A stretch of 64,000 bases of DNA from Macrostomum lignano (GCA_002269645.1 NIVC01001797.1:62001-126000), one strand, 5' to 3'; counted from the stretch's first letter, positions 1 to 64,000 are shown. The notes: generated by a model not told the origin, from the sequence alone. Numbers and translations: made by a program.

Positions 1-3000
1 AGCCGCCTCGGGTATTTCTCACCAGAATGAAGGTAAATAAGCGTCTACTAATTGTGCTAACGTTTTATGGTTAATGTATTGTTTTATAATTTCATCTCCA
101 ATGATTTTTATTGACTAGCCTTGTAGTTGACTAGTTTGACATATATGCCGTCAATAAAAGTTTCTGAATTAAAAACAACATTTGGGATAAAACTTAAGAA
201 CCATACTCCCAATTTCGAAATGGAAGCTGCAGTATGGAGATTCTGAAAAGAAAGCTAGTGCAGATTACAGTCTGCAAGCTGCAGATTCCAAATAAAAGCT
301 ACATGTTCCCACTTGGAAGCTACAGATTCCAAATAAGAAGCTATGGATTCCAATCATAAGCTTGAGGCAGAAGGCTTTCTACGAGCTAGTTTTAATAGAT
401 GCATAGAATGATTTTGTGCTGTTTTGCGCAATTGCGCGTGTATTTATATTTACAAACAGCGCGAGATTGAGGGGCCTAGGAAGGTGCGAAAAAATGGCGT
501 GGCATGATAGGCTACGCCAACTCCCCCCTCCCCCCGGCTTAGCCTCAGCTAGACAAGTTGGGGGGTTTCCAGTGCGGCTGCACTGGTGCTGCCGGTCGCG
601 TACAGTCTGACCGCCTGCCGCCACAAGCTACATATTTCAACTTGGAAGCTACGTATTCCAAATAGGAAGCTATGGATTCCAGTCGGAAGCTACATATTCT
701 AAACCGGAAGCTACGTATTCCAAATAGGAAGCTATGGATTCCAGTCGGAAGCTACATATTCTAAACCGGAAGCTACATATTCCAAATAGGAAGCTACGGA
801 TTCCAGTCGGAAGCTACATATTCCAAACGGGAAGCTACATATTCCAAATAGGAAGCTATGGATTCCAGTCGGAAGCTATGGATTCCAGTCGGAAGCTACA
901 TATTCCAAATAGGAAGCTACGGATTCCAGTCGGAAGCTACATATTCCAAACGGGAAGCTACATATTCCAGATAGGAAGCTATGGATTCCAGTCGGAAGCT
1001 ACATATTCTAAACGGGAAGCTACACATACATGCGCAACCTCCAAATTTCGGTCGGCCGTGCGACTTAGTTTTAACAAAAATGCGACGTAGTTTTTGGCCA
1101 AAAATGCGACTTAGATGTAAAAAAACCCAAAAGGAAAATTAACGCAACTTTGGGTAAACGGCAGGAGTAACTATGACTGTCTTATAAAGCCAAAATGCCT
1201 CGTCAGCTACTTAGTACTACTACTCGGTGTTTTTCGGGTCAGCATTTTTGCGACTTCCTTGGTTGGCCGCCAAATCGGTCGGCCGGATCGGCCGACTCGG
1301 CCGACTGTTGCGCATGTATGAAGCTACATATTCCAAATAGGAAGCTATGGATTCCAGTCGGAAGCTATGGATTCCAGTCGGAAGCTACATATTCCAAACG
1401 GGAAGCTACATATTCCAAATAGGAAGCTACGGATTCCAGTCGGAAGCTACATATTGCAAACTGGAAGCTACGTATTCTAACTTGGAAGCTTCACATTCCA
1501 AAAAGGAAGCTATGGATTCCAGTCATAAGCTACATATTCCAAACGGGAAGCTACATGTTCTAAATTGAAAGCTGCATATTCTAAATAGGAAGCTATGTAT
1601 TATAACCTATATTAATCTCTAGCACATAAGTGAATGTCCATCCACAATTTTCGCTCACAGGACGATCCGGTGAGGCATATATTTTCCAAGCACGACAATC
1701 GCTACAGCTTTATCACAGACGCCACTTATTTGGATTTGGTGAGCAAAACTCTCTTAAGAACAATTACGCTTGTACTAACAAATGAATGGCTGGGTTTTTT
1801 TCGTCTGGATGTTGAATTTCAGGGTCCAGGTCCAGTTTCTAATACTGTCGTGCTCTTAATGCCTGAAGTTTGACCTCCAATGTCAAAAATAAATTAGCTC
1901 CTTGATTTTTATCCTAGATAAGTGCCGTTTTTCTTTTACCGCGAGTCGGGACTAGGGACTTAAACTTCTTTCCATTGCCGAATTCTGTGAGTCAGAAGCT
2001 CAGATCAGTGCGAATAAAAGACAACCAATGATTCTATTGTTTTCGGAACTCAATTCTTCAAGGGCGTCGGCAAGAAGCGGAAAGTGCCCGAGTCCCGTTG
2101 CAACCGCGTCACGGACGATCTCATCAGCTGGGCGCCGCAGATGCGCAATCTGAAGGAGGGCGCCGAGCCGGCCCTGTCAGCCTACAAGCAGGCCTTCACT
2201 GCTGGCCGGCAGCCCGCTCAGCTGCTGGTGTCCCGGCCAAAGACGTCGTTTGACGAGGACGCGCAGGTCCGGCAGACAACCAGCTATCGGTGAGCGGAGC
2301 TCTGCCTCATCAATTCAACATGGTTGCCATGTAGACTAATGCCCCTGACGATGATTGCGGCCATAATAAATCCAACTAAATAGGATTTACAAAGGTAGAC
2401 TCAGGTATATTTTCCCAGCTCCATCAGCATACACGCACAACCTTGGGAATCACTCGGCCGTTTCTATTGGCAACACACACATGTAAGTCGCTATTGGCTG
2501 AGAGCAGTCACGTGACTACTATTCCGTCCAATAGCGACTTTCATGTGTGTGTTGCCAATAGAAACGGCTGGGTGAATCCAGGTTGCGCTGCGCCCAAACA
2601 TGTCCATCAGCACTACAATTACGACAGGTAGATTATTGAATTTTTTTATCGCCGCAAACGATTATTATTACACCTCCGCCGTCTCTTAATTAGCTACGCC
2701 TTTGGCCCGGAGCTGTACAACCCCAACAAGACTGTCGTTGAGGCCATTGGCCGGCCTGCTGTGCTCGCCCGACCCTGCGCTGTGAAGCCGAAGCCGCCAG
2801 CGGTCGGGGTTTCGCGCGCTCGCACCGCATGCGACGGCCGGCTATCCGTAGCTGACTGCCTCACCTGGCAGCCGCACGGTCCGGAGTCCGCCTGCGCCGG
2901 CCTGCCGCGACGCCTCGACGGTGTTGAAGCTCCGCTGGGCCGTAGTTTCAGCCGGTTCGGCCCGCTGGTGCCGGAGGCGACGCCGACCTGTCTGCCCGCC

Positions 3001-3036
3001 GCGGCTGACGCCTCCGCCGCCGCTGCCGCCGACTAG
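1..3036 (+). CDS. C3orf84: C3orf84/CIMIP7-like ciliary microtubule inner protein, 5'-partial; exons <1-32, 1661-1738, 2063-2289, 2694-3036
   Basis: All junctions are GT-AG and phase-compatible (0,0,2). The spliced peptide PPRVFLTRMK|DDPVRHIFSKHDNRYSF..|GVGKKRK..LISWAP..SAYKQAF..TTSYR|YAF..VADCLTW matches recalled human C3orf84 motifs in the same order (PPAVFLQR, RHFFSKHDNRTSF, GIGRRK, FLRWAP, SSYQADF, VSECLNW). Confidence 0.75.
220..1600. repeat. 20/21-bp minisatellite (GGAAGCTACATATTCCAAATA / GGAAGCTATGGATTCCAGTC) in three blocks, about 220-362, 624-1024 and 1321-1600
   Basis: Directly visible tandem units in intron 1 of the C3orf84-like gene, interrupted by two insertions. Confidence 0.95.
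1025..1320. mobile_element. hAT-type MITE, 296 bp
   Basis: Perfect 14-bp TIR CATACATGCGCAAC (1025-1038 / 1307-1320) and 8-bp TSD AAGCTACA (1017-1024 / 1321-1328). Confidence 0.85.
2435..2588. mobile_element. Foldback/MITE-like palindrome, about 154 bp
   Basis: Arms 2446-2497 and 2528-2579 are 52-bp inverted repeats with about 4 mismatches and extend a further ~10 bp. There is a central palindrome AGTCACGTGACT. Confidence 0.75.
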
Positions 3037-4875
3037 ACTGGTTGATGGTTTCGCTCGCTTTTCACCATGCTCATTGCTATATTTTGTGATGTTTTCTAAG
3101 AATAAGAGAGATTATTGGATTATTACTTCACAAGCAATTCTTAACAAGCAAATCCTTGCTGGTTTGTCACAATTTATTGAAAAATATCTATTGGTAGCCT
3201 TAAACTACTAGTTTAGGTGGCAGTAGTATGTAAGTGAACACTTTTTTAAACCATACTATCCTTATGAGTGTGTGTAACAGTAAGAAATTGTATATTCTAG
3301 TACTTGATTATGCTTTAATATTAAAATACTGATAGCGTAGCATAGCGCTCCTAGTTATTAGGCAGTTCGTTGCATTAGAATCCCATGCTATAATAATATT
3401 TATTATTGATGTATATTTTTCTTTTATACGTAGTGTTAAGTAACCCTTTTAAAATTTAGTTGCGAAATGAAAATTACAATAATCTATCTATGTTATGTAA
3501 CGCCCACATAAAGTTGTAATTAGTATGAGCCGAAACCAAAAATTCTTGAAACTTTAGTGCATTATTGAATGCTTTTCTGTGGCAGAAACGGAACAATGGG
3601 TTGTGAAAATTTACTTTGCGATCCTTTTTAGAATCACTGTCTAATATGAAAGGTTCACAATTTTATTTCGTAAAAGTAGCTGACTTTCTGTGATACCAAC
3701 AATTTCGCTTTCTTCAAGCCTTTGAAATTTGCCATGACTGATATTTTTTTCTGGTTTGATGTTTGAACCTATTAAAAAGTTAATCATGCGCACTTTCATT
3801 TTAAAAGAATATCAGTGGTACTAAGTGGGCTGAACGCCTGAACATGACTCATATTATCTATTTTAATCGACTACAGAATCCGATCAATGACCGAAAAATG
3901 TGGTGAGTGGCTGACTGGTATCGATTTTCTCTTGACACTTGACCCACAGTTCACGCGACTCTTTCCTATCCCGCCTGCCCCCTCTGTCAAGTTCACTAGT
4001 ATTAGACCAGTCCAAAAATGAGGCGGGTGACTGTTATCGATTTTCTAGCCGGCACCCTCGACCCCCACCCCACGCAACCCTTTTCCTGCCTCCCCTCACT
4101 GCCTTGTTTATCAAGTTTACTAGAATTAGGCCAGACAGAAAACGAGGCGGGTCTGTTATCGATTTTCTAGGTTTACTCTACTTTTCTACCCTAGCCACAT
4201 CCATTTGATTTTGTCTGTTGCGGGATAGAAAGTTATTCTAAGCCTACCACCCTTAAACTATCATTCGTTGGTTAATGTTTTCTAGTTTTTTTTACCTTTT
4301 TTAGCTCCCGTTTTATTGTAGCACTGCTGATTATAAATAATATATTGTTACACGCAAAGGAAACTTTCTGCTACTTGTTTTGTAAAGCTTAATTTCAAAA
4401 AAGTATCTTTCAATCTGTTTTTGAAAAGATCAAACTGTGCTCACAGATCTTCAATATTTTTTCTAGCAAATGTATTTGTACTCGACACAAAAGATCTGTC
4501 CACTGCTGTTTTTTATATACTTCGTAATAATTAATTTGCTTTTGCCAGCTTTTGTTGCTTTGAATCGTGTTTTTTACCCTCCGTCCACGTGTCGATATTA
4601 TTCCATGGAGCCTGTCTTGGTCGCCACTTCCCTAACCCCACTGCCACTTTTTTATCGTGCTCGTTGTTTCTGTTCTACGTCTACAATTTATTTGCCTTAG
4701 AGTTTTCCTATCGTTTACTAATAATCTCAATCTGTATCACCGCACTGCTGCCTTATCTATTTTCTTTATTATATTTTGCTACTACTTTTAAATAAAGTTG
4801 CTATAACTTTCCTTTTGTCTACTTTTATATCAGCCTTATGTGAGTTTCTAATTTTTTTGCGAATCAAGCATTTCA

Positions 4876-4960
4876 AGAGGCATGAGAAAGGATTTCCTAT
4901 CGAAATGAGGCATAAGAAAGGCTTTCCCATAGAAATGAGGCATAAGAAAGGATTTCCCAT
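4876..4960. repeat. 30-bp minisatellite, left block (GAAATGAGGCATAAGAAAGGATTTCCCATA, about 3 units)
   Basis: Same unit as 6998-7248; the array is split by the RT element. Confidence 0.9.
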
Positions 4961-6997
4961 AACAACACAACAACAGAGTACGCTGCCAGATCACAAAAGC
5001 AGCGTCAGATGGCGCGCTTCAAAGCTTGGGCGCGAACAAAAGCCGCACCGCCGACAGAGTCCGGGGCGCCGGCGTCAGCCAGCAGACAGTCGACGTAGCG
5101 CCGAGTCCTCGCCTGTCCCCGCCGGTAGGGTGCCTGCAACGTAAGTAGCAGCACCTCCTGCACCGGCTCCGGGCAGTAGGCCTCGGCGCGGATGACGTGG
5201 CCTGCCAGCTGGAGTCGCCGACGGCGCAGCAGATCGCTAGGACGGGCCAGGCCGGCGCGATGATAGAGCGCCGTGTTGGTGACTCGCTCGTTGCCGATCT
5301 TGAAGGCGGCGCGCAGCAGGCCAGCGTGCGCCGCGTCGACTTGAGCCTCGAGCGAGTCTGTCAGCGTCCAGGTCTCGGCGTTGTATAACAGGACGGTCTC
5401 GATCACCGCCTGGAACAGCGCCGCCCTCTGGCGGTCCGGTAGGGCCTCGGACTGCAGGACTGACCTTATAGAACGAAAGGCAGCCCAAGCAAGTCCTCGG
5501 CGACGCCGCAGATCCTCGCAGACGTCGGGAACCAGACCGCCGAGGTAGACGAACTGCTGACATCTTGGAAGCTCACTCGCCTGTCCGTCAGCGCCTCGGC
5601 AGAAGATTGCAGCCTCGGTGTCGTCCGGCACGCATAGCAAGACGGTCTTCTGCGTGTTGACCACCAGGCCGACGCTCGCCGCAACGGCAACCAGCCTATC
5701 CAGCTGTCGTTGGGCGCCCTCGACGGTCGAGGACAGCAGGGCGAGGTCATCGGCGTAGCCAAGCACGCTGAGCCGTCTCTCCGGTTGGCGTCGACCCACG
5801 CGTCGCCGCAGCAGGAAGCCGTCGTCGTTGGAAGGCAGAGCAGTCCGTAGCACCCAGTCAAGCACCAGAATAAATAGGAACGGCGCTAGCGTATCTCCCT
5901 GGAGCACCCCGGAGGATGTCTCGAAGAAATCCGATAGGCCGTCCGGTGTTGAGACAGCAGCCGTCGTGCCGTGGTACAGCGCCATGACAGCAGAAATCAG
6001 CAGCTCTGGCACGTTGTACGCACGGAGCACCTCTGGGAGCGCGTCCCTCACGACCGAGTCGAAAGCCTTCCTGAAATCGACGAAGATCAGGATCAGGGTC
6101 AACTGGCGGATGCGCGCCTCCTCGATGACTCGTCGAAGAGCCAGGATCTGCGTCACTGTGCCGCGATGGGGCCGGAAACCGTTTTGCTCAGGCCGCAGGT
6201 ACGGGTCCAGCACAGGCTGTAACCGCGATAGCAGCATGCGGTTGAACAGCTTCGCGGCGCAGGACTGTAGGCAGATGCCTCGATGCTCCTCGAGCTTGGT
6301 GGTGCCCGGCTTCTTTGGAATGGCGACGATGTGCGCCGTGGTCCATTCGTTTGGCGCCACCTCACCGAAAAGCACGCGGTTCATCACTCTGGCGACCTCA
6401 ATGGCCACGCAGTGGATCCGCAGCGCCTCGGTGGGCACCTCGTCCGGACCAAGCGCTTTGCCGCCCGGCGACTGCCGAGCGAACTTCACAACGTCGGCTG
6501 TGCTGACTGGGGCAACATTGAAGCTCTCCTCCGCCGGCAACGGCGTCTCCGGCGGCAGCCTCAGATTTTCTGGAAGCGGAGGGGGCGGCGCGTTGACAAT
6601 GGCGGCGAAGAACTCGCGCAGCTCGTTCCTGCGCTCATCCGGAGTGTCGCCTGCCAGGTTGAGCGCGATGCGCCGCTTTCGCCCCGTCAGAGTGTTGATG
6701 GCGGACCAGGCCACGCGCCCTCTGGCATCGGGCCCTGCGGCAGAGACGGCTTGGATGGCGTCATCGACAGCGGACTGCTGCCGCTGCAGGTAGACAGCCG
6801 CCAGAGCCTCCTCCGCCTCGCGAGTTGGCCGCCCACTCAGACGGAGCCTCTCCAGATCTTCCCTCGCTTCGTCGATCGCGGGGTCGTCCTGCCAGACCGG
6901 CTGCCCGCGCTGGGCCGGTCGCATCAGCGGGACTGCTTGCTCCGCAGCGGCTCGAACTGCAGCGCTCACCTCCGCGTACTCGGCTCCACCACGCTTT
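4961..6997 (-). mobile_element. 5'-truncated non-LTR retrotransposon (RTE-like clade); uninterrupted linker + reverse transcriptase ORF, stop at 5005
   Basis: RT motifs IVAIPKK, EQNGFRP, FVDFRKAFDS, GVLQGDTLAPFLF, YADD, F.YLG, LLYNAETWTLT and L..RRLQLAGHV. No APE domain is present. The short 3' UTR has an ACGCTGC/GCAGCGT stem-loop and a (TTG)n-like tail. Confidence 0.93.
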
Positions 6998-7248
6998 AAA
7001 TGAGGCATAAGAAGGATTTCCCGTAGAAACGAGGCATAAGAAGGATTTCCCGTAGAAACGAGGCATAAGAAAGGATTTCCCATAGAAATGAGGCATAAGG
7101 AGGATTTCCCGTAGAAATGAGGCACAAGAAAGGCTTTCCCATAGAAATGAGGCATAAGAAAGGATTTCCCATAGAAATGAGGCATGAGAAAGGATTTCCC
7201 GTAGAAATGAGGCATAAGAAAGGGTTTCCCATAGAAATGAGGCATAAG
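6998..7248. repeat. 30-bp minisatellite, right block (about 8 units of 29-30 bp)
   Basis: Visible tandem units; reads MPHFYGKxFL on the minus strand. Confidence 0.95.
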
Positions 7249-7313
7249 AATAGATTCGCTCTAAGAAATCAGACACGAGCAGACCCACCCGCCCCCTGCC
7301 GCAGGTGTGGGCC

Positions 7314-8827
7314 ATGTCAAGAAGCGACTCGCCGCGGCCAGGCAGCGCGTTAGGCGGCGCGTCAAGCGTTTTAGCGGGCTCCGACACTGAGGGTTGGCTG
7401 GCGCGGACCCTGCAGCTGCTGGCCTCGAGCCGGCCCGACAGTGTTCAGCAGCTGCGCGAGCTCCTTGACCAGGCTATCGGTTCTGAGCAGGTGCCCGGTG
7501 GGTCAGCGGCGCAGCAGCAGCAGCAACACAGTGTCAGGAACAGCAATAATGGCCAAGTTGTTGGCGAACCGGAAAAGAAAAAGGCTAAGATGACTAATTC
7601 CGAGAGTCGTTTGCGGCTTATTGACGTTTTTAGCGGCGATGGCGGGGGTAAGATTCAAGACTGTTATTGATTTCTTTTATTTGTCCCGGATCAAGAGGTA
7701 TGTTCTGATTGGTCCCGGATTGAGAGTTCGGTTCTGATTGGTCCCGGATTAGAGTTCGGTTCTGATTGGTCCTGAACTGACAGTTCGGTTTTGATTGGTC
7801 TCGGATTGAGAGTTCGATTCTGATTGGTCCCGGATTGAGAGTTCGGTTCTGATTGGTCCCGGATTGAGAGTTCGGTTCTGATTGGTCCCGGATTGAGAGT
7901 TCGGTTCTGATTGGTCCCGGATTGAGAGTTCGGTTCTGATTGGTCCCGGATTGAGAGTTCGGTTCTGATTGGTCCTGGATTGAGAGTTCGGTTCTGATTG
8001 GTCCCGGATTGAGAGTTCGGTTCTGATTGGTCCCGGAATCCGGATTGAGAGTTCGGTTCTGATTGGTCCCGGAATCCGGATTGAGAGTTCGGTTCTGATT
8101 GGTCCCGGATTGAGAGTTCGGTTCTTATTGGTCCCGGATTGAGAGTCCGGTTCTTATTGGTCCGGGATTGAGAGTCCGGTTCTGATTGGTCCCTGATTGA
8201 GAGTTCAGTTCTGATTGGTCCCTGATTGACAGATAAATTTTGATTGGTCCGAGGTGGATTTCGATTGGCCGATTAGAGGCAGTTGTGCTTAGATATATGA
8301 TGAGGGAAGTCGCTACTCAATATCAATTTTTGCTTTCGCCTGTCCTTCACTAACCATCAGCGTCGGCAAGCGGCAGCCCGGACACCGGCAGCGGCTCTTT
8401 GTCCAAGTCGCGGTCCAGGCCGGAGCTGTCTAGCAGCGATCAGCTGTCCACTGCGCCGGCTTGGCAGTCCGACCCGGCGCACTGTTGCGTAAAGTGTCGC
8501 TCCAGCCGCGGTCAATTAGTGGACTGTTTCGACTGCAAAGACATGTACCACCTGGACTGTCACAATCCGCCAGTGTCTGAGAGTGAAGTCAGCGACCAGC
8601 GCAGCGTCTGGTACTGCCTGCGTTGCCGGCGAAAGGGCCGCCAATCTGCTGTAGCCGCCGATCTGCCCGTCAGGCCGCCGGCCGCCTCTTCAGGCGGATC
8701 GGCAGCTGCCGCAGCTGCCTCTTCAGCCGCAGCTAGCAGCGGTGGGCACAAGATTAAAGCGGCCGCCGCAGCCGCCGGGCCAGCCTCAGAGTTGGCGCCG
8801 GCTAAGAAGCGGCCAAAGCGAGACTGA
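7314..8827 (+). CDS. INTS12: Integrator complex subunit 12 (PHD finger); exons 7314-7647, 8361-8827; about 266 aa
   Basis: N-terminal WLARTLQLLASSRPDSVQQLRELLDQAI resembles INTS12 [26 protein letters not shown]. The PHD GQLVDCFDCKDMYHLDCHNPPVSESEVSDQRSVWYCLRC resembles INTS12 [39 protein letters not shown]. The phase-1 intron has a GTAAG donor and a CTAAC-CATCAG acceptor. Confidence 0.9.
7700..8250. repeat. 29-bp minisatellite GGTCCCGGATTGAGAGTTCGGTTCTGATT in the INTS12 intron
   Basis: Period 29 measured at 7861/7890. Confidence 0.95.
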
Positions 8828-9126
8828 CATGATACTGCTTTTAGAAATATTGGATTAGTTGCTGTTTTAGTGCAATTTATGTACAATTCGTCTTTATTAG
8901 TGGGAACTCAGACAAAAGAAGATGCCGCCTCTAGACTGCTCTCTGTGTTGATGAAAGTTCAAGCCTTTAAATTTAGCTGAGAGGAATAAAGATTGCAGGA
9001 AAATTTGAAAAAACCCAAATCTACAATAGTGCGTGTGCGTAGCGAGCAAGAAAGGGTTGGCATCTCAGGCCCAGCCAGGCCGATAAACAGTTAAGCTTTC
9101 CTCTCGCCCGCTTGAGTCTGAATTTT

Positions 9127-9385
9127 GACCTCTCTCCTCACTGCTCTCTCATTGGCTGAGCTAGATTGGGTCTAGGTTTGACTTTTGTCGGTGTAACTTA
9201 GACCTCTCTCCTTGCTGCTCTCTCATTGGCTGAGCTAGATTAGGTCTAGGCTTGACTTTCGTCGGTGTAACTTAGACCTCTCTCCTTGCTGCTCTCTCAT
9301 TGGCTGAGCTAGATTGGGTCTAGGCTTGACTTTCGTCGGTGTAACTTAGACCTCTCTCCTTACTGCTCTCTCATTGGCTCAGCTA
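9127..9385. repeat. 74-bp tandem repeat, about 3.5 copies
   Basis: GACCTCTCTCC recurs at 9127, 9201, 9275 and 9349. Confidence 0.95.
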
Positions 9386-9829
9386 CGAGCTAGATTGGTC
9401 CCTCTTGCGTTCACTTATGTGCATCGAGTAAGGAAACCCCGAATAAGGAAAGGAAATTTTAAATTTCAGCTACAGCTGGAGGTGTGGGACTGACTCAGAT
9501 GTGAATTTACTGATCTCTGTAACTGAACTCACTCATCTCTCCAGCCAATTAAAAAAATAGTTTAATTAAAGTATTGAATGGTTGAAAGTGGTTATCAAAT
9601 ATACATATAATTTGTACTATGATCGTATTGTTTTATTATGGTTTAGCATACTAACAACGCTTCACTTGAAAATGCATTGTTTAACGATGTTTTGGCAAAT
9701 TTTACCATATACTATGGTAAGAAACGAGGTTTTATTCGAAAAAAACAGTAGAAACCATACTAGCGATTAGCAATATACGTGTACTAGATGGTATTGCAAT
9801 AATAACCAGTTCAAATTGTTACTACAAGC

Positions 9830-10591
9830 ACTGCATGTTCTTGATCTCTACGTCTCCCTGATTTGGAACGTGCAATTCTCGAATTTTCCATTGAAATTCA
9901 GGAAGACCCTTGCTATTTTAACGCTGTCATCAGTAGTAATCTGCACAATCTCGGAAGCGTCTGAATTAGCAGTCCTGGCTCCACCGCTAGCTTCTGTTGC
10001 AATCACGGGCGCTATAGCCTCACTGTCAGCCTCGTCAGCAGCTTTGGCAGCTCCGTCGTTTGAAGCTTGACATCGGTATTCGCATTAGATGTACGTAGTT
10101 GCTAATGGTCGTTCCAGCGCTATACTTACGAAATCCGAAATGCGAGTTACCCGAATGCAATTATTAGCATACTTTTTAGACAAATCGCATACGTCACTTA
10201 GGTGACGCATAAAATTAGCTACCCAATTAATGCCTCGAACTTGGTTGATAGAGAAACGCAGGTTGCCGCTTCCATCGTTTGCTAAGGGGTGTGGAAAAAA
10301 GGATGAATCCTTTGTGTTCTCAGGTAGGAGATTCGTTGCTGTCCATAGAGACGAGCTTGCTTTGCTATGTTGTTCTGAGCACGCGTCGGATCGGTCGATT
10401 GATTTTTTGTTGGCATATCCGGTAGGTTCAAATATGCTTGGCCATCAGCGTCTACTCCTTCTACCAAAGTACCCTTCTTCTTCAGATACTTCAGGTGCTC
10501 TTGGCCGCGTTCATCTAACCTATGGCTATAGAGTAACATAAATATCACTTCATCCTGAAGACGCTGCTCGCTCTGTTGTACTTCTGTCAAA
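9830..10591 (-). pseudogene. Crypton-type (DUF3504-like) tyrosine recombinase A, C-terminal part
   Basis: Frameshifted reading gives YFDRS..RLQDEVIFMLL..RGQEHL..DADGQAYL..TKNQ..RLY, then GINWVANFMRHLSDVCDLSKKYANNCIRVT, ending FNGKFENCTF. These are typical DUF3504/KCTD1/ZMYM-type YR motifs. Confidence 0.75.
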
Positions 10592-10658
10592 GTATCTGTT
10601 ATGTCTTCTGTTTTTTAATGATAAATCAAATGAGCAAGTCTGGAACTTAAAATGTTAA

Positions 10659-10738
10659 GTATAAGGTATCACCCCCATGGACTGATTTATCTGGCCCACA
10701 TACAAGACTGAGGACTGCGTCGGGGTGATACCTTATAC
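10659..10738. mobile_element. 80-bp TIR element inside the left LTR
   Basis: Perfect 17-bp TIR GTATAAGGTATCACCCC (10659-10675 / 10722-10738), absent from the other LTR. Confidence 0.75.
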
Positions 10739-11149
10739 GTACGTTGCGCTGGGAAGCAAATCATTTTGTTTATGGTTCGGCTTGGCTTATAGCCACAGCA
10801 TCCCCCCCCCCTTTTATAAAAATAACGAACAGTTTAAGTCCCAAACTTGAGTGATCAAGGAAGTCTCAAAATAGTCACTTTTTTATCCTCGGCATGGCCA
10901 GCCAATAGTCTATGGCCGTCATTTAACTGGCCGGGCCAAAAAAAGTAATTTCTTCGACCGGGCCATTAAACGGCCTTTGGAAAATTTCAAATAAGGGTAA
11001 GAAAACTTATATATTGGTTTATTATCGAATAACGCAAAACATACTGAACTGTTTTTAATAAACATGGCAAAACAACAAGACCTCAACAGCTGGCAGATAC
11101 ACTCGTACTCACAAGAATTGCTACACGAAACTCTCAAGTCTACACGATA

Positions 11150-12586
11150 TTCATTAGTCGAAATAGATCACTACCTTGTTGTTGACTCCGTCAGCTTCTA
11201 TTCTCATTCTCTTCTTTTCGGTTCCGGAACAGAAATTCCAACCTTCTCTAGCGCGACGACAGCCGTTTCCTTGGCGTCAGGAGCACCAGGAGCGACTCTG
11301 GACCGTCCGCAGCCAGATCCACAGCCAGAACAGCTTCATTGACATCGGAACTCTTGCCCGTCGAATTCCGGCAATGATGGCACTAGTACGACGTTGCACG
11401 CAACAGACATGCCAATGTAGCGTTCAATGGCGCTGCTACTGTGACCTGTGATACGAATGTTTTTTCAATAAAAGAAAAAATGTTTAATATAAGATAATAT
11501 TTTAATGTAAGAAAAGTAAAACTTTATGACCTGTGATCCAACAAATGTCGCGCGTTCAATTCCAGCGTCGTGTAATCGGGTAGCAGTTGTCTTCTGCAAG
11601 CTTTGGTTGGTGTACCGTCCAGAATCTTCCGGCGCCACCTTAGACGTCAATTTGGACACCAGTCCGGCAAAGAATGTCGACCCATCGGCGTTTTCGTGAA
11701 CCATCCACCAGACTTTCCCGGCGCCAGAACCGATTGGGCGACAAAAAGACGCTTGGTCAGAGTCCTCAGGTCGCTTTGCGATGTAAGCCTTGTAGACACA
11801 CACGATACATCGCTCATGGCTATCAGAATTGAATGCACGGACGATTTGATCCCGTCGCAACTCCTTCAGTCCGCCTGGTGCGTCTTCGTCACGAATTGTT
11901 CACGACTTTAGACACTCGCTCCATCGACGGCAATCCAGTCGAATCTGCTTCTCAATTGCAAATCTCTGAGCTCGGAACACCAGCAAAGCAAAAGCTTGCC
12001 AACAAGCCACACAATCTCCAAGAAGTTCGGAGCCCCAGAGGCGTCCTCGACAGAACACGGAATGGCTTCAGCTCGACGGAGTCCGGCACATTTTCCATCC
12101 CTCGTTGAGAGCTTCATTGAAGCATCCAATGCTCGTCGACTCTCGCTAAATTCCGGTTCCTTCCAGAAACTCCAATCCTTCTTTAAGGTGTTTTGAAGTA
12201 GTACTGGATCATAGAAAACAGGTCTTTTAACGTCGACGCGGTGTATCATTCACTTCGTGGGTTCTCACTTCAAATACAAAAAACTTGAGCAGGTAGTTCA
12301 GATCGCCTTTGCTCATTTCTTCGCAACTCTTAATCACCATCAGGCCAGTTGTAGTTCCATCAGCCCAAGCAGTCTTCTTAGCCTCGTGCCATGCAGTAAA
12401 GACGCTCATAGCCCAATCGGCCTTTTTCCTCGTTGACGCAGGTGCACTTGCCAACAGCTCTCTCTCAATGTCTTCATTTGTGATCATCTTGAAGCGTTGG
12501 ACTCCTCCGTTCTTCTCTTCGTAGAAGTCGAGCAGCTCCTCAGAAATAAAAAACTCCGACGGGTTTTGAGAAGCTCTATTTTCCAT
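11150..12586 (-). pseudogene. Crypton-type (DUF3504-like) tyrosine recombinase B nested in the Gypsy 3' region; 85-nt intron at 11446-11530
   Basis: STRKKADWAMSVFTAW..LLKFFVFEVR; PEFSESRRALDASMK; RCIVCVYKAYIAKRP; YTNQSLQKTTATRLHDAG; ITG|HSSSAIERY after splicing; C-terminal MRIEADGVNNKVVIYFD. Several frameshifts. Confidence 0.82.
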
Positions 12587-12809
12587 ATCAATTGATTCAG
12601 TTTATTAATTGATTGATTTCGCCTTGCAGAATATCTTCACGGCCATATACACATTTTGGGGAGGGTCCCAGGCTGGGCTATGCTCAAGATTAAATACGAT
12701 ACTACCCCCCAAAAACTGCGCCTCGGCCAAGAAACGAGTCCTCAGCCAACTTCATGGCCAAAGAAACGTTTTGGGGGGTATTATCTTATACGTAAATCAC
12801 TCTTTGCTT

Positions 12810-15800
12810 GCTTGGCTTGCCGCGTGCTGCGCCGTGGCAATTCCTGTATAGCTGGCTTAAACGTATGGTCCACTCGGACTGACTCAGACTCAGAATCCAT
12901 TTGCAGTTCCGAAATGCCATCGTCATCGTGCACATGCTTTCCACCAGGGTTGCCATCGTTTTTACGCATCATTGGGTTTCCAATGCTGACATCCTTGTTC
13001 GAATCTCATTGATCGTCTCCCTGAGACTTCGGGTCTGAGCTTGTTCGTTGAAGCTGATCTCTGTGCACTTTCTGGAATCTTCCGTCTTCCAGCTTGACAA
13101 TTGCGGTATTCCTTCCCAATGGATTGATCAGCCTGGCCTCGTGTGTTGACTTCTCCGTCTTGTACACTACGGTTTCACCAGGACTCCATCCAGCTGCTGA
13201 CATCAAAGGTACACGCAGTTTTCTTCCCATCAGTAATTCTGCTAGAATAGAAGGTACCTGTCGATTGCGGCTTGGGAAAATCTATTTGCACTGACAGCTT
13301 TTTTATTGTACGAACAAATCGCTCAGTCAGACCGTTGCTAGCTGGGTGGTATGCTGGGGTCGTTACATGATCTCACCCGATTTGAGTCAACCAACCTTGT
13401 GTCTCTTGGCTAACAAAGCTTGATCCATTGTCGGACACCAGGACTCTCGGTACCCCTAGCTGGGAGAATGTTCTTCTCAACCTCGAGATCACCGTAGCGG
13501 ATGTCATGTCCCGTGTCACGTGCACCTCTGGATAGTTCGAATGAGAATCAACCATGACGAGCAAATTATTGTCCTTCTATCGGACCCGCAAAATCGATGT
13601 GAATTCGATCCCAGGGGCCTTGTGGTGCTTGCCATGAAGTTCGGAAATTTCGATTTAGAGGCTTCGCCTTCTTGCATGTCAGACAACAACCAACTACACG
13701 CTCTACCGCCTTATCGACACCTGGCCACCAGAAGTACTCGCGCAATAGAGACTTAGTGCGTGTCATGCCTAGGTGTACACCGTGAGCTGCGTTCACTGCT
13801 TTATCTTGAAGTGCAACTGGCAACACTATCTTGGACCCACGAAGCACCAAGTCTCCCTCAGTTGATAGTTCTCCAGCCAGTGGTTTGTAGCTACCCATCT
13901 CACTGTTCTAGAACTGTCCAGTTTGAATTGCCTCTCGGAGAGTTCGCAGTTCGTGGCACTTCCTGGGCCAAAACCGAAAATCGGTCAGCTTGAGCAGATG
14001 ACTTTCTGAAAGATGGATTGCACCAGTCGCGTGAGTTGGAGCCTCCATCGAAGCGTTTACAAACCTAGATAGTGCATCAGATCGCATCTCCACCAACTTC
14101 CGATATGTTATGCTGTAGTCGTAGCCGGACAGTAAAATAGCCCATCTTTGCAGGCGCGCCGAAACCCTTTCTGGTAGCTGACTAGAGGGTCCGAACACGA
14201 AGGTCAGAGGACGGTGGTCAGTTACTAGCGAGAATTCTCTGCCACAAAGAAACCGGTGACATCGTCGAATGCCCCAGACAATCGCCAATGCTTCGCGTTC
14301 GATCTGTGAATATTCTCTTTTGCGCCGGTGACAACAACTTGCTAATGAAGATTATGGGTCTGCCTTCCTGAGAGAGCACGCCACCAATGGCCACCTGCGA
14401 AGCGTCACATTCGATTTCCACTGTTTTCTTCGGATCGTACGAATGCAACATAGACTCAGTCGACAGTGCCATCTTGATCTTATTGAAAGCTTGTTCGTGC
14501 TTGTCTGTCTAAGTGAACTCGGCTCCTCTGCGTCTAAGCTGTGACAGGGGCTCAATGAGTTCTGCGAGGTTGCGAATAAATTTACCGCAGAAATTAACGA
14601 GGCCAAGAAACGATTCCTATTCCGGTAGATTTTTAGGGGCTGACATCTCCCTTAACGCGTGCACCTTCTCTTAATCTGGCTTCACTGTCCCTGACTCGAG
14701 AATGTGACCCAGAAAGCGGACCCGAGTCTGCATTATCTAACATTTTTCCTCGTTTGCTGTCAAGTTGTGCTTGGCCAACCGTGCTCTAACTTCGGCTTCT
14801 CTGTCTCTGAGGTCTTCTTTGGTCACGCCGCCAATGAGAATATCATCGACATATGCTACTGGTCCAGAAATTCCTTGAATCACTTCTACAATGTAACGTT
14901 GGAAAATACTGGGGGCAGTCTTTAACCCAAAGACTAGACGGTTGTATCTGAAGTTCCCGAATGGTGTAGACATCACAGTGATATCCTTGGAAGAGTCGTC
15001 TAGGTGCACCTGGTTATATGCTTTCTCGAGATCCAGAATCGTGTAGTATTTGCAATTTGTCACTGCTGCGAATGCTTCTTCAACTGTCGGCAACGGGTAG
15101 CTATCCCGCTGTAGCTGTGGATTGACTGTCGTCTTATAGTCGACACAGATCCTGAGACCGCCATTGGGTTCTTGCACAGTCACAATGGGTGACGCCCACT
15201 GCGAAAAGCTAACTTGCTCGATCACTCCGTCAGTCACAAGCTTGTCGATCTCGCATTTCAGACGCTCGCGCAATGCGAATGGCACAGGCCTCGCTTTGAT
15301 GTACTTGGGCACTGCGCCATCGACTAATCGTAAGCTTGCCTTGAACGGAACTGAATCTTTCATCTCTGTATGTCCAATAGAGACGCATTCCGGATTGAGT
15401 TTGATGACATCTCGTCCGAGCAATGCAAAGTTGCGGTTTGAGCGGACTACTTGAAACGTAATCTTGATGTTTCTTCCTTTCCGTTCCGTGACGACAGGCA
15501 ATGAACCCAACTGGTCGAATTTGTGTCCGTCGGTGTAGCCCACCAAAGTCGAGGTGCTACCTTGCAACTTTGGCTTTTCAAATCTATACCACAGCTTGCT
15601 GGACAGAACTGAAACCGAAGCTCCCGTGTCAATCTGACAGATTATGGATTGCATTTTGCCTTCTACTTGACATGCCAGCTCCACTGTAGAGCACGACGCT
15701 TCTCTGCCAGTGTCAGTGTGCAAAATGTCTCTTTTTGCAGAATCCTCAGCCACAAAGTTCTGTTGACCGGATAGGCTTGACCGACATGCCTTTTGAAAGC

Positions 15801-16612
15801 GGTTTGGCTTACCGCATCTCTTGCAGGTTTTTCCATAGCCGGACATGCTGTCTTTGGATGCTGGTTGCCACCACAACGAGGGCACTTCTTGTCTCCTCTG
15901 GGTGGGATCGGCCTTGACAGTTTTGGCTTTGAGCTGCCGATTTTCATGACCGTCCCTTCCGCTTTTGATGTGACGCATACGCCTCGGCTTCCGCCACAGC
16001 AGCCTTGAAGGTTAGCTCCTCAAAATCTCGGATTAGCAGCTTTGCTATGATGACTTTGTCATTCAGTCCGCAGATGAATTGGTCCCGGAGCCGTTCCTCC
16101 TTGACCTTGTTGCTATCCGACGCTTTGAGCAGCCTCTCAGCGAATGCTCGAACGCCCTCTTTTGCGTCCTTCTTGGCATTTTGAAAGGCGTACCGTTCAG
16201 ACAGGACATATGTTTTAGGCACCAGGATCTCCTTCAGCGCCTTGTTGAGCTCTTCGAAAGACATTGTGCTCGGTAATGTACACAGAGCCAGATGATTCGC
16301 CAGAGTGTCGTACAGACCAGCAGACAGACGCATGAGCAAAATCTGCGCCTTTTCTTCTTCTCCCCATTTGCAGAGATTGGCCGTAACTGTGAAGCGTTCC
16401 ATCCATCGTGGAAGCGACTTTCCTTCCTCCAGCTTCTCAATGTCGATCATGTTGAGCATGTTGTTTCCGATCATTGGCTGGTGGAATTGTGCAGTTTGGC
16501 CGATTCCTTCCAGACTCGAAGGCAGTGGCACTTTGCCATCCTTAGTCACCGTCTTTGCTGCAGACTTCACTGGCGATGCCATTTTCTCAGCTGCCGGTGT
16601 TGGTGGTGCCAT
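12810..16612 (-). pseudogene. Gypsy gag-pol (gag, CCHC knuckles, protease, RT, RNase H, integrase) with multiple frameshifts and stops
   Basis: RLRDQFICGL; CPRCGGNQHPKTAC; IDTGASVS; YVDDILI; CDASQVAIGGVLSQ; VTDHRPL; HLGMTRTK..WWP..CLTC; IHIDFAGP; VSDNGSSF; VHRDQL; PRRSTR tail. Domain order is PR-RT-RH-IN. Confidence 0.93.
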
Positions 16613-16628
16613 CCTGCTTGCGATGCCA
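16611..16628 (-). promoter_or_regulatory. Primer-binding site, probably tRNA-Ser type
   Basis: The 18-nt TGGCATCGCAAGCAGGAT lies 1 nt inside the 5' LTR. Its complement ATCCTGC-N6-TG-CCA resembles tRNA-Ser 3' ends (inference). Confidence 0.6.
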
Positions 16629-16842
16629 CTGTTGTGTCTTCTGTTTTTTAATGACAAATCAAATGAGCAAGTCTGAAACTTAAAATGTTAAATTAACCAG
16701 CCGTTCTTCGACTCTTGTCTTATTATTTATTTCTGCAAGCCTAGCTTGCTCTTGTTACGCGTAGATCGCTAAAGCGTACGGTGCGCTGGGAAGCAAATCA
16801 TTTTGTTTATGGTTCGGCTTGGCTTATAGCCACAGCAGTATC

Positions 16843-17395
16843 TGCTCAGTCTTACTAGGTCACCTTCCTCGATTGGTGGATATTGTCTTCTGACAGAACC
16901 AGATCCAATATACTCTCGTACTTTGACAAGCAGCATTCGATTTGCAGCAGCAAATTCGTCTCTAGAAATTATGTTGACAGAGCGCTTGAGAACCAAGCAG
17001 AAATATCTCTGAATGCCGGCATGCATGCAAACCAAAGCAGCAGGTGAGTAAACTCCACCGTCAACTTTCTTCAAAGAGAAGTAATTAAAACGTAGAAACT
17101 CGTTTAGGATGGTCTCCGACATTGTCACAGGCGAAACTTCAGTTTGTCTTCCTAGAAACTCCACGAACGCTTTACCATGCTGGAACATCTGTTCTCGCGT
17201 AGTCTTGGCTAGCAAGTCGATTTCAACGCGATCTAGATCCATAATCGGCAGAACAGCATCTTCTGGTAGATCGGGTAGAGTAGTGTTCAGTAGCAACTGG
17301 GTCATCATTGGTAGGATCTATAGGTAGTGAATAAAACTCATTAGATCAGCGTCATCAGCGTGGTCTTTTGCACTCAACATAGGAAGAAAATCCAT
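16843..17395 (-). pseudogene. Crypton-type tyrosine recombinase A, N-terminal part
   Basis: LNEFLRFNYFSLKKVDGGVYSPAALVCMHAGIQRYF..VNIISRDEFAAANRML..PPIEEGDLVRLSRY. It rejoins the 10591 part once the LTR element and one GTATC are removed. Confidence 0.8.
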
Positions 17396-17714
17396 TTCGT
17401 TGGCAGACACCGTTAAGGGAGTCGGTTGGCAAGTTTTTCCAATTTATTAGATGCGTTCTAGAGAAGAGTAGACAGTGTTCAACCAAATCAAGCTTATAAA
17501 AATCGAACCAAAGCCCTATGCGTTCTTCTCCTTTTTCACTCCATAGTCTATAGCACAGTTGTAGCGGTCTGATGTATGTCTATGGCCAAAATCTGCGCAG
17601 TCTGGAACGTTTCTGATTTGCAGAGGCATCGTTAAACAATCGGTATTAAACAACGCTTTCAGCGTTAAACAATGCTTCTAGTCGAGTATGCTAAACGATA
17701 TAGTAACAATAAGC

Positions 17715-17843
17715 TTATTCATATGGTACTAGAGGTAAACAATAAACAAAATCACGAGTGGCCCTACTTCAAGACAGACAAGCAGTGGCTACGCCACTCG
17801 TGATTTTGCTTATTGTTTACCTCTTATAGTACCATACGAATAA
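17715..17843. repeat. About 50-bp-arm inverted repeat upstream of recombinase A (candidate element terminus)
   Basis: 17715-17762 versus 17793-17843, with core GAGGTAAACAATAA.CAAAATCACGAGTGGC. Confidence 0.8.
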
Positions 17844-18661
17844 TCTAACATTGCTTGTCTATCTGTTTAATTAGGTTCTTCGATCGGGAGCTATTTTACT
17901 GTGTTTTTTAGTTCACACCTCACTACATAGAAAATCAAAGGTTTGCGCTGGATCAGACAGGTGAAAGTATATCTGGTACATATACCTGTGATTTATTGCG
18001 AGCAACGTGTTATCTAAAGCTGTTCCCTAGCTGAGAGGGTCTGGCTTGCCTCGGCCAATCACTGCACTCGAATGCTTCATTGGCCTGCTGTAATACTCGT
18101 ATATACATGTATTTCTTTCTAGCCCGTATCGCAGCGCTTCGGTTTGCTTGTGTTAGCTGCTAAGAAAACATTTCGTAAAAGTATAGTTAAACCCGCGGCT
18201 TCGAACTGCAAAATCATCATGGTACTCTTGGATGAGGCTGTTCGCGAGATCTGCCGTCAGGGCCTGTTCTGCAAGATGACCTCCGGGGAGCTGATGTGTA
18301 AGGAGGAATATTGCTGATATCTGAAATTTTTGGCAGCTATGCTTTGTAAAGCTCAAGAAACTTTGTCGCCGAAAGACAGAATCTTTCACAATATCGAAAT
18401 TTCGCATAGTCAATTTTTCACATGACAGACCTGCGCGGTCCCTTCAGCGCGATAAATTTCAACCTCGAAAGCTGGCAATTTTCAAAAAATACTATAATTT
18501 GCTAGTCGTATTGAAAACTTATACTGTAGAGTCTTGAAACTCAAATTCTGTTGCTAATATTAAGACATGGCTATGCACATTGAACACTCAAATACTCAAA
18601 ACCTCGATTCGCAGCGACACGGGAGGAGCGAACCCTCACCGTCCAGCATCCGATCGTGCTG

Positions 18662-21600
18662 ATGGCCCACTGCCTCTGGTGCGGCTCGTCTGCGATTAAC
18701 GAAGCGTAAGTTGAGCTTAAGTCCCTGCCTCAGAGTTTGCATTGGTGATACTTGTGTGACTTTACTTGTACGTATGTGTGCAGTTTTACCAACATCAACC
18801 AAACCAAATTAATGCGGTCTAGTTCCTTTACTAAACACGATGATCAGATGGTCAAGTTCCTTGAAACAACGCTAGGGTGCAGTAGAGTCTCTCATTTACA
18901 GTGATGCAGTCCCAGTTTCTAAACCAACCACTAAAAACACAATGACTTCAGTCCAGTTTCTTATTGGGAACAAAAAAATAAAGTCCAATAGACCACTGAT
19001 GCCATCCAAATCATTGAATGAAGCACTGAACACATGATGCGGTCCAGTTCCTAAAAGCACCACGGCCAACACAATGATGCGGTCCAGTTCCTAAATGAAC
19101 CACTGAACACAATGATGCGGTCCAGTTCCTAAATGAACCACTGAACACAATGATGCGGTCCAGTTCCTAAATGAACCACTGAACACAATGATGCGGTCCA
19201 GTTCCTAAATGAACCACTGAACACAATGATGCAGTCCAGTTCCTAAATGAAACACTGAACACGATGATGCGGTCCAGTTCCTAAATGAAACACTGAACAC
19301 AATGATGCGGTCCAGTTCCTAAATGAAACACTGAACACAATGATGCGGTCCAGTTCCTATCTTTCCATCCCTCAGATCCAGCTGCTTCAGCCACATCCTG
19401 TCCAACCTGAACAGCTCGGGTCCAGTTTCCCAACTGTCGCACCCGTCGTCAAAGTCGACGCAACAGTCGCAGTTGCAGCAGTCGAATTTAAGCCATCCCG
19501 ACGATGGCGTCAAAGTCACAGCCGCCGTAGGCGTGGCCGTTGCTCTCCACTGCCTGCTGATTGCAGTCGGCCTCGTGAGCAATTTGCTCGTGTCCGGGAT
19601 TCTCATCCGTAGGCGCCAGTTCGCCAACGTGACCAACCTGTTCGTGCTTGGCCTGTCCCTGTCGGACATCCTCATCTGCGGCCTGCTGATGCCTTCGCTG
19701 ATGTACTACGACCTGTCCAGACGGGGCTATATCTCGGCCAGCCCGCCCGGCCGGCTCTACTGCCAGCTGCTGCTCACCTCGCTAAACGTGCCGATCTACG
19801 CCAGCTGCCTCATCATCCTGTGGATCGCGGTGGATCGGCACCGCCTCATTTGCCAGCCGCATCGTCGCCGGATGTCCCGGCCGGTGGCCGTCGGCCTCCT
19901 GCTGCTGACCGGCTTGGTCAGCGCGCTCGTCCACTCGCCGACTGTGGCGTTCAACGCGCCGCCAGACGGCCGACGGAGCCAGTTCTGCGCCGAGCAGTGG
20001 CCAGACAAGCGGCTGCGGCTGGCCTACTCGATCGGCGCCTTCTGCCTGCAGTTCTGCACTCCGCTGCTCGTCACCGGGGCGCTGTACAGCCGCATCTACC
20101 GCCGCCTGCAGGTCCGGGCGGCCAACCGGCAGCGCCGGGAGACCCGGCGGAAGCGGCGCACCAATCGAATCCTCGTTGCCATAGTGATCAGCTTCGCCAT
20201 CTTCTGGAGTCCCTGGTCGGTGTTCAACGTGGTGTCGGAGATCGAGCAGTTCAAGAGGCGGGCCGATCCGGTCGAAGTGGCCGCCTTCTTGGATTGCGTC
20301 AACATGACCCAGCCGTGGGACACCGTCAATGAGAACCTGCGTACTCTCTTCGACTCTTACAGTGAGTCTTTGGGTTGTAATCGGACAGCGAGAGTCTGTG
20401 GGTTGCACTCGGACAAGTGAGAGTCTGAGGGTTGTACTCAGACAGTGACAGTCTGTGAATTTTACTCGGACAGTGAGAGTCTGTGGGTTGCACTCGGACA
20501 GTGAGAGTCTTTGGGTTGCACTCAGACAGTGAGAGTCTGAAGGTTGTACTCGGACAGTGAGAGTCTGAATGTTGTACTCGGACAGTGAGAGTCTGAAGGT
20601 TGTACTCGGACAGTGAGAGTCTGTGAATTTTACTCGGACAGTGAGAGCCTGTGGGTTGTACTCGGACAGTGAGAGTCTGTGAATTTTACTCGGACAGTGA
20701 GAGCCTGTGGGTTGTACTCGGACAGTGAGAGTCTGTGAATTTTACTCGGACAGTGAGAGTCTGTAGGTTGTACTCGGACAGTGACAGTCTGTGAATTGTA
20801 CTCGGACAGTGAGAGTCTGTGAATTGTACTCGGACAGTCTGTGGCTTGGCTTGTTAGACTCGGACAGCGAGGTTTTGTGAGATTGGTTTTGACTCGGATA
20901 ATGGTGCGTACACCTGAACAGCTCAGGTACATTTGACACTTCGTAGTGTCTGCTTGGCTTTTACTCGTATTTTTTCTAATTTTTTTTATGTTTGCTAGGC
21001 TTCGAACTTGTGGAAACAGTGATTGGGCGAGATGGAGAAGTCTACTGGGGAGTTTTGTTGTTCCAGTGCAAGCAACCGCCAGAAGACATCGACAAAGTGG
21101 AGCTGGCATTAACTGGGTTGGGGCAGCCACCTCTTATAAATGATTTAACGAGTTCTTTTTCCCTGACTTCATCCCAGATTCCGCCTCCTCCTCACTAAGC
21201 TTGGCCCCCAACCAAGCAGCTCCATCTTTTATTGGCGAAAGAGAGGACGCCAAAGGCAAGTTCGCTTGACTGGCTTGAAACAGGCGGTTTATGGCTTAGC
21301 CGAACGTGGCTACATGAAATTCTGGATACTACGAATTCGATATTTAGCTGAAAAGTACTTCGGCGTTTTTCAACTATGATACTATCACGATGAAAGTTGG
21401 GATTTTTAGGGACTTTTCTGCACATTTCTCTTACGATTGGCAGTCATAGACGACTACATGACCTACTAAATTTGTCTTTTAAGGTTTTAAGGCTTTTCGG
21501 GTAGTTGAAGATATATTAGCTCTTGTCTACTTCTCTCCTGCATGTCTACTTTCCCCTATGCCCAACTCTCGTTTGTCTATTCCTCATCCTCGGCTTTCAT

Positions 21601-24600
21601 AGGCTCTCATATTGTTTATCTACTTCTCTCCCCTATGCCCACTCCTCTCCAATCTACTTCTCTCCCCCGTGCCCTATCTACTTCTCTCCCCCGTGCCCTA
21701 TCTACTCGTACTCTCTCCCCGTGCCCTATCTACTTGTCTCCCCCGTGCCCTATCTACTCGTACTCTCTCCCCGTGCCTATCTACTTCTCTCCCCCGTGCC
21801 CTATCTACTTCTCTCCCTCGTGCCCTATCTACTTCTCTCCCCTTGCCCTATCTACTTATCTCCCCGTGCCCTATTTACTTCTCTCCCCCGTGCCTATCTA
21901 CTTCTCTCCCCGCGCCCTATCTACTTCTCTCCCCGTGCCCTATCTACTTCTCTCCCGTGCCCTATCTACTTCTCTCCCCGTGCCCTATATACTTCTCTCT
22001 CCAGTGCCCTATCTACTTATCTCCCCCGTGCCCTATCTACTTCTCTCCCCGTGCCCTATCTACTTCTCTCTCCCGTGCCCTATCTACTTCTCTCCCCGTG
22101 CCCTATCTACTTCTCTCTCCCGTGCCCTATCTACTTCTCTCCCCCGTGCCCTATCTACTTCTCTCCCCGTGCCCTATCTACTTATCTCCCCCGTTGCCCT
22201 ATCTACTTCTCTCCCCCGTGCCCTATCTACTCGTATTATCTCCCCGTGCCTATCTACTTCTCTCCCCCGTGCCTATCTACTTCTCTCCCCCGTGCCCTAT
22301 CTACTTATCTCCCCCGTGCCCTATCTACTTCTCTCCCCGTGCCCTATCTACTTATCTCCCCGTGCTCATCTACTTCTCTCCCCGTGCCCTATCTACTTCT
22401 CTCCCTCGTGCCTATCTACTTCTCTCCCCGTGCCCTATTTACTTCTCTCCCCGTGCCCTATCTACTTATCTCCCCCGTGCCCTATCTACTTCTCTCCCCG
22501 TGCCTATCTACTTCTCTCCCCGTGCCCTATCTACTTCTCTCCCCGTGCCCTATCTACTTCTCTCCCCCGTGCCTATCTACTTCTCTCCCCCGTGCCCTAT
22601 CTACTTCTCTCCCCCGTGCCCTATCTACTTCTCTCCCCGTGCCCTATCTACTTATCTCCCCCGTTGCCCTATCTACTTCTCTCCCCCGTGCCCTATCTAC
22701 TCGTATTATCTCCCCGTGCCTATCTACTTCTCTCCCCGTGCCTATCTACTTCTCTCCCCGTGCCCTATCTACTTATCTCCCCCGTGCCCTATCTACTTCT
22801 CTCCCGTGCCCTATCTACTTATCTCCCCCGTGCTCATCTACTTCTCTCCCCGTGCCCTATCTACTTCTCTCCCTCGTGCCCTATCTACTTCTCTCCCCGT
22901 GCCCTATTTACTTCTCTCCCCGTGCCCTATCTACTTCTCTCCCCGTGCCCTATCTACTTCTCTCCCCCGTGCCTATCTACTTCTCTCCCCCGTGCCCTAT
23001 CTACTTCTCTCCCCGTGCCCTATCTACTTCTCTCCCCCGTGCCTATCTACTTCTCTCCCCCGTGCCCTATCTACTCGTATTATCTCCCCGTGCCTATCTA
23101 CTTCTCTCCCCCGTGCCTATCTACTTCTCTCCCCCGTGCCCTATCTACTTATCTCCCCCGTGCCCTATCTACTTCTCTCCCCGTGCCCTATCTACTTATC
23201 TCCCCCGTGCTCATCTACTTCTCTCCCCGTGCCCTATCTACTTCTCTCCCTCGTGCCCTATCTACTTCTCTCCCCGTGCCCTATTTACTTCTCTCCCCGT
23301 GCCCTATCTACTTATCTCCCCCGTGCCCTATCTACTTCTCTCCCCCGTGCCTATCTACTTCTCTCCCCCGTGCCCTATCTACTTCTCTCCCCGTGCCCTA
23401 TCTACTTCTCTCCCCCGTGCCTATCTACTTCTCTCCCCCGTGCCCTATCTACTTCTCTCTCCCGTGCCCTATCTACTTCTCTCCCCCGTGCCCTATCTAC
23501 TTATCTCCCCCGTGCCCTATCTACTTCTCTCCCCGTGCCCTATCTACTTATCTCCCCCGTGCCCTATCTACTTGTCTCCCCCGTTGCCCTATTTACTTAT
23601 CTCCCCCGTGCCCTATCTACGTCTCTCCCCGTGCCCTATCTACTTCTCTCCCCGTGCCCTATCTACTTCTCTCCCCCGTGCCCTATCTACTTCTCTCTCC
23701 CGTGCCCTATCTACTTCTCTCCCCCGTGCCCTATCTACTTATCTCCCCCGTGCCCTATCTACTTATCTCCCCCGTGCCCTATCTACTTATCTCCCCCGTT
23801 GCCCTATCTACTTCTCTCCCCCGTGCCCTATCTACGTCTCTCCCCGTGCCCTATCTACTTATCTCCCCCGTGCCCTATTTACTTCTCTCCCCCGTGCCCA
23901 TTTATCCCCTGTCTACTTCGCTCCCGTGTGCCCACTTCTCTCCCAGACAGCCACCTAACTCTCCTTCTCAGTCCTTCAGTCGATATATTTTCTCTTATCT
24001 GTTTTTTACAAATATATATTTCTACAGCTACTCCTCATTTTTGCTCCCATACGATCTCGGTTGACCCAACAGATCCCAAAAATATCCCTTCACCCAGATG
24101 CGAATCCATTATTTAATTCCAATATTCTCTCGGTTTGGCCAATAAATTCCGCATTTCATTCCCTATTCTGCGAGCCCACGGCGGGTCATTGGAAAAAGGC
24201 CAGGCGAGGCGACCGAACCGCGGCTAGAAAATTGCGATTTTTTTTCTAAAAAAATCCTCCCACTTCCCAGATTCCGCTACAAATCCTCCATCCTGTCACT
24301 TTCTTCCCCCTTCCCGCCTTCCTCCGCGTCTGCCTCTCCGAAAGCCGAGCTGTCCCGGCTGTCGGTGTCATCAAGTGCGAACAATAATGACCCGGTCATG
24401 CCTCCCAGCAACCCGTGGAGCGCGTTTGCAGTTTTTTAACCTGAATGTGGGCGCGTAACGCGCAGAAACCACAGAGTGCTTAGGCTATTTCGACTACAAT
24501 GACTGAAGCGCCTTACCCATATGTCAATTTCCCTCTCCCCTGACAATTTTACTTGAGAGACTAGCTGAGGATATCCGGCAGTTGAGGTTTGCTCACTGTT

Positions 24601-25273
24601 GAGGATTGGTCAGCGAAGCTAGAGAAATTCGCAACAGCGTGTCCCCAACTGGTGCCACCTGTTGAAGGTCCAGAAGCTCCACGTGGCCTCCCTATTTCCT
24701 GGGAAGGTTGGCGACTTGATTCTTGTTTGAGAATTATGCAACAAAAAGTTCTTTGATCCTATTTGCTTTTTTTTCCCCTGGCCCTTTCTCTCGTGCAATT
24801 CAACCATAGCTAAAGCTCTCCCAATAAATCCCTTGAACTCGCCCATAGCGGACTCGATCGTGCAAGGCTCCTGGAATCTGCTCGAACTTTATGTGCGCCT
24901 CTTCGCCCTGGGCTCGGCCTGCGTCAACCCCTACCTGTACGGCTGGCTTAATGAGCAGGTGCGCTCGGGCCTCACCGCCTGCCTGCCCTGCTGCGCCGGG
25001 CCTCGCGGATTTGACGCCGAGGGCAGCGGCAGCCGCTACCGCGGCGAGTCACGCAGCGACTTCCGCAGCACCAGGCGGGGCTTCCTCGCCAGCAGCTGCC
25101 GGAGCGCCACCCGCCAGATGTCGCTGCAGCCGATGCGCCCGGCCAGCTCCGCCGCTGGCAGCGTCGTCGGCGGGAACGGCCACCGCGGCTCGTTGAACAC
25201 CGATTGCAGCCGGGCCGTCGGCAAACGGAAGAACCGACAGCCGGTGTCTGTTGTCATGGAAACGGCGGCGTGA
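18662..25273 (+). CDS. Class A neuropeptide GPCR, NPY/NPF-receptor family; exons 18662-18705, 19376-20361, 24849-25273; about 484 aa
   Basis: Seven TM segments; SNLLV, VTNLFVLGLSLSDIL, IAVDRH, C.EQWP, QFCTPL, RRKRRTNRIL, FWSPW, NPYLYGWLNE. Junction phases 2 and 1 are compatible. Exon 1 is less certain. Confidence 0.88.
19030..19357. repeat. 38-bp minisatellite with AATGATGCGGTCCAGT core
   Basis: Period 38 measured at 19081/19119; ends just before the GPCR exon-2 acceptor. Confidence 0.95.
20380..20836. repeat. 28-bp minisatellite ACTCGGACAGTGAGAGTCTGTG(G/A)(G/A)TT(G/T)T
   Basis: Begins immediately after the GPCR exon-2 donor. Confidence 0.95.
21530..23945. repeat. Pyrimidine-rich 22-24-bp minisatellite CCCCGTGCCCTATCTACTTCTCT
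   Basis: About 100 units; source of the three ~830-aa spurious ORFs. Confidence 0.97.
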
Positions 25274-25317
25274 ATTTTCAGCATTGATTTTCTAGTGGTT
25301 TCGCTTATAACAGCGAC

Positions 25318-27255
25318 CACAATGATGCGGTCCAGTTGTTTCAGATATGAGCACAATGATGCGGTCCAGTTGTTTCAGATATGAGCACAATGATGCGGTC
25401 CAGTTATTTTCAGATATGAGCACAATGATGCGGTCCAGTTATTTCAGATATGAGCACAATGATGCGGTCCAGTTATTTTCAGATATGAGCACAATGATGC
25501 GGTCCAGCTGTTTTCAGATATGAGCACAATGATGCGGTCCAGCTGTTTTCAGATATGAGCACAATGATGCGCTCCAGCTGTTTTCAGATATGAGCACAAT
25601 GATGCGGTCCAGTTATTTTCAGATATGAGCACAATGATGCGGTCCAGCTGTTTTCAGATATGAGCACAATGATGCGGTCCAGTTGTTTTCAGATATGAGC
25701 ACAATGATGCGGTCCAGTTGTTTTAGATAGTGAACACAATGATGCGGTCCAGTTGTTTTCAGATATGAGCACAATGATGCGGTCCAGTTATTTTCAGATA
25801 TGAGCACAATGATGCGGTCCAGCTGTTTTCAGATATGAGCACAATGATGCGGTCCAGCTGTTTTCAGATATGAGCACAATGATGCGGTCCAGCTGTTTTC
25901 AGATATGAGCACAATGATGCGGTCCAGCTGTTTTCAGATATGAGCACAATGATGCGGTCCAGCTGTTTTCAGATATGAGCACAATGATGCGGTCCAGTTG
26001 TTTTCAGATATGAGCACAATGATGCGGTCCAGTTGTTTTAGATAGTGAACACAATGATGCGGTCCAGCTGTTTTCAGATATGAGCACAATGATGCGGTCC
26101 AGTTGTTTTCAGATATGAGCACAATGATGCGGTCCAGTTGTTTTAGACAGTGAACACAATGATGCGGTCCGGTTGTTTTCAGATATGAACACAATGATGC
26201 GGTCCAGTTATTTTAGATAGTGAACACAACGATGCGGTCCAGCTGTTTTCAGATATGAGCACAATGATGCGATCCAGTTATTTTAGATAGTGAACACAAT
26301 GATGCGGTCCAGTTCTTTTAGATAGTGACCACAATGATACGATCCAGTTATTTTAGATAGTGACCACAATGATGCGATCCAGTTATTTTAGATAGTGACC
26401 ACAATGATGCGATCCAGTTATTTTAGATAGTGACCACAATGATGCGGTCCAGTTATTTTAGATAGTGAACACAATGATGCGGTCCAGTTATTTTAGATAG
26501 TGAACACAATGATGCGGTCCAGTTATTTTAGATAGTGAACACAATGATGCGGTCCAGTTTTTTTAGATAGTGAACACAATGATGCGGTCCAGTTATTTTA
26601 GATAGTGACCACAATGATGCGATCCAGTTATTTTAGATAGTGACCACAATGATGCGATCCAGTTATTTTAGATAGTGACCACAATGATGCGGTCCAGTTA
26701 TTTTAGATAGTGAACACAATGATGCGGTCCAGTTATTTTAGATAGTGAACACAATGATGCGGTCCAGTTATTTTAGATAGTGAACACAATGATGCGGTCC
26801 AGCTGTTTTCAGATATGAACACAATGATGCGGTCCAGTTATTTTAGATAGTGAACACAATGATGCGGTCCAGTTTTTTTAGATAGTGAACACAATGATGC
26901 GGTCCAGTTATTTTAGATAGTGACCACAATGATGCGATCCAGTTATTTTAGATAGTGACCACAATGATGCGATCCAGTTATTTTAGATAGTGACCACAAT
27001 GATGCGGTCCAGTTATTTTAGATAGTGAACACAATGATGCGGTCCAGTTATTTTAGATAGTGAACACAATGATGCGGTCCAGTTATTTTAGATAGTGAAC
27101 ACAATGATGCGGTCCAGCTGTTTTCAGATATGAACACAATGATGAGGTCCAGTTATTTTAGATAGTGAACACAATGATGCGGTCCAGCTGTTTTCAGATA
27201 TGAACACAATGATGCGGTCCAGTTATTTTAGATAGTGAACACAATGATGCGGTTC
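25318..27255. repeat. 35-bp minisatellite with ACAATGATGCGGTCCAG core; two subtypes
   Basis: Period 35 measured at 26471/26506; starts about 45 bp after the GPCR stop. Confidence 0.97.
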
Positions 27256-28214
27256 ATTTTTCCGAATTGTGTAACATTAGTGTGGTTTATGCTTGTGTGC
27301 ACTGCAATCAATATCCGTTTTAAAGTTTCACATTAATAATATTGTTTATTCGCTTTTACCAGTTGGGTTTTAAGAGACATTTTTTTAATTTTTCGATATT
27401 TCACTGCTTGTATTTTTGTCTCGCATTTTTTGTTAACATTCGCATCAGCGCTGTTTACTGAAACAATCACAGCTGTCCAAATGGCTCCCCTGTTGTTCTA
27501 GTCTGTCAATTTTTAGAAAATTAAAAATTGACAAAAATCAGTTTCAAATGTTGCTGTAATTCTAATTTTATTGATTTTTTAAATTTAATTTGCACCAGTT
27601 CACCGATTAGAAACACTACCTGCACAACAATGCTGTGCAAGATCTTTTTAAACGCCAGAAATCACTGTAAAAGATGCACGTTACAAGAAATACAAGAACA
27701 GTTCTGCAAAAAATGAAATCAGTTAAGCCGTAATGAATCACCATGCGCATAGGGGGGTAATGGGCTTTCCAAGAAACGTGTGACCCATTTAGAATTCGCT
27801 AATACGGGGCCTTGCCGTTCAAAGGCCTCTCTCCATGCGCTCTGATTAGAGAGGCTGATTCGATAAGGAAAAAATTGAGCTAAAATGGGAAAATGAAATG
27901 CGTTTTTGATGACAGCTTTCCTGTGTGCTTGACTGCAGCACCTTCCTAGCAATCTCCCCGCCCCTCAGCACCCAGGGAAGGGAGAGTTGCGGCAACTTTC
28001 GTGCAGATGTTAATCAACCTGCCGCCTATGAAGTAATAATAATATTAATTAATCCACTTTGGAATTTCAGCTCTTACAAAAAAATCTAATGGCTTTGAGG
28101 TTTACCAGTCTAGTGACTTGATTAGTTCATTTCATGGAGGAGGGCTTTTTATAAGTTTCCGAAGTTCCAAAGTCACGTGCATTTCTAAGAAAATAGAAAT
28201 AGAAATAGAAATAG

Positions 28215-28720
28215 ACTGCCTCTCCGCTCCCTCAGTCCCTGAGAATCTGCCTCTCCGCTCCCTCAGTGCTTGAGAATCTGCCTCTCCGCTCCCTCAGTGC
28301 TTGAGAATCTGCCTCTCCGCTCCCTCACTGCTTGAGAATCTGCCTCTCCGCTGCCTCATTGCTTGAGAATCTGCCTCTCCGCTGCCTCATTGCTTGAGAA
28401 TCTGCCTCTCCGCTCCCTCAGTCCCTGAGAATCTGCCTCTCCGCTGCCTCATTGCTTGAGAATCTGCCTCTCCGCTCCCTCAGTCCCTGAGAATCTGCCT
28501 CTCCGCTGCTTCATTGCTTGAGAATCTGCCTCTCCGCTCCATCAGTCCCTGAGAATCTGCCTCTCCGCTCCCTCACTGCTTGAGAATCTGCCTCTCCGCT
28601 CCATCACTGCTTGAGAATCTGCCTCTCCGCTCCCTCAGTGCTTGAGAATCTGCCTCTGCGCTCCCTCATTGCTTGAGAATCTGCCTCTCCGCTCCCTCAC
28701 TGCTTGAGAATCTGCCTCTC
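28215..28720. repeat. 31-bp minisatellite TGCTTGAGAATCTGCCTCTCCGCTCCCTCAG, block 1
   Basis: Period 31 measured at 28261/28292. Confidence 0.97.
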
Positions 28721-29078
28721 GAGAATTATAACAAGCAGGTAAATGCCTTTGTTGTGATTCTGATGAAATGTCAATTTCAATTGTATTTTAGAATGCCATC
28801 TAATTTGCAGACTGCCTGAAACAGACCTTTCGCCTCTCATATCCAATCTTTATTTACGTCAGAATTCTTTCAGCTTGTTAAAAAGCGACTAGGGGATTTT
28901 TCGGCAGAATGGGCGTCTCTGTATATCAGAGACAGCTGTTAATTGAATGCAGCTTTGCAGAGAATTAATTTGCATACCTAACGTATTGCCAAAGGGGGTT
29001 TCTCACCTGCTTCTACACTCTCAGCCCTCATGGCTCTCTCACCCTCAAGGATCTACGCTGTCTGTGCCTTGGGGCTGG

Positions 29079-31062
29079 CCCTGGCCCTACCCATCAGGCA
29101 ACATGTCCTACCCATCAGGCAAAATGTCCTACCCATCAGGCAAAATGTCCTACCCATCAGGCAAAATGTCCTACCCATCAGGCAAAATGTCCTACCCATC
29201 AGGCAAAGTGTCCTACCCATCAGGCAAAGTGTCCTACCCATCAGGCAAAATGTCCTACCCATCAGGCAAAGTGTCCTACCCATCAGGCAAAATGTCCTAC
29301 CCATCAGGCAAAATGTCCTACCCATCAGGCAAAATGTCCTACCCATCAGGCAAAGTGTCCTACCCATCAGGCAAAATGTCCTACCCATCAGGCAAAATGT
29401 CCTACCCATCAGGCAAAATGTCCTACCCATCAGGCAAAATGTCCTACCCATCAGGCAAAATGTCCTACTCATCAGGCAAAATGTCCTACCCATCAGGCAA
29501 CATGTCCTACCCATTAGGCAAAATGTCCTACCCATCAGGCAAAGTGTCCTACCCATCAGGCAAAATGTCCTACCCATCAGGCAAAGTGTCCTACCCATCA
29601 GGCAAAATGTCCTACCCATCAGGCAAAGTGTCCTACCCATCAGGCAAAGTGTCCTACCCATCAGGCAAAATGTCCTACCCATCAGGCAAAATGTCCTACC
29701 CATCAGGCAAAATGTCCTACCCATCAGGCAAAATGTCCTACCCATCAGGCAAAATGTCCTACCCATCAGGCAAAATGTCCTACCCATCAGGCAAAATGTC
29801 CTACCCATCAGGCAAAATGTCCTACCCATCAGGCAAAATGTCCTACCCATCAGGCAAAATGTCCTAAACATCAGGCAAAATGTCCTACCCATCAGGCAAA
29901 ATGTCCTAAACATCAGGCAAAATGTCCTACCCATCAGGCAAAATGTCCTACCCATCAGGCAAAATGTCCTACCCATCAGGCAAAATGTCCTACCCATCAG
30001 GCAAAATGTCCTACCCATCAGGCAAAATGTCCTACCCATCAGGCAAAATGTCCTAAACATCAGGCAAAATGTCCTAAACATCAGGCAAAATGTCCTAAAC
30101 ATCAGGCAAAATGTCCTAAACATCAGGCAAAATGTCCTACCCATCAGGCAAAGTGTCCTACCCATCAGGCAAAATGTCCTACCCATCAGGCAAAATGTCC
30201 TACCCATCAGGCAAAATGTCCTACCCATCAGGCAAAATGTCCTAAACATCAGGCAAAATGTCCTACCCATCAGGCAAAATGTCCTAAACATCAGGCAAAA
30301 TGTCCTAAACATCAGGCAAAATGTCCTACCCATCAGGCAAAATGTCCTACCCATCAGGCAAAATGTCCTACCCATCAGGCAACATGTCCTACCCATCAGG
30401 CAAAATGTCCTACCCATCAGGCAACATGTCCTACCCATCAGGCAAAATGTCCTACCCATCAGGCAACATGTCCTACCCATCAGGCAAAATGTCCTACCCA
30501 TCAGGCAACATGTCCTAAACATCAGGCAAAATGTCCTAAACATCAGGCAAAATGTCCTAAACATCAGGCAAAATGTCCTACCCATCAGGCAAAATGTCCT
30601 ACCCATCAGGCAAAATGTCCTAAACATCAGGCAAAATGTCCTAAACATCAGGCAAAATGTCCTACCCATCAGGCAAAATGTCCTACCCATCAGGCAAAAT
30701 GTCCTACCCATCAGGCAAAATGTCCTACCCATCAGGCAAAATGTCCTACCCATCAGGCAACATGTCCTACCCATCAGGCAAAATGTCCTACCCATCAGGC
30801 AAAATGTCCTACCCATCAGGCAAAATGTCCTACCCATCAGGCAAAATGTCCTACCCATCAGGCAAAATGTCCTACCCATCAGGCAAAATGTCCTACCCAT
30901 CAGGCAACATGTCCTACCCATCAGGCAACATGTCCTACCCATCAGGCAACATGTCCTACCCATCAGGCAACATGTCCTACCCATCAGGCAAAATGTCCTA
31001 CCCATCAGGCAAAATGTCCTACCCATCAGGCAAAATGTCCTACCCATCAGGCAACATGTCCC
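29079..31062. repeat. 21-bp minisatellite CCTACCCATCAGGCAAAATGT, about 94 units
   Basis: Directly visible; variants AAAAT/AAAGT/AACAT and CCC/AAC. Confidence 0.98.
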
Positions 31063-31883
31063 CTTGATCAACAGAGCAGCGAGTTTTCAGTCTCCTATCA
31101 TGTGCTCAATAACAAGCCTTAGTAAACAGGCAAGACGATTGTAATTAAAAGGCGCAAAAGCAAAGCAGAAGCCTTTTGCTTTGATTTCTGCTGCAAATGA
31201 TTTCTTTCTTCTGCTTCCTGAAGAAGTTTGCTGCTGTGCGGACGCATTAAACTGACCACTTCAACCAAGAAGAGAGGCATGAATGCTCCTTTTCTGCTTA
31301 ATTGATCAGATCTGGGCAGTCTGCTTGAGGTATCCAGCTCGCTTCGCTCCGTTCGCTTGGCCTGAGCTGTCGAGGACTTTGAGAGAAGCTGGTGCACTAG
31401 CTGACCTGGCTCAGACCCGCATGAGCTGATTGGGTGCAACTCTTCTTTTCATGCCCACTGCTCCTCTTGTGACAGCCCCATCTAGTCCTTACTGGCCTCA
31501 GCTGCTTTCACATCCAGGCACTCAAAAGCATTATCTGTGGCAGGTGTTTCAACACGAAATTTTCAGTACGCTGATTAGTGCTCTGCAGTTACTGCAGTTT
31601 CACTATCATGGGCTCAGGAAATCAGGCTCTGTTGCAGAAGACAGGAGGGTCATTGTGATTGAAGGGTGACTTGACTACTGAGCGTAAAAAATTGATTACG
31701 GGCTTGAATTTGGGCTTCTGTGACCTGTTGTCTCAGTGATAGACTGTCACGAGCAGTGCGTCATTCTAAAAGCGTAGTTAGGGTAAAAAAGACAACTGAA
31801 AAGACAAAGAAAGGCGAGAAAAATACAAAAAGGATGCAAATACAGACTCGAAAACAAACAATAGGAGAGAAAACTAACGCAGA

Positions 31884-32217
<334 letters not shown>

Positions 32218-32854
32218 TTTCCATTTCCATTTCGGCATTTCCAGCAGGAAGCACGCAATCCGAATTGATCCTTAGCTCTCACTCATTCCTTTCATAGTGC
32301 AGCCGCGGCCGTGAGCAAACAGGAGCATTAGACAGTAAATGGGGATTTATTTGACTTGCACCCGCTGGCAACTGGCGCCTTGCGGTGGCATGCTGGTATC
32401 CTGACACCATTGCGCATTCTTAAGTTCTTCAAATACATTTCTTGTTTGTTAATAGACGAGATTGGCATGTACAGTTTCAGCTTTGCTGCCTATATTTAGT
32501 GCCAATAGCTGACTATAAAGATTTGTGTCTCATTCGCTGCTCAGTGCTTTGAAACCGAGGTGAGTAAGGTGAGTTCATTAACCAATTCATCCGTTCTTCC
32601 GGAGCTGGTAAGGTGCAATGACGTTTTAGTATGCGGATCGCACTTTCATAAATTGGGAGCTTTCTAAACATAGAGTGGATACTTTATTAAAGATTTTCGG
32701 CATCTAAAATGGCTTCTTGGATTTCTGGGGAATTTTTCTTTTGAAATTGTAACACTTTTAAATAGGAAATTTCGTTCGAGGTGAGCAAACACCCACATTT
32801 GGCCCTGACATCTACAACCTCAGGTCAAGGAACCGCTTCAGAACCTCGAAATTT

Positions 32855-32953
32855 TACAAGCTCGAATCTTCACAAGCTCGAACCTTCACAAGCTCGAACC
32901 TTCACAAGCTCGAATCTTCACCAGCTCGAACCTTCACAAGCTCGAATCTTCAC
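32855..32953. repeat. 16-bp tandem AGCTCGAA(C/T)CTTCACA, about 6 copies
   Basis: Directly visible. Confidence 0.9.
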
Positions 32954-33188
32954 ATTGTTGAATAGTCTTGTTTCTCACATCCGCAAGGCGCTGAATTTCA
33001 GCATTAGCGATGTCTTAGACAGCTGTTTTTCCTCTGTGCGCCTTCGAGGCCTGTGATCTTGTCTTCCTTGTCTCGTCAGGAATTTTTCTGAGTAGCTCAC
33101 AATAACCCGCAGCTAACCTGTATAATTATGTGCTAGCGAGGGGGAACACGCGAGCTGGGCGGCTTCCTACAAGTTTTGTTGCCACACT

Positions 33189-34420
33189 TCCTCAGTGCTT
33201 GAGAATCTGCCTCTCCGCTCCCTCAGTCCTTGAGAATCTGCCTCTCCGCTCCCTCAGTCCTTGAGAATCTGCCTCTCCGCTCCCTCAGTCCTTGAGAATC
33301 TGCCTCTCCGCTCCCTCAGTCCCTGAGAATCTGCCTCTCCGCTCCCTCAGTCCTTGAGAATCTGCCTCTCCGCTCCCTCACTGCTTGAGAATCTGCCTCT
33401 CCGCTCCCTCACTGCTTGAGAATCTGCCTCTCCGCTCCCTCAGTGCTTGAGAATCTGCCTCTCCGCTCCCTCACTGCTTGAGAATCTGCCTCTCCGCTCC
33501 CTCAGTCCTTGAGAATCTGCCTCTCCGCTCCCTCAGTCCTTGAGAATCTGCCTCTCCGCTCCCTCAGTCCTTGAGAATCTGCCTCTCCGCTCCCTCACTG
33601 CTTGAGAATCTGCCTCTCCGCTCCCTCAGTGCTTGAGAATCTGCCTCTCCGCTCCCTCAGTGCTTGAGAATCTGCCTCTCCGCTGCCTCATTGCTTGAGA
33701 ATCTGCCTCCCCGCTCCCTCACTGCTTGAGAATCTGCCTCTCCGCTCCCTCAGTCCTTGAGAATCTGCCTCTCCGCTGCCTCAGTGCTTGAGAATCTGCC
33801 TCTCCGCTGCCTCATTGCTTGAGAATCTGCCTCTCCGCTCCCTCAGTGCTTGAGAATCTGCCTCTCCGCTGCCTCATTGCTTGAGAATCTGCCTCTCCGC
33901 TCCCTCAGTGCTTGAGGATCTGCCTCTCCGCTCCCTCACTGCTTGAGAATCTGCCTGTCCGCTCCATCAGTCCTTGAGGATCTGCCTCTCCGCTCCCTCA
34001 GTGCTTGAGAATCTGCCTGTCCGCTCCCTCAGTGCTTGAGAATCTGCCTCTCCGCTCCCTCAGTGCTTGAGAATCTGCCTCTCCGCTCCCTCAGTGCTTG
34101 AGAATCTGCCTCTCCGCTCCCTCAGTGCTTGAGAATCTGCCTCTCCGCTCCCTCAGTGCTTGAGAATCTGCCTCTCCGCTCCCTCAGTGCTTGAGAATCT
34201 GCCTCTCCGCTCCCTCTGTGCTTGAGAATCTGCCTCTCCGCTCCCTCAGTGCTTGAGAATCTGCCTCTCCGCTCCCTCAGTGCTTGAGAATCTGCCTCTC
34301 CGCTCCCTCAGTGCTTGAGAATCTGCCTCTCCGCTCCCTCAGTGCTTGAGAATCTGCCTCTCCGCTCCCTCAGTGCTTGAGAATCTGCCTCTCCGCTCCC
34401 TCAGTGCTTGAGAATCTGCC
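33189..34420. repeat. 31-bp minisatellite, block 2 (same unit and orientation as 28215-28720)
   Basis: Directly visible. Confidence 0.97.
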
Positions 34421-35054
34421 TTTCGGTCTCCTTTAGTCACTGAGAATATGCCCTTTCCTGTTCTTGTACAAATATTAGTTTTACCTTCGAACTGGATGAT
34501 TAGTGCAAAACTGCGCATAAGCTATTTATGCCATTGTGACTTTCTACCGGTAAGTTCGCCATGAAAAGATTTTATGCCTGGCCACTCAAGTTAAAAAGGA
34601 AGTCGGCTAGCAGACAGCTGTTCACTATGCTCTATGTAATCTGCTTGAAGTGCGGAATCTAATGGTCTTTTACGAAATGTGGCATTCAGAATATCACTAA
34701 GCTTACGAGCGTATTATGACTGCCATTGCTCTCTTGGCACTAAATAGATGCTTCTTTTGTAGAAAATTGAATTTCCTTTGGAAATCCATCCCGCGTGAAC
34801 TTTCGGTGTGGGGCAAGCGTGCGCTCTCCTGCTAATTAGCGGGTTGGCTCGCGGTCTGATTCATTATATAGCAGACGGTCGAATTCGGTTTAGGGATACC
34901 GCAGATTGCAGTGTAGGAAATGCGGGTTAGCTTTCCATTACATAGAGTACTTCTAGCCCCATGGCAGACGGGTTGTACTTCGCATGAACTGTATGAGTAT
35001 ACGATGCACACTGCGGGGAGGCCTTTTGTAACATTGCACTGATGACATCAGCTG

Positions 35055-36140
35055 GGATTTCGATGACGTTTTCTCGGACTTTGATGACATTTTCACTGAC
35101 TTTGATTGTTTTTTCGGATTTCGATGACGGCGTTTGATGACGTTTTCTTTGGGTTTGATGACGTTTTCTTTGGGTTTGATGACGTTTTCTTTGGGTTTGA
35201 TGACGTTTTCTTGAAGTTTGATGACGTTTTCTTTGGGTTTGATGACGTCTTAGGGTTTGATGACGTTTTCTCGGAGTCTGATGACGTTTTCTCGGAGTCT
35301 GATGACGTTTTCTCGGAGTCTGATGACGTTTTCTTTGGGTTTGATGACGTTTTCTTGAAGTTTGATGACTGTTTCTTGAAGTTTGATGACTGTTTCTTGA
35401 AGTTTGATTACGTTTTCTTTGGGTTTGATGACGTTTTCTTTGGGTTTGATGACGTTTTCTTGAAGTTTGATGACGTTTTCTTTGGGTTTGATGACGTTTT
35501 CTTTGGGTTTGATGACGTTTTCTTTGGGTTTGATGACGTTTTCTTTGGGTTTGATGACGTTTTCTTTGGGTTTGATGACGTTTTCTTTGGGTTTGATGAC
35601 GTTTTCTTGAAGTTTGATGACGTTTTCTTTGGGTTTGATGACGTCTTCTTAGGGTTTGATGACGTTTTTTCGGAGTCTGATGACGTTTTCTCGGAGTCTG
35701 ATGACGTTTTCTCGGAGTCTGATGACGTTTTATTTGGGTTTGATGACGTTTTCTTTGGGTTTGATGACGTTTTCTTGAAGTTTGATGACGTTTTCTTGAA
35801 GTTTGATGACGTTTTCTTTGGGTTTGATGACGTCTTCTTAGGGTTTGATGACGTTTTTTCGGAGTCTGATGACGTTTTCTCGGAGTCTGATGACGTTTTC
35901 TCGGAGTCTGATGACGTTTTATTTGGGTTTGATGACGTTTTCTTGAAGTTTGATGACGTTTTCTTGAAGTTTGATGACGTCTTCTTAGGGTTTGATGACG
36001 TTTTCTCGGAGTCTGATGACGTTTTCTTTGGGTTTGATGACGTTTTCTTGAAGTTTGATGACGTTTTCTCGGAGTCTGATGACGTTTTCTCGGAGTCTGA
36101 TGACGTTTTTCTGCGAGTCTGATGACGTTTTCTCGGAGTT
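35055..36140. repeat. 21-bp minisatellite TTTGATGACGTTTTCTTTGGG and variants
   Basis: Directly visible; ends about 100 bp before the DEG/ENaC ATG. Confidence 0.97.
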
Positions 36141-36235
36141 TGATAAAGTCAGCTCGGAGTTTAGAGTCGTTACTCTGCCTTCTGCTTCCGCTTCACTACA
36201 TTGATGAAGTCAGTCTCGAACAAATTTCCAGAAGG

Positions 36236-37918
36236 ATGTCCAGCAAGCCGGCTGCAGCCGACAGCCCCGCTGGCAGCTCCGAGGCCCGACCGATACTCGG
36301 CGACGACGCAGAAAATTCCTCCGCTCTGCTGACTGCCGCCGCCGTGTCGGCCGTGGCCGCCGATTGGTCCTCGTCCACCTCGCTGCACGGAGTGGCGCAC
36401 CTGTCAACTACGTCCTGCTGTCGGCGTCTTCTGTGGCTTCTGCTACTGTTGGCCTCTTTGGGTGCTTTTCTGGCCATCTTGGGCACGTTGATTGTGAAGT
36501 ACAGGAGCTACCCAGTCAGCTGGGTGCACGAGGAGAACGTGGTGTCTAGCATGGCCTTCCCAGCAGTAAGTTCACCGTTTATTTTATCCATATTTTCATT
36601 CTAACTCCCTTTTCAGGAAACTCTGTTCTAAAAATTCTAAATGTCTTTTCGCTTCAATTCATTGAAAATAGAATGACATCATTTGTTATTTTACATCCCA
36701 CCAATTACCCATAAGCAATAAAATTTCAGCAATTCCCCTCATGAACCTAGACATCTCAGCAATACCCCCCTGAGCTACAGAATTTCAACGATTCCCTAAT
36801 GAGTCTTTATATAATTGTCATATTTATGGTTGAATCTAATCCTGCTAAGAGTCAGGATTTCAGCAATGTTCTTAAAATATACTTTTATAATATTCAACTG
36901 CTGCAATATTTCAGAAACGAGTTGAAATTAATTTATATTGATTTACAAAGAAGAGGAAGAAAATAATTCCCTTCAATGCGGTTGCGGGTTGGTGCGGGTT
37001 GAAGGCTTCCTTTGCCCGAAAACAGTGAATAGGTCAACAGGTGCAAAAGCAGTTTACGTACCTTACTAAAGGCGACTAAATTAATCCTGCAATTTGCGTA
37101 TTAAAAAATCGTCTCTGCAGACTTGTTGACCCGATAAAGACTATCTGGAATTCTGCCCCAATGTTGGCCTGTTTGTCAATTCAATTTCATGTTTATTCGA
37201 AATTTTGAAATAAGCCAGAGGCGGAAGTGGCGATGTGATTTGTTTAAACGCATTTTGCCTGGCCTTTTCTAAGAAAGTATTAACCTTGCAATTAGCAGAT
37301 TGCTTGCAGTTGTACGCACTTGTTTACCTCCAGGGTTTGCTCAATTTGTAACCTATTATTTGAAGAAAATTTTATGCCAAATTAGAGACTCACGAATGTA
37401 CATCATTGAGAGCAAGGGCTTTGGGGCTGTAGATTGGGGGAGAGACATTTGCGAATGTACATTGAGGGCAAGGGCTTTGGGGCTGTAGATTAGGGGAGAG
37501 AGATTTGTGAATGTACATTGAGGGTAAGGACATACCTACCTACCTACCGACAGACCATTTTTAGTATATGGATATTGGGGGAGAGACATTTGCGAATGTA
37601 CATTGAGGGCAAGAGCTTTGGGGCTGTAGATTAGGGGAGAGAGATTTGCGAATGTACATTGAGGGTAAGGACATACCTACCTACCTACCGACAGACCATT
37701 TTTAATAGTAAGACAAAACTCAATATTATTTGCGACGCGTTTCGGCTAAAACTAGCCATCTTCAGGCACTATCGAACAGAATTTATTTCAACCTATTAAA
37801 TACTGTGTAGACGACAAAATCAGGTATTGAAAAGATATAAAAGGACTAAAGGATCAATGTACAGTATAGCAATGTTCATAATATTTTTTTGTGGAATGAC
37901 AGGACAGAGAAAAAAAAG

Positions 37919-37949
<31 letters not shown>

Positions 37950-38458
37950 GCGTATGCGCCCCAAATGTACTCTAGCTTAGAACACCAACAGCTGTTCACT
38001 CGCACCTCCTCCAGATAGTTGGACATTGAGAGTGGGTTTGTATAACTTAATGTGCAGAGCTTCAAGAATGTTAAGTTTATGCTCATTTTTGTTGTTGTCT
38101 ATGACCTTGAAATGAGAGGTTATGTCTGGCTCATCACAACAACCATGGCATTGCAGCAAATGTTCATGAATCGGAGAGTTTCGTTGCCTATGTTCCTTGG
38201 CTCTCGTGAGTAGGTGTCGCTTGGTTTTACCAATGTAGGTAATGCTCTGGTCAACAGAGTCGCTGTGGTCGCTGTGCCTTGTCTATGACCTCTCATTTCA
38301 AGGTCATAGACAACAACAAAAATGAGCATAAACTTAACATTCTTGAAGCTCTGCACATTAAGTTACACAAACCCACTCTCAATGTCCAACTATCTGGAGG
38401 AGGTGCGAGTGAACAGCTGTTGGTGTTCTAAGCTAGAGTACATTTGGGGCGCATACGC

Positions 38459-38489
<31 letters not shown>

Positions 38490-39389
38490 CTTTTTTTTCT
38501 CTGTCCTGTCATTCCACAAAAAAATATTATGAACATTGCTATACTGTACATTGATCCTTTAGTCCTTTTATATCTTTTCAATACCTGATTTTGTCGTCTA
38601 CACAGTATTTAATAGGTTGAAATAAATTCTGTTCGATAGTGCCTGAAGATGGCTAGTTTTAGCCGAAACGCGTCGCAAATAATATTGAGTTTTGTCTTAC
38701 TATTATCTGTTAAGAGTGCTTCTCTACCGCAAGACCATTTTTAGTATATGGATATTGGGGGAGAGACATATGCGAATGTACATTGAGGGCAAGGGCTTTA
38801 GTGCTGTAGATTAGTGGAGAGAGAGCTGCGAATGTACATTGAGGGCAAGAGCTTTAGGGCTGTAGATTTGGGAGAGGGAGACAGTCCTGCAACAAACCTC
38901 TTTTGGCCCAAGACTCCATCCTTCTGATGAGCCAATTAGCTCATTTTCTCGAATTACTCCAGGTGACGTTGTGCCCACTCAATCCGGTCTCTCGTTACTT
39001 GAGCGCACGCAGTCCAAAAGTGCGCAGCCTGCTAGGCGTGCTGACTCATCAGGACAATGAAAACAGTCTGCCACCGTCAAATCGGCGAAGGTTGAAGCCC
39101 CGAAGGCCGCGCGGTTTCCATCGCTGGAGTCGACTTCGTCAATGCAGGTGGGCACACGCATCGGCGGCCGAGTCCGCCTGGAGGCGCGTCGAGCCCAACA
39201 GGCCGAAGCGGTTGCAGACTCTGCGGGACACCGTGCAGATGGCCCTGGCCGCGCTGTCCGATGCCGAACAGGTGAGACTTAAGGGAGAGAGAGACGAGAG
39301 ATAGAGCAGGGACTTCTCTATATAGCATCTATGTTATATTATATGTTAGATCATATGTTATATGTTAGATGCTATATAGAGAAGTCCCT

Positions 39390-39424
<35 letters not shown>

Positions 39425-41673
39425 GAGAGAGAGGAGAGGTCACGGCGTATTGAGGTCTAAAATTATTGGCTACCGGTTTCAAGCCTCTGGGCTCTTCGTC
39501 AGGCCAAAAGGACCCGTTTCTGTTTCTTCATTGTCCGTCGTCAGCTGATCTTAACTGATGAGCCAGTAGCTAAATTTAATGAAACTTTATTTGAAGGCTC
39601 AATTTTGCTTTAAAAAGCATTGGCAAGATAAAAAGTTCAAAAACAAATCTCTTTGTATGAAGATGCAAGCTTATAAAGTGGCTGAGTGATTGAATTCGAT
39701 TTACAATGTTGGCAATAAATTAAACTTAACTCCATCCCGTGCTTAACTTGGTATCTCCTTTAAAGTGTTTTACGTCCGCCGACTTCTACTGCCAAATCTG
39801 GGGGTGTATAATAATAAATATTCGCAGAAGGGTTGCGGGCACCCTCTGGCACATCGTCCGACAAGCCAGCTCTGAGGCAATTCTGCCCGTTCCGCTGACT
39901 CCTGAGCTACATACAAGTGCAATACAATACTGTGCGCAGACACTCATTCATACGCACGCGCACACAGGGTGTACAGCAGCCCTGACTTCTAATCGTCAGG
40001 CATGAACACTCGCTGTGCCTTGCGGGTTGGCCCTCATGGCCTGTGAACCGCCGCACAACTGAATGTGGCCACCCCCAATCCGCACTGTAAAACTGCACTG
40101 CGCCCTCACACACAGGCCTCCGTGATGCCCAGTCTGGGCGGTCTCATGGCCGACTGCCAGTTCAACGGGCGCCAGTGCACGCCGGAGAATTTCACTGAGA
40201 TTGTCAGCCCGGAGTTCGGTCGCTGTTATTCGTTTAATTTTCGCGGCTCAGAGCGAGTTCGGTCGGCCGGGCCCGACTCGGGCCTGTTCCTGAGCCTGTT
40301 CGCCAACCAGTCCGACTACGTGGCCGGCCTGGCCAACTCGGTCGGCTTCCGCCTGGTGCTGCACCGGCCTGGCGAGCTGCCGCTGTCGGGCAGCGAGGGC
40401 TTCGACCTGGCGCCGGGGCTGCTCACCAGGGTTGGCTTCGCGCCGAGAGTCCAGCTAGTGCTGCCGCCGCCCTACGGCAAGTGCAGGCGAGTTGGAGCCA
40501 AGGAGAATTCTGAGCGGAATCTGTTCAGCGCGATGGTGGCAGATCCGGTAACCAATGCTAGTCTGGTGAAGTACACCAAGGTGAGAGATGCGATGCATTC
40601 ATTCACCACAGACCGCTAAAATTAGAAAGTAAGGACACTTGGTTTCTAGGAAAAAATGAAGGTTAATGGTTTCCAAGAAAGAACATTTTCGAGAGTGTCC
40701 TTTTTCATTTTTTAACATTACCATCGTTCCGAGGGGAACAAAGGGTACAAATACAATATCCACAGACACTGAAAGCTCAAAGGCAGCGTCTCCTTCATAA
40801 AATCTCACGAATGTCTTTGCAAGAATTTTAGAGCTGGGTTATTATTCCTAAAATCAGATTTGTTATAATATTAGTAAAATAATTTAGTATATTAGATAAG
40901 CATAATATCGGTCTCACATGACGATGTCGCTCGATCTATATATTGATAGTGCATTTTTTAAATCGTGAGCTTCCACAAATTTCCAAAATAGGAAGTAGTC
41001 CTGTCCTACTTTTTTAGTCGTATTTTAGGTTGATATACATGAATTAAAAATAGATTATATTCTAAGCCGATCTTATGAAGCCATTTGATGTCTAAACCCC
41101 CAGGCCACCTGCTTACTCTCCTGTACTCAGCGCCTGGCCCTCCAGCATCCGGCCTGTCGCTGCTTCATCCCACGCTACTACGCCCCCGAAGAGATTCGCC
41201 TGGCCAGCAAAGCCTGCGAGATTCGACGCGGCCGCGAGAGCCCCTGCCTGCAGCGGGCGTTCTTGTCAGCCGCGGCAGCCGCCTGCGACGCAGCCTGCCC
41301 CGACCAGTGCAGCCGAGTGCGCTACCGGGCCACCATCAGCGCCTCGGGCTGGCCCACGGCTGTGACATCCACCAGGCTTCTGCACCGTCTTGCTAGTCGC
41401 CACCTGGTGCCAAGCAAACTGATGCGCCGATTATCCCGCGGTCAGCAGAGACAGTTTATCCAGCAGAATGCTTTGGCCGCCTCTGTCTACGTGGAGGAGC
41501 TTCGAATTCGCTTTAGCCGACAGGAGAGCTCCTACGGCCTTGCCGACCTGCTGTCTGACATCGGTGGCCAAGGTGGCCTTTGGCTTGGCGTCAGCTTTTT
41601 AACTGTTTGCGAACCACTCGAAATGCTGGCCAAACTTTTCCAACTCTGCTGCTGTGGTTTCTGGGCTCGGTGA
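36236..41673 (+). CDS. DEG/ENaC family amiloride-sensitive cation channel; exons 36236-36565, 38963-39271, 40116-40580, 41104-41673; about 557 aa
   Basis: STSLHG pre-TM1, TM1, FPA|VTLC, CQFNGRQC, FGRCYSFN, GFRLVLH, PPPYGKC, Cys-rich thumb, and LSDIGGQGGLWLGVS (TM2/filter). All three junctions are GT-AG phase 0. Confidence 0.92.
37731..37770 (-). ncRNA. Minimal type I hammerhead ribozyme motif (inverted copy)
   Basis: Reverse complement of 38638-38677. Confidence 0.85.
38638..38677 (+). ncRNA. Minimal type I hammerhead ribozyme motif
   Basis: UGC-CUGAAGA-U-GGCUA[GUUU]UAGCC-GAAA-CGCG-UC-GCA, with all core nucleotides present and a palindromic CGCG stem III. Confidence 0.85.
39307..39390. mobile_element. 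84-bp MITE with hAT-like CAGGG termini
   Basis: Perfect 25-bp TIR (39307-39331 / 39366-39390) with GATAGAG on both flanks. Confidence 0.75.
39466..39507 (-). ncRNA. Second, unrelated minimal type I hammerhead ribozyme motif
   Basis: Minus strand UUGGC-CUGACGA-A-GAGCC[CAGA]GGCUU-GAAA-CCGG-UA-GCCAA, with a 5-bp stem I and a palindromic CCGG stem III. Confidence 0.8.
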
Positions 41674-43099
41674 AGCTATTTTTGACCCAACAAGTAAAAA
41701 TTTAGAGAGGAAAGGTGTTCACGCACGAGCTTAATTGTTTTGCATCGAGAAGCGATTTAAAACTATTTTACAAAAACCACAGGGAGGAATGTGCACTAAC
41801 TATACTATAACTATAATGTTGAGAGTATAGGCGTTGCTAAGCGGGCTCTCGGATTAAACAAGGCTTCCTGATTATATAGGTTAAAGAGGAGTGTGCTGGC
41901 AATTAGGAATAGAGGAGATCCTTTTGTCTGGAATTTATAAGCTATTCTCAGTTTAAAAAAACCGTTTTAGACAGCATGAAATCGAAAATATAAGACTCGT
42001 GCCAATTGATTCACAATCGTTTATTTAATTCATCAGCTAGCCACTGATTGCTGACTTGAGGACAAATCGGACAGATTCCCAAAGTTGCACAATATTGAAA
42101 GTTACAAACGCGAATTCAGCTATTTTAGAAATGACGTAATTAGAAAAGTTCATTTCGTTTTTTAGTTGCAACCTAAATTATAAATCATCTGAAGTGACAG
42201 GTTTAAAACTTTTAAGTAGGTAAAGCATTTTTTATTTGGAGAAATAAATGACATAATCATATAAAAAATATCCTAAATTTGTTCTTATTTAATAACGGAA
42301 TAATTACGGACAATTTTGTATTATCGAGCCCCGAAAACTTCCAATATTTTACTTCAAGTTATTGTATTTCTAGATCGTCTTGAGTCTAGTAGTGATTATT
42401 TTAAGTAACTTTAGGATTTTAAAAAAATTGGCTTTATGTTTATTAAATGGAAGTTTGAATCTACTTCCTAATTATCTTGTATCATAATTGTAACACTGCT
42501 TTGTCTTTACATAAAAATTTTTAGTTAATATATGTAACTTTCTGTTTGATTCTTTCATTATGATTAATATTGTCTATTAAAATTGATAAAGTATCAGCCT
42601 GCTCAATTTAAAAATGTGTTTACTGGCCTGAGCAAAAGGCTACTTCTACTACTACATGGCTAGTACTATTGTTGTGCTGTATATTTATTATTAACATTAA
42701 ATATCTTTATTTATATGAAATATACAAGTTACATTAATAATATATAATATAGAAATTTTTGAAGCTTGGTAATATAACTGTCTTATTCGGTTTAGCAGGC
42801 CGCCAAGAACCACCAATATTAGGGCCCTTCAAAGTAAAGAATTCTAAAACAGCAAGTGTGCAGCTGCATGCTAAAGAAAATTGGCCAATATTATAGTGCT
42901 AACTGGCCATTCAGATGAATCAGATATTCTTGCATGGTTAAATGTGTCATATTTGCAATAGATTTTAGCAAAGCTGACTAGATAACAAGGACAAAAAAGT
43001 CTATGGTGCTAATATTAAATGCAAATATTTTGAGAGAAAAAACTTAAAATATTGTCTAGCTTTGTTCTACTTTATTAATTGCCAAATCAATTGCAAATA

Positions 43100-44352
43100 C
43101 AAGGGGCATTCAATAAGTTTCTGGACCATAAGAGCCAGTGCACTCTAGGCTGCTCAAAATGTACTCACATGAAAAATGTACATCTCCTGAGATTTGACAT
43201 AAAATATAAAGGTTATACAATAAACCTGAATCTCACAACTTCATTTCAAAGTCACCTATCACCTCCAACTTCAAGTATCTATTATGGAACTATCACGCAT
43301 CCACTGGAGAGCAATGATTTTTTACAACTACAAATGTGGTCTGAACCAATCGCAAAGCTTAGAACCGCTTCGCCTAGCCTTTGGGGATACTGCACCCTCG
43401 AGAACAATTGTCTTTGACTGGTTCGCAGAATTTCGTCGGGGCCGAGTGTCACTTGAAGACGAGGCTCGCGAAGGACAACCCCTGAGTTCAACCACTCAGG
43501 AAGCAGTGGCTGCAATGCAGGCCCTGGTTGAGGAAGACCCGCAGTTGACAGTGCAATAGCTAGCCACTGCTGTTGGCATTTCATTGGGAAGCACCTCAAC
43601 CATCCTACATGAAAGGCTTGGCCTCAACAAGGTGTCAGCACACTGGGTGCCTTATCACCTGACCCAGGAGCAGAAACAGGTCCGGATCGATTGGTGCCAT
43701 TCAATGCTCAAAAGATTCGATAGTGGAAGATCAATGAGCTCCTGGGACATCATCAGTGGTGATGAGACCTGGGTATACTGTTTTGACCCAGAGAGCAAGC
43801 AGCAGTCAGCCTAGTGGACCCCCATTGGCAGCCTGCCACCTTCAAAGCTGGTGCAGTTGCGAAGCGTCGCCAAGTAGATGGTGGCTGTTTTTGTGGCTCG
43901 CAGTGGTCCTGTAGCCATGATTCCGCTGGTAACACAGCGGACAGTGAATGCAGGCTGGTATGTAACCGACTGTATGCCCCAGGTGCTGAATCCATTGCTG
44001 AGAAGTGCCCAAGGACTCGCCATCGTGGGTTGCTGCTCTACTAGGACAACGCCCCGGCTCACACTGCGCAACTAACTGTGGAGTTCATGGAGCAGAATTG
44101 CGTCCAACTGCTTCAGCACCCACCATACAGCCCCAACTTGGCACCATGGAACAGGCCGTTGAGGCCTTCCAAAGTCACCTGTTCGACATCCCTCAGTCAG
44201 AGTGGGCTGGCTGCTTTGCTACTTGGTTTGAAAGGATGAGAAAGTGCACCGAAGCTGCTGGAAAGTACTTCAAAAAGGCCTGACATTTATCTTCCCTCTG
44301 ACGCTTTTCATTTCTGTTTCTATGCATCTAGAAACTTATTGAATGCCCCTCA
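43100..44352 (+). mobile_element. Mariner (Tc1/mariner) DNA transposon, defective
   Basis: 26-bp TIR (CA/TG)AGGGGCATTCAATAAGTTTCT(G/A)GA with TA TSD on both sides. The transposase at 43284-44283 has WVPYHLT, GDETW, DNAPAH and YSPNLAP, plus stops, frameshifts and a deletion. Confidence 0.92.
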
Positions 44353-47300
44353 TATGATAAATTAAAATGCTAAAAGGTATATTATATTACTATGCCACTC
44401 AATTATTACTTAAATAGCTAAAATTAATTGATATATACTAATTTATATACTAACCACATTGATCACCTTTAATATACCAATCTATACTATCATGTCTTAC
44501 CTTAAAAAATTTATTATATAATGTATATATAAAAATTGTAGCTGATAGGCCATGTTTAAGAGTATACATGATATGTAATACAATGTAAGGAGCCTACCAA
44601 TTTTTGGTATTATTATTTGCTATATCCACTATTTTTAGTCCCACAATACTATGCTATATATATTATTATATCCTTCTTATTTCAAATCTCTTAGTCTTTT
44701 CATTGGACTTCCTAGTCTATTGGTATTATAATATAAATATATGATCTGCAAAGCAAAAAAATCTTTTATAGTATATCTTTGGGACTTTGGGTCAGTGGCA
44801 GATCTAGAATTTCATTTGGATTGGAAGGGGGTAATCCAAGTTTGGGATGCCAACATGAGTATAAGAGGCACCAATTTGTATGCTAAAGGCACAAAAAATG
44901 TGTATAGAGGGCAAAAATCAAGTTTAAAGGTGTAAAAATTTGTGTAAAAGGCAAAAAATCAAAGTTTAAAAGGCACAAACTTTGGCATAAGTTTAAAGGT
45001 TTTTAGGGGGTGTAATATGTTCTATCAAGTTGTTTTAGGTGGGACAGCTGCCCCCCCCCCCTAAATCTATCTCTGCCTCTATCTCTGTCTATAATGTATA
45101 AGTATATTTTAAGGGCCAAATAATGAATTTAGCTCATGCTTACTTATGGCTAAATAAGAAAAAAGAAATAAAGGCAAAAATGGAAAAAGATGTTAAATTT
45201 AATAAACTGGTCATAGGCAAAAAAGAAAGAAAATGATAAAGAATGATCTAAAAGACAAACTAAAACTAAAAGATAAAAAGATAAAAGAAAAATAAGAGAA
45301 AAACAAGATCAAATTCAGGTAAAATAGCTCATTGGATAAAAAGTAAAAGAAGAATAAAAGAATCAACATATATCAACTAACAAATTTAATATTCCTTTAT
45401 TCTATTGCTAATGGATTTTTTCCACTATGGACATTTTTAGGAATAGTAAAATTTATTAACAGATAAACAAAATTGTTTATATATATATATATTGATTTGA
45501 GACAATGTTAACATTTAAAATAAATACTAAAATATATAGCATAGCAAGGTACAAAGAATTTAGGTGGAAAGGTATACTTTAGAAAAAATAGATCCAATTT
45601 GCTATCTGGAGTCCAAGCATAAGATTCCAAATTCAAGTTAATATATCTTAGCATATATCAGAGGTCCCCAACCTGTGGTCCACAGCAACTTCCAATAGTT
45701 TGCATTACATGCTGTCACTATATTTCACTGTGCCCTCCCCAAAAATGTTATATGGCTCCCAAAAATATACGCAACCCCCAAAAATTTGGATTACTATTTT
45801 AGCCATTCCTAGCATACAAATGGACATGCAGTCAAGAGCAAAAGTGAAAAGTAGGAAGGAATGCTGGCTAATATCAATAAAAATCATGGCAAATGAGGTG
45901 GGGATTAGGAGGTTAAAAGGGTTGGGGAGTAGGAAGGGAGGGGGAGGCATGCAGCCCACAGACCCCAAGCCAGTTGTCAATGCAGCCTGTCACCTATAGA
46001 AGGGGGACCCCTAGCATACGAGTGAAACAAACTGTAGTGTCCATGTGTGGTTTATAAAATTAAATAAATCATAGCAACTTTATTATAAGATTTGTACAAT
46101 AGTGGATTTAGAGGGAGGCACACAGGGCATGTGCAGTGCATCCCCATTGAGTTTGAATTTATATATTTTTTCTATGGGTAATATGCATTATCATGTACAT
46201 ATATATGTACCTTAGTAATCTGCACCCTCCTCTCATTCAAAGTTTTCTGGTTCTGCACCTGAATTTGTATTCTATTCATAATGATTTGCATGTTTGTATG
46301 CTCCAAAGAGGGTAGAAAATCTTGAGAAAATATGTGCTTAATAGGGAACACTTTCCGTTTTATCTTGTTTTTCTAGATAGACAAGACAAAGATAAACAGT
46401 TTCTCGTCACTACTTATAGTAGTGTGATAACGAGCCAATGTTATATTTATACTTTTTATTAACTTGAGATGCTATAAATTAGGAATAATAGTGATTGCGG
46501 TTAGTTCGTTTTAAAAAAAGCCAAAAAAACTACTCAGATATTGATGTCTTATCCACAATTAGCAAAGCAAGAAAATGGTTCACTCTAGTTTAAAAACTCT
46601 GATGCAATCACAATGACTTTCCTTCTCTTCCCTCTCTTTGTTCCCCTCATTATTCTTTTCGAGTTCCCCATTCAACTGTCAATCATTGGCTGCCGCTCCC
46701 GCATATCTGCAGTAGCGCTTGATTCCCATTGGCTGCCAAACCCTGCAGTTTGAGCATTGAGCTGATTTGCAGAGTTTGCTATTAATAGGGCTGGATATAA
46801 GTGAATATAATAGATACGTAGGTTTGCTTTTGTAATAATTCAGTCTAAGTCTATTCTGGTTCGGTGTTGCCATGCTGTTTAATCAAGCCAGTCGCTTCCT
46901 GCTTGGCATTGACAACGAATCGTCTCCTTATTCTTTATCAACAACGACTCTACCGTTGTCTCGTGTGTCGGCTCTCGATTTTAAATTGCAACAATATGTG
47001 TATTATCAGTTATACGCTTCTATGGTGAGTAGTGCGATGTCTGTGCTTTCAGATGTCTATGGCCTAACCCATCCTATAGACTAAGAGTCTGTGTTTGCTT
47101 TTACCAGTACCGATAAACAACCTGAAACTCGAACACAACAATATGAGTAGCATCTGGTACTATAATAACTGCGAGAGCTGAATTACAAAGTTATTCATTA
47201 TTAAGCTTAAGAGTTTTGAGCTTCTATACAACTAAATGCTATCGATACAGTGCATACAATGGAATTTTATATCTTAACATGAGTTAGTCTGAGAAAGTGA

Positions 47301-47749
47301 CGCTTTTGGGGGAGGTGGGTTCGTATCGTTTTTTTTGTTAACCTGTGTGCAACTGCATCTAAACTTGGTTCTGAACTAGGCATGGCGTGTCTTGTATGTA
47401 TGCTGCATGTTGTGATAGGGCGCACACGCAGAATACATTTCATTGGGGGGGGGGGCGCACTTTCTCTCAATCCGCCGCCGCCCGCCACCGCGCCTCTCTC
47501 TCTCCCTTCTATTTCCTTCGTTATGCATTACCATCATCGTGTGTATATAAATGTTGCCGCAAAGAAATAGAAGAGAGAGAGACTTAAGTTCGTTCCTAGG
47601 GTTTTTTGGCATCGTTTCGTGTTTTTGCTTTTGTGTACGCTATGATTTGTACTGCGACAGAGTTTCCTTTTATTGAGGTAAACAATTCAGTTGTGGGACA
47701 TTTAATGTGAATGTCATTATCATGATTAATTAGCATCGCGTATTTCCAG

Positions 47750-50700
47750 ATGGGCGCATCCTATACGCAGCAGCAGCCACCGCCTGACCTGCTGGCGTCA
47801 TCTGCGCCATTGCCTTCGGCGGCTTCCGCCTCTGCTGGCCCGGCGGCGTCCACTGCTGCTGCGGCGGCAGCATCGGGGACATCGCACCATCACATTCAGC
47901 AGCAGCGGCGCAAGGCCTCCTGCCCGAAGCTAGGCGAGAACATCGTGATGCTGATCTGCCTAAGCCGGGTGCGCCGGATGGGCGGCCGCTGGTACAGGGC
48001 CGTGTCTCACATGCGAACTGGGAAGAGGAAAAAGGAGAAAAAGCGACCGTATAGGCCGGCTGATTTTGATCGGATGACCGAGGCGTCTAATGCGGCTATG
48101 GTGAGCTGCGGTCTGGCTTATGCATACTGCATTTGTATAGCACTAGTTACTATAACGCTGAAATTCTGCTACATTCTGGTACTTGCTGGTTAATCATGGA
48201 GAATCGGCCTCTTAGTTACATAGAAAGCGCTCCCGTAGTAACTTGGAAAATCGCCGTCCTAATCACTGGAAAACCGCTCTCCTAATCACTGGAAAATCGC
48301 TCTTCTAATCACTGGAAAATCGCCTTCTTAATCACTGGAAAATCGCCTTCCTAATCACTGGAAAATCGCTCTCCTAATGACAGGAAAATCGCCCTCCTAA
48401 TCACTGGAAAATCGCCCTCCTAATCACTGGAAAATCGTCTTCCTAATCACTGGAAAATCGCTCTTCTAATCACTGGAAAATCGCTCTTCTATTCACTGGA
48501 AAATCGCTCTCCTATCACTGGAAAATCGCCTTCCTAATCACAGGAAAAACGCCTTCCTAATCACAGGAAAACCTCCTTCCTAATCACAGGAAAACCGCCT
48601 TCCTAATCACAGGAAAAACGCCTTCCTAATCACTGGAAAATCGCCTTCCTAATCACCCTCCAAAACACCTTTAAATTCATCATCGCGCAGCCTTCAGTTG
48701 ATCCCGATTCCCGACCCGAACTCGCCGCAGGACATGTCCGAGACGGACCTGGCCGAGATCGTTGCCAACCTATTAAAAAAGGTATTCAAAGAGATTCAAG
48801 ACGATTGCCGCGAGGCGTTCGTTCGAGCCTGGCTACGCGAAGACGACACCCGCTGCGTGCTGACCGTGCCGGACGGCAAGGGCAAGATGAAGCGAATTGA
48901 CGGATTGCGCGGCTCAGACAAGGTCTGGCGGCTCGACACCTTAGTTGCTATGCTGTACCACGGCGTACCTATGGACAGCACCGATACGGGACTTCTAGTG
49001 CACAGGTGCGAAGATGAATTGTGCGTTAATCCGCGTCATCTCAGCTTCCAATGCAGCCCGGCTATGATGGCCGTTGCCATGGAGATGCTGCACGTTGCCG
49101 GCTACGACGTGACGCCCAGGCTGGCGGCTGCCGCGGCTGCCGACCCGTCCGGTAACGGGCGCTACTTTCAATTCACCTCGCCCTTCACAGTGGACGTCAT
49201 CCGGCGGGAGATGAGCGGTGAGTTGAAGCCATTGCTTAATCCTCAAGTCCCTCAGTGAGGCCACCGGCTTCCCTCAGGCCCCTCAGTGAGGCCTCCGGTT
49301 TCCCTCAGACCCCTCAGTGAGGCCTCCGGCTTCCCTCAGACCCCTCAGTGAGGCCTCCGGCTTCCCTCAGACCCCTCAGTGAGGCCTCCGGCTTCCCTCA
49401 GACCCCTCAGTGACGCCACCGGCTTCCCTCAGACCCCTCAGTGAGGCCTCCGGCTTCCCTCAGACCCCTCAGTGAGGCCTCCGGCTTCCCTCAGACCCCT
49501 CAGTGAGGCTACCGGCTTCCCTCAGACCCCTCAGTGAGGCCTCCGGCTTCCCTCAGACCCTCAGTGAGGCTACCGGCTTCCCTCAGACCCCTCAGTGAGG
49601 CTACCGGCTTCCCTCAGACCCCTCAGTGAGGCCTCCGGCTTCTTTCAGACCCCTCAGTGAGGCCACCGGCTTCCCTCAGACCCCTCAGTGAGGCCTCCGG
49701 CTTCCCTCAGACCCTCAGTGAGGCCTCCGGCTTCCCTCAGACCCCTCAGTGAGGCCACCGGCTTCCCTCAGACCCCTCAGTGAGGCCTCCGGCTTCCCTC
49801 AGACCCTCAGTGAGGCCTCCGGCTTCCGTCAGACCCTCAGTGAGGCCTCCGGCTTCCCTCAGACCCCTCAGTGAGGCCACCGGCTTCCCTCAGACCCCTC
49901 AGTGAGGCCACCGGCTTCCCTCAGACCCCTCAGTGAGGCCTCCGGCTTCCCTCAGACCCTCAGTGAGGCCTCCGGCTTCCCTCAGACCCCTCAGTGAGGC
50001 TACCGGCTTCCCTCAGACCCTCAGTGAGGCCTCCGGCTTCCCTCAGACCCTCAGTGAGGCCTCCGGCTTCCCCCAGACCCCTCAGTGAGGCCTCCGGCTT
50101 CCCTCAGACCCCTCAGTGAGGCCACCGGCTTCCCTCAGACCCCTCAGTGAGGCCTCCGGCTTCCGTCAGACCCCTCAGTGAGGCCTCCGGCTTCCCTCAG
50201 ACCCCTCAGTGAGGCCACCGGCTTCCCTCAGACCCCTCAGTGAGGCCACCGGCTTCCCTCAGACCCCTCAGTGAGGCCTCCGGCTTCCGTCAGACCCCTC
50301 AGTGAGGCCTCCGGCTTCCGTCAGACCCATCAGTGAGGCCTCCGGCTTCCCTCAGACCCTAAACCCGAATTCTGCATTGTCACAGTATTAACACTACATG
50401 TATACGCGTCCTTAGCCAAATTTATAGCAAAGGAGTGTAGGACTCTCGCTTTTATTCTTTGTTATAAATCATTGGCTATAGCGTGTGAACTAGCGGCACA
50501 CCAAGGGGTGACAGGCATTGTGCTTAGGAAAAGCGCATACTCAAAAGGGTAGGCTAGGTAACTTTTTTTAGAAAAAATACCTGACGCTAGCATTTCAGCA
50601 GGTGTAATATAACCGCCGCTAACGTTTCTATAGGCGGTATAAACACACAATTCCTGTTATTGCGGAACGGTTTGACTGTGTGGGTGAGGTGCGAGTTTAG

Positions 50701-53700
50701 CAGCTTTTTTAAGACTGTCGCATACCTGGCTCACTCGCGCCTTTCTCACTTGATTGACCTCTGCCCCCCTTCTTCCATTCCCCGCTCCCGACTTCATTGA
50801 CCTCCCTATAGCTGGCCTGCAGGTCAAGACTCGAGTCAAATATTTTTATTGCTTTATCTTTTTTGTTCGTTTGCCACAGCTTTAACCGAAGGTATTAGCG
50901 CGGTTAACAATGCTTGGGTAGTTTTTTTGCATAGCGGCCTCTTTATTCGAATCTTACTCTATCGATTTTTTTCTTCTCTCTCTTTGTCCCCATTGTGCTC
51001 CCATGCCCAGGTTTAATTGAACTTTCTCTGAGGGGATTTCAGCCGGCCGTTTCTGAGTAACTAACTCATCTTTGTTCCCATTTCTAAGCGGACTAATCTG
51101 TTGAAGCTTTCAGTCTCTTTAAACACCGAGTTTAGCACCATTTAAAACACTGAGTTTAGTGCCCCCCAAACACAGTTTATCACCCTTTAAACACGGAGTT
51201 TAGCGCCCTTTTAACAGAGTTTAGCGCCATTTAAACACCGAGTTTAGCGCATTTTAAACACTGCGTTAAACACCCTTTAAACACCGAGTTTAGCGCATTT
51301 TAAACACTGCGTTAAACACCCTTTAAACACCGAGTTTAGCACCATTTTAGACACTGAGTTTAGTGCCCTCCAAACACAGTTTATCACCCTTTAAACACCG
51401 AGTTTAGCACCATTTTAAACACTGAGTTTAGTGCCCTCCAAACACAGTTTATCACCCTTTAAACACCGAGTTTAGCACCATTTTAAACACTGAGTTTAGT
51501 GCCCTCCAAACACAGTTTATCACCCTTTAAACACCGAGTTTAGCGCCCTTTAAACAGAGTTTAGCGCCATTTAAACACCGAGTTTAGCGCATTTTAAACA
51601 CTGCGTTAAACACCCTTACAACACCGAGTTTAGCACCATTTTAGACACTGAGTTTAGTGCCCTCCAAACACAGTTTATCACCCTTTAAACACGGAGTTTA
51701 GCGCCCTTTAAACGGAGTTTAGCGCCATTTAAACACCGAGTTTAGCGCATTTTAAACACTGCGTTAAACACCCTTTAAACACCGAGTTTAGCGCATTTTA
51801 AACACTGCGTTAAACACCCTTTAAACACCGAGTTTAGCACCATTTTAGACACTGAGTTTAGTGCCCTCCAAACACAGTTTATCACCCTTTAAACACGGAG
51901 TTTAGCGCCCTTTTAACAGAGTTTAGCGCCCTTTAAACAGAGTTTAGCGCCCTTTAAACAGAGTTTAGCGCCCTTTAAACAGAGTTTAGCGCCATTTAAA
52001 CACCGAGTTTAGCGCATTTTAAACACTGCGTTAAACACCCTTTAAACACCGAGTTTAGCACCATTTTAAACACTGAGTTTAGTGCCCTCCAAACACAGTT
52101 TATCACCCTTTAAACATGGAGTTTAGCGCCCTTTAAACAGAGTTTAGCGCCATTTAAACACCGAGTTTAGCGCATTTTAAACACTTCGTTAAACACCCTT
52201 TAAACACCGAGTTTAGCGCATTTTAAACAGTGCGTTAAACACCCTTTAAACACCGAGTTTAGCACCATTTTAGACACTGAGTTTAGTGCCCTCCAAACAC
52301 AGTTTATCACCCTTTTAACACGGAGTTTAGCGCCCTTTAAACACGGAGTTTAGCGCCCTTTAAACAGAGTTTAGCGCCCTTTAAACAGAGTTTAGCGCCC
52401 TTTAAACAGAGTTTAGCGCCCTTTAAACAGAGTTTAGCGCCCTTTAAACAGAGTTTAGCGCCCTTTAAACAGAGTTTAGCGCCCTTTAAACAGAGTTTAG
52501 CGCCCTTTAAACAGAGTTTAGCGCCCTTTAAACAGAGTTTAGCGCCCTTTAAACAGAGTTTAGCGCCCTTTAAACGGAGTTTAGCGCCCTTTAAACAGAG
52601 TTTAGCGCCATTTAAACACTGAGTTTAGTGCCCTCCAAACACAGTTTATCACCCTTTAAACATGGAGTTTAGCGCCCTTTAAACAGAGTTTAGCGCCCTT
52701 TAAACAGAGTTTAGCGCCCTTTAAACGGAGTTTAGCGCCCTTTAAACAGAGTTTAGCGCCATTTAAACACCGAGTTTAGCGCTCTTTAAACACAGAATTT
52801 AGTGCCTATTTAAACCAATAGTGTAGCACCCTTTTTCAACACCCGGGTTTAGCAGGCGCCAAGAACCACCAATATTAGGGCTTATAAAACAGCAAGCGTG
52901 CTAAAGAAAATTGGCCAATATTATAGTGCTGACTGGCCATTTTCCTAGCTCTGTATTTCTGCGCCACCCCTCCCCCCCCGCGGCTGACCCCCATGACTTG
53001 GCTGGCCACGCTGGCTGCATGACAAACCAAATATGGAAGGCAGTTATAGAAAAGCAGCTTGGATGTAGAAAATGGGTTAGTGCAGACTCCCAGTGTCAGT
53101 TATCACTTGCCCCCTTAACTGGACTGTTTCCTGGCAACTGCGTTTTGCAAAGCCTGATATTGCGCGTGCATATTGCACTACTGTATCTGCATGCTGAATT
53201 CTTATCTATGCTGGTTTGAAACCTGATGGCTTAAAATATATTATATACAATTTCTACCTGACATTAGTCTGACACAAGGATATCGTTTAAGGGTATTTTG
53301 GGATACGCAGGTTTCTATTGCATAGCAGATATTGTAGCTTGATTGAATTGCATCTTAAGTATAAAAATATCGTATGAAAATTTTTACTATCAAACTTCCT
53401 TCCTTAAAAATCTTACCAATCTCACGCTGTGAATCTCCCTTGTCTCACTAAGAATCTCACCAATCTCATGCTAAGAATCTCACCAATCTCATGCTAAGAA
53501 TCTCCCCAATCTCACGCTAAGAATCTCCCCGATCTCACGCTAAGAATCTCCCGATCTCACGCTATGAATCTCCCAATCTCACGCTGTGAATCTCCCAATC
53601 TCACGCTATGAATCTCCCTAATCTCGCGCTGTGAATCTCCCTAATCTCACGCTGATAATCTCCCCAATGTCACGCTATGAATCCCCAATGTCACGCTGTG

Positions 53701-54286
53701 AATCTCCCCAATCTCACGCTATGAATCTCCCCAATATCACGCTGTGAATCTCCCTTGCCTCATTGAGAATCTCCCTTGCCTCACTGAGAATCTCCCCAAT
53801 CTCACGCTGAGAATCTCACCAATCTCACCAATCTCACGGTGAGAATCTCACCAATCTCACGGTGAGAATCTCACCAATCTCACGGTGAGAATCTCACCAA
53901 TATCACGGTGAGAATCTCACCAATCTCACGCTGAGAATCTCCCCAATCTCACGCTGAGAATCTCCTTTACCTCACTGAGAATCGCCTTCATCTCACCAAA
54001 ATCTTACCAGTACCTCACTGACATCGCCCAGACGCCTTCACCCTACACCCCACCCCAATTCCAGAGTCCATGGCGCTGCCGAGGTCGGTGCTGGACCGCT
54101 ATCAACTATCAACCGACGACGCGGCCTACGTGCAGGACAATTTTCCGGAGACCATGTCCACCTACAGGCGGCTGCTTGCAGGCGACGGCGGCGGCGGCAG
54201 CTCCGGCTCCGTCAGCAGAGCTTCAACTGTCGGCGCTGCCGGATCAGATGTCAGCAGTACTGCAGGCATCGGTGGATCTGTACAGC

Positions 54287-54326
<40 letters not shown>

Positions 54327-57084
54327 AGACCGATCCTTTCTAGCCTCATTGTCCTCATCTGCGGCCGGCCTGTTGCTCAAATCCGAGGCCGTGTCTCCGG
54401 CTTCGTGCAGTTCCGCCTCGGCCACGCCAAGCTCTGCCGCTTCAGCCGGCGGCGGCGGCGGCGTCAAACGGCCGCCGTCAGAGTCGCCAACTAACGCGCA
54501 GATGCCGTTTAAAAAGCGCAGACCAATGAGCAGTACGGATTTTACTCCCGCGGCTGCAGTCTCCGGATCTGTTTACGGAGCTGCGGTCTGCGCTGCTGGA
54601 TTCACTCCAATTACTAGTGAGTGCTAACTGCTCTGCTCAGTTTCTCTTCCCCTCGGTATTTGGACCTGTGTCTTCCCCTCTGTGTCTTCCCCTTCTGTCT
54701 CCCCCTTCTGTCTTCCCCTCTGTGTCTTCCCTTCTGTCTTCCCCTTCTGTGTCTTCCCCTCTGTGTCCTCCCCTTCTGTCTTCCCCTTCTGTCTTCCCCT
54801 CTGCGTCTTCCCCTTCTGTCTTCCCCTTCTGTCTTCCCCTTCTGTCTTCCCCTTCTGTCTTCCCCTTCTGTCTTCCCCTCTGTGTCTTCCCCTTCTGTCT
54901 TCCCCTTCTGTCTTCCCCTTCTGTCTTCCCCTTCTGTCTTCCCCTCTGTGTCTTCCCCTTCTGTCTTCCCCTTCTGTCTTCCCCTTCTGTCTTCCCCTTC
55001 TGTCTTCCCCTTCTGTCTTCCCTTCTGTCTTCCCCTCTGTGTCTTCCCCTTCTGTCTTCCCCTTCTGTCTTCCCTCTGTGTCTTCCCCTTCTGTCTTCCC
55101 CTCTGTGTCTTCCCCTTCTGTCTTCCCCTTCTGTCTTCCCCTCTGTGTCTTCCCCTTCTGTCTTCCCCTTCTGTCTTCCCTCTGTGTCTTCCTTTCTGTG
55201 TCTTCTCCTCTGTGTCTTCCTTTCTGTGTCTTCCCCTCTGTGTCTTCCCCTTTGTGTCTTCCCCTTCTGTCTTCCCCTCTGTGTCTTCCCCTCTGTGTCT
55301 TCCCCTTTGTGTCTTCCCCTTCTGTCTTCCCCTCTGTGTCTTCCCCTTTGTGTCTTCTCCTCTGTATCTTCCCCTTTGTGTCTTCTCCTCTGTGTCTTCC
55401 TTTCTGTGTCTTTCCCTCTGTTTCTTCCTTTCTGTGTCTTCCCCTCTGTGTCTTCCTTTCTGTGCCTTCCCCTCTGTCTTCCCCTCCGTGTCTTCCCCTC
55501 TGTGTCTCGCCCTCTGTGTCTTCCCCTTCTACGTCATCACCTTCTGTGCCTCCCCCTTCTCTGTCTTCCCCTTGCAGTCTTCACTCCTGTGTTCCACCTC
55601 TGTGCCTGCATGTATCCCAATTCCAGCTCTTTGAACTTTTTAAGACAATTTTTACGAACTGAAATACCTTCACAAATGCATATAATTTGATTAAAATTTA
55701 AGGCGCCCTCTTCGATCGGCGGCCTTCAAGCGACGAGGGCGACGCCGCCAAACTGGGCGCCAGTTCCGCCGGTCAGCCGCCACCTTTGCCGCCTCCTCCG
55801 GCGCCGCCGCCGCTGCCGTCGCACCAGCTGCAGCAACAGCAGTCTCAGTCGCATTTCGATTCGCACCACCAGAGCCACACTGAGGACGAAATAGCCGAGA
55901 TTAACCGGCCCGCTGTGGCCGCGGACGCCGCTGACGAGCGCGAAGCTGCCGCTACGCTGTGCGCCTTGCGGAATTCGCCTATTTGTGTGAGTTGCTTACT
56001 TTCTATTTTGCAGAAAGATTTGAGTATGGTAGCTTTGGTTCCCCGATTCTGATTCCCCATCCCAGCCTCATCCCGATTCTGCATCCCAGCCTCATCCCGA
56101 TTCTCCATCCCAGCCTCATCCCGATTCTCCATCCCAGCCTCATCCCGATTCCCCATCCCAGCCTCATCCCGATTCTCCATCCCAGCCTCATTTCGATTCC
56201 GCATCATGCTCGTCCGCTGTCATCTCTGTGACCCGCAGCCCGGTGAGTACTATTCAGTATTCTCTGAGGGCCGCCTCGCCTCCGTAGCCTCAGGCGCCTC
56301 AAATGTCGCTTCTTCGGCGGGCGCAATGCCGGCGCCGCCGTTGCCGCGCCCTCGGCCGCTGTTGCAACGCGTCGACGGCACCCTGGCCGAGCGGGACCAC
56401 GCCGCAACCGCAGCGGCCGCCGGCTCGTCGTCAAACCCGTCGGAAAGCATGACGACATCATCGATGTCGCTGCAGTCAATGTCGTCGTATTCCTCTTCGT
56501 CATCGTCAATATTTATGCCGTCGGTTCAGGCCGCGGTGTCGCACACCGGCGTGTTCCGGCCGATTCTGCCGCCGTCGGCATCAGCCGCTCTCTACTGGCA
56601 GGGCAGCGGCGGAAGCGGCGGCGGAGGCGGCGCCGCAGCGATGCGGGGCTCCACGACGCCAGTGGGCCAGAGTCCCCTAATCGCCGGCCGCAACGATACG
56701 CCAACTGCGATCCGGCTGATATTGGAGATGCAGAGCTCGCAGAGCGGCGGCGGAGGAAGCGGCGGTGGCGCCGGTGGCGCAGGCGACGCGGCTGTTTCCG
56801 CTGCCGGCGCTGCGCGTCGTCTTCAATCGTCGGCTGCTGGCGTGGCGCCAAGCGTCGATCAGTTCGAGCACATGCTGCGAGCGACCACTGGCGCCACGCC
56901 CACCTGGCCCTACGCGACAGGAGTTGGTGGCAGCGGCGGCGGCAGTGGCACCGAAAGCAGCCCGGTGAAGCAGCTCTACACCGCTGCGTCGGCAACTGCC
57001 GCTGCAGCGTCGGCGGCTTCGACATCCGCAGCCAAGTTGAAGTCTTCGCAGGCGTCGGCAGAGGAACAGCGCCGAGTGCATTGA
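47750..57084 (+). CDS. NFI: Nuclear factor I (CTF/NFI) family transcription factor, divergent; exons 47750-48100, 48698-49217, 54065-54616, 55703-55986, 56239-57084; about 850 aa
   Basis: [44 protein letters not shown] matches NFI [45 protein letters not shown]. Junction phases 0,1,1,0 are compatible. The C-terminus is Ser/Ala/Gln/Pro-rich. Confidence 0.85.
48255..48655. repeat. 23-bp minisatellite CTAATCACTGGAAAATCGCCTTC (NFI intron 1)
   Basis: Period 23 measured. Confidence 0.95.
49250..50360. repeat. 30/31-bp minisatellite CCCCTCAGTGAGGCCTCCGGCTTCCCTCAGA (NFI intron 2)
   Basis: Period 31 measured at 49321/49352. Confidence 0.97.
51120..52830. repeat. Higher-order repeat built from 18-26-bp TTTAAACA..GAGTTTAG subunits
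   Basis: Recurring ordered subunits plus a homogeneous run of the 21-mer TTTAAACAGAGTTTAGCGCCC. Confidence 0.93.
53440..53990. repeat. About 22-bp degenerate minisatellite AATCTCACGCTGAGAATCTCCCC
   Basis: Directly visible. Confidence 0.9.
54670..55600. repeat. Pyrimidine-rich ~13-bp repeat CTTCCCCTTCTGT (NFI intron 3)
   Basis: Directly visible; source of three ~340-aa spurious ORFs. Confidence 0.95.
56050..56190. repeat. 24-bp tandem CATCCCAGCCTCATCCCGATTCTC (NFI intron 4)
   Basis: About 6 units. Confidence 0.92.
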
Positions 57085-58189
57085 CAACCGGGGGGGGGGG
57101 GGGTCCTCGGGCGCACGAAAATGAATCAAAACAATGATCTAATAAGCAAACTAGGAGATTTTTAGTGGACATTGGAACCTGCAGAATCAAGGACTGCGAT
57201 AGATACTGCATCCTATCCATGGTTCGATTCCACTATTAATTTGGCCGGGGGGGGGGGGTGGTCGTTCGATTCACAGCTCTGAGGTCCAACAGACAGTCTA
57301 CATGCCTGCCGTTAGAAAGTCAGGGTCGCTGTACATCCTGTGTGAGCTGTGTGTGTGCCAGCGTGCAGTATTGGCGAAATAGGGCTTGTACAGAGAAATG
57401 TGACGCACCTGTGCACTTGTCAATCAATGCCCAATCTTCTAGTCAGCTGTGAGGCGTCTCTCATTCTCCCTGTAATTGTAATGCAGAAATGAGTTTGCTT
57501 TTGAATGTTTAAACGCTATTGAAATATAATTATTAATTATTGCTATTAGTGTTACTGGCCAAGCCAGGTATTGCTATAATATTAATTTTACCTATTAATT
57601 AGTACTTTATATTACTAGTCCGATAATTTTTTCTTGGCTCTCTTCTCATTATTTACATTCGTATTATGAGCAAAATTTATAATCTGTGCATTAATTTGTT
57701 TTATTATAATCATGTCAAGCTCATTTATTGTTAATTTAATCATTCATTGCTGCAATAGTTTGAATTTTAATTTTATTATTTTTTTACAAATACGACCCAA
57801 CGCTCAAATTAAACTGTACAGTAGTATGCAGTAGTATGCGTCAAGTTTTGCCTTAAAATTAATATTATTATATTGCAAATAATAACATTACGCCTGTTCA
57901 ATGATGAGGATGTTCCAGCTTTTTTAACTTGTTGCCTTTCTATTAGCTTTAGCTGCTGCTAGTTAAAGAATTTCAGTTTTTGCTCGTAAAACCGCTCGTA
58001 AAAGATTGCCGCCAAAAATATTGTCTTGAAATAATTTTTTGTCTTCAAAAATCCAATTGAAAATAGAAGTTTAATGACATTTTTGCTTGCAGTCTACGAG
58101 TCAAAAAAGCATCCCAATCAAATTCTGCTCGATTTAGGACGTCCTTTAGATACTACTTAAAGTAAATAAACCTAGTGCCAATCATCTCA

Positions 58190-58525
58190 GAATGAGAATC
58201 CCCATCACTAATATAATATTGGAATCCTGACCCCATCCCTAGTTTAAATTAGGATCCTCATTCCCCATCCCTAATACAATATTAGCATCCCCATCACTAA
58301 TATTAGAATCCCCATCACTAATATTAGAATCCCCATCACTAATATTAGAATCCCCATCACTAATATTAGAATCCCCATCACTAATATTAGAATCCCCATC
58401 CCTAATACAATATTAGCATCCCCATCGCTAATAATAAAATCCCCAACGCTAATATTAAAATCCCCATCACTAATATTAGAATCCCCATCACTAATATTAG
58501 AATCCCATCACTAATATTAGAACCC
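58190..58525. repeat. 21-bp minisatellite CTAATATTAGAATCCCCATCA
   Basis: Each unit carries the palindrome CTAATATTAG. Confidence 0.9.
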
Positions 58526-60324
58526 CCAAATCGACACTGAGATCGTTGATGTTATAATTTGATCAGAATAATGATGAATACTGATATTTCCATTTGATTA
58601 TTTTCATAAGTGCTTCAACTCGTAAACAGCTGGTTCAGTAAGCTTGTTTTCGAAGTAATGTGTGCTCACTGGATATTAATTTACTCTTAGAGTTGCCAAT
58701 TACCGATAGAGTTTTGTCCCGTTAGTCTTTATGGAACTCTGTTTCGTTTTTTGTTTATAAAAAAATTAGCAAAATATCCCTTTAAATTAATGAACCAGCC
58801 AAGCTGCTCAGATATATGTTTTTTTTAATTCTTTACAGCTAAAATATTTTGTTTGTGTGTTTTTATAAATTTATGTTCGTTTAATTTGTTCTGCTACTCG
58901 ATAAAAAACACCCCTATTAAACACCTTTAACAGCAATTATAAACTTCCTTGATAAACAGCCGGACCGAACAGCCTCTAAGCAGGCACTTTATACTCGTAG
59001 AATATATAAACAGTTTTAATAAACACTAATAGGTTTTATAAACACCTTGTATAGAATCTGTAAACAGGCTCAATAAACACCCCCAAGAGCCTCTATAAAG
59101 ATACAATTTAGAGTCCGTAAACAGACTTAATGAAGACCCTAAATAGCCTCAATGCCTTCATTAAACAACATAGTCAAAATAAACACCCTTAACGAGCACC
59201 TATATAAACAGCCTTATTGCCCAGCCAATCCATGCCTTCTCAAACTGTGTCTTGATTCTCGAGCACTCTTCTGTTCTAAACCAACTTTATTAGGCATTTA
59301 TTAACAATCCATTTGTCGCTAGCAGTAGTCAGCGGCGCGCATCTCGTCTGTATTTGTTCTCCCGTTTTTTCTCGAAAAACTGCAATTATTTTGTTTAAAA
59401 AAATTTAATTATTGACTGAAGCGCCTTGAGTTGCTTGAAATCGGATAAACTGTAAATAAAAGTATTTGACAAAATTCGCAGATTTCTAATCAGCTGTGTT
59501 CCATCGATTCGCGCCCTTATCTTTATTATCCAATAAACTGTGCTCACACACGTTTTACCGCCAGTCGCCGCTTTTTGTGTTATCTGTCCGTCTGCGTGCC
59601 TATTTAAAAGTTTATTGCGCTAATTATTACCTGTCTATAGTTTTTATTCTTTTTTTCTCAATTTTACTGCCCAAATTAAAATCGCATGCCATTAGGTGGC
59701 TTTTTATTCTTTTAAATATACTTTTTATACTACTGCTAAAGTGAAAGTAAGTTAGTAGTATGGGATGATTATATAAAGCGTCAATTTCTAGAAATGTTTT
59801 GAATAATCTTTGCTAGAACTGAAATTAGTAATTGATTCGTGTTATTTTGCTTGTCTGTTCAGCTTTAAGCGTTCCCAGCTTTGGTATATTAATTCAAGTT
59901 TTCAAATTTGGCTGATGTATATTAATTATGCACACGCGATTAACTACTTTTTATTCCTCTCAGTGCCTATAAAATATTATATTCAAGCGATGCTACTAAC
60001 AGTATCAACTGCTCAGTAATTGCAGCTTTTGATGTACACAAACATTTTAAATTTAATTGTACACAATGTATTTTTATTTCGTGTTTTTATTTGTTCATAG
60101 GTTTCGGATCAATTTAATCGTTCAAATAAGCAGCTTCATCAACTTATACCGGCGTGCGTGATGCTGAGTTTGGTGCCAATTAACCTGTTAATTGCTGTTG
60201 CTTGCATCGAATTTCACTTTGCCATAGTACCTGAACAATGAACTCTGCTCATTTGTTTTGCGAACTGCTATCTTTGGCGCTGTAAAATCCGACTTTATAA
60301 ATGTGCTCAACTTGTGTTCGATTA

Positions 60325-60528
60325 GCTGCAATGATGCGGTCCGGTTCTCATTCAGCTGCAATGATGCGGTCCAGTTCTCATTCAGCTGCAATGATGCGGT
60401 CTAGTTCTCATTCAGCTGCAATGATGCGGTCCAGTTCTCATTCAGTTGCAATGATGCGGTCCAGTTCTCATTCAGCTGCAATGATGCGGTCCAGTTCTCA
60501 TTCAGCTGCAATGATGCGGTCCAGTTCT
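60325..60528. repeat. 30-bp minisatellite with AATGATGCGGTCCAGT core
   Basis: About 7 units with period 30. Confidence 0.95.
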
Positions 60529-61074
60529 CCCCTGTACAAATCTACTCTATTCTCTGCTGAGTGTTCGCCTCGGTTCAATTCTAGTCTGCGCGCTTGTCTA
60601 ATATTAGCGAGTATTTTAGCGTATCAAGAGTTTTCCTTTGTTTAAAGCTGCATGTCAGATACCACAGGGATCCTGTGTTTTCGTATTTATATACACATAT
60701 GCTCATCTAATGCATATTATAGCGAATACCTTTCTATTACTATTCTAACGTAACTATTAATAAGTGTTTGTTTTACCTACAAATATTCATTGCCTATAAA
60801 TATATAAATATAAAACGTGTAAGCCATGTCTAATTGTGTGCTTAGTAATTCGATACAGACTTTGTCTTGTGTGAATAAAAAAGGAAACAATATATACTTC
60901 TGCACAGTTTGTACTTCTGGATGAAAGCGATTATGATGGACGAGAAAAAAACTACATAGGAAGATTAACGAATAGAGGAGGGAGATTATGAGATAAAGAG
61001 AGTGGCTGAGATGATAATAGAAAGAAAAAAGTCTGTATGAATGGACAGGTACGAGCAAATATCAAAGCAGCGAA

Positions 61075-61510
61075 CAAGAGATGAACAGAGGGGTTGAGAG
61101 ATGAGCAGAGAGGCTGGGAGATGAACAGAGGGGGTGAGAGATGAACATTGGGGTGAGAGATGAACAGAGAGGCTGAGAGATGAACAGAGAGGCTGAGAGT
61201 GAACAGAGGGGGTGAGAGTGAACAGAGAGGCTGAGAGTGAACAGAGAGGCTGAGAGGTGAACAGAGAGGCTGAGAGATGAACAGAGGGGGTGAGAGTGAA
61301 CAGAGAGGCTGAGAGTGAACAGAGAGGCTGAGAGGTGAACAGAGAGGCTGAGAGATGAACAGAGGGGGTGAGAGATGAACAGAGGGGGTGAGAGTGAACA
61401 GAGAGGAGAGAGGCTGAGAGTGAACAGAGAGGCTGAGAGGTGAACAGAGAGGCTGAGGTGAACAGAGAGGCTGAGAGTGAACAGAGAGGCTGAGAGTGAA
61501 CAGAGAGGGA
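61075..61510. repeat. Purine-rich 18-20-bp repeat GAACAGAGAGGCTGAGAGT
   Basis: Directly visible. Confidence 0.92.
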
Positions 61511-62096
61511 TGAACACAGTAGACTAAGCACAGTATAGCGGCACCGAATCGGCAAAAGTGTGATGCAGCCATTTTCAATCCCACCTGGGTTCGGGAGGAT
61601 AGGTATACCTGGGTGCAGCGGCAAGATGAAAGCTCATGCACTGGTGCACCCACCACACCGAACTTTTGACACCGAGTGCAACTTTAAACTGTGCTATCGT
61701 TCGCGCCCAAATCCGCTTGTAGCTTTTTGTCTTCCGGGGGTATTCAGGCTGCGAGGGCAATTGCAGAAAATATTTAACGAACTGAAAACAGCTGAGGTTT
61801 TGGGGAGGATGACGCGACCTTTTCACCGTTGCTGGCCCAGCTAAAATGCTTAAAGCTTTATTGTCTGGGCCGCTGGCCCATCGTTTCAAACAAAGTAGCA
61901 GCTTACAGCGAGGTGCGGCGAATGAAATTTTATTGTTTCACCGCTCCAGATGTGAGCCGCGGTTTATTGGCCAGCCACCCTGCGGCTCGCTTTCAAATCC
62001 TCTTTTATCGTAGAAACAGTTCGACGGGAAGCTGGCAGCTTTGGGGGACTGCCGGGTCTGTCTGCGGTTTCTATGCATCTTTTTACTGTTGCATGC

Positions 62097-62838
62097 CCCA
62101 CACTGCTGGCCTGTCCCATCTGTCCCACACTGCTGGCCTGTCCCATCTGTCCCACACTGCTGGCCTGTCCCACACTGCTGGCCTGTCCCACACTGCTGGC
62201 CTGTCCCATCTGCCCCACACTGCTGGCCTGTCCCACACTGCTGGCCTGTCCCACACTGCTGGCCTGTCCCACACTGCTGGCCTGTCCCACACTGCTGGCC
62301 TGTCCCACACTGCTGGCCTGTCCCATCTGCTCCACACTGCTGGCCTGTCCCACACTGCTGGCCTGTCCCATCTGTCCCACACTGCTGGCCTGTCCCACAC
62401 TGCTGGCCTGTCCCACACTGCTGGCCTGTCCCATCTGCCCCACACTGCTGGCCTGTCCCACACTGCTGGCCTGTCCCATCTGTCCCACACTGCTGGCCTG
62501 TCCCATCTGCCCCACACTGCTGGCCTGTCCACACTGCTGGCCTGTCCCATCTGTCCCACACTGCTGGCCTGTCCCACACTGCTGGCCTGTCCCACACTGC
62601 TGGCCTGTCCCACACTGCTGGCCTGTCCCACACTGCTGGCCTGTCCCATCTGCCCCACACTGCTGGCCTGTCCCATCTGCTCCACACTGCTGGCCTGTCC
62701 CACACTGCTGGCCTGTCCCATCTGCCCCACACTGCTGGCCTGTCCCACACTGCTGGCCTGTCCCATCTGCCCCACACTGCTGGCCTGTCCCACACTGCTG
62801 GCCTGTCTCATCTGTCCCACACTGCTGGCCTGTCCCAT
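62097..62838. repeat. Modular array of the 18-mer CACACTGCTGGCCTGTCC with an optional 9-mer CATCTG(T/C)CC
   Basis: Directly visible. Confidence 0.96.
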
Positions 62839-63319
62839 AAAATCCCCAATCCCCTCTGGAATACGAGAGAATTATTGTTAAAAATGCTTGGAAATAAAAA
62901 ATAATGCATGGAGAAAATATTGGAGGATAAAAGGGAGAATGCGAGTGGGGATACTCGTGCAGTTATGCTCAGCTGGTGCTCAGCGCAGTGAAACAGGCGG
63001 CTGCAGCAGAGGGGATGGGGGCGGCCCAGCATTATACGGGCACCAGCTAAATCCCGCAGCCAGCCGTATCCGCCACTCAAATCCCTTCAGTTTTCTCCTC
63101 AGCTGGAGTCGATAAGGGCCAGGCCGCGGAGGAGATGGAGACGCCATGCTGGGGGGGGGGGTACAGAGTTGCTATGCGGGCTTTGGGAGGCGAATATTAC
63201 GGCTAGAATTTGCTTCCAAGACTCGCCCATAATCTCGCCACAGGATTGGCGGTCTGACAGGGCGGTGAGGGCTGCTCCCGGTGCCCTGGGCCTGAGATCT
63301 GGTCTCAAGGCTATCTCTG

Positions 63320-63893
63320 AGGTGGCTAAGGATCCCTCAGTAGCTCTGTGGGGTGGCTAAGGATCTGTCTGTAGCTCTGTGGGGTGGCTAAGGATCTGTC
63401 TGTAGCTCTGTGAGGGGGCTAAGGATCTGTCTGTAGCTCTGTGGGGTGGCTAAGGATCTGTCTGTAGCTCTGTGGAGTGGGCTAAGGATCTGTCTGTAGC
63501 TCTGTGAGGGGGCTAAGGATCTGTCTGTAGCTCTGTGGGGTGGCTAAGGATCTGTCTGTAGCTCTGTGAGGGGGCTAAGGATCTGTCTGTAGCTCTGTGG
63601 GGTGGCTAAGGATCTGTCTGTAGCTCTGTGGGGTGGCTAAGGATCTGTCTGTAGCTCTGTGGGGTGGCTAAGGATCTGTCTGTAGCTCTGTGGGGTGGCT
63701 AAGGATCTGTCTGTAGCTCTGTGGGGTGGCTAAGGATCTGTCTGTAGCTCTGTGGGGGGCTAAGGATCTGTCTGTAGCTCTGTGGGGGGGGGCTAAGGAT
63801 CTGTCTGTAGCTGTGTGGGGTGGCTAAGGGTCTGTCCGCAGCTCTGTGGGGTGGCTAAGGATCTGTCAACAGTTCTGTGGGGTGGCTAAGGAT
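63320..63893. repeat. 31-bp minisatellite GTGGCTAAGGATCTGTCTGTAGCTCTGTGGG
   Basis: Period 31 measured at 63361/63392. Confidence 0.96.
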
Positions 63894-64000
63894 CCAAAAC
63901 TCGAGATTCAAAACCCCCATAGCTACCATTGCGAATCCACAGAAAAGTGAGCCAAGAAACTCGGCTTCTCAGATCGCATTGGCGAGGCTGTCAGGCACCG

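Follow-up and report, generated by a model that had tools for sequence, protein, structure and literature searches.

The stretch of DNA from the flatworm Macrostomum lignano analysed here (the window; 64,000 nucleotides, GCA_002269645.1 NIVC01001797.1:62001-126000) contains a stack of four nested transposable elements. A Ty3/Gypsy LTR retrotransposon interrupts a Crypton tyrosine recombinase (YR) element, A, and is itself interrupted near its 3' end by a second Crypton, B, and by a palindromic Crypton end, C (Table 1). The stack is best explained by independent successive insertions, to which we assign a probability of about 0.85. The preliminary description had already proposed successive insertions as one option, and its nest of two YR elements and a Gypsy element is confirmed by junctions, empty sites and free copies. 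Its three levels (A, Gypsy and B) stand, and the fourth, C in the 3' LTR, had been overlooked. The nested stack is in itself ordinary; its interest lies in a link between Crypton insertions and the 8-base motif CCATAGAC, which provides a modest mechanistic lead.

Table 1 Features of the nested locus, numbered from the first nucleotide of the window
Feature	Position	Strand	Remarks
Crypton A, 3' part	9620..10591	-	C-terminal half of YR pseudogene (to about 9851) and 3' end region
Target-site duplication GTATC, left copy	10592..10596	.	
Ty3/Gypsy LTR retrotransposon	10597..16837	-	gag-pol broken
3' LTR, middle replaced	10597..10800	-	TG..CA
C, two-ended palindromic Crypton 5' end, 80 bp	10659..10738	.	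flanks TTAA and GTAC
PPT	10801-10822	-	beside 3' LTR
Crypton B, DUF3504/QRICH1-type YR pseudogene	10880..12791	-	exact bounds
CCATAGAC in B 3' end	10908	.	B 3' end has TTAA-like terminus
B intron (likely), GT-AG, AT-rich, 85 nt	11446..11530	-	11-bp direct repeat at borders
B 5' palindrome	about 12690-12791	-	
Integrase H2C2	13907-13569	-	Pfam Integrase_H2C2
RNase H	14351-13911	-	Pfam RT_RNaseH
PR-RT	from 16011	-	Pfam RVP, RVT_1
gag	about 16615-15947	-	Pfam Retrotrans_gag, weak
PBS	about 16611-16628	-	directly downstream of 5' LTR
5' LTR, intact	16630..16837	-	TG..CA; carries CCATAAAC
Target-site duplication GTATC, right copy	16838-16842	.	
Crypton A, 5' part	16838..17852	-	5' palindrome, internal motif, N-terminal half of YR pseudogene
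A YR pseudogene, N-terminal half	about 17450-16838	-	
A internal CCATAGAC motif	17578	.	
A 5' palindrome	17712-17846	-	hairpin z -13.6

The same nest is present in two further contigs at 97-99% identity, with flanks shared beyond element A (L040, L041). The three nest copies are duplicates of one locus, not separate nests, in agreement with the duplicated blocks reported for Macrostomum lignano (PMC5730564), and all four layers are older than the duplication that gave rise to them. The combination of B within Gypsy was found only here and in these two duplicates. A search for tRNA genes in the 64,000-nt window found none.

The retrotransposon displays the hallmarks of the Ty3/Gypsy group, namely TG..CA LTRs, a PBS, a PPT and a 5-bp duplication, and its Pfam domains follow each other in the Gypsy order of gag, PR, RT, RH and IN (zinc domain). 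The two LTRs show 3-4 mismatches over 124 shared bp, and Gypsy siblings are 92-94% identical. In some sibling LTRs the position of the 5' LTR CCATAAAC reads CCATAGAC.

Element A is split by this retrotransposon. Its minus-strand frame runs as ...DLVRLSRY until it meets the right GTATC and resumes as FDRS.. beyond the left GTATC, and the uninterrupted copies of A that had been suggested as a check were found: six relatives (L042-L047) pass directly from the equivalent of window positions 16837-16854 to 10595-10598, and an intact relative reads ..KMRAYFDRSTAERLQDEV across the Gypsy site. The two halves in the window are collinear with an intact relative of 449 aa, and free A relatives are 71-84% identical. 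Removal of the Gypsy element, proposed earlier to restore a recombinase gene, does join the reading frame as quoted but yields no working gene. A is a pseudogene here, because about 40 residues with the catalytic-Tyr segment are lost and stops or frameshifts occur in all three locus copies. The coordinates first given, 9830..17395, proved too short for A; the element runs from about 9620 to 17852, and A relatives match the window as far as 9626 in the 3' end region. Weak subterminal inverted matches are also present in A.

The identity of A as a YR comes from its predicted fold and its relatives, not from DUF3504. Pfam searches with the window A fragments gave no domain match, and DUF3504 (PF12012) matched neither these fragments nor the intact in-genome relatives. 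A profile search with A collected 5053 proteins at E<=0.001; among 96 aligned A-family members 82 match DUF3504 (E<=0.001) and 80 match Phage_integrase, and conservation reaches at least 90% at residues R229, K263, H350, R353 and Y385. Similarly, PF12012 occurs in 45-77% of the members of the Atlas neighbours of A. The predicted structure of an A relative (pLDDT 89.6) matches Cre with an E-value of 1.4e-9; a first model, built on 12 rows, had a pLDDT of 49 and was unusable. A PDB sequence search with a single A relative returned nothing meaningful, and the A profile returned XerA, QRICH1 and integrases. The label 'DUF3504-type' used in the preliminary description is thus right for B and fits A through its relatives, not directly. 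That the two YR genes are different, as also described there, is upheld by their position on opposite sides of a 100/100 branch and by the approximately 21% identity of their intact relatives. In the 33-row tree, whose relatives are unnamed sequences, one amphioxus protein and one shark ATF7IP-like protein, A groups with the shark protein and B falls on the side that includes a ZMYM-like host protein with a long branch.

Element B lies between the integrase tail and the PPT in the orientation of gag-pol, as first described. Twelve sibling Gypsy loci were fetched, of which three lack the 3' region; all nine informative loci, which represent five independent sites by shared flanks, are without B and join position 12792 to 10879 over four bases. 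Free copies of B were found at six loci (L004-L007, L015, L020), each with other flanks. B was inserted after TTAC without target duplication, and in the duplicate C628 its 3' junction consists of GGGGATTAA plus four target bases; therefore neither loss nor duplication occurred at B. A target deletion at the B insertion had been considered but left no trace at the C628 junction, and the idea was abandoned. The frameshifted B fragment of the window scores 20.4 bits against DUF3504 (E 5.6e-4) and the duplicates C767 and C628 score 62.7 and 61 bits (cut-off 29.7). The relatives of B display the catalytic motifs LRGG..NQSLR..TGH..Y; the window copy has LQK for LRK, a catalytic Arg-to-Gln change, and a stop codon lies within B in all three locus copies. 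B, too, is a pseudogene. In intact relatives only QRICH1, DUF3504 and Phage_integrase rise above noise, with no RT and no extra C-terminal domain.

An 85-nt segment of B is common to the free B copies. One contig of run X2, with one substitution relative to the locus, skips this segment, and contigs of three other, DNA-type runs span it; the skip is seen in one contig of one run, and the RNA nature of X2 is a guess, and no run is recorded as RNA. A search of the genome for intronless B gave 0 matches. The skip in X2 and the lack of an intronless genomic copy mark the segment as a likely intron and make it likely that B has not passed through spliced RNA. A contig of X2 extends about 64 bases across the 5' junction between Gypsy and B, and X2 reads cover Gypsy and B but hardly A; the Gypsy-B composite may be transcribed.

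Element C substitutes 80 bp for 84 bp in the middle of the 3' LTR. Its sequence, with 43 matches, is that of a 5' end belonging to another Crypton family, and in two contigs (C1887, C4) such a C-type end lies upstream of B-group YR matches, at a distance of 550-650 bp. C shows two perfect ends, both pointing outward, and comparable forms, two-ended or self-inverted, are found at other loci (L175, L200, L205). Its presence in the 3' LTR only means that it arrived after Gypsy integration. The idea that C-type arms exist as solo 85-bp elements only was dropped: L055/L139 and L145/L157 share downstream bodies and differ in their upstream flanks. In the same LTR stretch as C, and in the same orientation, a sibling Gypsy (L029/L030) harbours a 320-bp non-autonomous Crypton that inserted independently, with neither duplication nor loss. 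Three independent Crypton insertions are thereby placed within about 220 bp of the 3' end of the Gypsy family, and no Crypton insertion was found in internal gag-pol among the 12 aligned siblings. Taken together, we infer that A would have come first, followed by Gypsy into A and then by B, arriving as DNA after Gypsy integration, and C into the Gypsy 3' end, with the duplication of the locus probably last.

The position of B had raised the possibility of a Gypsy family whose third ORF, at the env position, is a YR gene, as cargo or as part of a chimeric retrotransposon. The placement of B between integrase and PPT in the gag-pol sense agrees with such an arrangement, as do an X2 contig across the junction and the depth over Gypsy and B. 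Against it, none of the nine informative siblings carries B, B possesses ends of its own and occurs in free copies, B within Gypsy is confined to one locus and its two duplicates, the intron of B is retained with no intronless copy found, and B has a stop and the Arg-to-Gln change. Transposon nesting is routine, and the surprising reading, an LTR element with a YR gene of its own, is false: as a family trait it is refuted by the test that the preliminary description had set, siblings without B. Alternatively, B might have inserted into a donor Gypsy copy that subsequently transposed a single time without splicing. An artificial joining of repeats during assembly is very improbable: the window copy does show many small indels relative to short-read contigs and none of the listed contigs covers the whole stretch, but three diverged copies (97-99%) share identical nest junctions, the target duplication is exact, the empty sites reproduce, and a contig with few differences spans the Gypsy-B junction. 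Successive insertion is also compatible with chance nesting, in which any excess of the motif would result from Crypton clustering or local hopping with no target recognition. As to the nest, this rival and the best explanation coincide; targeting alone separates them, and the rival is weighed below with the motif evidence.

The Crypton ends have several features in common. A, B and C start with long palindromes (z -13.6, -4.4 and -4.1 relative to shuffles), and a palindrome is found upstream of the ORF at many other YR loci. An invertible switch inside the B palindrome was considered and dropped; partial loss of either arm explains both palindrome forms, because the palindromes in L151, L195 and L029 are near-complete. 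Dispersed copies and non-autonomous derivatives of these Cryptons are present. B-group 5' ends open with GTATAAG after a TTAA-like core and the 3' ends close with GGGGATTAA, about 30 bp past a CCATAGAC. The junction core (n=34) has T at -3 in 24 cases, A at -2 in 28 and A at -1 in 24. Neither a target duplication nor terminal inverted repeats were seen for B in comparison with empty sites or for the L029/L030 insertion, and insertion after a 4-bp core without duplication fits YR strand exchange; strand exchange within a 4-bp core is the Crypton model given in PMC13465315.

CCATAGAC occurs within 110 bp upstream, on either strand, at 14/33 junctions, a motif noticed post hoc and a window set after viewing the second family, with the tandem-array hits L173 and L174 and the element-internal junctions L200/L202 and L206 excluded. 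The discovery set contributes 11/23 (10/22 once one duplicate pair is merged) and a second Crypton family 4/11, relative to 20/1260 random windows (p 5e-12 and 3e-5, respectively); Gypsy flanks have 0/22 (p 2e-4), and among 1119 other orders of the same letters the best reached 2/34. On the same strand within 100 bp the second family has 0/11. The three junctions of the window itself have no exact CCATAGAC within 110 bp; the C junction has CCATAAAC 37 bp away and CCATAGAC 177 bp away, and the B junction has CCATACGT 77 bp away. Unlike in a classical YR site, both the distance and the strand of CCATAGAC vary. Some flanks may be element sequence, because most junctions have no known empty site.

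From these sequence comparisons, the Crypton recombinase may select its landing sites by CCATAGAC. The insertions of B-group Cryptons fall exactly behind a 4-bp TTAA-like core and leave no duplication. In the proposed mechanism their recombinase would likely bind CCATAGAC, a candidate binding motif, both in the ends of the Cryptons themselves and close to targets; insertions would thereby be biased toward other Cryptons and toward the LTR of this Gypsy family with its motif or one-base variant. Integron and CTX-phage recombinases act on folded single-stranded sites. By analogy, animal CryptonA recombinases in general might bind CCATAGAC and join a hairpin 5' end to a TTAA-like core tens of bases away; we regard this as tentative and on balance doubtful. 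If true, one-ended attacks by hairpin ends would account for the exchange of 84 bp in the LTR, for self-insertions in inverted form and for deletions beginning at the hairpin tip, and any motif-bearing sequence, such as the Gypsy LTR, would become a Crypton trap.

Chance nesting, for its part, is a serious possibility that falls somewhat short of an even chance. The genome holds hundreds of YR places (917 and 488 first-look candidates), a rough estimate with assumed copy numbers predicts about one nest of this kind per genome by chance, and further nests were met elsewhere in the genome. CCATAGAC forms part of Crypton ends, its occurrences in random DNA are clumped (24 matches in 5 of 14 background stretches), and at least three flanks with the motif have matches at further loci associated with Cryptons; clustering or local hopping could therefore produce the motif signal without recognition. 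Against pure chance stand the three independent insertions near the Gypsy 3' end with none in gag-pol of 12 siblings, the lack of matches between most motif-bearing flanks and other examined loci besides their own duplicates, and the LTR motif or its one-base variant, which predates insertion as it is already seen in empty LTR copies. The hotspot offered as an option in the preliminary description thus has some local evidence, yet the rough chance estimate requires none.

Several known systems resemble parts of this locus. Macrostomum lignano Ty3/Gypsy elements, with 129 Ty3 families listed in PMC12801592, share the arrangement LTR-gag-PR-RT-RH-IN-PPT-LTR and the 5-bp duplication; the main text of that paper uses none of the terms Crypton, tyrosine recombinase or nested. 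DIRS and Ngaro elements similarly combine RT and YR genes within one terminally repeated unit, but the retroelement described here encodes an integrase, is bounded by true LTRs and flanked by a target duplication, and its YR is a separate later insertion. As described by Kojima and Jurka (2011; PMC3212892), CryptonA elements have a single YR ORF of 430-480 aa with no extra domain and no target duplication, and they share with the present elements an animal host, non-autonomous derivatives and copies interrupted by other transposons. The grouping of A with a shark ATF7IP-like protein fits the Crypton-derived ATF7IP of the same paper. The same text reports no terminal repeats for animal Cryptons and does not use the word palindrome; in contrast, A, B and C have 5' palindromes of 80-150 bp, a TTAA-like core and CCATAGAC nearby. 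Glomhopper, a CryptonA subfamily of Glomeromycota (PMC13465315), shares the DUF3504 YR, intron gain and repeat-rich sites beside other transposons, and its short direct repeats are interpreted as target microhomology; it differs in being fungal, and the abstract and Background of that paper mention no nearby target motif.

The Macrostomum genome makes the mechanism by which animal Cryptons move and choose their targets testable, because it supplies exact ends together with empty sites, a consensus for the core, hairpins at the 5' ends, a candidate binding motif and recombinases with open frames. It may also hint at the ancestral DNA-binding preference of the domesticated DUF3504 proteins (ZMYM, QRICH1, KCTD1). 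Searches of the open literature, with subscription journals, Repbase Reports and supplements outside their reach, returned no paper on Macrostomum Cryptons or CCATAGAC, and an earlier description of these elements is possible. In PMC3212892 TATGG termini are noted for CryptonS only; TATGG is part of the reverse complement of CCATAGAC.

The intron of Crypton B (window 11446-11530) carries an 11-bp direct repeat on both edges, which is the source of both splice sites. It is specific to the family of Crypton B and is absent from the corresponding place in related families, and it possibly represents an intron gain by insertion with duplication. A contig of X2, a sequencing run that is probably RNA, spans the passage from the Gypsy element into Crypton B (window 12199-12856), while the depth of this run is far lower over Crypton A; together these data hint at LTR-driven read-through into Crypton B.

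The Crypton load across the M. lignano assembly is very large and diverse, with 362 DUF3504 candidates, 150 of which were scored, all 150 exceeding the cut-off. Many identical open frames of 412-483 residues suggest recent Crypton activity. One sibling Gypsy (L029 and L030; contigs C102 and C46) has a complete 320-bp non-autonomous Crypton, whose source is the L127 family, inserted in its 3' LTR (L029:3190-3515), with no duplication at the insertion. In another sibling, L039 (contig C1863), the gag region is broken by a 3.4-kb insertion (L039:1808-5244) that looks like another LTR element. The Crypton A relative L045 (contig C997) is interrupted by a reverse transcriptase element, presumably DIRS/Ngaro-like, at L045:2536-5260, whose gag-like ORF has a SAP domain; a 920-bp insertion in the tyrosine recombinase gene is common to L042, L043 and L045.

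Rearranged Crypton derivatives occur at L175, L200-L203, L205-L206 and L210-L216, displaying either an inverted pair of 5' ends or a deletion that begins at the hairpin tip (..GCGAAGC). At L173 (G000:C578:238700-239300) and L174 (G000:C2296:127700-128450), units of ~60 bp that include a Crypton 5' end form tandem arrays; these are a satellite of Crypton-terminus origin.

Features surrounding the nest in the window
Feature	Position	Strand	Presumed identity
Non-LTR reverse transcriptase, long open frame	5005-7260	-	RTE-like
Host gene piece adjoining nest	7254-8827	+	PHD-finger-like (exon 8354-8827)
Tandem repeat, 29 bp	7685-8308		
Tandem repeat, 74 bp	9121-9385		
Tandem repeat, 38 bp	19030-19397		
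Host gene piece adjoining nest, open frame	19344-20420	+	Neuropeptide-receptor-like GPCR
Tandem repeat, 28 bp	20360-20922		

The long reverse transcriptase frame at 5005-7260 is preceded by tandem repeats of 29-30 bp.
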